Of a DNA stretch of 64,000 bases, positions 1 to 64,000 are shown piece after piece; position 1 is the first letter of the stretch; every line of letters starts with the position of its first letter. The notes beneath the pieces were generated by a model, which saw only the letters and a program-made list of their open reading frames with translations, was not told the DNA's origin and did not search any database. The position numbers and the translations under genes were made by a program. The DNA is from Octopus vulgaris (Eukaryota). The stretch is from the NCBI GenBank assembly GCA_951406725.2, contig OX597823.1:31558001-31622000 (forward strand), in the 5' to 3' direction.

Positions 1-400
1 ATAATATAGTAGGAAGTAAACGAGAATGTTAGGCTACAAAAGGATTTCTACGGTCATTGCGATCGTGTAATTGAAGCAAAAAGACCAGATATTGATATCG
101 ACAAGTTGAAAAGGAAAGACACTAAATAATGATTGATACAGCATTTCCAGGCGACAACAATGTGTGTAAGAAAGAAATAAAGCAGACTCAGAAATAGTAA
201 AGACCTGAAAAGAAGAATTGCAAAGGTATGCAATGTGAGCAAATTGTTAAAATTGTGCCCGTGGAAAAGGACAATCATCGTCGAATCAAGACGGAAATAA
301 AATCATAATTGAAGAAAATTAGGCTGAAAATCGAAGAGAATTATTTCAGAAAATTACATTACTAGAAGCCGCAAGGACCCTATGGAAGGTGATGATCGAA
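1..400 (+). mobile_element. Decayed 3' end of R4/Dong-like non-LTR retrotransposon (RLE domain)
   Basis: Manual translation gives ENVRLQKDFYGHCDRVIEAKRPDI ... LFQKITLLEAARTLWKV, matching the ILWDF-x-IQCD-RPD...LQK..LLGTARILRKVL pattern; stops and frameshifts; followed by (GAA)n. Confidence 0.7.
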
Positions 401-493
401 AATCGAACTGATGAAAGAATCTAAAAATGACCCTTTGGTCATTAGTTATGACTCACTCCTTAGGTTGCAAAAGCGACTCCAGATCTGCTTTCA

Positions 494-611
494 AGAAGAA
501 GAAGAAGAAGAAGAAGAAGAAGAAGAAGAAGAAGAAGAAGAAGAAGAAGAAGAAGAAGAAGAAGAAGAAGAAGAAGAAGAAGAAGAAGAAGAAGAAGAAG
601 AAGAAGAAGAA
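494..611 (+). repeat. (GAA)n microsatellite
   Basis: Perfect AAG run directly after the LINE 3' end. Confidence 0.98.
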
Positions 612-619
612 TTGTGTCT

Positions 620-870
620 AATTTAGGTACAAAGCCAGCAAAGTTTGAGGGAAGTTGGTTAATCAATAACGTCGATCCCAGTAATTCATTGGAATTGTGT
701 TTTATCAAACCAGGAGGAAGAGACCACTAAACTTAAGGAAAATTGGGGATATCTGATTATATCGACTCCAGTAGTAGACAGGTAATTAATTTTATCGACT
801 TGGACGAGATTCGAGCTTAGAACGTAAGCAGCCAGAAGAAATGCCGCAAAACATTTTGTTCAAAGCTCTA
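620..870 (-). mobile_element. Degenerate SINE family S2 copy/copies
   Basis: Remnants such as ttatcgac...agaacgtaa...gaaatgccgcaaaacatttt, shared with the copies at 20051-20530. Confidence 0.55.
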
Positions 871-904
871 AAGTCTTCAGGGATACACAAAACAGAAAGT
901 AAAA

Positions 905-1200
905 CATGGGAATTACTAACGCTTTAGGCCCACATTCTGCTGAAAAGATCACTGATCAAGTGGGTTTATGGTACCTCATGTTCCAACCTGCTCGCCATTT
1001 CTCTCATACTGTTTCATACATCCAAAGACTTCTGCTAACATTTCCTGCTTGGGTTGATATAGGAAAGCTTTTGCATCGTTACAATTGGCCCGTTTTACTA
1101 CATTATCATAATTTTCTATTAATTTTGTTAATATCATGTTCTTTGAGTGTCTCTACTATTCCGGCCACATTTCTTTCTCCGTAATCAGCACACATCCATA
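905..1200 (-). mobile_element. Possible highly decayed RTE-type LINE APE endonuclease N-terminus
   Basis: Minus-strand ...VAGIVETLKEHDI... resembles the GEIVE.L.RR.VDI APE start; weak. Confidence 0.3.
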
Positions 1201-1362
1201 ATTCCACTCATACCACAAATGTTATGCTGCCTGGTATTATTTTCGTTCATCATCTTCCTCGTCATCACTATATATGTGTGTGTATGTGTATATGTAATAT
1301 ATGTAATATATATATGTGTGTATGTGTGTGTGTGTGTGTGTGTGCGTGCGTTTGTGTGTACA

Positions 1363-1418
<56 letters not shown>

Positions 1419-1853
1419 ATTTACGTACGCATAATTTGAATCCAAAATTATAAATAAATATTCACCCTTTGACTAAGCAAAGTTACCAGACGATTTTATG
1501 CAACGCCAAAATTCCCGAAGCAGGAAATAAGAACAAAACAATCCTTAAATAGGTTTAGTCCAAATTTTTGCTTAAAAATATCTGACTTTGTGTGAAATTT
1601 TCAAGTAACTTTGCGTAGCTCTCCAAATTGCATCCAAGTTATGTATTCTTGGTTATTTATATTGAATACGCTCTTTTTTTCGGTAACAATGCATATGCAC
1701 TGGAAACTTTATTGCTCACAACGATGGTTTCGACACATCCTGCATCGATCCACTGTGGATGGGAAGCTAGACAAGTATGTATGTATGTATGTGTGTATGT
1801 ATGTATGTATGTATGTATGTATGTATATATGTATGTATGCATATATATATATA

Positions 1854-3129
1854 TTGGGTCATCCCATAAATAATGCAGTTTTTTATACTTCACTTATTTT
1901 TCAAAATTAAGATAAATAAAGTTGTTTTTTAAATCGAAAATATATTTTTTATTTTCTACAATGCTCTTCGATTTATCTGGTCGACTTGCAAGGCCCCTCT
2001 TCCAAAATACACTTGTCCGTGATGAGAAATACTCCTCCAGTATTGTTCTGACCTCATCTACAGAATTCAGGTTTTTTCCGTCTAAATGATTTTGAAGACT
2101 GCAGAATAAATGATAATCAGATGGTGCAATGTCTGGCGAATATGGTGGGTGGGGCATCATTTCCCATTCAAACTGCTTCAGCCTTTGGAATGTTATCCTT
2201 GCTGTATGTGGTCAAGCATTATCCTGATGGAAGAATGCCTTTCGTCTTGGAACCAAAGATGGTCGTTTTTCTTTTACCGCTGACTTAAGCCGCTCAAGCT
2301 ACTCGCAGTAGATCTTCTTTGTTATTGTTTGGTATGGGTTTAAAAGTTCAAAGTGGATAAAACTTTCATATCCCACCAAACAGATAACAGCATCTTACGT
2401 GAATGAAGACCTGGGGTGCCGGTGTTTCCTCTTTCCTTACCCACTGTCTTTGGCACTTGGCATTTTTATAGAAAACCCATTCCTCGTCACCAGTCACGAT
2501 TCAGTCCAAAAAAGGTTCATTCATGAAACATAACAGCAAAGAAGAGCACACATTCACTCTCTGCATGCGATTAGACTCAAAATGTTTGTGATGAACCCAT
2601 TGACCCAATTTGCTGACTTTTCCGATGGCACACAGATGTCTATGAATGGTTGAATGACCAAATCCAAGCTTCTCTGCTAGTTCCTCAACAGTTACGATGA
2701 GATTTTGTTCCACCAGTGTTTGCAGGACATCCTGGTCAAGATCTACAGATCTTCCAGGACGCGGCTCGTCTTCTAGGCTATAGTTTCTGACTCAGAATTT
2801 CTGGAATTACCGCTGACACAGGCTTATACTTATTATCCGATCCCCCATATACTGCATTAATATTCCTCGCACTTTCCGTTGCGTTGTAGCATCTATTGAA
2901 CTCATAAAGTAAAATATACCGAATATGCTCCTTTGACACTACCATTATAGCTTTGAAAAAAAATAACTGTTAAGATCGAACTGCACTCTTCAAAGCTTAC
3001 ACTAAGAATAAGGACAAGGTAAAATTACAACCTGCTTTTATAACAAGATGATGCGAGTAGTTTATCCCATCCCCCTCCAAGTCTTGGCTCATGCAATTGA
3101 AAAATACGCGTTATTTAGGAGATGACCCA

Positions 3130-3130
<1 letters not shown>
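1854..3130 (-). mobile_element. Full-length (~1.28 kb) decayed mariner transposon
   Basis: Imperfect TIRs TTGGGTCATCCCATAAATAATGC / rc TTGGGTCATCTCCTAAATAACGC, flanked by TA within (TA)n. Confidence 0.93.
1930..2945 (-). pseudogene. Mariner DD34D-type transposase pseudogene
   Basis: MVVSKEHIRYILLYEF start, WVHHK (WVPHEL), HQDNA*PH and HPPYSPDIAPSDYHLF motifs; multiple stops and frameshifts. Confidence 0.92.
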
Positions 3131-3197
<67 letters not shown>

Positions 3198-3258
3198 GTA
3201 TATATATATGTATATATATATGTATATATATATGTATATATATATGTATATATATATG

Positions 3259-3348
<90 letters not shown>

Positions 3349-3808
3349 CACATATGTATATGTATCTATGTATGTATATTTATACATTTAGTATTACGTA
3401 AAAAAGTGTGTTTGCTCATTCCAGTCCCTCGTGCTTACACTACTATACATATTCTGCGGATATTCACAGATTTCCGGATGTATCTTCCATAATGCGATCG
3501 GTTCTCAGTGTAAAATCGTGCCTGGGAACCGATACGAGTAAACGAGCTTTCTAAAGCAGACTGCGAAGTTTATAACCAAATTGAATTGATGTGTGCGTGT
3601 GTGTGTGGGAGTGTGTGTGTGTGTGTGCACATTTGCATGTGTGTCTCTGTGTGCATGTGTTTATGTGCGTCCGTTTGTATGTGTGTGTGTGTAAGATGTG
3701 TGTGTGGGTGGGCGTAAGTGTGTGTGCGTGCATGCGCTTAAATGTATGTGTAAGATGAGTGTTTGTGTTTGAGCGTGGTTGTATGTGTGTGTGCGTGTAT
3801 GTGAGTGC

Positions 3809-3880
<72 letters not shown>

Positions 3881-4076
3881 GTGTGTGTGTGTACGCGTGT
3901 GAAACAGAACTCAATACATAAAAGCTACATTGTTTAAGCTAAGAAGCTACATCAGTGACTCAAGGGCCTAGACTTTCGTTCCGGAACACGTATCAGTTTC
4001 ATAAGTGCTCTTGCACGAAATTCTAAGTACTTGAGTTTTTAGAAATAGCTTCTCGTCTACAAATACCACTAATATG

Positions 4077-4120
<44 letters not shown>

Positions 4121-4215
4121 ATGTATGTATGTATGTATGTATGTATGTATGTATGTATGTATGTATGTATGTATGTATGTATGTATGTATGTATGTATGT
4201 ATGTATGCATGTATG

Positions 4216-4251
<36 letters not shown>

Positions 4252-4272
4252 TGTACGTATGTATGTATGTGT

Positions 4273-4331
<59 letters not shown>

Positions 4332-4534
4332 TCTTTCGTGATGAAAACAGTGAGATTGCTTTCCTAGCACAACTTAACTATGGCGGTGCAATTTCATGTG
4401 ATGTAGGAACTCTTTAGTGAAAAAGAGAAAAAAGAAAAAGAAGTTCCGAAAAATAGCGTAGGTAAATACTAACACACATGTAACAACAACAACTGCAGCA
4501 GCAACAGCAACAGCATTCGTACAGCATCACTGTA

Positions 4535-4535
4535 G

Positions 4536-4619
<84 letters not shown>

Positions 4620-4644
4620 CAGCAGCAGCAGCAGCAGTAGTAGC

Positions 4645-4678
<34 letters not shown>
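4535..4678 (+). repeat. Compound (CAT)(CAG)(TAG) microsatellite
   Basis: Seen directly. Confidence 0.95.
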
Positions 4679-5106
4679 AATAATGCCTGTTTAATCGTGA
4701 CTGTGAGTTTCTTTGAAGTTTGCAAGAGCGAGAGAAACTGAAAAAAACAGAGAGAGAGAGAGTGAGAGAGAGAGAAAGGGAGAGAGTGAGAGGGAAACAG
4801 AGAAATATTGAAAATAACATTTGTCTTACAGTTATATAATTTTCAGTTAATACTCTTTATTTGGCGTGTATCTTCCATTACAAAATGTCAAAGGTGAGAG
4901 GTCGGGCTTTTTTGTTTTATCACTTTACTCATTTCTTATATGAGTGTATGTGTGTTCGAGCGCGTCTCTATGCGCGTGTGTGTATAATATAATATAATTA
5001 TTTATACATGCATACATGCATATATATATATATATCTATATATATATATATATATATATATACACGCACATATATATATCAATGCATATTTACGTAAACA
5101 CACACA

Positions 5107-5168
<62 letters not shown>

Positions 5169-5246
5169 TGTATGTATATATATATAAATATATATATATA
5201 TACACGCACATATATATATCAATGCATATTTACGTAAACACACACA

Positions 5247-5295
<49 letters not shown>

Positions 5296-6451
5296 TATAT
5301 ATTTATATATATAAATATATATATATGCATGTATGTATATATATATATATATAAATATATATATATATGCATGTATGTATGTATATGCATGTATGTATAT
5401 ATACACACATGCTTATACATACATTCATGCTTGTAATTGTTTCTGTATATTTCGTTTGATTTTTATTGAGTCTGTTGTTGTTTCAAATCTTCTCTCTTTT
5501 GCTTCTTTTATGTCTATTAAGTGTAAATTGATTTCTAGGAGAAAGAGAGATGCTGTGGGTGTTGTGCGTTGCTGGTATGTCAGCCTCCTGGCCTGAAGCC
5601 ACGAACTTCAATTGCTATGATCAAAAGTTGTCACAATATCTTCGACAAATACACTTCACTCTCAATACAATAATACTGTACCTTTCTCTGTGTAAATAGA
5701 CAGTAGGGGTCATCAGGTTCAGTCTGCTTCTACAATGATAATAATATAAAAATTGACATGCGGTTCGTTATTTCATATCCTCCTGTGGCAAACTATTGAA
5801 CTGAAGCGAACAGCTTTTAAACCAGATGATGTTGCGTTTTTTCTGTTTGTTTTGTTGCCCCTTGCGCTAGCATTAAAAAAATGAGGTCTTTTCTTTATAA
5901 AATAATGTCGTAATAGCTATCAGCTTTATCGAAAGTTTAACATGTATTAGATATTTTTCTTCTTAAGTTGTTAAATATCATCTCATTCTAGCACCGACTT
6001 GAATTTTCTTTGCACAATTACAAAATATTTCCAGTCAAGTATAAGTACTGTAAGCTGCTTAACAAAATAAACATAAAGATCAGTTACAGTTGTCAAAAAA
6101 ATGTCAGAAACGTACTAATGACTAAACTTTAAAGGGACAAAGAGAACAACCTAAAGAAAGCTTAATGCAATTTCAAGGTAAAAGAGAACTGTCTTCATAA
6201 TGAAAAATTAGTTAAAGAAAGCTATTATCTATCTAACATTTCAGGAGTCAACAATAAAATATATTAGCATGTGCGAAGGCAAATTTAAAAACCGTTTCTT
6301 CAAACACAGATGTATCTTCGCAAATGCGAAAACCAAAAGGTACAATCTTATCATGGTATATATAGATGGCATTTGCAAAATGCCATACAAACATTATCAC
6401 ACACATACACACACGCAGACGTGCATACGCACGCACTCGCACGCGCGTACG

Positions 6452-6493
<42 letters not shown>

Positions 6494-7022
6494 CCCACAC
6501 ACGCACAAAACCACTAGATCGCTTCCCAGGCACATATACAAAATGCGTAGAGATTTTCTCTTAGCTAAACGATTGAAAATAGACACCTGAAGGCAGTAAA
6601 ACTTTTCAATGGGTTCTGTTCTGCGGAGATGCTTAGACAATCACAAATCTCGGTCTATGAAATTTATTTCTCCCAACAGTGTTGTCACGCATGCTCATCC
6701 CCGACCAAAAGGAATTCGAAACTAACGCAAATACCATCTTAATCCTTTGCTTCATTATAGACAAAACTTGACTCTGTTCGACTTCATTTTATTCTATTAC
6801 AAAATATGCCTGCATTATCAATGCTACTTTTATTCAAATTTTAAATTCACAGTGCTTCATACAATTCTTCAAAATAATTTACATACATTTTGCCATAATA
6901 CTTAAAAAAGTATTTCGACTTTTTCAGGTAGCCATTAACATCATGACGAGTATGAAATGACATCTTAAAAGTGGAGACCAAATAATCAAAGAATTAAAAG
7001 AGCCGTCACCGTATCCTACTTA

Positions 7023-7326
7023 TATACACTGTTGATCGGCCAGTTACTGAGGTTTCCGTCCTAAGATAATCTCTCTCAGAGACAATAAAAACACAATATC
7101 AAGGGGAGGCGAAAATCGCCCCAGCGGCAGCCAACGAGACGTTGTTGATGTATACTCGCAACCAGTCACATGCCTGGACGAGAATTCGTCTATCATTCTC
7201 GTTGGTTGTTGCTACGGCAATTTTTCGTCTCCCTCCGATACTTATTGTTTTTAATACTGAACGTGCTTTTAAGAGATGTTATCTCAGAACGAATACCGGC
7301 TGTGACTGGCCTATCAATTGTGTATA
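7023..7326. mobile_element. Old ~300-bp foldback/MITE (imperfect palindrome)
   Basis: Left tatacactgttgatcggccagttac...gggaggcgaaaatcgcc...ccaacgaga mirrors the rc of the right arm tatacacaattgataggccagtcac...gggagacgaaaaattgcc...ccaacgaga; TA ends. Confidence 0.75.
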
Positions 7327-8373
7327 ATACTCTAGGTGTGATACACAGATGTTTATTTTAACTTAATACTGCCTCAGTTGCGTATATCGGAGCCAAAGAA
7401 TTTCATTTACCAAACCATTACTACGGAAAATTAAACCCAAAATTATCGCATGGAAGGGAATAATTCATATCGAAAGGTTTCGACCGGAGGAGATGCTTGT
7501 ATGAGGCTCGGAATTCTGCTGATATGGTTGGTTGCATGCAGGCAACCCCGCCCAAAAGAAAAGCGAAACTAATTTCAAATTTGTCTGAACTTTCTGTTTC
7601 TTGGGTAGGAATTTCGAAGCCCCAAATATCGTCAAAGGGAAATACATTTTATGAAAAACATTTTTTGCATTCTCGCTGATTTCATTTCTGCCAACACTGA
7701 CTACAAGTATGTAATTGCAGCCAATAACACGGGCTTTTTTTTTTTTTTTTTTTGAGGCCTGGTTGCAATTCATTTACTTTCGTTCAGAGTTTGGTGGTCG
7801 TCTTAGAGGTGCCCTGTGTCAAAAAATATCATTCATAGCAGACGTTCTCTCGACATCGTTCACATGCGCCTGACTCGGACTCGGGAGTTACAGCCCGACT
7901 TGTATTCTATAATCGTAAAAATTAAAAGTAATTCAAAATTCAACGTTTTCTTGAAACAATAAATTTCTATAGAGATTAGGATTTAAATTCCAATCTATGA
8001 AAAGTTACCGTTCTACAATATTCTTACAGGAACGAAAAATTATCCAGCAACTCGGGCAAATACGAATGAGCCTGGTGGATGTAAAAAAGTAGGTGACAGT
8101 CAGATCGCTGCTGTTTGCTGTGCACTCCGCTGTCGTTATTTGATTGCTGTTATTCTGTGCGTCTGTGTGGAGAGAAGAGTTGTGCTTTGCAGACTTGCTT
8201 TATTTTTACCCTTACCTTAGAAATGAAGAAAAAAATATAGTGCTAGATAAAAAACAAAAAGCCATTTGGGGTTAGAAATATTGCAGAAAAATGTGAAATT
8301 CTTCGAGCAGGCATGTCTTATGCGAAATCTGTGATAAGCCCGAGTGACGCTGATGGCCTGCAATCCCCTCTGA

Positions 8374-8407
<34 letters not shown>

Positions 8408-8852
8408 CAACACACAGAGGTGGACTGCAAGCAGTTTGCTTATGCAAATGCTGTCAATTATTAAAGGGTCCGCATAGGGGACACCGATAGGTTTCACAGA
8501 TCATCAGAAGAGAATGCGCTCCATTTCGGCGCCCCCTTCTCGGCAGTTTTACAGCGCATCTGCCCGTTGATGTTAAGTCATTCATTGAAAATGAGGAGTC
8601 ATAGAGATCTGATTTGCTATATTGGCAATCAGCTACCAGCCGCATAATTATGCATCACTTCACTAACCAGGTTTCACACACACGCGCGCGCGCGCTTACA
8701 TTTATACATACATACCTATATGTATATATTGTTTACGCAGAGAGAGTGAAAGAGAAATAGATAGATGCATAGTCATGCATGATTGTACGCATATGTGAGT
8801 ATGTATATACGTCATATACATGCATGTATATGTATCTATATTTATCTATCCA

Positions 8853-8907
<55 letters not shown>

Positions 8908-8979
8908 GTGTGTGTGTGTAGGTACAGGTGTGTGGTGAGAAGCTTGTTTGCCAGCCACAGGGTTCCGGGTTCTGCGTGG

Positions 8980-9445
8980 CAGCTGGAGGCAACTGCAAGA
9001 GTTACAGGGAATATGAGACCGAGAATAGACAAACGATACAGAAGTGGACATACGAAAGAGGAGAATGAATGTAATTCAAGACGAGGTCGCTAGTGGACGG
9101 ATGGGGTACTAAAACAGAATGAATAAAAAAAAACAGAATGCAGCCTTAAGGCCAGATGCAAAGGAAGCATGGGTAACGCTTAGAGGGAAATCCTAAAGAA
9201 TTTGGAACATAAGGGCAACAGATATCGTAACAGGCTGAAATGGAGACTAGAGTTGCAGGGACTCGCAGGCGCCTCCAGCTGGAAAGTAATTTTATCGTTA
9301 AAGGCATGAAATTGCGTCAAACCCTCTGATCGATAACTGATGAGAAATTGGGGACCTTCTGTATCTGTTTTCCGTTCGTCTGTGCATTTGATATATGTTT
9401 ATACCTTACGATTCTGTGTCTGTTTTTCGTTTGTGCATTTACTAT
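8980..9445 (+). mobile_element. Penelope-pLTR-like repeat carrying a permuted HHR; 5' part inverted; same family as 58765-59650
   Basis: Shared motifs attcaagacgag, tagtggacgga, gtggacatacga, gggtaacgc, atcctaaag and ttatcgttaaaggc...aactgatga. Confidence 0.6.
9286..9344 (+). ncRNA. Non-circularly permuted hammerhead-like ribozyme (family X1)
   Basis: GTAAT-T-TTATCG ... T-GAA-ATTGC ... CGATAA-CTGATGA-G; stem III GTAAT/ATTGC, stem I TTATCG/CGATAA. Confidence 0.7.
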
Positions 9446-9505
9446 ACATTTTTTTCACTTATTAAACAACAGAAAGCAACACCCTTTAGTTTCATTCACA
9501 GTAAG

Positions 9506-9543
<38 letters not shown>

Positions 9544-9821
9544 GAGTGAGAGGGGAGACAAACAAACCGACAAATAGAGACATAAAGATTAGATACATAC
9601 GAATGTAATTATACACTCACACACGCGCGAGCACACACAAGCACGCATTTCTATCTTCTTATCTCTTGGCGACATCTAATTTATTACATGTCACTCTTGA
9701 CTGATCCTATCATTTTCTTTTTTCCACCAGAATATATTTATAAGTAGGTATATGTATCCATATATACATATACATGTACATGTGTGTGTATGTGTGTGTG
9801 TTCTTTTATTCTTTAATATAC

Positions 9822-10018
9822 ATTTTTACTTGTTTCAGTTATTTGGCTGTGGCCATGCTGCAGCACCGCCTTTAGTCGAACAAATCGAGCCCAGATCTTA
9901 TTCTTTGTAAGCCCATTACTTATACCATCGATCTCTTTTGTCAAACTATGTTACGGGTACGTAAACACATGAACATCGACTGTCAAGCGGTTTTGGGGGA
10001 ACAAACACAGACACACAA
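9822..10018 (-). mobile_element. SINE family S1, 3' half
   Basis: Matches the S1 tail ggcggtgct.cagcatggccacag...ctgaaacaagtaaaa. Confidence 0.85.
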
Positions 10019-10029
10019 GTATATATATA

Positions 10030-10077
<48 letters not shown>

Positions 10078-10316
10078 AGAGTGAAAGAGGGAGAACAAAC
10101 TTCTTCATCCACATTAGTTTGTACGTTAAACGTGAAACTAGTTTTGTATTGATCACAGTAACTAATAAAATACACTTTATCTAATTCGCCTACCTTACAT
10201 CGTACCAAGGAGAAAAGTCCGTTTGTTTTTATTTAATTTTTTTAAAAAACAACGGTTATTCAACACGTATAGAGTTGACTTTAACTGCTCTTTCTCCCTC
10301 TCTTTGTCTATATATA

Positions 10317-10583
10317 TCACCGTGATCACCGTGACCGACCAGGCTATCAGATGTTGCTACACATCGCATTGTTTTAGCCTTCAAATGACGCCACCGCGCT
10401 GGCTAAGCGAGCAGGCCAACAGAAGAAAGAGTGAGAGAAAGTTGTGGAGAAAGAGTATAGCAGGGATCGCCACCATCCACTGCCGGAGCCTCGTGGAGCT
10501 TTAGGTGGAGCTCAATAAACACTCACAACGCCCGGTCTGGAAATCGAAACCGCGATCCTACGACCGGGCCATTGCACCTCCAC
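10317..10583 (-). mobile_element. tRNA-derived SINE family S3 (tail type a)
   Basis: Head gtggaggtgcaatggccc...gtttcgatttccagaccgggcg shared with the 12055 and 16913 copies. Confidence 0.85.
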
Positions 10584-12054
10584 ACTTTCGGGTAAGATTT
10601 TCTTACTGGGCCATTGCGCCTCCACACTTGTTCCCGGCACCCTTAGTCACTTTTAGTAACGGTATACATATGTGTATGTATGTATGTATGTATGTATGTA
10701 TGTATGTATGTATGTATGTATGCAGGTATTTACGCAGACACACGCACACATATATAAATATACATACATGCATGCATACATACATACGTATACCTGCATA
10801 TATATCCAATATCCTATGTAATTTTGTTTTTAAGCTTTCAGGAGTCACCGGGAATCTTCGTAAATGGATCACCACTTCACGCTATTACTATAAATCAATA
10901 ACTAAATTAAACTTCAAAGTGAGACAGAATATGTAAGGCAATGTAATAAATGAAAACAAAGATAAAATATATTGTATTACCTTATATAAGTTTTTCAAAG
11001 ATTCTATTACATTTCGGGTAAGATTTTCCTTTTCAAATATAAGGCAGTAAATAATCAAAGTCTTTGGAGAAATGTATTTAACGGGCAAGCCATTTTAATG
11101 TTTTGAATTCTGATGAAATGAAAATATGATTATCAATCTCTTTATGGTATTTTGGTATTTATTAACATTTTTTTGTTTCTTCTGCTCAAATTAAAAATTT
11201 AATAAAATGGTAATTACAAAGCTATGCTTACACACCGAATAATATATTGATCATAATTGTTTGCAGATATTGTTTCTTTTCACATGTTCCAAACATGTGC
11301 AGCATACATGTTTCGTGTGTTTTTTCTACATGTCTTACACATCATATCCATCGTGTTTGAAACATAATCAACCAGCAAACTAATGTTCCGTTGACCTTTC
11401 TATCTTCCCGCCATTAACGCACACTTTTTCATCTTTGAACTTATCGTAGTCGTCGAGAAAATATTTCAACTACTAATGTCGGGAAAGTCTTAACACTAAA
11501 ACATGCATGTAATTTTTACGAAAGGCTATCCATCATATTTACACTTCGCTGTTTGCAGTAATCAAGTGATTACATATTTCTAAACGAGTTTTCAGCAACA
11601 ATCTTGGCTCGGTTTCTAACTCAACTTCAGGTATTCATTCCTCAGCGGTGTCATTTTCCATCGGTTCCATAATTTGTGATCCAATAAAAATGACGGCTTT
11701 TAATTTTGCTATCAATTGGAGGTGAAAGGTAATAGAACGCGCTTCCATCTTCATTAAGAGAATCTACGAATGTTTTATGCATCATATCTGTGTATGTGTG
11801 TGTGTATGCGTGCGTGTGTCTGTTTACACACACATACATATATCGAAAGAGAAATAGACAGACAGTCAGACAGATAGATTCGTAATTTCCTATAACGAAT
11901 ATATATACATGTCATATATTGTGTGTGTGAGTGTGTGTATGTATATGTGTGTGAAAGGAGGATATCTCGTAGGGCCTATAAAAGTGATGATATATAATTT
12001 TTGTTCTAAAAATGCAAACGGAATCGCATGTTATATATCGATATTCAGTCATTA

Positions 12055-12446
12055 GAATTCCACTCGTGGCACTCCGTCGGTTACGACGACGACGGTTCCA
12101 GTTGATCCGATCAACGGAACATGCTCCTCGTGAAATTAACGTGCAAGTGGCTGAGCACTCCACAGACGCGTGTACCCTTAACGTAGTTCTCGGGGGGAAG
12201 ATTCAGCGTGACACAGAGTGTCACAAGGCTGGCCCCTTTGAAATACAAGTACAACAGAAAGAGGAAGAAAGAGTGAAAGTTGTAGTGAAAGAGTACAACA
12301 GGGTTTGCCACCACCCCACGCCGGAACCTCGTGAAGCTTTAGGTGTTTTCACTCAATACACTCTCACAACGCCCGGTTTGGGAATCGAAACCGCGATCCT
12401 ATGACCACGAGTCCGCTGCCCTAACCACTGGGCCATTGCACCTCCA
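12055..12446 (-). mobile_element. tRNA-derived SINE family S3 (tail type b)
   Basis: A-box TGGCCCAGTGG, B-box GTTTCGATTCC; shared middle, distinct tail. Confidence 0.88.
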
Positions 12447-12771
12447 CAGATCTCCACTGTTCCAATGCTTTTAGAGCGGTGCCTTAGTCTGAACTCCTGA
12501 TCTTAAAATAACTTTACGTACTTCTGCAAGAATTGCCATAACATTTTTTGAGATCCTGGCAGAAGGACGTAAACCAGTTTCCCTATACCGCCGGCAAAAG
12601 AGCATCTTATTGCCTTTGAACCACGCAAACTAATCAATTGTGTAATTGATAATTTATAGTAATTTTCAAAACATTCCAAGCAATCACATGTTTCAAAAAC
12701 GGTAAGAATGATGTTGTTAATGCTATGGTAATCACAACCATCACCTCTACTATTAGTACAACCACCGCAGT

Positions 12772-12772
<1 letters not shown>

Positions 12773-12837
<65 letters not shown>

Positions 12838-12850
12838 GACTACTACTATA
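12773..12850 (+). repeat. (CTA)n microsatellite
   Basis: Seen directly. Confidence 0.95.
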
Positions 12851-13424
12851 TCTAATACCAGTGCCACCACCACCAGCATAACCTTACTACTTTTTATCAC
12901 ACAACCACGACAACACTACTACTACTACTGCTACTGCTACTGCTACTGCTACTACAACTGCTGCTGCCACGACTTATGTCACTACTGCTGCCCTTGCTGC
13001 TACTGCTTTAAGACATTGTTTATGTTCATTGTTGTCCATTTATCTTTAGTATTTATCGATCACATAAATTTGATTGATTGTGTTTCAGTCGAAATCTCAT
13101 TTCAAGCTTAAATCCACAACTCTGTGATGTTAACGGCTGCTATTTCCATTTGTTTCCTGTCACTTTTGAGTGTTCTCTTCAACATTTTACATTAGATCCA
13201 TCTAATGTATTCCTAATGTACAAATAACAATTTGTTTTTAAAGTATCTTTTTGGCTTTTTATCTCAGCCAATATTTTCGTTCCTTGCTTGCTATTACGTA
13301 AATTTGTCTCGTGTTGTGTTAAGTTAGATTATGTGAGAGAGTAAACAGAACTTATGACGTGTGTGTGTGTATATATGTATGCATGTATGTTTGTATGTCT
13401 AATATTATGCATATATATATATAC

Positions 13425-13456
<32 letters not shown>

Positions 13457-13477
13457 GTATTTATGTATGTGTATATA

Positions 13478-13570
13478 TAGGATGACCGAGTGGTCTAAAA
13501 CGCTGCATTCAATGCGTTCAGATTGAAATCGGATCTTCCTAGCGTGAGTTCGAATTTACATGCATCCACT
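13478..13570 (+). pseudogene. tRNA-Leu-like pseudogene / SINE head
   Basis: AGGATGACCGAGTGGTCTAAAACGCTGC...TGCGTTCAG...GCGTGAGTTCGAAT resembles tRNA-Leu(CAG); acceptor stem broken. Confidence 0.6.
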
Positions 13571-13733
13571 AGTGTAGCTAGAAGCTTTCCTTTTCTGACT
13601 GGCCAGCATCTCCCACGCATCGATGAGCGTCATAAACACTTCGATGTATAAAACGCTAAAGTTAGCTATTCGAGTTTAGCAAATGTCACTAACAACATCG
13701 CACGCTACAACAAAAACGAACACGCATATACAG

Positions 13734-13815
<82 letters not shown>

Positions 13816-13896
13816 AATATTAGGGAATAAATCCAAATTTACAGGGAAAAAATCAGATTTAGGATTAAATCCAATTTTATAGTAAAATATTATATA

Positions 13897-14073
13897 ATAT
13901 TAATTAGAGACAAAACCACTATTTTGCAAAACAAACAAGGAAAGACTTAATCAATACATAAAATTTTTATAAAAAGTAAAAAAACCGCCACTACAATTGT
14001 TTCATGTCTAAAATTTTATGTATTGATTAAGTCTTTCCTTGTTTGTTTTGCAAAATAGTGGTTTTGTCTCTAA

Positions 14074-14078
<5 letters not shown>
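13897..14078. repeat. ~68-bp perfect inverted repeat (inverted Penelope-type terminal repeat) in (TA)n
   Basis: attaattagagacaaaaccac...aatacataaaatttt and its exact reverse complement; the spacer holds rc GAA-ACAATTGT-A (HHR 3' half). Confidence 0.85.
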
Positions 14079-14117
<39 letters not shown>

Positions 14118-14251
14118 GTTGTGCGCATTAATATATGCATATATAAATGTGAATATATACGTGTATGCATACGCATAAATATACGTATGTCCAGATCACT
14201 ATATGTGTATATAAGTGTATATACATACATACATATATTCTTTTATTTGTT

Positions 14252-14673
14252 TATTCTTTTACTTGTTTCAGTCATTTGACTGCGGTTATACTGGAGCACC
14301 GCCTTACAGCGTTTTACTCGAAGACTTCGACCCCAGGACTTCCTCTTTGTAACCAAAGTACTTATGTTTTGCCGAACCGCTACGTTAGGGGACGTAAACG
14401 CACCAAGTGACGTCAAGTGAGTGTTAGGAGGCAAACACAGACACAAAGACACACGCGCGCGCACACACACACACATACAAACACACAGACACATAGACAC
14501 ACAAACATATATATACGACGGGCTTCTTTCAGTTTCCGTCTACCAGATCCACTGACAAAGATTTAGTTGGCCCGAGGCTAGAAAAAGACACTTGCCCACA
14601 CTGTCACGCAATGCGACTGAACCCGGAACTTTGTGGTTGGAAAGCAAGTTTCTTACCACACGGCCATGCCTAT
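14252..14673 (-). mobile_element. SINE family S1, full length
   Basis: tRNA-like head (GGTTCAGT B-box), tgggcaagtgtctt core, internal (TG)n, CR1-like tail. Confidence 0.9.
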
Positions 14674-14855
14674 ATGTGTGTGTGTGTGTGTGTATGCATG
14701 CATATATTGACAATGATATATATACATATATACATATATACAGAGAGAGAGATACACACACATATGTGTGTGTGCAATTAAATGTCTGTATATGTACACA
14801 CATATATCCAATTATGTATACATACATACACACACACACACACACATATATACAC

Positions 14856-14898
<43 letters not shown>

Positions 14899-14903
14899 GC
14901 ATA

Positions 14904-14968
<65 letters not shown>

Positions 14969-14983
14969 GCATATATATGTATA

Positions 14984-15059
<76 letters not shown>

Positions 15060-15132
15060 ATTTCAGTTTTGGATTTGGTTTGCACGATTTTTTATGTGAG
15101 TTCGTGTGTTGAAGCATATTTTGTTGTGTTTA

Positions 15133-15372
15133 GAGAGTCATTCTCTTTTAGTGCTTTGTTATTTAACACACTCACCGGTAAAGTTTCCACTCATTTACTT
15201 ATTTATTTTTCCCAAAATTTTCGTTACGCCTTGCAACCTTTTCAATAGAGCCAACGACTATTGAAAAGGTTGCAAGACGTAACGAAAATTTTTGGAAAAA
15301 TAAATAAGTTAATGAGTGGAAATCGCACCGGTGAGTGTGTTAAATAACAAGGCACTAAAAGACAATGACTTT
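15133..15372. repeat. ~115-bp-arm inverted repeat (inverted pLTR) with an HHR on each arm
   Basis: gagtcattctct...ccttttcaatag / ctattgaaaagg...aagacaatgactt, 9-nt spacer. Confidence 0.9.
15211..15249 (-). ncRNA. Minimal type I hammerhead, U3-A8 core variant
   Basis: TCTA-TTGAAAA-G-GTTGC-aaggc-GTAAC-GAA-AATT-T-TGGG; mirror copy at 15258-15295 (+). Confidence 0.6.
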
Positions 15373-15505
15373 CACCAGACACAACAATATATGCTTATGT
15401 ATATTTACAGATATTCATAAATGTGTAAGTGTGTATGTAGTATATATGAATATATACGCAGGTGTGTATATACACGCATGCATGTTTACCCATGTGTATG
15501 TCCGC

Positions 15506-15553
<48 letters not shown>

Positions 15554-15699
15554 TAACATGTAAAGCATGAAACTCTCCGTTGTCGGGTAATATCGCTAAA
15601 CAACTTGCATCAAATGCTTTACATATATATCAATGTTTTCTCTACTTCGTGAAACAACATATGCCTCTCTTTCTCTCTCTTCCTCTCTCACTGTCTCTT

Positions 15700-15945
<246 letters not shown>

Positions 15946-16337
15946 CACACACATATGTGTTTGTATCTATCAATCTATCTGTATACACTAACACATATAT
16001 AAAAGAAGACCTTGTCTTTTGTATATGTTTATCTAATTGGGATTATCCGGCACTACTTAATCGCTAACCATGGTTGATCGAATTTATGATGTTATTTCTG
16101 TAATCTGGTAGAAAATTTTGGTTCTTTTGGGAAATATTTGTTTTCTTTCTTCTTTCTTGTATATTGGAATGGATTTATTGAAGAATTTTAGAATTTTATC
16201 AAGTGCAGTTTTTAGAATATTCTTTAAAAAAAAAAAAAGGTAACTGAAATCAAAAACGGAAACTTAATTTCGTCTAAATGTTATAGATTACCGTTAATTT
16301 CATGTAAGAAAAACATTCATGTTGAGAATGTTGTCAT

Positions 16338-16524
16338 AGGTACAGGCATGGATGTGGGGTTATGATGCTCGTTTCCGAAACACATCGTTATGGGTTCAGT
16401 CCCAAGTTACGTGAGTGGTACCTCTTGGGCTAGTGTGTCCTATAATAGCCTCCGAATTTCAATGTTTCTCTTGCTCCGAGCGGGCTGACCAATGCGTTAT
16501 GAGTGGATTGGTAGACGGAATTTT

Positions 16525-16588
<64 letters not shown>

Positions 16589-16825
16589 CGCGCACACGTC
16601 TTTGTGTCCGTCTTAGTTCACCCCCCGTCGCTTGACAACCGGTGTTGGTTTGTTTTTGCCATATTAACTTTGCGTATTAGCAAATGACGCCAATAGAATA
16701 AGTATCACAAAAAGTACCAGGATTTTGAAAACTAAACATTGGGGTTGATTTCTTCAACTCAAAACCCTTCCAGGCGGTACCGCTGCTTGGCCACAGTCGC
16801 CCGGTGACTAAAACAGAGAAAAGAT
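16338..16825 (+). mobile_element. Diverged SINE family S1 copy
   Basis: gggttcagtccc B-box, gagtggattggtagacggaa, cttgacaaccggtgttgg, degenerate tail. Confidence 0.75.
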
Positions 16826-16912
16826 AATGACTAACAGTTCCACTACCATTAGATCTACTGGAAGTTTAGAAATACCATTTTAATATGTTCAAATGCATGT
16901 TGTTAATATCAT

Positions 16913-17216
16913 GTTTCTTTCTTCTCGAGCCACGCCTGGCTCATAAGGGCCGGTTTCCCGGTTTCCTTGGCGTATAGGTACCCCACCTGGATGGGACGCC
17001 GGTTCGTCGCAGGTGAGCTGCAAGATGCAGGAGGAAAGAGTGAGAGAAAGTTGTGGCGAAAGAGTCAGCAGAAGTTCGCCATTACCTTCTGTCGGACCGC
17101 GTGGAGCTCAGGTGTTTCGCTCATAAACACAAACACATCACCCGGTCTGAGATTCGAACCCGCGATCCCTCGACCGCGAGTCCGCTGCTGTAACCACTAG
17201 GCCATGTGCCTCCACT
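16913..17216 (-). mobile_element. SINE family S3 (tail type c) with 10-bp TSD
   Basis: Same head and middle; TSD ttaatatcat at 16903-16912 and 17217-17226. Confidence 0.9.
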
Positions 17217-17545
17217 TTAATATCATAGATTGAGCAAAAAAGGATCCACAAAATGACAATGCAACATGCAAGAAGGCGACGAGGACCTTAAGGATGCAAA
17301 CCTTAAAAATTCCTTTTAAATTCAAGAGACGTGTGTGCCCCTAATTTAATTCTGTGTTAGAATCAGCGTGACATAGAGTGTGACGTGGCTGTACCTTCAT
17401 ATACCTGGCACAATCCAACCATAGACTTCCATACCTTTGCCGGTCACCTGATATCATTTACAAGTGTTAGGTTGCTACGCAATGCTATCGAACTCATATC
17501 TTCGTGATTGCAAATCTAACCATCCAGTGATATACGCACACACAC

Positions 17546-17588
<43 letters not shown>

Positions 17589-17785
17589 GATCATATATAT
17601 GTATGTATGTGTATATTATATACATATTAACAGAAAGAAAGATAGAAAGAGTGAGAGAGAGATAAAGATATACGTATGCATGTGTGCTTGTATAAATATG
17701 TGTATTTATTATGCATATATATGTAAACAAATAAGCATATATGCATATATTCACAAACACACACATGTCTGCCTATGTGTGTGTT

Positions 17786-17829
<44 letters not shown>

Positions 17830-18146
17830 TGTGTCTAAGTATACCTATATACGCGTGTGAATGTCTGCCTGCGTATGTATTTACGCATACATCTCATTTT
17901 CCAAACAATACCTTGTCACAAATACATTATGTGAAAAAAATTGATACTGCTTAAATGGCGGTAAAGATCAAAGGAAATTTATTTCTCTCTTCTAGCTTCA
18001 CTATTTACCATTTTACCATTTCCTTATCTACAACAACCAATCAATGCAAAATAAGAATTAAAATAGATACGATAAAATATTTTAATCTAATTCGAATTGC
18101 AATTTTATGCTTTTATACATTCTTTTAATATATATATACACATACA

Positions 18147-18240
<94 letters not shown>

Positions 18241-18709
18241 CTGCCAAGAGCAAGAGAAACAGATTGAAATTCAAATAAAATAGATATAAATATATGGCAG
18301 AAAGACAGAGAGAGAATATTTGTTAATGTTGTGACAGAGAAAGAGAGAGACAGAGAGACAGGGTAACATGGAGTCATGGAGACAGGTAGACAGACGCAAA
18401 CAAATAGAGACAAAGAATTCCACTATCATGTCCTCGTATTTCAGATTCTTCCTTTGTTGCGTCACGTCTCGTCGGTTCACACGAACGGAATGCTCCTTGT
18501 TTGCGACCAGCTGCGGCAGATAGATAGTTGCCAAATTATATTCTAGACAAAGTCTACTAGGCTGGCGTTTTGTCCCTCGCACAACAGATTAGCACGTTCC
18601 CATTCTCGTCTGTTGTAATCATCCCTTTACAAACTACATTCTGTCATTAGCAAAGAGTCCCAGCTGTCCTCGTGGTGGACACTGCAATAATATACCAAGA
18701 AAGAGAAGA

Positions 18710-19140
18710 AGGCCAATCGATATGATATTAGCCTCAAGGGACTCCTAGGTCAGAAAATAACTCTTGCCAACAGCATTACTATCATCAGACGATGGTAACT
18801 CTCTATGAGAAATAGAGAAGTCGTCCAAGTATAAAAATGTAGAAATAAGGATAACCTGAATGTGGTGAGTGAAAATCGAAATAATCCTCATAATAACAGT
18901 TGGGGCTTAACTATGACAAAAATATATGCAGACAAATACATATCACTTAACACAGTACAGAAAATTTGCATCCAATAAACACTTCACACCTTACGTGGAG
19001 TATTGTTAATACGATAGAAAAATGCAAGACGGAAACATAATACTGCATATACCTGAGGCCATCAGAGTTGAAATCAATGATATAGTGAAAGCACGCAAAA
19101 CATATAAGAACTGCTGAATGATAATAATAAGAATAATAAA
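18710..19140 (+). mobile_element. Decayed R4/Dong-like LINE 3' end followed by (TAA)n
   Basis: EIEKSSKYKNVEIRIT*MW*VKIEIILIITVGA...VQKICI..LHTLRGVL resembles the RLE C-terminus; (TAA)n at 19145-19280. Confidence 0.6.
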
Positions 19141-19142
19141 AT

Positions 19143-19212
<70 letters not shown>

Positions 19213-19216
19213 CAAC

Positions 19217-19280
<64 letters not shown>

Positions 19281-19480
19281 GCTTTTAAAATTGAAAGATA
19301 TTTACAAATTTATCACAATCTTAGTTGTCAGAATCGGGTTTCCTTTCTTTACAATACATCATTGCTTATCATAAATAACACCCATAGTGAAATGTCCAAT
19401 TTGCTATTACTTGCGATCTCTGGGTATAAGAAGTGGAACCACATCTCGTACAAAACAAAGCAGCAACAACGAAAATAATT

Positions 19481-19493
19481 GTAGTAGTAGTAT

Positions 19494-19566
<73 letters not shown>

Positions 19567-19668
19567 TGGAGGAGGAGGAGGAGGAGAAGGAGGTGGAGGA
19601 GGAGGAGGTGGAGGTGGAGGAGGAGGAGGAGGAGGAGGAGGAGGAGGAGGTGGAGGAGGTGGAGGAGG
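19481..19668 (+). repeat. (TAG)n + (GGA/GGT)n microsatellite
   Basis: Seen directly. Confidence 0.95.
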
Positions 19669-20050
19669 AATGTCACTAATGTTCATTAGTATCGCCTCTC
19701 CCCGGGGTACTCGTTAGCACTTCTTTTGTCCTTTCAACAACCGGTGGAAGCAGGATAAGAAGAAGAGAGGGTTAGATTATAGGAAATATTCCAAGTAAGT
19801 TATAAAGGAATTGCGACAACGATCAATGAAGTAAAGTAGAAAAGAAAGGAGAAAACAGCCGAAATCAGAAAATACGTTGAAAGAAAGAAATCAATATAGA
19901 AAACCTCATCAATCAAACCAGAAACACAGAATTGATATTTTGGAAAGAAAAAGCGAGAAACAATAGCGTAAGACCATGTACAAAAGAAGGTGTGTTGTTT
20001 GGAGAGAAATTTGATGCAGGGGAGTGGAAGAGCCAAGTTCTTGATAATAT

Positions 20051-20258
20051 ATCCTTTTCTACTCTAAGCCCGAAATTTTGGGGGAGGGGCCAATCGATTA
20101 GATTGACCTCCCTACGCAACTGGTACTTAATTTATCGACCCCGAAAGGATGAAAAGCAAAGTCGACTTCGGCGGAATTTGAACTCAGAACGTAACGGCAG
20201 CCGAAATACGGCTACGCATTTCGCCCGGCGTGCTAACATTTCTGCCAGTTCGCCGCCT
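20051..20258 (-). mobile_element. tRNA-derived SINE family S2
   Basis: ggcggcgaactggcagaaatgttagc...gttctgagttcaaattccgccga...ttcatcctttcggggtcgataaattaagtaccag. Confidence 0.9.
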
Positions 20259-20272
20259 TCCTGTCCTAGTTA

Positions 20273-20530
20273 TATTCTTTTCTACTCTAGGCGCAAAGCC
20301 CGAAATTTGGTGGGAGGGCCCAGTCGATTTGATTGACCCCAGTACTCAACTGGTACTTAATTTATCGACCCCAAAAAGATGAAAGGCAAAGTCGACCTCG
20401 GAGGAATTTGAACTCAGAACGTAAAGACAGATGAAATACAGCTAAGAATTTGAACTCAGAACGTAAAGACAGACGAAATACAGCTAAGAATTTCGCCCTG
20501 CGTGCTAACGTTTCTGCCAACTCGCTGCCT
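20273..20530 (-). mobile_element. SINE family S2, tandem second copy with ~42-bp internal duplication
   Basis: gaatttgaactcagaacgtaaagacagaYgaaatacagctaa present twice. Confidence 0.9.
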
Positions 20531-20639
20531 TTCACTTAATAATATATCACATAATAATAAATCATGTGGAAAATTACACAGAAAATGTTGAGATGTGGAA
20601 AGATATAGTGTCCACATGAAAGGAAATATTCGAAAATAA

Positions 20640-21280
20640 TTGAGAAAAAAGATAGGAAAGTGGAAAGATGTAGGAAAACACTTGGTTCATGGCTAATTTG
20701 TTAAAAGATTTACAAGCTTCACTGAAGCTCTGGAGGTAAAAATAAATGAATGCATATCAAAGAGGGGTGTACCAATGAGGCTAACGAAAGGAAGGACCTA
20801 CCTAATACTGACAAACAAATTAAAGGAAAACGCTGACTCAGATGAACGACCAATTACGTGTCTACTAATTATATGGAAACTGCTATCAGGGATAAGTGTA
20901 GAAGAGATATAATTAACACTTATATGAGAAACAATAAAAGAAGCTAATGAGTAGAAATACCGTCGTGTACAGAGCAGAGGAATGGAAGACCGGTTAAATA
21001 TTAGCAAAATGTTCTTCAGATATTGCAGAAATAAGTTGACAAATTTATACATCGCGATGTTCGATTATTGTAAATCATGACTTTGTCACACAGTTGTAGA
21101 TCAAGTGGAAGCCTGGATTCAAGATTAAGAAGATTAAGCGTCTTTAAGTTAAAATCAGGGAGTGAAAGGTTAACGTAGAGATCAGAAGAGGAATCTTTCA
21201 AGGTGATAGCTTTTCTGGCATCATGTTTGTAATTAACGAAGTTAAGGAAGGGTACACATTGGGAAAGGGTAGGGGAAATG
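20640..21280 (+). mobile_element. Decayed R4/Dong-like LINE reverse-transcriptase fragment
   Basis: LTKGRTYLIL...RPITCLLIIWKLLSGI, SRGMEDRL...FDYCKS, IRRGIFQGDSFSGIMFVI. Confidence 0.8.
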
Positions 21281-21294
21281 TGATTCTCTCTCTC

Positions 21295-21689
21295 TTTACT
21301 CTTTTACTTGTTTCAGTCATTTGACTGCGGCCATGCTGGAGCACCGCCTTTAGTCGAGCAAATCGAACCCAGGACTTATTCTTTGTAAGCCTAGTACTTA
21401 TTCTATCGGTTTCTTTTGCCGAACCGCTATGTTACAGGGACATGAACACACCAGCATCGGTTGTCAAGCGATGTTGGGAGGACAAACACAGACACACAAA
21501 CACACACATATATGTATACATATACACGGCAGGCTTCTTTCAGTTTCCGTCTACCAAATCCACTCACAAGGCTTTGGTCGGCCCGAGGCTATAGTAGAAG
21601 TCACTTGCCCAAAGTGCCAAGCAGTGGGACTGAACACGGAACCATGTGGTTGGTAAGCAAGCTACTTACCACACAGCCACTCCTGCGCC
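21295..21689 (-). mobile_element. SINE family S1, full length
   Basis: ggcgcaggagtggctgtgtggtaag head to ...ctgaaacaagtaaaagag tail. Confidence 0.93.
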
Positions 21690-21897
21690 TATTGTTTATT
21701 TCTGGATAATTTAAAACTCTGGACTCCTTAGTGCAAACTGTTCGAATATGTAGAAATGATTTAGTGGGGAAAAACACTTATTAAATATATTTGCCTAATG
21801 ATGAGAATATGAAATCATTGAAAGCAGAAGGTATGCAAATAACTGGAAAGAGTAGAAAATGACACAATCAAAAGATAGAGAAATGAGAGGCCCCTCT

Positions 21898-21934
<37 letters not shown>

Positions 21935-22288
21935 CCGTGTCGGTGCGGATGTGTGTATATTGTAAACTAATCGAATGTTTGTTCAGCGAATTACATGTGT
22001 CCTATACTTTTCGCATCATGATTCTTTTCGCATCATGATTCTTTTCGCACTATTAACTCGCACTATTTTTCTGCACTACTTCCGCCATCAGAATGGTGGC
22101 GCCTTATTGGGTTTGACTGAAAAAGCGGCTGCCCGCTGTGAAAGCTCCAGAGTAACAAACCACTGAACTGGCCATAATGAAGAGTGTGTGTGTGTGTGTG
22201 TGCACGCGCGCGTGTCATCGTGTGTGTGTGTGTCTGTGTGTGTGCGCGCACTTATGTATGTATGCTTGTATATACGTATTTATACATG

Positions 22289-22331
<43 letters not shown>

Positions 22332-22357
22332 ACACACACACATATACATATATAATG

Positions 22358-22490
22358 AATTCAAACAAAGAAGAACAAACAAGAAAAAACAATAACGCGA
22401 GTACGTGGTACAAGTACTGTTTTACCAGACGCTCAGGAAAGGAATCAACGACGATTTAACGTTTCAAGCAAAGTTCTTCAGAAATTGAGG
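22358..22490 (-). mobile_element. HHR-bearing pLTR-like repeat family H2 (degenerate)
   Basis: ATTT-CTGAAGA-AC-ttt-GCTT-GAA-ACGT-T-AAAT, then the tcctgagcgtc motif shared with the 59.9 kb copy. Confidence 0.6.
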
Positions 22491-22519
22491 ACACTCCAAA
22501 AGACTGTCCCATTTTGTAC

Positions 22520-22553
<34 letters not shown>

Positions 22554-22554
22554 T

Positions 22555-22649
<95 letters not shown>

Positions 22650-22859
22650 TAGCGGCGTAAATACACTTTGGTCTCTTATATGTAAGTATACATTTTTCTA
22701 AATCTTGTACGGCTCTATTTCTATCTACCAGCCCTTTCACGCTCTTTCGTTCATTCCACTCTCACATTTCTTTGCCTTCTCTTCTTGCTCACTTTCCCTC
22801 CACTTTTCACTTTATTGTGTCCCAGTCATTTTTTTCTCCCCTCTTTAATTCTTCTGTCA

Positions 22860-23370
22860 CTCTGCCTCTCTCTCATCTCTTCCCAAGTGGCCGACGTTCA
22901 GGCAAGCCTGATCTTTCTTTCTTGGTCTGGCCGTTGTCGGTGCAAAATCGATATTCCTCCCTGTGACTGTGAAATATTGTATCCCTGCCGTAAGGCTTCA
23001 TTTCCACACACGACAGCTTAATCTAATTCGTCCTTAGTCGAAAGACACCTGTTGTTATGTCCTGTTATTGTTTTTATTGTATTTGTGTAACATTGTCCGT
23101 TTCTTTCCGTCCTTGTTTTTTATACATTCGCTGCTTTCTTCCAAGGAATCTAATGCTCTTAGCTTAGTTTTTCCTTGGGACTGGCCAGATTGGTTCAATA
23201 TCGAGTATAACCAACCGAAACTGCAAAGATAACCTGGAACTCGACTGAGGAAAGAAAACACCGAATGACCCGTCCTTGTTTTCGTTGTATCGTCTATCTG
23301 GATGTTTTGTTGTCCCTTTTTTGTATCACCTAACTGTCTGGATGTTTTGCGTTCTTGTCCCATTTTGTAT
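22860..23370 (+). mobile_element. pLTR-like repeat carrying permuted HHR family X2, ending in (TA)n
   Basis: T-rich tail ending tgtcccattttgta (also at 22505-22518). Confidence 0.5.
23196..23254 (+). ncRNA. Non-circularly permuted hammerhead-like ribozyme (family X2)
   Basis: CAAT-A-TCGAGT ... CC-GAA-ACTG ... ACTCGA-CTGAGGA-AAG. Confidence 0.7.
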
Positions 23371-23638
23371 TATATATATATATATAATTCCAAGAGAGTT
23401 AGAGGTTGTGAATCCAACCAACTAAAGGATAATATCTATCCAGTATACTGCTGGTAGAATAATAAATGAGTGATGGTAAAAATTTATACGGTAATTATTG
23501 CCGTATATATATATATAAAAGTAAATAAATGGTACAACGAGGCACCGATATTTACTTTCATTTATTTTCATATATATATATATACACACTTTTGCTCATT
23601 TCAGCCATGCGGATGTGGTCATGCTGGAGCACCATATA

Positions 23639-24731
23639 TCTACTACGTATGTGAAAAATCGGTGTGTGTTGGTTTGTGGCGTTGTTAGCTAATTCCTCCT
23701 ACATCGTTTTATTGATTTTAATGAAACTTGACACGAGAGTAGAACTCGTGTCTGGAAACCTCGTTAATACTTAGATTGTTGAAAAAATCGATAATACGGC
23801 CCCTGGAAGGGATCTTTATATCTACCTCATATTACTAATTCTTTTAAACACCCAAGGGAAATAGCCCATACCACCTGCACAATATTTTTTTAAAACACTC
23901 AAGGGAAATAACCCATTCCATAGTTTATGTTCGGTTACTTTCAATAGTGATTTTTTTGCGTGTCCAATTTCTAATTTTTGCAGACAATATCACTTTTTTA
24001 CTTTATTTGACACGTGGAAACCTCGTCTGGAAACCTCGTGACATGCTTAGATTGTTAAAAAATCGATAATAGTGCCCATCCAATGGATCCTCCTATCTAC
24101 TACATATTACTAATATTTTATTTAAGCAGCCCAAGGAAAATAACCCACACCACCTGCAGTTTTTAGCGAAGCGATCAATATTTGATCCTCACGATCAGCT
24201 GACCTGATTCTACATTTCACTACTCACAGTTTTGAACTGCTAAACATTATTATTGCACTTCCTTAATTTTAATCTCTTTATTCATACGTTTCTAAATATA
24301 CATACTTTTTTGAATGCCTATTACTCCGATAATTCTGCATTTTTACAGTTACACTTTCTCCATGACAGTAGATAATTTTTTTTCCACAACGTATTTGTAG
24401 AGGCGTCATGCAGGCATAGCGTGGATTCGATCACCCTTTGCCAAATTTCACTTAACACTTCAACAACGCTTTTCTCACGGTAACACAATAGTTTTTCTGT
24501 GAACGACAAACTCTCTCGCCAACCTCCGAAAACCTCTCTCAACAACCTCCGATGACCTCTCTTGCCAACCTTCGACAACCTTTCTCCTCTAGCTGACAGT
24601 TTTTGTACTTTTACGTGACAGAAAATATACCTTTTGTGGCAGTTATAACGAAATTGCTTTCTTATATTAGAGTAATGAGGCGTTTCAATAGAACATCTTT
24701 GCCCCCGGGAATTGCCGGGCACACCAGCTAG
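23639..24731 (+). mobile_element. Non-autonomous Helitron (family D) with internal ~140-bp duplication
   Basis: A|TC start; CCCGG-gaattg-CCGGG hairpin then CTAG|T; 23745-23880 duplicated at 24015-24160. Confidence 0.8.
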
Positions 24732-24844
<113 letters not shown>

Positions 24845-24861
24845 AGCAAGAAATGTATCTA

Positions 24862-25135
24862 TCTCTTATTATAAAAGGCAGATTTTATCTGCCTCCCTTT
24901 GGGAGTTATAGAAATCTACAGTATAGGATTTCTTCAATTACAATTTACCTAGCATTTTTAAGAGTAGAATGCATCGCGTCATGCCAGGTCCAGTTTTTAA
25001 AATTTAAACTCCAATTAAGCAAAATTTACAAAAAACTCACATTCTGGTGTGTGTGTCAAATGCTTTTCTTAGTCTGGTTTACACCACACGCAAACGCACA
25101 CACACAGTGTGCAACGAATAAAATGAAAGTAAATA
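24862..25135 (+). mobile_element. Helitron-like family B, 5' portion
   Basis: A|TCTCTTATTATAAAAGGCAG start; near-identical to the 26473 and 28394 copies. Confidence 0.7.
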
Positions 25136-25754
25136 GCGACAGAGTGATTTGAGGAAGACTAAACTGAAAGTATTTAAACCACTACTCAAAAAATAAAAAA
25201 ACACAGCAAACAGAAACAAATAAATACATAACCATTTACTCCTCACACAATTTCTTCAATTAGAGTTTACCTAAGATTTTTTAGAGTACTTCAGTGGGTG
25301 ATGCCATAAAAAATTTCTTTCAATTTTACCACCAATTAAGACAAAATTCGAGAAAACTCAATATTTTAACATATCACTCCGAAAGCATTGATGTACATGT
25401 GTGCGTGCGTGAGTGTGTGTGTGTCATTCCTCACACACACGCATACACATACATATACAACTACATACAACTACATACACATACAACTACATACAAACAC
25501 GTGTGTGTTTGTTATTAGTAAAAAAGGCGCCAAATCACAACTCACTTATCATTCCAACACATTTGCAAAGACACACGGACGGACAGAAAAGGTAAATTGG
25601 TTTTTATTTTACTCTGTATATATTTTATTATATAATATTATATATAGATATATGTATATATAATTGCAGTATGAAACAGTGTTTATGTATAAACAGACGA
25701 CACTTATATATAGTTATTATAATAAGAGATTAATAAATGTATGCATCCGTTTAA

Positions 25755-26070
25755 CCCTTTCGTTACCAAGCCGCCCGAATTTACCTATTCATATTTAAAT
25801 GAGAATATCAGAGCAAATCTCTTTAGTACATTCGTGAAAACACGTATTATACTTCGTAAACACTTCAACTACAGTTTTGTACAAAAATCGAAGTGTAATT
25901 TTAATTCCGTGAATTATGGGAGATTTTTTTCCGAAATTTGTTCCTATTGTGTTTTCAAAATTTGTAATTCTGACAAAAAATGGATACGAATTTCATTATA
26001 TCAAGCAGCGAGTCAGAATTCGAAGGATTTTCTACTGAAGACCTTCATAAATCTAACTCTATGACTGAAA
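25755..26070 (+). mobile_element. piggyBac-like 5' end fragment
   Basis: TTAA|CCCTTTCGTTACC terminus; acidic start MDTNFIISSSESEFEGFSTED; no right end found. Confidence 0.5.
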
Positions 26071-26080
26071 AAAAAAACCA

Positions 26081-26472
26081 TCTTTATATAAGAGTGAAGT
26101 TGTGTGTCTGTCTCCTACGATTTAGATTCCTAACTACTCCCACATTTTGCGGTGCAGTTTAACCAAAAGCGGGTATCTTATAGTCGTGATTCATATCGAG
26201 CCCTTCTGGGTATTAGCGTGCGTCTACGATGAGTCTACGATTTTAAAAAATTTACCATCATATTTTTCCATTTTAATGCATTTTTTTCGCTTTTATATAA
26301 GGGAAGTAACTCTCTAAAAATATCTACGATGTGTCAACGATTTTAAAAAAATTTACCTTAATTTTTTTTCAATTTTTAATGCATTTTTTCCTATTTTTTG
26401 GCTATAACTCTCTAAAAATGCTTATATAGTTATTTCCCTTACAACCCGAGCAACGCCGGGCGATATTGCTAG
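26081..26472 (+). mobile_element. Non-autonomous Helitron family A
   Basis: A|TCTTTATATA start; CCCGAGCAACGCCGGG hairpin; CTAG|T end. Confidence 0.88.
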
Positions 26473-26745
26473 TCTCTTATTATAAAAGGCAGATTTTATC
26501 TGCCTCCCTTTGGGAGTTATACAAATCTACAATATAGGATTTCTTCAATTACAATTTACCTAGCATTTTTAAGAGTAGAATGCATCGCGTCATGCCAGGT
26601 CCAGTTTTTAAAATTTAAACTCCAATTAAGCAAAATTTACAGAAAACTCACATTCTGGTGTGTGTGTCAAATGCTTTTCTTAGTCTGGTTTATACCACAC
26701 GCAAACGCACACACACAGTGGGCAACGAATAAAATGAAAGTAATT
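26473..26745 (+). mobile_element. Helitron-like family B, 5' portion
   Basis: Starts TC directly after the CTAG of family A. Confidence 0.75.
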
Positions 26746-26942
26746 CACTTACTGTAGTGAGTGATTCTTTCACTCTGCCTCCCACTTCCTCTTTCCACAC
26801 ATAGACACGCAAATATATAAATAAAATTGTAAGCTAACGTGCGTGTGTGTGAGTGTGTGTGTGTGTGTGTGCGCGTGTGTGTGAGTGTGTGACAGGAAAG
26901 TTTTTTACGACGAATATAAGACCTATATCCAAGTAGCAGAAA

Positions 26943-27204
26943 GATAAGACAGTAAGGTGTGATTTGAGGGAGATTTGGCTCCTATTTCTACCATGTCTAG
27001 CTGCCATGTAGGGGTCTCCCTCATAGGCTCATACATACATATATACATAGATAAGACAGTAAGGTGTGATTTGGGGGAAATTTGGCTGCTATTTCTACCA
27101 GGTCTAGCTACCATGTAGAGGTCCCCCTCATTGGCTCATATATACATACATAAGACAGTAAGGTGTGATTTGAGGGAGATTTGGCTGCTGTTTCTACCAG
27201 GTCT
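26943..27204 (+). repeat. ~105-bp tandem repeat, 2.5 units
   Basis: ataagacagtaaggtgtgatttgRgggaRatttggct... at about 26944, 27051 and 27150. Confidence 0.9.
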
Positions 27205-27524
27205 GTTAGGCCTTCTCATGTAAACTCAAGCTTTCTCATGCCTTGAACATAAGACCAAAGCAGAGAATGTATTCTTTTATTCTTCTGCTTTTTCCAGCCA
27301 TTGGTCTGTGGCCATGCTGGGGCAATGCCTTGAAGAATTGTACTTTAATGAATCAACTCCAGTTTTATTTTTGTAAGCATTGTACTTATTCTATCTGTTT
27401 CCTTTGTCAAACCACTAGGTGACAGGGATGTAAACAAACCAACATTCGTTGTCAAGCAGTGGTGGAGGACAATCACAAGCACAGACACGCACACACACAC
27501 ACATACATGCATACACATATACAC

Positions 27525-27559
<35 letters not shown>

Positions 27560-27580
27560 TATATGTGTGTATATATATAT

Positions 27581-27838
27581 TGCAGCGTGGAAGGTGTTTG
27601 TAAGCCATTTAAGAAACACACAAAAACCGTCACATTCACTTCAACATTTAAATTTAATTTGCCAAAATATTTTCGTCGCTTTGAGACCGCGACCTGTTCA
27701 CTGACAAAAATATCGTGCTAACAGGTCGCGGTCTCAAAGCGACGAAAATATTTTGACAAATTAAATTTAAATGTTGAAGTGAATCTAACGGTTTTTGTGT
27801 GTTTCTTAAATGGCTTATAAACACCTTCAACGCTGCAA
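27581..27838. repeat. ~118-bp-arm inverted repeat (inverted pLTR) in (TA)n context
   Basis: tgcagcgtggaagg...gacctgtt / aacaggtc...ccttcaacgctgca. Confidence 0.92.
27658..27708 (-). ncRNA. Minimal type I hammerhead, G3-C8 core variant
   Basis: TTTGTCA-GTGAACA-G-GTCGC-ggtctcaaa-GCGAC-GAA-AATATT-T-TGGCAAA. Confidence 0.75.
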
Positions 27839-28001
27839 CTGTTTTCGTTCCAGCACACGATCTCAGATCAAGTCACTTGCTATGCAAGTACATCTCTGTA
27901 ACTATATATATATATTATATATATATATATATGTATATTGGTAAAAACAGTAAGATAACAAAAGAAAGAAAGAGAGCTCAATATTATGTAAATAGAGGAA
28001 A

Positions 28002-28393
28002 TCTTTATATATAAAAGTGAGGTTGTGTGTCTGTCTCCTACGATTTAGATTCCTAACTACTCCCACATTTTGCGGTGCAGTTTAACCAAAACCGGGTATC
28101 TTATAGTCGTGATTCATATCGAGACCGTCTGGGTATTAGCGCGCGTCTACGATGAGTCTACGATTTAAAAAAATTTACCATCAATTTTTCCCATTGTTAA
28201 TCCATTTTTGACATATATAAGGGAAGTAACTCTCTAAAATTTATTATTAAATCTCAGAACGTAAAAAGCTACAGTAACACCCCTCCCCTTTGTGGTTAGC
28301 CATATTGAGATGGCTATTATACTTTACATCTCTAAAAATGCTTATATAATTATTTCCCTTACAAACTTGAGCAACGCCGGGCGATACTGCTAG
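28002..28393 (+). mobile_element. Non-autonomous Helitron family A (variant)
   Basis: A|TC ... hairpin ... CTAG|T. Confidence 0.88.
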
Positions 28394-28660
28394 TCTCTTA
28401 TTATAAAAGGCAGATTTTATCTGCCTCCCTTTGGGAGTTATACAAATCTACAATATAGGATTTCTTCAATTACAATTTACCTAGCAATTTTAAGAGTACA
28501 ATGCATCGCGTCATGCCAGGTCCAGTTTTTAAAATTTAAACTCCAATTAAGCAAAATTTACAGAAAACTCACATTCTGGTGTGTGTGTCAAATGCTTTTC
28601 TTAGTCTGGTTTACACCACACGCAAACGCACACACACAGTGGGCAACGAATAAAGTGAAA
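28394..28660 (+). mobile_element. Helitron-like family B, 5' portion
   Basis: Again fused directly to the CTAG of family A. Confidence 0.75.
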
Positions 28661-28858
28661 CTAGATGTAATATTTGTTTCTCTCTATCACGCTGATAGAT
28701 ACATGAGTAAAATGTATGGGAAGCTAACACATAAGTGTGAGTGAAAATGTTCTTGGAAGAGAGTAAATAGCCAGAGATAGTGATTTGAGGAAGACTTTAC
28801 TTAAATAACCGTAGTGGCTTGTGTTAGTAATAAAGTAAACATACACTCATACATACAT

Positions 28859-28893
<35 letters not shown>

Positions 28894-29215
28894 TACATAC
28901 ATACACACACACACATACATACACACATACACACATACATACATATACATACATACATATACATACATACATACACACACACATACACACACACAGTATT
29001 GAAGCTTGAGAACAATCAGATACATTTGCAACACATCTGTTGAAAATATTATTGTTCACACACATACATATACATATATACATACAGACAGACAGACAGA
29101 TAGACACACACACACACACACATGATCCAGCATGGCCACAACCTCAAGGCTGAAACATATAAAAGAATAACAGAATATAAATGTGTGCATGTGTGTGAGA
29201 GAGAGAGTGTGTGTG

Positions 29216-29247
<32 letters not shown>

Positions 29248-29267
29248 TGTATGTATGTATGTATGTA

Positions 29268-29700
29268 TAATAATGCGGTTTTTTCAACAGCTTGAACTAA
29301 AAGTCAGAGGGGAATGGGATAAACTACTTATATTAACTTGCTATAAAAGCAGGTAGTAATTTTATCTTGTCCTTATTCATAGTGCAAGTTTTGAAGAGTG
29401 CATTTCGATTTTAACAGCTATTTATTTCAAAGCTATATTGGAACAGCCTAGAAGACGAGCCTCATCCTGAAAGATCTGTAGAACTCGACAAGGACATCCT
29501 GAAAACCCTGGTGGAACAAAATCTCCTCGTAACTGTTGAGGAACTAGCAGAGAAGCTTGGATTTGGTCATTCAACCATTCATTGAGACCTGTGTGCTATC
29601 GGAAAAGTCAGCAAATTGGGTCAATGGGTTCCTCACGAACTTTCCGAGTCTAATTGCATGCAGAGAGTGAATGTATGCTTTTCTTTGCTGTCACATCTCA
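29268..29700 (+). mobile_element. Internally deleted, truncated copy of the mariner at 1854-3130
   Basis: 5' UTR joined to SLEDEP...VEQNLLVTVEELAEKLGFGHSTIH...GQWVPHEL. Confidence 0.88.
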
Positions 29701-29720
29701 CCACTACTGCGCTATGTATA

Positions 29721-30286
29721 TCTATATATATAAAACTGTCGTTGTGTGAGTGTCTGTCCCCTTCGATTTAGATTCCTAACTACTCCCACATTTTGCGGTG
29801 CAGTTTAACCAAATTTTAAAAATAATTTAACATCATTTTTTTATTCCGTTTTAATACATAATTTTTCGTGTGTCGATGGCGGCGGAGTTGGCGTCCACGC
29901 TCACACCTGCACCTGTGGGGAAGGGAGTGTAAGGAAATCAACGTCGTAATGCGTTGTCAAGGAGACCAGCGTTCTTTTAGAACAACGACTTCATGGCTTG
30001 AAGACACCATAACAGAAATGGCTAAGAAAGCGTCTACATGAGTCTACGATTTAAAAAAAAATTTACCATCGTTTTTTTTTCCATTTTAATGCATTTTTTC
30101 GCTATTATATAAGGGAAGTAACTCTCTGAAAATGTCTACGATGAGTCAACGATTTTTCAAAAAATTTACCATCATATTTTTTCCATTTTTAATGCATTTT
30201 TTGCTATTTTTTGGCTATAACTCTCTAAAAATGCTTATATAGTTATTTCCCTTACAAACCCGAGCAACGCCGGGCGATACTGCTAG
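29721..30286 (+). mobile_element. Helitron family A variant with ~200-bp foreign internal segment
   Basis: Family A ends; 29860-30030 is absent from the other A copies. Confidence 0.85.
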
Positions 30287-30647
30287 TATATATATAAACG
30301 GCAAAATGTCTGTCTGTCTGTGTGTGTGCGTGTCCTTTATACAAATCCACATTTTTTCAGTTAGAGGGCTCGCACTTCCTATGGTCATTCAAAACCGGCC
30401 AAGGGTGGTCGTGCACATCTTTACATTTCGCCAGTCACCCCGCAAAGCCATTAGAAGTGACTTTTTTGTGAATTTTCTATCCAAAACCCAATCAAAATTC
30501 CCGAAACTTGATACGCCAATTGAATGCCAGCTAGCTGTATGTGATTAGTCGGAGATTTGGACAGTACTCGCGTGTTTGTGAGCACGCGCGCAGATGTATA
30601 TGCATGCACTAGCACTATGACCTGGCGTTGCCGGGTCATAGTGCTAG
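30287..30647 (+). mobile_element. Non-autonomous Helitron family C
   Basis: tatatatataaacgg...(GTCT)n start; terminal hairpin and CTAG|T. Confidence 0.7.
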
Positions 30648-30709
30648 TTTTATTATAAAATGCAGATAACAAATGACAAAAGTTCAGATATTGTTATATC
30701 AGACTTTTT

Positions 30710-30865
30710 AATTGCCCCGTTCTACCTATGCTCTTAAACGCAAGTGAGACCTGGGCTGTTATGAAGAGGATAGAACATCGATTGGCTAGGACGCAAAGGG
30801 ATATAGAAAGATCCATGCTCGGCATATTATTACGAAAGCATATTCGAAATGAGAATATCAACGGA
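30710..30865 (+). mobile_element. RTE-clade LINE fragment
   Basis: CPVLPMLLNASETWAVMKRIEHRLARTQRDIERSMLGI..RKHIRNE. Confidence 0.75.
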
Positions 30866-31308
30866 GCCGATTAAACGAGGTGATGGCAGAGTTCCAAACC
30901 ATAACCTAAAGATATCTAAAGGGAGTAATTCAGTTCTCTGATCTTTTGTAGTTATGGCGTCCTCAGAAAGACATTGTCGGCGCACATCTACAAGGACTTC
31001 GGAATGACTAAACGATATGGTTATTGGTTTAAAAAAAGTAGTTGATATTTTGCACTTTAGTACCTGTTTTTCATTCTGAAGAGAGCCATGAGAAATTTTC
31101 CAGTGTCGTTATTTATTACTCAATCAGCGAAATATTTTCACACGAAAACTCTATTGTCTTAGTGGTTCCTGTATCTTCGTAGCTGAGATTTTTTGTTGAG
31201 CAGAGGATATTAAGTACACACACACACACACACATTATGTGATTATAATCCTCTATCCCTTTATTCTCTCATTCGTTTCAGCCATGCGGCTGCGGTCATG
31301 CGAATATA

Positions 31309-31360
<52 letters not shown>

Positions 31361-31622
31361 TACATATATACATACACACATACACACACACATGTGCATA
31401 TATGTTTTTATCTCTCTCAATATGTGTGTGTATGCTCGCGCGTGATATTCTTATGTTTAATTATAACTAAAACAATTTTACGGCAATCTGAGGGGTTTAT
31501 ATATATAATTAATTAATTAATCTAAAACAACGAAGAAAGACGCAACATACATGTATGTATGTATGTATGTATGTATGTATGTATGTACACGTAAATGCGC
31601 AAAGACACTCAGATAGATAGAC

Positions 31623-31714
<92 letters not shown>

Positions 31715-31827
31715 TATTAAAAGCGAATGTTTATCTCGTGACTCACGCCACTTTGATCTTAACAATATGTATTGAGCTCTCCTCACTCACAAGTTCGACA
31801 CAATTCAACGTTAATATATATATATAT

Positions 31828-31880
<53 letters not shown>

Positions 31881-32806
31881 CATATACATATACACATACA
31901 TTCATACATACACAAATATATATATGTATATATATGTATATGCAAACATATACATATGCTAAACATATACACATACATATATATATATATGTATGTATGT
32001 GCTTAATATGTGATATGTGCGCGTGTGTCAATGTTTTGCGCCCTCCCCTCTTCAGCGAAACATAAGGAATAAACAATAATAAAAAAGAACAAAAATTATA
32101 ATAAGTTATAATACAACAAAATAATAATTGATAAAAAATGTTACGTAAATACTTTTGGTTTATATTAGTTACATTACAATTAAATAGAAAACTAGATTGT
32201 CTCGAATCTACAAACGTCTGTGTAAACAATAAATATGTTTAAGTTATGAGACGTAAATTAAGATTAATTTTTTAAAAAATAAGATAGCTATTAAATATGG
32301 CAATGAAGAATTTTGAAACGAGGAGATATATGCAGCGGTAGAAACAATGCAACGAGTTTGTTTACAGAAATATTGATTCTGGAATAAGAACAAAAAGAGA
32401 TCTGTCTGAGTTTGAAACAGCGGTAACAGTGTCAATATTTACGAATTACAGACTCCGTCTACATTGCTACTACGAGTAAAAGGAAGAGGTCAGTGAATTT
32501 AAGGTGTTGATTTACAATAAATAATATTTAAACAATACACTCACACACACACATACATGCTCCCACACACGCGCGTGTGCGCTTTCACATACACATACAC
32601 ACACACACACATTGTAACTTCCCCGAAGAACTGTGCAGCCACTGTCAAAACTTTCAGACTGCTTGACCAATGTGTATGTATGTATGCATGTTTGTTTGTA
32701 TGTATGAATGCATGTATGTATGTATGTATGTATGTATGTATGTATGTATGTATTTATGTATGTATGTATGCGTGTATATATATATATATATAATACATAT
32801 GTATGC

Positions 32807-32889
<83 letters not shown>

Positions 32890-32925
32890 CACGCGCATAC
32901 ATACATACATACATACATACATACA

Positions 32926-32956
<31 letters not shown>

Positions 32957-33219
32957 TACAAGTTCGGGTTTATACCTGTAATTACTGGAGCCCTAGGATA
33001 TGTAACACACTGCCTTAATACCAATCTTGAGAAATTAGGCTTCTCAAAACCAGAAAGGAGAAAGCTAATTCGAAGACTATAGATCGAAGCCATCACTGGA
33101 ACTATAACAATCTGTAAAACTGTCCAGAAGTTTATTGTTTAAATATATATGAGCGTGTCTAGATATGGAACTACATACATGAGAATACATACATAAAGCA
33201 AAACATACAAATCTGCACA

Positions 33220-33220
<1 letters not shown>
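32957..33220 (+). mobile_element. 3' end of RLE-type non-LTR retrotransposon embedded in (CATA)n
   Basis: [16 protein letters not shown]...KLIRRL*IEAITGTITICKT; (CATA)n on both sides. Confidence 0.75.
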
Positions 33221-33250
<30 letters not shown>

Positions 33251-33750
33251 CATACATACATACATACATACATACATACATACATACATTGGTCAGTCTC
33301 AGAGAGTTTTACCTGAGAGTTTATTTATATAATCAAATTCAAGAGAGGTGAGAGGTGAAAAATATTTATTGCGTATGTTTACATTTGTTTCATAATCTGT
33401 ACCCAGTTACACCATTGACGTTAAAATGGCCCTACACACATATAGATGTACACTTAAAGTTGTGTGGTAAACATAACGAGCAGGATTTCTCTTGAGAACA
33501 TTTTATGGAGATACAACATTTAATTCTGTCGAATGACGCTGCGTCGACTCAATTTCTACGATTGACATGATTAGAAGGAAAGAGAGAATCCTTTTATTTC
33601 TCTACCTTTTAGTTTTCAGAAATGACAATTATGGAAACATTAACATGAGTATATAAAATGAAAATAAATAGAATAGAATAAGTGGCTGACTAATTACTTA
33701 ATATAAATATATATATACACTTACACATACACACACACACATATATATAT

Positions 33751-33834
<84 letters not shown>

Positions 33835-33897
33835 TCTGGTATTTGAGTACCCTTTTTCTCACCTTTTTTCACATTTATCTGCTTACTCCGGTGTGTG

Positions 33898-33932
<35 letters not shown>

Positions 33933-33964
33933 GCATATATATATACATACATGTACATGCTTAC

Positions 33965-34062
33965 ATATATATGTATATAGACATGCATATATAGGTACAG
34001 GACGTCAAAAAACGTGAGCAAAATGACGTCTTGTACCCATATATGCATGTATATATGCATAT
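33965..34062. repeat. Short inverted repeat of the terminal sequence of the 55-kb element
   Basis: catgcatatataggtacaggacgtca / tgacgtcttgtacccatatatgcatg; same as 55172-55200. Confidence 0.75.
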
Positions 34063-35078
34063 ATATATATCATTTATATTATTATATGATCGAACGCCAC
34101 GCATCCATTTCCAAGCATACATACATACATACATACATACATACATACATACATACATACATACATACATACACACACAAATATATATATATATACACAT
34201 ACATATCTACATATATATTTATACACACACATATGTATGTGTTTGGAATAAAATGTTATATATATGTATGTATATGTATGGCTACATGTGTATGCATACG
34301 TATGTGTATGTAAGTGTGTGGGAGTGTTTGTCTTTCTGTGTTTCACTGGTGATGCTTATGTATGTGGTATTCACATTTAGGGTCATCACTAATGATATTT
34401 GTAGGCCGAGGGACGTAACCAGATGAACCACTAAAAGAACGCACTCAGATCTAAGACCAAGACAAGCAAATTTAAGAGGAGAGGAGTCTGTCGACACCAT
34501 CGACCTCAGTACTTGACTGGAACTTTATTTTATCGACCCCTGAAGGAGGAAAGGTAATTTGACCTCCCCGTTGAAAAAATTAAAAATCTAAAATTAAATT
34601 GGGAAAAATACAAACATGAAATTCTGAATATAAAATATTTAAAAATCGAAACCTAAATGCAAACGTATGGAGGTGAAGGAGTGCTTCGTACCTTCTAATT
34701 TAATTTCAGTCGTTCAGTGCAGTTTGAAAGACAGAGAAGAGACAAAATTTGGGCTTTTATAATAAGAGTTCAAATAAATAAGTAAATCGCTTTTCAGAAA
34801 GCAGCCAATAAAAATATAAATATTGTATTGCACGAATGTGATGATTTATTTTCATATTGAAATTTTATGTCAAAAAAATATGTGAATTTTAATGAACGCT
34901 GAGGACAGTGTTTATTCCTTGTCTCATTGACGATTAATAACATTCCATATATTTCTTCATTTATATCTTTCTATATTTTAATCACAACTGTCTTTAATTC
35001 AGTGATTCTTCCGCCTTAATTTAATCTTTAAATCTGCACCAGAGTTTGTAATAGAGTCGAAATCAGATGATTGGGTGA

Positions 35079-35157
<79 letters not shown>

Positions 35158-35442
35158 GAGTGTGAAATAATGATTTTGAGTTAAACGAGGTACGCTTTGT
35201 GTCATTATACTGATGGAATTTAAACGTCCTTAACTTAAACTTTGCTAATTTTAAAAGAAGCAATGACCAGGTTTTTAAGTTTGCAATTCTCCCCTCCGCA
35301 TCTAACTTCTTTCATCACCTTTGTAAAATGAAAAATTCATTGCATCGCTACATACAACATACTTCTAGTATCAGAAATGTAACGAAGAAAAGCAAAAATT
35401 AAAAGGTAACAAAGGAGAAGCAAGTTTTAACAAATTAGTTGT

Positions 35443-35828
<386 letters not shown>

Positions 35829-35950
35829 GAAATATTGTATGAATATGGTTTTATAGCTAATTTTCTTATGAATAAGAAAACTTAATTCCTGTAAAAATTT
35901 AAAATGGTTGACAGTTACTGCATACTTCTACATTCATACATCTCTTCCAC

Positions 35951-36021
35951 GGGCATATCGCGTGGTGGTTAAGAGCGCCGGCTACTAACCCCAAGATTCC
36001 AAATTCGATTCCAGAGAGTGA

Positions 36022-36103
<82 letters not shown>

Positions 36104-36130
36104 AAGAAGAAGAAGAAGAAGAAGAAGAAG

Positions 36131-36164
<34 letters not shown>

Positions 36165-36333
36165 TTAAAAATACCTTGGGAATGAAAACCCAGGTTCGAA
36201 ATTTCTCCAAGACACCTGATGAAGGCTGGAGGGTACAACAGTCGAAACGTTGTGTTAACAAACAAGATAAGGACAAATATCCGTCAATTGTAAATAATGT
36301 ACATAATTCCTCATCTCTTAAATATAGAACTGT
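35951..36333 (+). mobile_element. tRNA-Ile-like head + (TAA)(GAA)(CAA) + HHR composite element (family H1)
   Basis: GGTTAAGAGCGCCGGCTACTAACCCCAAGATTCC..TTCGATTCC head; HHR tail ending aaatatagaactgta. Confidence 0.85.
36211..36256 (+). ncRNA. Minimal type I hammerhead (Penelope-type)
   Basis: GACAC-CTGATGA-A-GGCTG-loop-CAGTC-GAA-ACGT-T-GTGTT. Confidence 0.85.
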
Positions 36334-36383
36334 ATTGGTTGTATTAGTTTAACGCTTAAAAGAAGGGTGGGGTGGGAAAAGAA

Positions 36384-36419
36384 TCCTAACGTTTCGGACG
36401 TTAGTCTTTCATTGGAAGA
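36384..36419 (-). ncRNA. Degenerate hammerhead, family H2
   Basis: TCTT-CCAATGA-A-AGAC-taac-GTCC-GAA-ACGT-T-AGGA. Confidence 0.5.
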
Positions 36420-37914
36420 AAAGCAAAAGAGAAATGAGAAAAAGAGAAATGGTTCAGAAAGAAAGGAAAAAAGCGGGATAGAAGTTAAGAACCAGATGAG
36501 AAAGCGGTTCTGGGGGACAGTTGAGAAGGGAAGAGGGATCGGGGCTGCATGCATAAGGGGACGTGGCTGCACGCAAAACACGTAGATCCGTGTTTTGAAA
36601 GAGGGATAGAATGAGAGGAATTGTTGGATGCGTACCTTTCGGTGGGAGAGATGTATCAATGTAGAAGTATGCAGTATCTATCTATCAGCTATTTTCAATT
36701 TTTATAGGAATTAAGTTTTCGTAAGAAAATAAGCTATAAATCCATATTCATACAATATTTCGGTTATGGCTTATTCAGTAACATGTTTTTGTATAAAACT
36801 GTAAATGTACAATATTTCATTTAGGATTATTTTTTATAATTCTCAGTAAAACTGAATTATCACTACGGAAAATATTAATATCACTGTAGGATAATTTAAA
36901 GGTCGTCTAGAACAGAAACTTATTATAATGCAAATATGTGTATATTTTTAAAACTTTAACCATGCTCATATTAATTGTGGCTATAGGAATGTTTGTTGTC
37001 AGTAATTTAAGGTTCATAGCGGCATTTCTACACCAGATCCACCTGGATTATTAAATTTAGACTGTTGCTTATATATAAATAATAGTTTTTCTTACGTTTT
37101 TCCTTTCTGACAAAACTTAAGAAAAAAAAAGACCTTTTTAATATACGAAAAATTTTAATATATTTTGGATTTTTATTTCAGAACAATTTCCTCCAGTAAC
37201 TGAAAGAAATTCATAAATTTTCATTCAGTTTGCTTTTTTTTTTTTTTTTTACTTCACTTACTAACATTTAATGCAAATAAGAGAGATGGACTTTGTCGCA
37301 TTGAAGATGAAATGACGGTATGTTTGTATGATTATCTCAAATATACGTCTAAAGAGAAAATGTCGCCAAAAGACATCGAACTCAGGTTTGTCATTGATAA
37401 CTATGCTTCATTTATTGAGAAAGAAGTAAGCACTTCATAAGTTTATGATGTTTAAAATGAAATCTATTTATAGGTAAATATAAAAAATTCAGGGTGAATA
37501 TTTGATAACTGTAAGCACCTGTATATGCCAGTTAGTGGTGTAGGTGATAGGGTATATTTATAAAAAGAAAAACAGGATGCAAAGGATTTAGCGGTACATA
37601 TGTTTCCGGCTTTATTGGACAGTTTATATCAATGCATAATTGATGTAACATGTATGTCAATAGCCTTCTTCAGCCGCGCACAATTACCACACCAAAGACA
37701 TGTATTACATTATAGCAGGTTTGAGAAGAAGTTTGGGAAAAAGACGACTTTCGTTGGGAATGCAAATCCTCATAGTCGTATATGGCAAAGCGGGACACCG
37801 AAACAAAACGTCCATACCGTTCTTTCACTCGATTCTTAATAAAACTTCTTTTAAAACTTCATACACGAAATGCGGCAAGATGATTTTTTTTTATTTGATC
37901 AAAAACATAATAAT

Positions 37915-38381
37915 GGTTCTCTATTGTTTTGGTACCAGTGATTTTGAGAGGGAAAGACAAGTCGATTACATCGAACCCCCCCCCCCCCCTGCTACGAACT
38001 TTATATTATCGACTCCGAAAGGATGAAAGGCAAAACTGACCTCGATGCGAATTAAATTTTGATCGTAATGAAGCGGATCAAATTCTGCAAAGCATTTTGT
38101 TCGTCGCGCTAACGATCACGCCAGGTCACCGCCTTAACAACAACAACAACAATAATAATGGTTTCAGATTTTGGCACAAGGTCTGAAATTTAGTGGAAGG
38201 TGACTAATCGATAACATCGATCCTAGTGTTTCACTGGTATTTAATTTCTCGACTCAGGATGAAAGGCAAAGTCGACCTCAGCGGAATTTGAACTCAGAAC
38301 GGACGAAATGTCGCTAAGAATTTCGCCCGGCGTGCTAACGATTCTGCCAGTTCACCACCTTAATTATAATAATAATAATAA

Positions 38382-38445
<64 letters not shown>

Positions 38446-38552
38446 GTGCCTGGTGTACCTTTATCAGACGGGTAGTCATGATGGGTATATTGGGCTTCGT
38501 ATATTTTACCCCAGTGTCACTTTGATGGCATGAACTGCTCTCTCACTCAATG

Positions 38553-38587
<35 letters not shown>

Positions 38588-38798
38588 CATTTCTACTAAA
38601 GACACAAGGCCTGAAATTTCTATGGAGGGAACTAATCGATTACATTGACCACAGCGTTTCACTGGCACTTAATTAATCGACCCCTGAAAGGATGAAATGC
38701 TCAGTCAACCTCGGCAGAATTTGAACTCAGAACGTAGCGATGAGCGAAATACCACTAAGCATTTTGTTCAGCGTGCTAACGATTCTGCCAGTTCGCCA
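37915..38798 (-). mobile_element. Three SINE S2 copies (37915-38134, 38160-38360, 38589-38798) separated by (TAA)n
   Basis: Repeated aaggatgaaaggcaaagtcgacc...aatttgaactcagaacg...gctaacgattctgccag. Confidence 0.85.
38446..38550 (+). mobile_element. ~105-bp element embedded in (TAA)n; second copy at 49869-49972
   Basis: gtgcctggtgtacc...ctctcactcaat near-identical in both. Confidence 0.8.
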
Positions 38799-39559
38799 AT
38801 AATATACAAATCCACATCAATCTGGTTGTCATAACATATTTATTACTGGAGATTAATGTGTTAACATACAAGGTTAATTGAAGAAAAGCTTGTAACATTA
38901 CATGAATATATTCTGTTTGCAATCACATATCTCCAAGTAAGTGAGGCGAACGTGCGAGCGAGTGTGTATATGCGGCGGCACGATCCAATACATGTCGAAG
39001 ACTCAACAGGCACTGAATGGCGCGAATTTAGCAATTCCTTCCTTTATATAAGGAATGAACCGGAAGCTCGAGGGAAATTACTCTCGTTAAATCCCTTTTC
39101 AGTTTTGCTTCCTAACGTGTCCGCCAGGGTTCACTACAGGTGAATGCATCGACAATTCAACCACATATTTACAAACAGGCGGGAATTCTCTTAACTCAAA
39201 CACTCTTGTCACTTTGTTGGCGACCGGCTTGAACTCTCAAGAACTTGAATTAAGCTCAAAGAAAAATCATACATATACATACATACATACATACATACAT
39301 ACATACACATACAAACACACACACACACACATACATACATACATACATACACACACACATACATACATACATACATACATACATACATACATACATGCAT
39401 ACATACACACACACACGTGTGTATGTATACGTTTGGTAATATATGAATGTATCTAGAGATGAATACACGTAACATTGCAGCAATTAATGGATAATATATA
39501 TGCGTGTGTGTGTGTGTGTGTGTGTGCGTACGTGTGTGCCCGTGTGTGTGTATGATGAG

Positions 39560-39837
<278 letters not shown>

Positions 39838-40253
39838 GCTTTTGTGTTTGTGTTTGGCTTCCCCTTGCCTGACAATCAGTATTGGTTTGCCTACATTTGC
39901 GTAACTTAGCCGTCCAGCAAAAGAAAACTAATAAACAATAAGTGTCATGCTTAAATAAGTAGCAGGGGTAGATTTGTTCGGCTGACCCTACAAGGCAGTG
40001 CTCCAGCATGGCTACAATCAAATGACTAACACAAGTAAAAGGAGTAAAAAACTAACAGAAATTATTTTAATCGAACCAGAATCTTGGTTTTGTACAGAGC
40101 TTCTTACACAATACGAGTAATCGGATTGTCCGCCTTGTCTTTCTTGTCTTTCTTCCTCTTTAGGTATTTGGCACGGACCAGAGTTTTGCGATAGAGTTTT
40201 ACGGAAATTACCAAAGGACTTATATAACAAAATTATATTAATTATATTATATA

Positions 40254-40402
40254 GGCGTAGGAGTGGCTGTGTGGTAAGTAGCTTGCTTACGAACCACATG
40301 GTTCCGGGTTCAGTCGTACTGCGTGGCATCTTGGGCAGCCTCGGGCCGACCAAAGTCTTGTGAGTGGATTTGGTAGACTGGTAAACTGAAAGAAGCCCGT
40401 CG

Positions 40403-40470
<68 letters not shown>

Positions 40471-40706
40471 TGTGTGTATATGTTTGTGTGTCTGTGTTTG
40501 TCTCCTAACATCGCTTGACAACCGATGCTGGTGTGTTTACATCCCCGTAACCTGGCGGTTCGGCAAAAGAGTCCGATAGAATAAGTACTAGGCTCACAAA
40601 GAATAAGTCCTGGGGTCGATTTGCTCGACTAAGGGCGGTGCTCCAGCATGGCCACAGTTAAACTACTGAAACAAGTAAAAGAGTAAAAGAGTAAAAAGAG
40701 AGTAAA
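40254..40706 (+). mobile_element. SINE family S1, full length
   Basis: Head, internal (TG)n, tail with (GAGTAAAA)n. Confidence 0.93.
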
Positions 40707-41864
40707 CCTTGACACATCTTCGCTCAAGTTTCAGCTGTTAATACACTGCTCCACTCAATTTTTACTCCATCAAAGATTTTTATTTTATTTATTTATGTAT
40801 TAATTCTTTCTGTTTCTATATATGCTTTTATTTATTTTCTGATAAGTACTGTACCTAGTTTAAATATTTTATTTCTAAGATAAAAATCACGGTTTCTCTA
40901 AACGCCCAACGTCTCTCCTGCCACCAACGCTCGTCGTTAGCATTCACCGCGTACTTGTCAGAGATTAAAACGTCCCCAAGGATACGTTACCGCTCAGGTT
41001 AAAAACCGGTGGGTTTTATATAAGTTTGTAAGCCAGTCCGTTTGGGTACAATCTACCCAACTAAACCACCACCCTACCTGTGACTGATTATGTATGGAGA
41101 TGGAAAGAGAGAGGGAGAAGGAAAAAGGCAGACGGATAGAAAACGAAAGCTTATAATCTTTGTTTTATGTCATGTTATTTGAGAATGAGATAACAAGGTA
41201 TCGTGTTTACCAATTCCATTAATCTATAACCGACTACACCCCCTTTCCGAAGCCTCCAACCACCTCCACCATCATCTTCCTTCGCGCAACATCACCACCA
41301 CCACCACCATCCATTTATCCACCAACCAAAACGTCAAAAATTTCATTTAAAATTAATTAATTAACGTCACTAATTAACACCACGTGTCATTCAAAAATAT
41401 TTTTAGAAAAAGGACGGCGACCAGTAAACAAGTATAATCGGGTGTGTTGTGTATATCGAATTAATAATTTACTAATTAGGATCTTTGACTAATTATAATT
41501 TGACTTTTAGAATTAAGCTTTAATTGGTTTTTCATTAAGTGTTGCCATCGCAATCTTTCGAACTATGTCCAGTGAGACTGTGTGATTTGGTGATGTTCAT
41601 GCCCTTCCAAAGAAATAGCAACGTTTTGAACTTGAATGGAGAGATAAGACAGAAATTTTCATTACACTTCATTTCGAACTGGAATCGAAACTGTGTTGCC
41701 AATTTTATTTGTCTCCTGCAGAAATTTATTTTCAAATTATACTGGTACTTTATTTGATCGACCCCGGAGGAACGAAAGGGGAAATAAACTTCAGCGTGGT
41801 TTTAACTCAGAACGTAAAGAGCCGGAACAAATGGCACAAGGCATTCAGTTTTAGGTTAGCACTT

Positions 41865-42135
41865 TTTTTTTTTTGACTCTTCTCAAATATTCCTACCTTC
41901 TACATTTTCTGACGGAGAATTCTATCTGCCTCCAATACATACACCAGAGTACTTGCAACAGTTACCTCCATTCATTGCCTTGATTAGTGTCTCATATGGG
42001 AGTTTAATCCCTTTTCACTCGAATATTTTCCTCTCCTTATTACTATCACCACACACTTGTCTGTTCCAAACTTCATTACTCTAGCAGTGTGAATCAATTC
42101 CTCACCTTTAGCAAATAATTTGACTCAGATTTGTC
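41865..42135 (-). mobile_element. R4/Dong-like LINE RT fragment
   Basis: KLFAK...MKFGTDKCVVIVIRRGK...CKYSG..LEADRI...EYLRRVKK. Confidence 0.7.
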
Positions 42136-42380
42136 TTTATTCCTGGTAGAATTTATGTGGGTATCAGGATGTATATACATGTCTTGAAATAGATGCAAAC
42201 TGGAAATCTGGGTCCGAATTGGTCCAGGGGCTTTGGTTGAATCCTTTCATTGGGTTTCCCGATAGAATGAGAACACAACTAAACAGTTGTATCGAGAGAG
42301 GTGATATTCCTGACTAGATGACGGTGCTGATAGTGAAAAATTTAAAGAAAGGAGATATAGCAAGTAACTACGAGTAGAGC

Positions 42381-42434
<54 letters not shown>

Positions 42435-42559
42435 TGCAGTTATTGTTGTTGTCACTGTTGTTGTTGCAATATAACTTCTAACAAAGGCCACAGAATTGTG
42501 GGGGGTGGGAGGGAGGGATACAGCCTAGCGCTTGTACTTATTCTAATAAATGTTACTTC

Positions 42560-42595
<36 letters not shown>

Positions 42596-43001
42596 GGTAA
42601 CATCAACATATACATCAGCAATAACACCAACAACACAACGTCCACTTGTCTGAAAAGAATTAAGTTCTTGTGTCTTGGTACAATTGTGGCACTAAAGACC
42701 GGCGTTTATATTCATGTATATATTTTATTATTGTCAAATAAATTGGATTTCTTTGAAATCAAAGTCTTCCTTAATAGGTTTCAGACATAAGGTTAGGGTA
42801 AAGCAGGGAGAATAACTATATTTTGTCTGTGATTATATGAAGGAAATGTTGCGAGTGAGAGGTGTGAGTCACCAAAATTAACCACCAGAGCGCGGTTATA
42901 CTGGCAATAAAACTGCCAGAGATGACTATCAAATGTAAAAAAATGTACATACACAAATAATGACGTTTGTTGAGCACATAATACACTACACATTTCTGGT
43001 G

Positions 43002-43005
<4 letters not shown>

Positions 43006-43092
<87 letters not shown>

Positions 43093-43097
43093 TGATA

Positions 43098-43185
<88 letters not shown>

Positions 43186-43211
43186 TGATAATAGTAATAA
43201 TAATAATAATG

Positions 43212-43290
<79 letters not shown>
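43006..43290 (+). repeat. (TAA)n/(CAA)n microsatellite
   Basis: Seen directly. Confidence 0.97.
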
Positions 43291-43292
<2 letters not shown>

Positions 43293-43440
43293 TCGAAAAA
43301 TACCTTAGGAATAAGAACCCAGGCTCGAAATTTCCCCAAGACCCCTGATGAAGGCTTGGGGGGTATATCAGCCGAAACGTTGTGTCAGCAATAAACAAGA
43401 TGAGGACAAATATCCGTCGAATGTAAATAATGTAAATAAA
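43291..43440 (+). mobile_element. Family H1 HHR tail (HHR at 43340-43386), tRNA head absent
   Basis: GACCC-CTGATGA-A-GGCT..AGCC-GAA-ACGT-T-GTGTC. Confidence 0.82.
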
Positions 43441-43840
43441 TTACATTAAATTAATCATGATTTTAGTTCTACAAGTTCATATGTTTTTCTTGCAAAAATA
43501 ACATGGCGCTGAAATTTTGTATATTTTGTATATTGAGTCATAGAAGAAGCAGGAGGAATGGTTATAAATTATAACAGCAGCAGCAGCTTTTAGTAATAGT
43601 TCTTGATAAAGTCAAAAGACAGATTTTCTTAAATCAAAAATTATTAATTGTATTTTTTGAAAAAACCTTTCTAGTGGAAGGAAGTTTCTGTTTTAAGCTC
43701 TTTTCGCTTTTTCAGTTTTTCAAACACACGTGTTATAAAATAATCCGTAGTGTCTGTGTCAATCTGCTTACTCTAAATATATATAAACACAGACAGACAG
43801 AGAGACAGACAGACACACAGACAGACAGACACACAGATAT

Positions 43841-43919
<79 letters not shown>

Positions 43920-44084
43920 TGGATATATACATACATATATATATGTATACATATATATGTGTTTGTATGTAAGTATATAAGTAAGAATGATTGAGTGAGT
44001 GAGTCAGTCAGTCAGTAAACGTAGCTCTTTTATATTTCCCAAGATATAGGCTTATAATCCTTGTTTGTCAACGCATATAAAGAT

Positions 44085-44380
44085 TTTAAAAATTACCTCT
44101 GTTTTCTCTTCCTTATTGGTATCGGATTGCTTATGACTGATATTTCCTTGTCAAACATAAATTCCAATATAGATTTAACAATGTCGGTACACTTACTTCT
44201 ATTCTTCTGTTGCCAAACGTGCTTTGAGAGCGGTGTGGTGTTTTCTTTGACTGGTTTGTGTGCATATTTTGGTGTAGTCGGTTGAGATAAAGCTCTGTAA
44301 GGCCATTTTTCTAGGTTTGGTTCTGTGATAAAGTCATTTATGTATTGCCTGACTTGAAGGACGATATTATATTTTTTGTC
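44085..44380 (-). mobile_element. Decayed Penelope-like GIY-YIG endonuclease C-terminal fragment
   Basis: ENTTPLSKHVWQQK...NLCL..EISVI....RK..EVIF resembles the T.LSK.IW.LK...CNLCL.EK..I..LNKRSE pattern. Confidence 0.5.
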
Positions 44381-44941
44381 CGTAATGGATTAACTGTTTT
44401 ATTAAATATTTTCACTGTCGAATAAATTATGATGTTTGTTGTTGTATTTGTGTTTGTTGATTACGGAAAGGAACTGTCTCACCCGGAGAAGCTACAATGC
44501 CTTGATTCTACGGGAGATTAAACCAACTACACTTCTCTCTTTGGTGGTGGTGGCGGTGGTGGTGGTGGTGGTGGTGGTGGTGGTGATTGTGGTGGTGGTG
44601 GTGTTTGCGCGCGCGCGCGCGCGCGCGTGTGCGTGTGTGTGTGGATTAACGATGGGAGTGGTATCAATACCAAAAGGTATTCTTTGTATGCAACTTATCG
44701 TGGATATCTTTTCTAACGCACTGAATACTTCGTTATTAGCCTCGAGAGATCCTCCGAAATAGGCCTCCCGCTGATGACTTTAAGTAGAATGAAGTTGCGT
44801 GATATGGGAATTCCGGCGCCCATGACAGGCGATTTTCGTCTGCAATGATCTATGGGTGTTTTCATGCAACAAGCGCCTATACGAGAGGACCTCTCAAGGC
44901 TAATAACGCAGTATTCGAAGTTCTAACAAGACATCCATGTT

Positions 44942-45028
<87 letters not shown>

Positions 45029-45109
45029 ATACATACATACATACATACATATACAAATATATACACACACACATATATATTTATACACGATTGTAATTAT
45101 CTGTCTATC

Positions 45110-45140
<31 letters not shown>

Positions 45141-45208
45141 CATATATATATATATATATATACATACATATATATACACACACATATGTATAGATGTATA
45201 GAAGAATG

Positions 45209-45267
<59 letters not shown>

Positions 45268-45420
45268 CATATATACATATATACATACATATATATATAG
45301 TAAGAGAGATAGAGAGAGTGAGAGAAACATACATGTATATGTATGTGTATGTATGTATATACATACATACATACACATACATACATCCATATATATAACA
45401 CATATGAGCGTGCGTTTGTT

Positions 45421-45510
<90 letters not shown>

Positions 45511-46520
45511 TGTGTGTGTTCGTGTGTCTAAAGCAAAACAAAGCCAGAGAAGGCTCTCCTGTTTTGTTTCGCTATTTCTCTATGTACTCTGTGACCTGCA
45601 CGACTGTTGAGCTGAACCAAATGAAGCTTAAAACCTAAATACGAGTCTTCCTCACAGTCGCCATTTGCAGAAAAGTGAGTTCTAAAAACTGGTTGATTGT
45701 CGTTTGGTTTAAACCTAAATCGCTCTAAATATTGATACATACATACACACATACATACACACATACATACATACATACACACATGCATACATACGTACAT
45801 ATACACACTTGCATGCATACGTACATACACACACACATACGCGCGTACACACACACACACACATATATACATACAAACACACACATACACACATACATAC
45901 ATACATACTTACATACATAAACACACATACACACACATACACATATACATATACACACATACACATACATACACACATATACATACATACACACATATAC
46001 ATAAATACATGCACACGCATACATACACACATACATACATACATACATACATTCATACATACATACATACATACATAATACATATATACATACACACACA
46101 TACATACACCTACATACATACACACACATACATGCATATATACACACATATACACACATACATACACCTATATCTGTGTCGGTGTGTGTGTGTCTTTATG
46201 CCCGTTCTTGACTGCTAGATAACTGCTGTTGGTGTATTTACGTCCCCGTAAATTAGCCGTTCGGCAAAAGAAAAGGAACAATAAAATGAATACAAGGCGT
46301 ACTGGGGTCATGAACGAATTGACCCCAGTTCTTGAAGGCGGTACCCCAACATATTCTCAGCCTAATGACTAAAACCCGTTAGCGTGGTGCCCCAGCATGG
46401 CCGCTCTCTAATACTGAAACAAGTAAAATCTAAAATGTGTGTGTGATGGACTCTCCCGTCGTTAGAAGGTTCGACAATTTATTATTGAACAACCACACAG
46501 ATGATTTGTTTAGACATAAG

Positions 46521-47651
46521 ACACAGATATGACATAAGACACAGAGTGGTGTTCCGCAAGGCTCTGTTTTGGGACCAATACTGTTCATAATGCCCCTCTC
46601 AGACATGCCCTCAGCCACGCAGAGAGCCACGATCACAAGTTATGCAGATGATACAAAGGTTTCACAGGCAATACAGAACCCTGAAGACACTATGCACCTG
46701 CAATGTGAGCTGGACAAAATATACAAGTGGGCTGAAAAGAATAGCATGCAGTTCAATGCTGAAAAGTTTCAAGCTTTATCCTATCAGCATGCAAAACTAA
46801 ATGCAATACCCAATAAATACGCGAGGCCTGGAGGGATTGCAATCCCAGAGGCACAATCAGTGCGAGACCTGGGTATTTACATGAGTGATGATGCAACTTT
46901 TCATGTGCATGTTGCTAAATTGGCAATGAAATGTAGGCGGCTGACCGGATGGATTCTTAGAACCTTTAGAACAAGAGACCAGGAAACCATGATGGTCCTC
47001 TGGAGGACACTTATCCTAAGCCACTTTGACTATTGCTCTCAGCTATGGTCACTATCCAGTGTCAAGTTAATCACAGAACTTGAGGCGATCCAACGAAGCT
47101 ACACGAAAAAGATAGCCTCTGTGCAGCATATAAGCTACTGGGAAAGATTCAAGAGATTAAGACTCTATTCCTTAGAGCGTAGGCGAGAAAGATATGCCAT
47201 AATATACATCTGGAAGATCCTAGAAGGATTTGTCCCAAACTTTGGCATCGAGAGTTACACAAATGCTAGAACTGGGTACCACTGCATAGTGCCAAGGACT
47301 CCAAATTTGCCATCAAGATGTAGGACAAGATACTGTGATAGCCTAACTTCAGAGGCCCACAGCTCTTCAATATCCTCCCGAAGAACCTGAGAGAGCTGCA
47401 TGGGGTGGATGCAGATGTCTTTAAAATAAAACTGGATCTCTTCCTGTCAGGTGTCCCAGATGAACCAACTTCACGGCAGGAGGTGCAGATGAGGGCAGCT
47501 GCATCGAACTCTTTCATGCACCAAATGGCAATTGCTAAAAAGCATTCATGAAGTAAAATCATGTAGCAAACCAAATGGCGATGCCCCAGCATGGCCACAG
47601 CTCGTGAGCTGAAACTAGATAAAATAAAATAAAATAAAATAAAATAAATAA
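46521..47651 (+). mobile_element. 5'-truncated CR1-clade LINE with 22-bp TSD and (TAAAA)n tail
   Basis: TSD agatgatttgtKtagacataag at 46499-46520 and 47652-47673. Confidence 0.9.
46545..47550 (+). pseudogene. CR1-type ORF2 reverse-transcriptase C-terminal part (one frameshift near 47345)
   Basis: SGVPQGSVLGP, YADDTK, RDLGI, SLERRRERY, then FRGPQLFNILP...KLDLFLSGVPDEP in the next frame. Confidence 0.92.
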
Positions 47652-47884
47652 AGATGATTTGTGTAGACATAAGCTCACTCCTTCCATCAGATCGACATTA
47701 CCTGTACAGGCGCAACAGGTGCCACATGTCAGATGCCGAAATGATCGCAGAGCAACATGAAATGAAGTGCTTTCCTCAAGAACACAACGCAACGCCCGGT
47801 CTGGGAATCGAACCTCAATCTCGCAATCGTGAGTGCAACAACCTAACCACTAAGCCACACGCCTTCACTTATATACATACATAA

Positions 47885-47915
<31 letters not shown>

Positions 47916-48080
47916 TAGATAGATAGATGTATATAATATTTATGTGTATATATTTATGTGTGTATATATATATATATGTATATATATATATGCATATGTA
48001 TATATATGTGTATATATATATGTATGTATGTATATGTATATACATATATGCATATATATAAATATATATGTGTGTATATG

Positions 48081-48189
<109 letters not shown>

Positions 48190-48203
48190 GTGTGTGTGTT
48201 ACA

Positions 48204-48414
48204 CAGGGTTGTTTAAAAGTAGATTTACAGTTATTCAACTATCTCTTTCGCATTCATATATTAACACTTTAGATCTTAATTATAAAAAATATGAACCCAT
48301 TATTCTATGCTAACTTAATTAATTGTAAGAAAAAAATTTAAATGTAATAAGATGTTTTAAAAGAAATTTAAAGTGCCTACGTGATAACTGTAAACTTACT
48401 TTTGGGCCACCCTG
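48204..48414. mobile_element. Tc1/mariner-type MITE
   Basis: TIR CAGGGTTGTTTAAAAGTAGATTTACAGTTAT / rc CAGGGTGGCCCAAAAGTAAGTTTACAGTTAT, followed by TA. Confidence 0.75.
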
Positions 48415-48899
48415 TATATTTCATGTCACTCTAAGAAGCAGTGCACGTTACTAGAATTAAATGTAACAAACCACTTGAAATCGTTGTAAGAGCATCCGCA
48501 TAAGTGGTGTTAAGACATGTTAGTTTGTTCTGGCATTGAGTGGTATTAGATGTAATAATAATGTCAAACCAAAGAGTGAAGTTTTGAAATAATTTATTGC
48601 TTTAACTGAGGAAGGTATTACGCAATGCATGCATTTCCTATCATATATTATGCAAACCTGGAACGTACGTATTAAATTATCTCAAAATATCAGTGTTTTA
48701 TTTGGCCTTATTACAACTACGTGTGTATGTGCATGTGTATGTGTGTGAGTGCATGCTTTTGTCCTTCTCCGTCGCTTGACAACCTAGGTTGGACTTTTAC
48801 GTCCCTGTAACTTGGTTGCTCGGCCAAAGGGACATAACAAGTACTGATGACTGGATCAAATAAAAGAGGAAAAAAAGGGTAAAAGATAATATACATCAA

Positions 48900-49068
48900 C
48901 GCAGGAGTGGCTGTGTGGTAAGTAGCTTGCTAACCAACCACATGGTTCCGGGTTCAGTCCCACTGCGTGGCATCTTAGGCAGGTGTCTTCTGCTATAGCC
49001 CCGGGCCGACCAATGCCTTGTGAGTGGATTTGGTAGACGGAAACTGAAAGAAGCCTGTCGTATATATG

Positions 49069-49101
<33 letters not shown>

Positions 49102-49306
49102 TTGTGTGTCCCCCTAGCATTGCTTGACAACCGATGCTGGTGTGTTTACGTCCTCGTCACTTAGCGGTTCGGCAAAAGAGACCGATAGAATAAGTACTGG
49201 GCTTACAAAGAATAAGTCTCGGGGTCGATTTGCTCGACTAAAGGCGGTGCTCCAGCATGGCCACAGTCAAATGACTGAAACAAGTAAAAGAGTAAAAAAA
49301 GAGTAA
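48900..49306 (+). mobile_element. SINE family S1, full length
   Basis: Head to tail; probable TSD atcaacg. Confidence 0.93.
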
Positions 49307-49747
49307 ATCAACGAAAAGGAACATACATCCATGTGAATAGTTCGCCAGTTAGAAAATATCTGGAGAAATACCACATCTGGAATATCAAGGCCGGCCATGA
49401 AAGCGACAAGATGGAATATTGGAAATTTGACAATTAACGAATACATTGTTATTTAAGAATTAAAGCCCACCAACGACGGTGGACAACAAACGTACGACGC
49501 TCGTTAGTAACTTAAAACACTCCTAATCTGGTCTTGTCGTAAAGCCTTCCTATCGCATCCCTCACATATCTGCACAGGTCAAAACTACATTTACATACAC
49601 TCCTATGTTATTGATAAGGGCTTTTTATAGCCGAAATATTAAAATATTAGATAAAAGTGTAACATGTTGTTTCATGACTTTTTTTGGATTTTTTTAAAAA
49701 CCCCTTTTTATTTTCTTCTTTTGCAGTAGTTGCTTTCTAAATCTCTT

Positions 49748-49834
<87 letters not shown>

Positions 49835-49868
49835 GCGATAGTAATAGTAATAATAAGAGTGATGCATG

Positions 49869-49972
49869 TGCCTGGTGTACCCTTATTAGACGGGTAGTCA
49901 TGATGGGTATACTGGGCTTCGTATATTTTACCCCAGGGTCACTTTGATGGCATGCACTGATCTCTCACTCAA
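49869..49972 (+). mobile_element. Second copy of the ~105-bp (TAA)n-embedded element
   Basis: Matches 38446-38550. Confidence 0.8.
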
Positions 49973-50069
49973 TAATGATGATGATGATGATGATGATGAT
50001 AATTTCTTTTATAATAATGATAATAATACTAATAGCAATAATTATGATGATGATGATGATGATGATGAT

Positions 50070-50260
50070 GGTTTCAATTTTTGGTAATTTCGGTAAGTCG
50101 ATTGCATCAACCCTAGTGCTTAACTGGTACTTATTTTATTGACCCCTTAAAAGGATGAAAAGTAGAGTCGACCTCGGCGGAATTTGAACTGAGAACATAA
50201 AGACGGACGAAATGCCGCTAAGCTTTACCATGTTGCCCGACATGGTAACTGTTCCGCCTC
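50070..50260 (-). mobile_element. SINE family S2
   Basis: aaggatgaaaagtagagtcgacctcggcggaatttgaact. Confidence 0.8.
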
Positions 50261-50406
50261 TGTCTCACCACCTCAAATTGTCAATTTATTTATCGACATC
50301 GAAAGGATGGATAAAAGGTAAAGTTGACCGATGCGGACTGACACTCAATGTAAGAGAATTAGGAAAGAGAAAGAGAGAGAGGGAGAGAGAGAGACGGAGA
50401 GAGATA

Positions 50407-50445
<39 letters not shown>

Positions 50446-50826
50446 ATGAAAAAAGACACCCGGGAAAAGAATTAATTCTCATGCTAAAATACGTATACAC
50501 ATAAACACACACACACACACGCAAAAGTACATGCATGCATAAATGCATATATACATGCGTACACACACATACACACGCCGAGCAGCCGGGTGTGGGTTCT
50601 TAGTTTTGTATCTAAATCAGAATTGTGTACATATGTATGTATGTATGCATGTGTACACAGACACGTATATGCGTGTGTATAGGTACGTATATGCGTCTAT
50701 ATATGTATACATATACAATTAATCATTATATATGCATTATATATATTTTGACGAGTATACATGTATGTATGTGTATGTGTATGTATGGATGTATACTTAT
50801 AATCATTATATAAGCAATAAATAAAA

Positions 50827-50899
<73 letters not shown>

Positions 50900-51349
50900 A
50901 AGAGGAACTCACACAAACATCCATATCTTTAGTTCTGAGTTAAGATAACAACGTTTCGCGAGTGCCAATTATTCAGCTAACAAACAGATTTAGCAGGAAT
51001 GGTCTTACGGAATAACTCTAAACTAGCCAGCTGTACAATAAACAATTTCAGAACTTTTCTACCAGTTAAATATTTCCAGAAGACGAAAATATTGTTCTTT
51101 GTGTAGTTTTGGAAACAATAATATAAGGAAGTAATAATAATAACAATGGTGGTAATAATAATAATAATTTATCTCATTGTACATCAGCTAACAATTCCTA
51201 TTTCTTCTTTATCCGACAGTCCTTCCACTCGTTGACTATTTTACCGTTTTCCATATTGTCCTCCCCCACCTCCCCCTCTTCTTTGGCACTTTCTTTCAAC
51301 TGCAGTGTCTGCTACACTATTCGTTTAAGACTTATAATAACTTTTTTTT

Positions 51350-51560
51350 CTTTCTAATATAAGCACAAGGCCAGCAACTTTGAAGGGAGAGATAAGCCGA
51401 TTACATCAACATCAAGTTCTCAACTGGTATTTAGTATATCAATCCTGAATGGATGAAAGGCAAAGTCAACCTCGGTTGCATTTGAACACAGAACGTAAAG
51501 TCGGAAGAAATGCCGTTGATAATTTTGTTCGGCGCAGTAGCGATTCTGCCAGTTCGCCCA
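51350..51560 (-). mobile_element. SINE family S2
   Basis: ggatgaaaggcaaagtcaacctcgg...gattctgccagttcgcc. Confidence 0.8.
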
Positions 51561-51629
51561 ATAATAATAGAATTTGTAGACAAAAATGGTGAAACCGTAT
51601 GACATATTACCAGTCAATGTACGCCACTA

Positions 51630-52215
51630 GTCCAGAAAGAATATGAGACATCATGACAATATAGCAATGATTGTCCATAGGACACTTTCCAACAAGTATG
51701 GATTTGACAGAGCAAGCAGTGATACGAACATAAACACGAAGGCTTCATCGAAAATGATAATGCAAAGATCCTATGGGATTTTATGATTCAGTGCGACCTT
51801 GAGAGAGAGAGAGAGAATAGGAAGCCAGACAAAGAGTTAATTGAGAAAGAAAGCAAACTATGCTGGATCATAGATATAGCATGTCCAGCTGACAAGGTGT
51901 GCGATAAAGAAGAAAGAAAAGTCGATAGATGTAATAGGTTAGCTTGGGAGGTCAAACAGTTGTGGTCGCTAAAAATGGTGGTAGTAGTACAAATAATCGT
52001 CGGAGCCCTAGAAACAGTGAGTAAGAATATTGAGAAGTATATGGAACAAATAGGGGCAACAATAAAGGTGGAGCACTTGCAGAAAACAGCACTGCTTGGA
52101 ATCACTCGAATACTCCGGAAGGTGCTCGAAAAATAAGAGGTGTTACCTTAGTTCACTGGTATTGAACAGCTGACACCGTAGTATATATCCAGCGTTAGAA
52201 GCTGTACAAAGGCAA
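51630..52215 (+). mobile_element. R4/Dong-like LINE 3' end (RLE domain + 3' UTR) followed by (TAA)n
   Basis: HDNIAMIVH...ENDNAKILWDFMIQCD..RKPD..IIDIACP..IIVGALE..LQKTALLGITRILRKVLEK*; (TAA)n at 52215-52326. Confidence 0.9.
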
Positions 52216-52219
52216 TAAT

Positions 52220-52360
<141 letters not shown>

Positions 52361-52789
52361 CCACTTCAAAATAACCCTCGATCCAATAACCCTCGATCAA
52401 GGTTTACAAACTCTATGCTTGGAATGACCAATTTTAAATACTATTGAAACTTACACACAAGGTACAGGAAACATATGCATACCATTCTGCTTAAATAAGG
52501 TAACTGCAGGTACAATATTCCTGCATATCTCACGTCTGTTTTCATTCCTCCACTTTACTCGCTATTCCATATCTTCTCTAGAATAACTATTGCTTAGCCA
52601 TTTTCTTGCACCGTCTCCGATGAAGGAATATATGAAATATCCCGGAAACAGATGTAAGACCTTCTCTTTATAAATGTTCTGAAATCTATTACAGCCTTGG
52701 ATTTTTATTTCATTCTTTATGTATATATATTTATATATCAAGAAAAAAATTCTTTGGGTAATCCAATTATAGTGGATTTTCTTCTCACC

Positions 52790-54070
52790 TGTTCGCTTTC
52801 GTTCTTCTTGTTTTGTCTCTGCAACAATTGCTTCTTTCTTTATAGTCTCTCCCCACCATTGTTTACAGTTATTCACTGTCTTTTCCTAGCATTCAGTTGC
52901 AATCAGGTCGTACACTTGCTTGATATGGTGATTGCTGACATCCTTGTAATGGGGTTTCAGGTGTCCTCTTCGACATCTTCCATATTTCAACTTACTGTAG
53001 AGCAAAGTCTTTAGGTTTCCACTGTCCTCTATACAGATCGCGTGTCTCAACTAGCTCAGCTGCGATTCCAGCAGGATTAGCTCAACACTAGGCATATTTC
53101 CACGTCACAGGACTTCCCGGCTGGAGATATAGTCTCGTCGAGAAATATTCATTATAAATCGTTGTTGATGCTACCAGCTATTAATCACTTCTTATATGTC
53201 CATGATAGAGGTCTCTTCTTTGTATATAGCTGACAGTTTAATACCATCTTATTCCTACAATCGTGCATTGAGTTTCCCAAATACGCGGACTTTCTCACCA
53301 CACTTAGATGCTAATTCTTACACACGATGATCGACGATTGGGTTCATATGTACTACTGGTTTAGAGTTATAAAAGCTTTCAGTTCTTTTTACATTTATTC
53401 ATCGGCCGAAAGCTAAAGTTAGGTATTCAAAATGGCGTGTGATTTTCTGAATATTTTCTAGGGAATGATCCTCGAGGACTGGGTCATCAACGAAAATCAG
53501 TTCGTAAATACACACATCGTGGCATTTCCAAATGGATCTTAATCAAGGTATGTTAAACATTTCTCTATCCACTTTAGTGTGGATATACACACCACACGTG
53601 AGTTTACTTTCCATTCTTTCAAGGAAGGAATTCAGTAATAGCGCAAATAGCGTTGGAGCCATTACACAATCCTGTTTTTCTCCATGGGCAGATTTGAAAA
53701 CAAGGATCAAGAGATATCGTTATAGACGTACGAGACAGAGATTCCTTCATTATTTCCACAAATTTCTTCTGGATACCAATATCTTTTGAACAGATTCCAT
53801 AAGCCTGTTGAAAGATTTCGTTAAATCAAAGAATTCGATGAAAAGTGAGACGCGCTGTTTTAGAAAATTTCCCTGAATTTTTTTATACACTCACTCACAC
53901 AGAAGTATGGAAATAAAAATGGTGTGTCTGACTTTCTTAAGTAAGTTGAGGCCCACATGAGAATATCCCCCTGTCTTAAAAGACTGATATAAGATCCTAA
54001 ACCTTCTATAAGAGTTTAGGTTCATGTAGTAACTTAACGCAAATCCAAAGTATTCGCAAGTTAAAAGTGG
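52790..54070 (-). mobile_element. Decayed RTE (BovB-like) LINE RT and C-terminus
   Basis: FFDLTKSFN, GEKQDCVMAPTLF, ELIFVDD, LLYSKLKYGRCRRGHLKPHYKDV. Confidence 0.8.
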
Positions 54071-54429
54071 GTTCACTGATAAGTTAAATCTTGTATATAA
54101 GTAGTAGTTTCTATAAATGTCGTTTGATTGTCAGTATATCTATTGTTATGCATGAAATACTGAACAGAAAATGCTTGAGAAATAAAATGCACTTAACTAT
54201 TTAAAACCTGAAACGCCAGGGAATTAAATCAACAAATTGAAGTAATAAGTTTTAGCAAATGTAAACGATTCGTATTAAAATGCAGAATTAGCAAATGCTA
54301 ATGAAATTACCGTTAAGAAGATGCCTGTTTATACCCATGAAACATTTTTCGTCGAATTTTGACATTTTTCGTCAAATTGAAATCTATATTAATAGGTAGG
54401 ACAAATTTGACGAAGAAATTACCATAGTC

Positions 54430-54796
54430 TGATAGCGAACCCGTGTCGTCGTCATTTTTGTACATGTGTGTAACAAATTAATTTATCTCGACCCGTCCTT
54501 AATGCATATTCCATCTGTGTATAAAATTTCAAGAAATTCAGTTGAAAACTTTGAAAGTTATGGTAGAAAATAACATTCATATGAGAATTTGCATTGAAAT
54601 GTTCTATTGATTTTTGAAAAGTCGATGCCGATTAAAAATTATCGATATTTTTTTAAGTGCATAAGTGACCGCATGGGCATAAGCCCCCACACGTGTTTAG
54701 TTTCATCAAAATCGGTTGGATAATCTCGGAGAAGTTAAAGTAACAAATTCACAGGCACACACAGCCACAAACAGACGGGAGTTTTCATATATATAT
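54430..54796 (-). mobile_element. Possible Helitron-like non-autonomous fragment
   Basis: tatatatatgaaaactcccgtctgtttgtg...ccgattttgatgaaac start; no clear 3' end. Confidence 0.35.
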
Positions 54797-54799
54797 TTA

Positions 54800-55225
54800 C
54801 GTTTGCCTGTCTTTTCTCGAAGCTTGCTTTTTCAGCGTTCATCACTTCACATCATCTGGGCGTAACAACCCTCACCGTTTGTTTTTATAGTTTTGTTCTT
54901 ACTGTCCTGTTTTTGTTACCACTTTAACCCTCGGCAAAAAATCCCAAATTTTATTTAATTGGCTTTGCGGGAAGGATTGCCTTAATGAAGTCGCATCTTG
55001 TCCCTACCTTCGAAACGCAAAGTAGATAAAACAGGGGACAACTGATGAAGGGAATGTTCTTTATGTTGCCTGTCTCATTTCTCTATTTGTTTCTTTCGTT
55101 GTTTGGAAAAAAAGTTCGTTTTCTATGTTTTCGTTTTTTTTATTCTCGTTTCTCATTTTCACGCTTTTTTTTTGACGTCCTGTACCCATATATGCATGTA
55201 TATATATATAGATATGTATGTATAT
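54800..55225 (+). mobile_element. pLTR-like repeat carrying permuted HHR family X3
   Basis: T-rich flanks; terminal gacgtcctgtacccatatatgcatg also found inverted at 34.0 kb. Confidence 0.5.
54993..55052 (+). ncRNA. Non-circularly permuted hammerhead-like ribozyme (family X3)
   Basis: GCAT-C-TTGTCCC ... TTC-GAA-ACGC ... GGGACAA-CTGATGA-AGGG. Confidence 0.75.
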
Positions 55226-55293
55226 ATGCATATATTTATATATTATTTATATTCTCTTAATATATAAAATCCGTTCTGTCTGCCTGTTTGTAT

Positions 55294-55569
55294 GTGAAGG
55301 CACGCGACCCAGTGATTAGCGCGTTGCGTACACGATCGCTAGGTCGTGGATTTGATTCCTGGACCGAGTATTACCTTGTGTTCTTGGGCAAAGCACTTCA
55401 TTTCACGGTGTCCCAGCCCACTCAGCTGTAGATGGATCACCATGCGACCCACTAGTCTTCCGATCAGTGGAAACGTTGGCCTGCTCGCCTACCCAGCCGG
55501 GTGGCTTCATTCTAAAGCTAAAGATAACAAAAAGAACATGCTAAGCGCATTGTGACCAGCGATGTATAT

Positions 55570-55572
<3 letters not shown>
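55294..55572 (+). mobile_element. Diverged S3-related SINE
   Basis: tgaaggc head, ttgtgttcttgggcaaagcacttcattt core, tail similar to the 10317 copy. Confidence 0.7.
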
Positions 55573-55616
<44 letters not shown>

Positions 55617-55764
55617 ATTTCGCTTATGCATTACGAAGCTATGTACATATACTTCAGAGCGAAGTGTTAGATGAAGATAGAGAAGTAATAAAAAACTAAA
55701 GTGACAAAGGAATACATGATTATCTATTGAACTTCGTTAGCCTACAACTGTTTTTGCTATGAAA

Positions 55765-56280
55765 TGCATGCATGTATGTATGTATGTATGTATGCATGCA
55801 TGTATGTATGTATGTATGTATGTATGCATGCATGCATGCATGCATGTATGTATGTATGTATGTATGTATGTATGTATGTATGTATGTATGTATGCATGCA
55901 TGCATGCATGTATGTATGTATGTATGTATGTATGTATGTATGCATGCATGCATGCATGCATGCATGTATGTATGTATGTATGTATGCATGCATGCATGCA
56001 TGCATGCATGTATGTATGTATGTATGTATGTATGTATGCATGTATGTATGTATGTATGTATGCATGCATGCATGCATGCATGTATGTATGTATGTATGCA
56101 TGTATGTATGTGTGTATGTATGTATGTATGTATGTATGCATGCATGCATGTATGTATGTATGTATGTATGTATGTATGTATGTATGTATGCATGCATTCA
56201 TGCATGTATGTATGTATGTATGCATGCATGCATGTATGTGTGCATGTATGTATATATGTATGTATGTACGTATGCGTATG
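55765..56280 (+). repeat. Interspersed (TATG)/(CATG) tetranucleotide array
   Basis: Seen directly. Confidence 0.97.
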
Positions 56281-56639
56281 TGGCTGTATGGTAAGAGGCT
56301 TGCTTCCCAACCACATGGTTCCGGGTTTAGTCCCTCTCCGTGGCACCATGGGTGTCTTCTACTATAGCCTCGGGTCGACCAAAGCCCTGTGAGTGGATTT
56401 GGTAGACGGAAACTGAAAGAAGCCCGTAGTGTGTATGTGTGTGTGTATTTGTATGTGTGTTTGTCCCTCTTCCATTGCTTGACAACCGATAGTGGTGTGT
56501 TTTGCAGATCGGCAAAAAAAAACCCCGATAGAATAAGTACTAGTCTTACAAAGAATAATTCCTGGGTCGATTTGTTCGACTATAGGAGGTACTCCAGCAT
56601 GGTCACAGTCAAATAACTGAAACAAGTAAAAGAATAAAA

Positions 56640-56643
<4 letters not shown>
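56277..56643 (+). mobile_element. SINE family S1
   Basis: Head, core and tail present. Confidence 0.88.
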
Positions 56644-56713
<70 letters not shown>

Positions 56714-56914
56714 ATATAATTTTAAAGGTATTTTTTGATATGCTGGCCATTGATAAAATGTTTTTTCGAAAAAAATTTTATCCTACATTAGTAATATATA
56801 TATATATATATATATAAACGGGAAGCTTTATGAAAATAAACAAAAGACGAAGGCAGGTGGAGTACAAACAAACAATTGCATTAGTATGGCGCTCAGGAAT
56901 ATAAATAAAACAAG

Positions 56915-56952
56915 TCTTTTACGTTTCGAGCCTACGCTCTTCAACAGAAAGA
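56915..56952 (-). ncRNA. Minimal type I hammerhead, CUGUUGA (A6U) variant, family H2
   Basis: TCTTT-CTGTTGA-A-GAGC-gtag-GCTC-GAA-ACGT-A-AAAGA. Confidence 0.75.
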
Positions 56953-57010
56953 TACACAGAAAAGAAACACGGAGAGAAACATATATATATATGAATGATA
57001 CTTCATGTAT

Positions 57011-57079
57011 CTTCGATGCTTAAGCCTGTTAGCCTTTGTCACTTAGTCTCATTAAGGTTAGCAGGCCGAAAATTCGAAG
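57011..57079 (+). ncRNA. Hammerhead-like motif with A3-U8 (and C6) core and long stem II
   Basis: CTTCG-ATGCTTA-A-GCCTGTTAGCCTT-loop-AAGGTTAGCAGGC-C-GAA-AAT-T-CGAAG. Confidence 0.45.
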
Positions 57080-57215
57080 TCTCTGTCATCACACTTCTTG
57101 TAAAAAACTAATAAACATGTAATCTTCAAAACTTATTCAGTAATTATTCAGTTAAAGGTTAAATTGTTTATATTATAACGACATAAAAACAAACATTTGA
57201 ACGTGTGTGTGTGCA

Positions 57216-57269
<54 letters not shown>

Positions 57270-57394
57270 TGTGTGTGTGTGTGTATGTTTGTGTGCGTGT
57301 GTGTGTGGAGTCATCGCGGATAGGAGTAAAAAGAAAAAAATATAGAAGTACATCAGACCATCCCTTCCCCACTTCTTTAGAGACAACAGAAGAG

Positions 57395-57425
<31 letters not shown>

Positions 57426-57643
57426 AGAGAGAATGAGAAGAGGGGGAATAACAAGGGAGAAGACTAAAGCAGGATAAGACAGTGCCTCTCCCCGTCTTCT
57501 TCTCTATACAAACCAAAAACTGACTTTTGTTCTGCCATCAAATTTGAACCATATTTAACAAGTGTGGGAACGTTGAGGTGCTTTTCATAAAGTTGGCTCC
57601 AATGTTTTATTATTATTGTTTATGTAACTTGTTGTTGTTGTTG

Positions 57644-57677
<34 letters not shown>

Positions 57678-58278
57678 TATTATTACTACTACTACTACTA
57701 CAACTACTACTACTGTTGTTACCCATAATTCTCATACATACATACACACACATAATACATAATACATACATACATACATACATGCATGCATACATACATA
57801 CATACATACACACGCAGCCAGCACTTTCCTTTCAATTCTGTGACGCATGAGCAACAACAATCCTCGTTATTGCGTTGTGGCTTTTATTAAAATTCTTATA
57901 TAAAATACGTTCATTGCATTCGTTTTTACGTCCGTTTTTCCATGCTAGTATGGGTTAGATTATATTACTGACGTTTTGGTTTACAGAGGATACACTTCCT
58001 GTCGCTTAACACCTATGGACGGCACAAATGTAGTTCCTCTAGGCAAAATATTAAATCACTGAAAGTGCTCAACGACTCTAAATAGCACTTGGTGCTATGA
58101 CTTTATAGATTTCAAGTTACCACATAAAAAATTAGGAGTTTTTGCCAAAAGTTTTTTCGGGAGACTAAATTACCTTCTGAGCAAATTTTGAAGTAAAAAC
58201 AATCACTCGCCTAATAACATATTACACGACAGCTGATAACACTTGTGTGTGTGTGTGTGTGTTAAAAAATAATGTATA

Positions 58279-58764
58279 GGCGCAGGAGTGGCTGTATGGT
58301 AAGTAGCTTGCTTACCAGTCACATGGTTCCGGGTTCAGTCCCACTGTGTGGCACATTGGGCAAGTGTCTTCTACTATAGCCGCAGGCCGACCAAAGCTTT
58401 GTGAGTGGATTTGGTAGATGGAAACTGAAAGAATCCCGTCGTATACATATATGTATATGTGTGCGTGTGTATGTATGCATGCATGTATGTATGTATGCAT
58501 GTATGTATGTATGTATGTATGTATGTATATATGTATGTATGTATGTACATATATATGTGTGTATGTTTGTGTGTCTATGGTTGTCCCCAGCCATCGTTTG
58601 ACAATTGATGCTGGTGTGCTTACGTCCCCGTAACTTAGCAGTTCGGCAAACAAGACAGATAGAATAAGTATTAGGCTTACAAAGAATAAGCCCTGGCGCC
58701 GATTTGTTTGACTAAAGGCGGTATTCCAGCATGGCCGCAGTCAAATGACTGAAACAAATAAAAA
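58279..58764 (+). mobile_element. SINE family S1, full length
   Basis: Head to tail. Confidence 0.92.
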
Positions 58765-59650
58765 CGTATGCACAAACAAACGGAAAACATATACACAAAA
58801 GGTCGCCAAATAGTCATCAGTTATTGTCCAAAGGATTCCCACAATTTAGCGCCTTTAACGATAACATTAGTCCCCTTTGGTAGCGCCAGCGACGACAAGC
58901 CGCCGGGAAATAACGAGCCAATGAACAAAGGACCAAACACGAAAGAAAGTGTACATACAAATATGAAATAAATATATCTTTATATATAAAAGTAAGGTTG
59001 TGTGTCTGTCTCCTACGATTTAGATTCCTAACTACTCCCACATTTTGCGGTGCAGTTTAACCAACACCGGGTATCTTATAGTCGTGATTTATATCGAGCC
59101 CTTCTGGGTATTAGCGCGCGTCTACGATGAGTCTACGATTTTAAAAAAAATTTACCATCATTTTTTTCATTTTAATGCATTTTTTCGCTATTATATAAGA
59201 GAAGTAACTCTCTAAAAATGTCTACGATGAGTCAACAATTTAAAAAAAAATTTACCATCATTTTCTTTCCATTTTTAATGCATTTTTTTGCTATTTTTTG
59301 GCTATAACTCTCTAAAAAATGCTTATATAGTTATTTCCCTTACAAACCCGAGCAACGCCGGGCGATACTGCTAGTAGTATATTACATACAAACGAAATAA
59401 TATTCAAGACGAGACGAATAGTGGACGGACATGGCACAAACACATAAACAAACTGGACGGAATGTGGACATACGAACGGAATGAAATGAATAAACGGAAA
59501 TACCGCCTTACGACTCAGACATTAGACGAAAATAAGGGTAACGCCAAGACGAGTATCCTAAAGGATAAAATAGAAACGAGAGGAATAGAATATAGGGAAA
59601 TATTGATATTTCCATATCTCTCTAAAGGAGACTACGGCAGCGGTACTGGA
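58765..59650 (-). mobile_element. pLTR-like repeat family X1 (interrupted by Helitron A), with degenerate permuted HHR at 58813-58870
   Basis: rc CTAAT-G-TTATCGT...C-TAA-ATTGT...ACAATAA-CTGATGA; homologous to 8980-9445. Confidence 0.6.
58977..59374 (+). mobile_element. Non-autonomous Helitron family A
   Basis: A|TC ... CCCGAGCAACGCCGGG ... CTAG|T. Confidence 0.9.
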
Positions 59651-59807
59651 TATTAATAGTTATCGCCAAGCTAACATGGCAGTCCAGGAAAATAGGACGA
59701 ATGCTGCCGTTGATTAACTCCAAGAGGCCATCGCCTCTAGCTAGTTAACGGCAGCATTCGTCCTATTTTCCTGAACTGGCATGTTAGCTTTGCGATAACT
59801 ATTAATA
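59651..59807. mobile_element. ~155-bp palindromic MITE
   Basis: ~60-bp arms tattaatagttatcgc...gctgccgtt / aacggcagc...gcgataactattaata. Confidence 0.85.
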
Positions 59808-59859
59808 AAGAGGATATATATATGTGACCGCGTGTGTGTACCGTTGGCGATTTTTTTTC

Positions 59860-60029
59860 CTGTCTTCCCTTCTCTGGATCTTTCCTTATCCTATGTTTTC
59901 GACGAAGAGCTCCACCCGAAACGTTAAACCCTCCTTCTTTCCTTCTTTCCTGAGCGTCCAATAATAATATATTTGTTCCACGTCCTCACGTTGATGTTTT
60001 TTTTTGTGCTTTCTTGTTTGGATTAACTA

Positions 60030-60030
<1 letters not shown>
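59860..60030 (+). mobile_element. Family H2 pLTR-like repeat, degenerate HHR at 59895-59929
   Basis: GTTT-TCGACGA-A-GAGC-tcc-ACCC-GAA-ACGT-T-AAAC; downstream tcctgagcgtc. Confidence 0.6.
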
Positions 60031-60107
<77 letters not shown>

Positions 60108-60108
<1 letters not shown>

Positions 60109-60574
60109 GAGCAAAATGCCCCCCGTCCAATGGACGGTGCTGAGTTGTCAAACATTTAAACCAAATTTTCTCAAAACAACTTGTCCGACCGTTCCATAGG
60201 CCTTCCCTTTGAGACACACTGATTTAACCTAAATTTGAGACGCCAGCAAAAGAAAAACGATTTTATTCCCACAAATATGCAACCGAAGAGTTTAAAGTAC
60301 CAGTAATGATAAGGCTGTTGACTGGGAGAACACAAACATGGTTTAAAAATGTAAAGAAGCAGCGAAGTCATGTAAGGTGCAGTTATGTACAGGTTGTCGG
60401 AAGAAAAGCAGGACAAAAACGGCTTTATCGATCGCATTCTCACCTGGAATCCATTTTTATACACGCCCTGATACCATCGGAATCTACATATCAAATTTGA
60501 GCGCAATCGGATAGAGGATTCCCGAGATTCTAGAAGACACACACACAGAGACAGAACAGATTTTATATAATAGA
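60108..60574 (-). mobile_element. Non-autonomous Helitron (family E)
   Basis: A|TCTATTATATAAAATC start; CCGTCC-att-GGACGG hairpin; CTCG|T end; related 5' stub at ~55253. Confidence 0.7.
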
Positions 60575-60670
60575 TATACATAGTTGAAATTTACAAAAAA
60601 CAAAAGACGAACACAGGTGTATAAACAACAAACAGGTGTATTAGTTTAACGCTCGGGAAGGTGAGAAAGT

Positions 60671-60706
60671 CTTTTACGTTTCGAGCCTACGCTCTTCAAC
60701 AGAAAG
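60671..60706 (-). ncRNA. Minimal type I hammerhead, CUGUUGA variant, family H2
   Basis: CTTT-CTGTTGA-A-GAGC-gtag-GCTC-GAA-ACGT-A-AAAG. Confidence 0.75.
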
Positions 60707-60832
60707 GAACACGAAGAAATAAACAGAGAGAGAATAAAAAAACAAAACTTTAGTGGCGGTGGTGCCCCAGCATGGCCGCGGCCTTCGGGATAAAACATTT
60801 TTAAGGATTTAAGGATTTAAGCTAGCGGTCAA

Positions 60833-60864
<32 letters not shown>

Positions 60865-60907
60865 ATCTATATATACGTACACATATACATACACATATAT
60901 CTAACTA

Positions 60908-61113
60908 CAGTAATCCCTCGCCATATTGCGGTTCACCTAACGTGCACTCAATTCATCGCGGATTTTTCTCGCTAATATATGTAAATTTATAGCGCAGACT
61001 CCTCAGTATATCGCGGATTTCTGCGGCCGATAGGTACTCATATTTTTTTTAGATTTAATTATTTCTGTGGGAGGGTTTAAAACGTAACACGCGCGATAGT
61101 CGACGGATTACTG
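60908..61113. mobile_element. pogo/Tigger-type MITE
   Basis: TA|CAGTAATCCCTCGCCATATTGCG / rc CAGTAATCCGTCGACTATCGCG. Confidence 0.75.
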
Positions 61114-61193
<80 letters not shown>

Positions 61194-61420
61194 TACGTGT
61201 GTGCGTGTAAGGTTGACATATACATAAATCTTTTTCTCTCTCTCTCTCTCTTTATGTATATATATATATATATATATATACACTCATATACATTTATATA
61301 AATGTACTTATGCACGTATATGTGTAAGATATATATGTAATATTAGTTGCATACGCATATATGTATATGCATATTATGTATGTCCATATATATAAACACA
61401 CACACATACAGATATGTGTA

Positions 61421-61460
<40 letters not shown>

Positions 61461-62479
61461 TGTGTGTGTGTGTAACCTTTACTGGATACGACGATTTAAT
61501 TTTAAAATCACTGTAAACATTTCCTACTTTAATAAGATTTTTTTTTTTTTTTTTTTTTTTTAGCCTGTTTTGATTTGGCCAAGCTCTTAATGTTTGGAGT
61601 TAAATTAGTTTCTGAGAGCAGCAGACAATTCTTCGAATTTAAATCAGTCAGTCATGACCGCGTTCTGTTTATCTTTTTTATTATTTTTTTTTTTTTATTT
61701 TTATCAGCTTCATGGATTAAAATGTTTATTCACCTCCGTAAGCCGTTTCCAAAACGACAGATGTAAGATTGGGTAAGAATTTTTTATCGACAGAAATTAT
61801 TATGTCAACAGCATCTGGAACTCAAGGAAATGCATCAGATTTGTTTTGAAGAATATATTGGATTGTCATAGAAATCCGTTCGCCTTTTTTCTTTTTTTCT
61901 TTCCTACTTTGGTGCTCCATCGCCATATCCCTGAAAATAAGTAAAATTTATTCAAATTCAATAAACAAAAGTTGTAGATGGAGAACAGAGCATAAAAGAA
62001 GATACCTTTCGTGTTAATTCAAATAACAGCGGAAAACATTAAAATATGAAATGGAAAAAGAAAATAAACGAATTTACCTGACAACTCAATATTTGTTTTC
62101 AAGCCAGCAAAGATTCACTCAAATATTACTAGGTCTTTTCATGGTATTTCGATCACTAAGTAAAAATGGGGTTTATAAATGCGAGTATGTAGACTTAAGC
62201 AAAATCACGATAACCACTTTGAAATGACTTAAATAGTTATTTGGAACAGAAAAGGAAAAAAAAATCATTTTACAGTCAGAGTGGCCAACTGCCCCGCAGA
62301 TATGAACATCTCTGCCAAAAATCAGTGTGTAGAAGAATATTTTTGGACAGCTACTTGGAAACCTCATACTTCCCTATTCAGATTTTAAATTTACATTTAT
62401 ATCAATAATTAATGGTACACTTACCTATTTGTAAATGCTTCAGTGACAGTCTGGGAATGCTATGATTTTCAAGCGAAGA

Positions 62480-63990
62480 AAGAGAACAGCTAGCACGCGC
62501 TTTTTGTGTTATTATTTATTGATATTTCCTTCAGAATGAGTACGTATATATCCCAGTTGTTAGTCCAGGATGAACGACTCTGGTTATTAATGTTGTTATT
62601 ATTTTGATACTTTCTGACAATGTTATCATACAGAGAATTTTTGTTCCTCTTCTGGTGACCTGTTTCAGTGGAACTGTGCAACATTTCTGGGTGTATATTC
62701 TTGGCCATCAATCGAGGAATGCATTCTGAGAAGCTCCTTTCCAACTTTTGATGTATGCAGATTTGATCCGTGGTTGGATTTCGACATTTGATGGTCTGTA
62801 GATCTTGTCAAGGGGATACAATGTGCCATTCAAAGGTTACTGGGTAGATGTTAAGCCTCAATCGTTTTGTTTTCGTTTTAATTAGGAGTAGTCTACACCA
62901 TTGCTGATGTTGAAATTCGTGATATGTGTTAACAATTTTGGGGTTGTAACGTCAATATTGAAGATCCCTTCTAGAATCCAAATGTTGAAGAACCCAAACG
63001 ATGGTATGAACATGGTACAGTAAAATAATTGTGGACTTTTGATTTATTGAATGTGAACAATTCCGAGGTCCATCTTTTCTTTATCCTGGTTTTATATTCT
63101 CTGGTTAAACGTTCCTTGATACAGATTCCATCAACATTATTTACATTGTTTACAATTGACGGATATTTGTCCTCATCTTGTTTGTTGTTAACACAACGTT
63201 TCGGTTGATATACCCTCCAGCCTTCATCAGGTGTCTTGGGGAAATTTCGAACCTAATTTCCCCAAGACACCTGATGAAGGCTGGAGGGTATATCAGCCGA
63301 AATGTGTTGACAATAAACAAGATGAGGACAAATATCTGCAAATGTAAATAATGTAAATAATGTAAATAATTCCTTATCTCTTAAATATAGAACTGTAGAT
63401 TCCATCAAAGTAAATATTTTCATCCATCATTAAGAACCTGTAGAAGTCCTCATCCAACATCATAGAAAAGCACAGACCATTCTTAGCTGTAGGGAAGCTA
63501 ATTGTTCTACAATCATTTAAGAACATCTATCCTGGCCAAATTCCATCTCCGTATCTTTTGGAATGTTATAACTAGATTAAAGCTTTTCTTTATACTGTTC
63601 ATACTCTTAGCAAATCACTCACAAACAAGCAATGCGTTAAATTAGTGCTCTTGTCTATTTGTGAAACAATTGCCCATAACATTTCCTTAATAAAAAAGAA
63701 AGACGGTTCAAAAAAAATACAAATAACGTTTTCTATACATCGTTGACGACAAATTTTGCCTGAGCATGTTGTTGGCTGTGTGTATTCCCTATTGACTACG
63801 CACAACGAGGCAGAAATGCATTTGGTATTCTCACTAGCAAATGCTTAGAAGATTTTCGTCTCTCCTGGTTTATATATGGTGTTTTTAAACACAGCACGTT
63901 CATAAAAGATATTGTCTCCGAAGGAACACCGCGGTAAATTTACCTTGCGTGGTGTTGTGGCTGTTTTAATCTAAAACTGCTAATGCTGCA
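62480..63990 (-). mobile_element. Decayed R4/Dong-like LINE (RT to C-terminus), interrupted at 63135-63396
   Basis: THCLFVSDL, EMEFGQDRC, DENIYFDGI|CIKERLTREYKTRIKKRWTSELFTFNK. Confidence 0.7.
63135..63396. mobile_element. Inverted dimer of the family H1 HHR tail with 12-bp TSD
   Basis: TSD agattccatcaa at 63123-63134 and 63397-63408; HHRs at 63190-63235 (-) and 63266-63308 (+, stem III deleted). Confidence 0.9.
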
Positions 63991-64000
63991 GTATCATAGA

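Follow-up and report, generated by a model that had tools for sequence, protein, structure and literature searches.

The nearest described counterparts of the fold considered here are the type-SGC hammerheads, HRIMA-1 and its variants (Eckert et al., 2023, PMC10085705). In the portion of that paper available to us, these ribozymes carry the cut site, GAAA and CUGAnGA in that 5'-3' order (blocks S, G and C), keep all core bases, have a short linker between stems I and II and a pseudoknotted core, and are shown to cleave. In HRIMA-1, stem II follows CUGAUGA after at most one U, and block C is assumed there not to be interruptible by more than 1-2 nt. Among retroelements, the minimal type I hammerheads of canonical Penelope-like elements (PLEs) lie in the terminal repeats, have the order C-G-S, a G10.1-C11.1 pair, variation between positions 9 and 10.1 and a short palindromic stem III, and work as dimers; a role proposed for them is to free the RNA of the element from read-through transcripts (Cervera and de la Pena, 2014, PMC4209133). 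Naiad elements have partial tandems, 5' inversions, (TA)n targets, a 30-40 bp tail and a donor-like GT at the boundary of pLTR and body. The available part of the source reports them as having no canonical hammerheads, with some keeping the core and 18 flagged HHR_core or half_core (Craig et al., 2021, PMC8557442). Animal non-LTR retrozymes are non-coding hammerhead repeats proposed, in the text at hand, to be non-autonomous PLE derivatives (Li, Clavereau and Pollet, 2026, bioRxiv 10.64898/2026.07.22.740005).

In the 64,000-nucleotide stretch of Octopus vulgaris DNA analysed here (the window), an S-G-C descriptor run over both strands has one match, at positions 9286-9344. Looser descriptor settings give 0.017 matches per window in 60 block-wise dinucleotide shuffles, and none of the 60 matches once the observed stem lengths are required. 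Rereading the sequence reproduces the strand layout that an earlier note had described at this site: stem III pairs GTAAT (9286-90) with ATTGC (9311-15) in 5 bp, one of them G-U, and stem I pairs TTATCG (9292-97) with CGATAA (9331-36) in 6 bp. On the + strand, block S (9286..9297) holds a stem III strand, U16.1, H17 at 9291, after which the cut is predicted, and a stem I strand. Block G (9303..9315) holds the stem II 3' strand GGCAT, in which C11.1 has decayed to T, then GAA (9308-10) and the second stem III strand, and 9331..9348 holds the second stem I strand, CTGATGA (9337-43) and a strand of helix IIa. We take this site, 9286-9344, as the likely core of a decayed member of a repeat family, X1, whose RNA is predicted to form a hammerhead with an opened core, and X1 as a likely non-autonomous Penelope-like element.

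The note had also assigned this site a stem II of one base pair. The nucleotides that follow CUGAUGA can indeed form just one pair with those preceding GAAA, but the description is incomplete, as the partner strand of stem II sits upstream, outside the flagged interval. The interval is thus too narrow for the motif: the stem II partner (9269-73), the 5' strand of a further helix, IIIb (9275-78 with 9326-29), and an inversion break at about 9262 had all been missed. In X1, the partner of the five bases that precede GAAA is a strand immediately 5' of IIIb (GTGCC/GGCAC or GCGCC/GGCGC; three subfamilies have bulged forms). The bases that follow CUGAUGA find their partner in a distant upstream strand, forming helix IIa, and the stretch from IIa' to the stem II strand contains a hairpin, P0. 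The predicted 5'-3' order is therefore IIa', P0, the 5' strand of stem II, IIIb, the cut site with stems III and I, the 3' strand of stem II with GAAA, IIIb', stem I, CUGAUGA and IIa. A9 would be separate from G10.1 and run into IIa, so that IIa, P0 and stem II would meet the A9/G12 end of the core in a predicted four-way junction. This junction has no unpaired linker in seven of eight family majorities and one linker base in the eighth (X1b).

All six helices are parsed in the majorities of six X1 subfamilies (built from 67 of 80 distinct copies) and in those of X2 (20 copies) and X3 (18 copies). X2 and X3 are families unrelated to X1 with the same six-helix layout, and each has a copy on the + strand of the window, at 23135..23257 (C3 at 23245) and 54928..55052 (C3 at 55042), respectively. 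Every helix differs in sequence between the X1 subfamilies, X2 and X3: stem II is GGCTGG/CCAGCC and P0 CCAAGGAA/TTCCTTGG in X2, whereas they are GAAGG/CCTTC and CCGCAAA/TTTGCGG in X3. The pair at 10.1-11.1 is G-C in all of them, and the catalytic core (CUGAnGA, GAAA, UH) with a non-G H17 is kept in every family majority. Stem I complementarity is kept throughout as well. In the X1 majorities, stems I, II and III have 6, 4-6 and 4-6 bp, with stem II formed from the upstream strand, so the 5 bp of stem III at the flagged site is not a family-wide trait. Among 32 X1 rows, each invariant core base is kept in 28-32.

When the upstream 60 nt were shuffled, the fold score was reached in 0/150 cases for X1a, X1d, X2 and X3 and in 3-11/150 for the remaining four X1 groups. 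The octopus Naiad majority gave 7/150, with P0 misread by the parser, which picked a poor hairpin with an A-C mismatch where 9 bp can be seen by eye. Under the open-core structure, 85.3% of cells pair in 21 X1 copies, against 23-45% in slid controls, and 1/500 shuffles reaches its covariation; stem II pair 2, for example, is U-A in six of these copies and C-G in seven. An important caveat is that the 21 rows were hand-picked from 40 intact copies to span the subfamilies, that such counts favour a structure derived from the same sequences, and that CpG decay can mimic double changes. Recurrence across families is stronger evidence than the pairing counts.

Energy-based folding gives a mixed picture. 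RNAfold, unprompted, gives IIa, P0 and stem II in the intact X1 copy L182. Folding z-scores of three intact X1 copies are modest (-1.7 to -1.9), and the MFEs of the family majorities often favour pairings other than the open-core fold. Among X1 copies the core bases are no better kept than their neighbours, and there is thus no sign of selection on inserted copies. Two other pairings seen by eye were dropped: AAGG/CCTT as stem II and a pairing of the strand after A9 with the 5' strand of stem II, which is poor in subfamily a.

With respect to known hammerheads, X1 has the order S-G-C of type-SGC rather than the circularly permuted nested order of types I-III in Rfam. Its block C lacks a stem II strand directly after CUGAnGA, so the X1 fold is not a strict type-SGC member; its stem II uses a strand from 5' of the cut, it adds helices IIa, P0 and IIIb to the type-SGC plan (available text of PMC10085705), and its cleavage is predicted. 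X1 has the terminal-repeat setting, G10.1-C11.1 pair and 9/10.1 variation of PLE type I hammerheads, and differs from them (PMC4209133) in a full stem III and a predicted monomer fold. An Rfam search of 9150-9480 gave no hammerhead match at E<=10 and one chance snoRNA match, and among the 150 of 476 whole-window matches listed, Rfam returned microsatellite miRNA noise. A metagenome pattern scan for the layout gave 0 matches. Natural hammerheads accept a single additional base at the step from A9 to G10.1 (PMC3705267, PMC4209133). In the open-access papers and bioRxiv main texts covered, we found no description of the X1 layout, no tested hammerhead opened at A9/G10.1 and no report of two helices there. 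On this basis we classify the predicted X1 fold as a new hammerhead variant. As a separate observation, the locus L049 has an S-G-C descriptor match at about 480-540 (+), with a stem I of 5 bp and a stem III of 4 bp, that is unrelated to X1-X3 and may be a further family or chance.

A classical type-SGC stem II, built from the strand after CUGAUGA, was considered for X1 and rejected: 51.5% of cells pair, 88/500 shuffles reach the whole structure, and the stem has only 1 bp in most X1 groups and 0 bp in X2, X3 and the octopus Naiad when no base is skipped. A subtler isomer would close the core by pairing the G after A9 with C11.1; stem II would then be 1 bp long, with the IIa/P0/II junction as its cap, and the core would be covalently canonical. 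All six X1 majorities have this G in a pair with C11.1, as do 20 of 21 cells, and the isomer could be reached by one-step branch migration with no pair lost. In addition, a U must bulge out behind the first pair of stem II in the open forms of X1b, X1e and X1f. However, the corresponding stem has 0 pairs in the X2, X3 and octopus Naiad majorities without an inserted base and 0, 3 and 2 weak pairs with one, and IIa begins with C or A in the available Naiad_Plae and Acropora tails. The closed core can therefore hold for X1 only, and we think it improbable even there; energies of the two isomers are uninformative because stems I and III were omitted from the comparison.

The open-core layout can also be read by eye in at least nine of the 54 Naiad consensus tails in the available supplement of Craig et al. 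(2021, PMC8557442): three are Acropora elements, two come from Octopus, and the others are Naiad_Plae, the record preceding it and one record each in parts 9 and 19. Nine is a lower bound, because line breaks hide matches and CTGACGA matches were covered up to part 19; CTGAAGA matches in the supplement yielded no further clear case. In Naiad_Plae and the preceding record, the layout is in sense orientation and lies 3' of the RT frame. The Naiads that carry it come from cnidarians, an acanthocephalan and cephalopods, and in these available tails they have the order, the 0-1 nt linkers and the core in common. The octopus Naiad tail motif has 779 matches in the genome at <=1 mismatch. Other arrangements occur in the same supplement. 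Six tails in parts 13-16 (nematode by file order) show the simple hammerhead order C-S-G plus one additional helix; Eckert et al. (2023, PMC10085705) had reported this permutation from no more than two metagenome sequences. A part 17 tail (spider by file order) has CUGACGA and GAAACGCGT in an arrangement that fits neither fold.

The X1 unit is about 770 bp long and has no long ORF. A search of 2.8 Gb of genome gave 492 candidates, 40 of which were scored. An 18-base core motif had 96 exact occurrences, against 0 for the control, while an X1 profile had 0 matches across 260 loci picked without regard to X1 (578,905 bases); we infer a copy number of roughly a thousand. X1 shows the 5' truncation, partial tandems (pLTR) and inverted 5' arms of Penelope-like elements. 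A 5'-truncated copy lies directly before a full unit in L005, L006, L021 and L081, and inverted arms are found in many loci, the window insertion being one example (9262-9505 plus 8980-9252). The 3' ends cluster about 50-77 nt past C3 in many copies and lie further on in others, and (TA)4 follows the 3' end in 45/96 copies, compared with 19/96 in a control further away. A donor-like GTRWGT occurs at the junction of tandem and body in five of eight boundaries examined, suggesting from sequence a pLTR-spanning intron, and a donor-like junction has been described for a Chlamys intron in the available text of Craig et al. (2021, PMC8557442). GTAAGT, GTGAGT or GTATGT, which resemble splice donors, are seen at the partial-tandem/body junctions of L005, L006, L012, L021 and L081 and near position 9500 of the window.

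These features make X1 probably a non-autonomous Penelope-like element. X1 resembles Naiads in partial tandems, 5' inversions, (TA)n targets, tail, donor-like GT and predicted fold, but, in comparison with the available Naiad descriptions (PMC8557442), it has no ORF, hence no N-terminal GIY-YIG with RT as in an autonomous Naiad, and its sequence has no detected similarity to that of the octopus Naiad. We found no RT upstream of X1 in sense; RT-like tblastn matches in L078 and L012 sit either downstream of X1 or in the opposite orientation, and we regard them as neighbours. A GIY-YIG search returned mainly a 781-aa frame family, with no X1 link in the 20 loci inspected. Since a comparison of three Naiad tail regions with 392 loci detected no shared sequence, we infer mobilization by Naiads, which is probable, from the fold and the insertion pattern. 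Like the non-LTR retrozymes, X1 is a non-coding hammerhead repeat, but it has dispersed partial tandems and a 3' end fixed away from the cut; the available part of that preprint (10.64898/2026.07.22.740005) yielded no Naiad-linked ribozyme or permutation.

If the predicted RNA cleaves, the 5' ends of inserted copies might record the cut. Copies were chosen by a motif downstream of the cut (X1, 96/96; X2, the first 70 of 643 listed; X3, the first 90 of 394 listed). Among the 256 copies, 40 5' ends fall at -3..+10 of the cut and 12 at -17..-4 (p=5e-4), with the caveats that some counted ends are internal deletions and that the end window was picked after the ends were seen. X2 and X3 without X1 give 21 and 7 (p=0.016). 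Per 1000 base-exposures, the rates at -3..+10 are 19.5, 13.5 and 13.3 for X1, X2 and X3, compared with 6.1, 5.6 and 4.5 at -17..-4. Sliding the step test over 72 offsets places the strongest signal at +2, 0 and +1, and four X3 copies start precisely at the first base 3' of the cut. The sequence around the X1 cut is AT-rich, and microhomology with (TA)n targets can blur the ends there. The X3 end rate stays as high at +11..+34 (15.0) as at the cut, and the X3 pattern is thus a step rather than a peak.

The same data bear on the idea that the fold is real but serves as a structural signal, such as an RT or endonuclease binding site or a roadblock, with cleavage absent or negligible and truncations due to RT stalling. 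Consistent with this idea, 44 of 96 X1 copies extend 71 nt or more beyond the cut, X3 ends are dense over the whole structured region, and metazoan PLE hammerheads cleave poorly in vitro (available text of PMC4209133). Yet no family majority has lost a catalytic position or carries G at H17, although their helices have nothing in common in sequence, and the end step falls at the cut, where, we reason, no helix 3' strand would remain to stall RT. A purely structural role is improbable. A chance arrangement multiplied by copying, for which speak the non-independence of copies within a family and the missing Rfam hammerhead match, is very improbable, because the order, 0-1 nt linkers and core recur in three sequence-unrelated window families and in Naiads of several phyla.

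The part of our reading that the earlier note shares, a permuted hammerhead family (non-circularly permuted in our analysis) with a predicted cut after 9291, is backed by the family majorities, the recurrence in unrelated families and the end clustering. The flagged copy itself has fared less well. It is a forward, 5'-truncated segment of subfamily a (9262..9505, +; model about -75 to +200 from C3), followed on its 3' side by a (TA)n tract at 9509-9539. The inverted 5' arm of the same insertion occupies 8980..9252 (-; model -344 to -56), and its end near 8980-9015 holds IIa', P0 and the 5' strands of stem II and IIIb, all on the opposite strand. The sense strand consequently lacks IIa' and the 5' arm of P0, lost at the inversion at about 9262. 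It keeps the P0 3' arm (9264..9268, +), the stem II 5' strand GCGCC (9269..9273, +; its first G is the predicted G10.1 and its partner 9303-9307) and the IIIb 5' strand CCAG (9275..9278, +; partner 9326-9329, CTGA here and CTGG in the family).

Relative to subfamily a, this copy has 11 mismatches over about 111 bases. Stem II has a G-U at its start plus a C-A, and IIIb and IIa have one change each, IIa reading GAAAT here versus GGAAT in the subfamily, with its partner missing. Its RNAfold z-score is +0.3, and a strict parser finds the full fold in 0/4 window copies (this one and three others). Because the inversion removes two helices and stem II has decayed, the copy is probably impaired, slow or inactive, and efficient cleavage by it seems unlikely. 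The note had implied a contrast between a living copy at 9286 and a dead one at 58813 on the minus strand. The latter does carry G12>T and H17>G, but the contrast is not supported, since the 9286 copy is itself without helix IIa and the 5' arm of P0. The minus-strand copy (58768..58920, C3 at 58820) belongs to a different subfamily, c; it keeps the upstream strands and has two IIa changes.

At 59402-59577 (-) and about 58940-59200, the upstream part of X1 occurs on the strand that carries the 58820 copy, and between it and that copy lies another repeat, which recurs near 26080-26301 and 27964-28209. The window also holds canonical Penelope-type type I hammerheads (CCTGATGAAGGC...GCCGAAACGTT) at 36216(+), 43345(+), 63271(+), 63230(-) and 35542(-), with the pair at 63200-63301 forming an inverted duplication.

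Hammerhead cleavage leaves a 2',3'-cyclic phosphate and a 5'-OH. In the model we propose for intact X1, stem II would stack under G12-A9 as in ordinary hammerheads and IIa would stack on P0, the two clamping the opening, so the usual chemistry would yield these same ends. Intact versions would probably cleave. A cut in the upstream partial-tandem copy would free the element RNA from read-through transcripts, and a reverse transcriptase running off the cut ends would give copies that begin at the cut. Cutting must be partial, because many copies run through it. Folding of the junction or branch migration may switch cutting, sparing the 3' copy.

The flagged copy is a fossil, and its value lies in the family. 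If the X1 fold cleaves, the hammerhead core can open covalently at A9/G10.1 with a four-way junction holding it, the block rule used to count hammerhead permutations would be broken, and non-circular hammerheads, so far mostly environmental RNA, would also be found in animal genomes. Cleavage would in addition offer a direct way to ask what PLE hammerheads do, with the cut recorded in the insertion ends, and would account for Naiads having seemed ribozyme-free. Overall, the evidence leans toward Naiads and their non-coding parasites carrying an active hammerhead topology that none of the six block permutations covers, A9 and G10.1 being separated by a four-way junction. Such ribozymes would be abundant in animal genomes and missed by all descriptors, and their cut would set the 5' end of the retrotransposing RNA.

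Follow-up and report, generated by a model that had tools for sequence, protein, structure and literature searches.

The DNA analysed, hereafter the window, is a stretch of 64,000 nucleotides from Octopus vulgaris (contig OX597823.1, positions 31,558,001 to 31,622,000), AT-rich and rich in microsatellites; its repeats appear cephalopod-like. It holds a repeat unit with a hammerhead-like motif, X2, in its 3' part. A first-pass annotation had placed a permuted hammerhead at 23196-23254; the true extent of the motif is 23135-23257, and the earlier coordinates cover only a part of it. The features of the locus are as follows.

22655-23368, plus strand: repeat unit carrying the X2 motif, about 740 nt including the junction, non-coding, with head-to-tail joints in contigs
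23135-23140, plus strand: 5' strand of helix X, six pairs with 23252-23257, present in the MFE fold
23141-23178, plus strand: hairpin Y, 23141-23148 with 23171-23178 (8 of 8 pairs), in the MFE fold, directly between X and stem II
23179-23184, plus strand: 5' strand of stem II, G10.1 at 23179, located 5' of the predicted cleavage site; the X2 copy forms 4 of 6 pairs
23185-23192, plus strand: 5' strand of the stem III extension, pairs with 23230-23237 (7 of 8 pairs)
23195-23200, plus strand: block S, a stem III strand with U16.1 at 23199 and H17 at 23200; predicted cleavage after 23200
23201-23206, plus strand: stem I strand 3' of the predicted site, 6 of 6 pairs with 23239-23244
23211-23224, plus strand: block G, with the stem II 3' strand (23211-23216), GAAA (23217-23220) and a stem III strand (23220-23224)
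23230-23237, plus strand: 3' strand of the stem III extension, pairing with 23185-23192
23239-23251, plus strand: stem I 5' strand and core, CUGAGGA at 23245-23251
23252-23257, plus strand: 3' strand of helix X, beginning directly after A9
23258-23386, plus strand: T-rich tail, 46% T over 23258-23368, (TA)n from about 23371

All bases of the hammerhead core, CUGAnGA and GAAA, are present in X2. The letters given earlier proved correct: CAAT-A at 23196-23200, a stem I with 6 of 6 pairs, GAAA, a 15-nt spacer, CTGAGGA and a T-rich tail running to (TA)n. N7 is indeed the free position, being G in X2 and U at 9337 and 55042. Cleavage had been predicted after 23200, and a UH site with an A15.1-U16.1 pair is in place there (AUA in this copy, AUC in the family majority). 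In this copy stem I is fully paired (6/6) and stem III at 3 of 5 positions; stem II, with G10.1-C11.1, and stem III are complete once the majority letters of the family are used. The MFE fold contains X, Y and stem I, and the MFE z-scores of four copies in the window are only -0.2 to -1.2, which we count against our preferred explanation. Rfam hammerhead models matched neither X2 nor 11 further loci, as expected for a permuted order, and the Rfam matches to the window, among the 150 of 375 listed, were driven by microsatellites only.

The earlier parse was right about the core and stem I; it gave no partner for stem II and missed X, Y and the stem III extension. Directly after CUGAGGA there are 0 of 5 pairs next to the core, and 1 of 5 if one extra A is allowed. 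The partner of stem II is the upstream strand 23179-23184, and helices X and Y bridge A9 to G10.1 without a linker. We place the partner upstream of the site because there the majority letters of the family turn mismatches into pairs. These letters come from three DNA runs, mapped together with one RNA run onto 22655-23368 at 80% likeness (10,948-15,220 contigs placed per DNA run, 1236 RNA reads; variants taken from the 40 listed of 205); in such a read and contig pileup, majority letters need not sit together on one molecule. Eight of the variants listed lie within 23135-23260. At all five mismatches of the X2 copy in stem II, stem III and the extension, the majority letters pair, in each of the three DNA runs, with shares of depth of 97-98% at 23180, 56-70% at 23214, 68-71% at 23221, 94-97% at 23195 and 96-100% at 23233. 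The letters at 23180 and 23214 repair both mismatches of stem II, and that at 23233 repairs the lone mismatch of the stem III extension. H17 (23200) is A in the X2 copy and C in most of the family, both of which are allowed. The majority letter at 23194 breaks one pair just beyond stem III, and the majority variant at 23260 falls outside the helices. Conservation of stem I across copies, which the first-pass annotation had made a test of the motif, holds in so far as neither strand is changed among the 40 variants listed of 205; behind 23193, loose ends carry a variant form of the 3' strand, and no partner for it was seen. Part of the X2 stretch is present in 20 of the 24 runs listed, from 14 studies and six organisms.

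Of the mismatches in the X2 copy, two stand next to each other at G10.1-C11.1 and one adjoins A15.1-U16.1, and therefore this decayed genomic copy is probably inactive. Because of this decay, a cleavage assay on the X2 copy alone would not be decisive: it could fail without refuting the family.

The same layout is found at other places in the window.

9269-9343, plus strand: X1, stem I 6/6, displaced stem II 5/6, stem III 5/5, helix X 2/5; X and Y not made out
58814-58905 (core 58820), minus strand: X1b, a second, decayed X1 copy with core and H17 changed, displaced stem II 5/6, Y 6/6, X 1/5
54928-55052, plus strand: X3, stem I 6/6, displaced stem II 5/6, stem III 3/5, Y 5/6, X 4/5

Three sites in the window (9337, 23245 and 55042) combine UH, a 6-bp stem I, an internal GAAA and CUGAnGA; 100 local dinucleotide shuffles contained 0.07 such sites on average and at most 1. 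The order of blocks with the 6-bp stem I thus bears out a permuted hammerhead-type motif, as had been claimed; CUGAnGA alone is hardly enriched (30 in the window against 20.6±4.6 expected). The block order S-G-C (site, GAAA, CUGAnGA), a non-circular order, occurs at three unrelated sites of the window. X1, X2 and X3 had been described as independent sequences of one architecture, and so they appear, with the same layout and, among the matches listed, no blastn match of X2 to X1 or X3. With a six-helix descriptor, drawn up after the sites had been seen, X2 scores 26, compared with a maximum of 20.5 among 93 core-complete sites in 60 shuffled windows. A CTGATGA at 48844 was set aside as part of a common short repeat, and the weak descriptor matches at 34838, 48545, L156, L157 and L126 were taken as chance.

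We compared the helices between families, with registers set by hand. In X2, X1, X1b, X3 and the loci L022 (of the coral-type family) and L142 from other DNA (six examples, five families; see below), changes on both sides of the helix are seen at 6/6 positions of stem I, 5/6 of stem II, 4/5 of stem III, 6/6 of Y and 5/5 of X, and G10.1 and the A15.1-U16.1 pair are invariant. In six examples the displaced strand of stem II pairs at 4-6 of 6 positions, versus 0-3 of 5, mostly G-U, for the sequence adjacent to the core; X3 can form a weak G-C, G-U, G-U stem there. Helix X is unsupported in both X1 copies (2/5 and 1/5), and the length of Y varies from 15 to 39 nt.

The closest known hammerheads are those of type SGC (HRIMA-1 and variants; Eckert et al. 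2023, PMC10085705). X2 and type SGC are alike in the order site-GAAA-CUGAnGA, the core bases, stems I and III and the pseudoknotting. A further trait of SGC is a helix that connects stems I and II at their outer ends; in X2 a linker of 4 nt runs between the strands of these two stems, as it does in SGC, and the extra helices found extend stem III or sit in the core. In type SGC, however, stem II follows directly after CUGAnGA, whereas in X2 it lies upstream and X and Y are inserted; type SGC is known from metatranscriptomes and not from the genome of any known organism (PMC10085705), and X2 from animal DNA repeats. According to Eckert et al., block C is assumed to be uninterrupted, with at most 1-2 inserted bases, six hammerhead orders are possible on the assumption that CUGAnGA is inseparable from its stem II strand, and the non-circular forms occur in no known genome, one weak bacterial case excepted (PMC10085705). 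Stem II within 0-2 nt of CUGAnGA is what X2 lacks (0/5, 1/5); because its block C is interrupted, X2 is not type SGC as defined. Its ring order is that of type CSG, of which two metagenomic sequences cleave (PMC10085705); X2 is opened inside the X-Y insert and type CSG before stem I.

The place of X2 in its element, a 3' repeat with T-rich tail and tandem units, is that of the type I hammerheads of Penelope-like elements and non-LTR retrozymes, which often have one extra base between A9 and G10.1, the very spot where X and Y are inserted in X2 (PMC4209133; bioRxiv 10.64898/2026.07.22.740005). These type I forms have a minimal stem III and are cut as dimers (same sources), whereas the X2 form has a full stem III and should work as a monomer. 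The window itself has canonical type I Penelope-style cores with an extra A before stem II at 36216 (plus), 43345 (plus), 35542 (minus), 63230 (minus) and 63271 (plus); they follow (AAT)n or (AAC)n, 63230 and 63271 form an inverted pair, and 63271 lacks part of GAAAC. As a short (about 740 nt), non-coding tandem unit with a hammerhead, the X2 unit is also similar to non-LTR retrozymes, but their hammerhead is type I and that of X2 is not. In the openly accessible literature searched, including PMC3088659, PMC13725137 and the Eckert supplement, we found no prior description of a hammerhead with helices between A9 and G10.1, or of such a hammerhead in Naiads.

Overlapping contigs tile all of 22655-23368 in three DNA runs, and the joint from 23366 to 22655, via a TA-rich linker, is spanned by 3, 3 and 5 contigs, respectively. 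Depth, which is summed contig depth and not copy number, is about 55,000 at the start of the unit and increases to 1-2 million near its 3' end. The tandem joints and the 3'-biased depth fit a Penelope-like element. Tandem copies, 5' truncation and a (TA)n target, traits of the Naiad type, are all seen for X2. Published Naiads have (TA)n targets and partial tandems (PMC8557442). The X2 unit has no ORF: its frames are of low complexity only, at about 100 aa. An ORF with N-terminal GIY-YIG and C-terminal reverse transcriptase is absent from the unit, no Naiad motif matched in the window, and X2 has no sequence match to the Naiad loci described below or to the published consensi. The X2 unit is likely a non-autonomous Naiad-type Penelope-like element, a tie to the Naiads that we infer from architecture alone. 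In RNA run X24 (1236 reads, about 6/100 of the run) read ends do not pile up and the strands are about equal; the back-joint 23366-22655 is seen in DNA contigs only, with 0 reads in the same portion of X24.

Several other elements of the neighbourhood were noted. At 22679-22686, towards the 5' end of the X2 unit, a GTAAGT resembles a splice donor and precedes a pyrimidine-rich tract; a 5' intron is a feature of Penelope-like elements (PMC8557442). A second conserved module, ending in TAAGGC and with its own T-rich tail, lies at 22980-23060, 9140-9250 (minus) and 59495-59610 (minus); it is reminiscent of the 3' portion of a twister-like motif of bivalve Naiads, has high family depth at 23015-23062 and folds unremarkably. 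Two 3' ends of Penelope type, at 22352-22481 (minus) and 59830-60030 (plus), have decayed hammerhead cores and are related to each other (74% alike over 117 nt); the former adjoins the microsatellite left of X2 and has 30 terminal bases in common with the X2 tail (22505-22534). A long imperfect inverted repeat of about 160 nt, 87% self-complementary, at 59651-59807 is typical of the inverted 5' ends of Penelope-like insertions.

We searched for the layout in metagenome contigs with a pattern designed from a published coral Naiad and obtained at least 120 loci. Among those listed are 29 coral-type copies (26 scorable, descriptor 24.5-34) and 91 others, nearly all without stems (81 scorable, mean 17.3, maximum 24). 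An X2-specific pattern gave 0 matches in metagenome contigs. In 18 aligned coral-type copies, 95% of 863 cells pair, compared with 28-45% in slid registers; at 94% identity, this alignment contains 0 pairs with a compensatory change. For a stem II adjacent to CUGAnGA, the score is 0-0.5 in nearly every copy of the family. L020, one of the 91 others, is an independent family with complete stems II, III and I, its 5' end being cut off. In L013, a coral-type copy, the end of a reverse transcriptase lies about 530 nt upstream on the same strand, and the full-length relatives of this protein have an N-terminal GIY-YIG-like part and a C-terminal reverse transcriptase, which is the Naiad order.

Thirty-six such proteins were aligned and used to search genome contigs, which gave 43 Naiad-like loci (L127-L169); as they come from bacterial genome records, they are most likely animal host DNA in bins. 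A convincing hammerhead of C-S-G ring order was found in 4 of the 43 (L142, L143, L147 and L154); two weak matches were dropped as chance, and the remaining loci gave none. L142 has the full split layout downstream of its Naiad-like ORF, with a fold z-score of -4.55, and L143 and L147 are plain type CSG. L154 is CSG with X and Y as closed hairpins that fill the 29 nt between A9 and G10.1, and its motif stands once on each side of the ORF. L154 and the X2 layout are related by circular permutation, and L154 provides the strongest independent evidence for X and Y. No linker separates X and Y from A9 and G10.1 in L142, in the coral family or in the window copies X2 and X3. Every layout instance that could be linked to an ORF is linked to a Naiad, the published 3' ends (see below) having been judged by eye. 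In viral contigs the pattern scan gave 6 loci, none with stem I, and Naiad queries gave none that was confirmed; a profile of the coral family found nothing in the Naiad loci or the window. Apart from this, the Naiad-like ORF at L142:1-2637 runs past the reverse transcriptase into a domain resembling ubiquitin-specific protease (several homologues carry PF00443), and a SECIS element above the Rfam gathering score lies at L148:1060-1123, downstream of a Naiad-like ORF, with a similar stretch in L128.

Naiads were reported to be without canonical hammerheads by Craig et al. 2021, who flagged eight families, Naiad_Ovul among them, as 'HHR_half_core' (PMC8557442). We read by eye, unscored, the 3'-terminal 340-600 nt of 51 Naiad consensi (File S5, PMC8557442; all of its 54 but Bfor, Scon and Cmel). 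All helices of the split layout were seen in six of the 51: three from the coral Acropora (one with single mismatches), one from the clam shrimp Eulimnadia and two from Octopus, and Naiad_Ovul has the split layout by the same reading. As judged by eye, Clytia Naiad-3 and Morbakka Naiad-2 show stems II, III and I and the extension, X and Y aside; the Euprymna 3' end is decayed; six nematode Naiads have a plain CSG form with an extra helix; spider and ostracod ends contain CUGAnGA; and many bivalve and hemichordate Naiads have other motifs. In Naiads of oyster, ark shell, pearl oyster, hemichordate and Clytia, the ribozyme's place directly behind the ORF is taken by a different, conserved structured motif with CGGGTG and CACCTG at its two ends.

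Pairing across families gives the order along the chain as X 5' strand, Y, stem II 5' strand, stem III extension, stem III with the site, stem I, stem II 3' strand, GAAA, stem III, extension, stem I, CUGAnGA and X 3' strand. The fold that we propose would retain the standard hammerhead core; X, stacked on Y, would project between A9 and G10.1 in a four-way-junction-like arrangement. X and Y would hold A9 and G10.1 together despite the 72 nt that separate them in the chain, and stems I and II would be pseudoknots. Viewed as a ring, the motif would have the C-S-G order, with its opening placed in the loop of X. The A9-G10.1 step is one at which Penelope hammerheads already tolerate an extra base (PMC4209133; bioRxiv 10.64898/2026.07.22.740005). 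Cleavage is predicted to occur after H17. It may divide tandem or read-through transcripts into RNAs of unit size, which would then serve target-primed reverse transcription at (TA)n; processing of tandem transcripts has been proposed for the type I hammerheads of other Penelope-like elements (PMC4209133). We therefore consider that 23135-23257 is probably a decayed motif of hammerhead type, situated in the 3' part of a repeat that forms tandems and is likely a non-autonomous Naiad-type element; intact copies are predicted to cut themselves after the equivalent of 23200. Points against this reading are the lack of compensatory changes in the coral-type alignment, the unsupported helix X of the X1 copies, the missing ORF and Naiad match of X2, the small share of Naiad-like loci (4 of 43) with a hammerhead of this ring order, and the other motifs that many Naiads carry.

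That short motifs in AT-rich DNA fell into this arrangement by chance is scarcely credible: CUGAnGA alone is indeed near its chance frequency and 91 of the at least 120 pattern matches are not coral-type and nearly all without stems, but the shuffles, the majority letters and the cross-family pairing already contradict it. The S-G-C order and the weak stem adjoining the core in X3 would fit an ordinary type SGC hammerhead in which the stem II beside CUGAnGA has decayed. This reading is very improbable, being already contradicted by the pairing of the adjacent (0-3/5) as compared with the displaced strand (4-6/6) in six examples; moreover, the adjacent score is 0-0.5 in nearly all copies of the intact coral-type family. 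It is also improbable that stem II is displaced while X and Y are incidental, the core tolerating a break between A9 and G10.1. Although X was not made out in the X1 copies and Y ranges from 15 to 39 nt, X and Y are free of linkers in X2, X3, the coral family and L142; in L154 they are found again at this position, in the form of closed hairpins.

The fold may be right without autonomous cutting, the motif being a hammerhead-derived structure that needs a protein of the element, or mainly a recognition site for the reverse transcriptase. We regard this as unlikely. Need for the catalytic bases of the hammerhead is a signature of cleavage, and all catalytic positions, together with the UH site, are kept across families and several phyla. 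The points in favour of a non-cutting structure are that RNA ends do not pile up in run X24 (about 6/100 of the run), that folding requires two pseudoknots, that other Penelope hammerheads are slow, and that in the PAc Penelope-like element the hammerhead cut only with protein and cleavage was dispensable for insertion in vitro (PMC11167929). The PAc result and the lack of an end pile-up speak against a simple processing role. Only a little less doubtful is that the motif is as described and X2 belongs to a retroelement group other than Naiads: X2 has no sequence link to a Naiad ORF, and Craig et al. call the cephalopod Naiads old remnants (PMC8557442). However, all layout instances linkable to an ORF, partly by eye, are Naiads, and the (TA)n targets and tandems fit Naiads.

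Taking the decayed, Naiad-type hammerhead as the preferred reading, we lean towards a wider one. X2 and its relatives may represent a seventh natural wiring of the hammerhead, opened in the catalytic strand via a stacked two-helix insert and active in Naiads of cnidarians, crustaceans and cephalopods. Together with the nematode CSG and the closed-insert forms, Naiads would then hold a series of circular permutants, which would explain their 'missing' hammerhead and provide the genomic home of non-circularly permuted hammerheads. This bears on two published statements, on the possible hammerhead orders (Eckert et al., PMC10085705) and on Naiads without canonical hammerheads (PMC8557442). If the motif cuts, its topology would be new, the core being naturally interrupted by a four-way-junction-like insert that might accommodate engineered switches; non-circular hammerheads would in that case be abundant in animal DNA.
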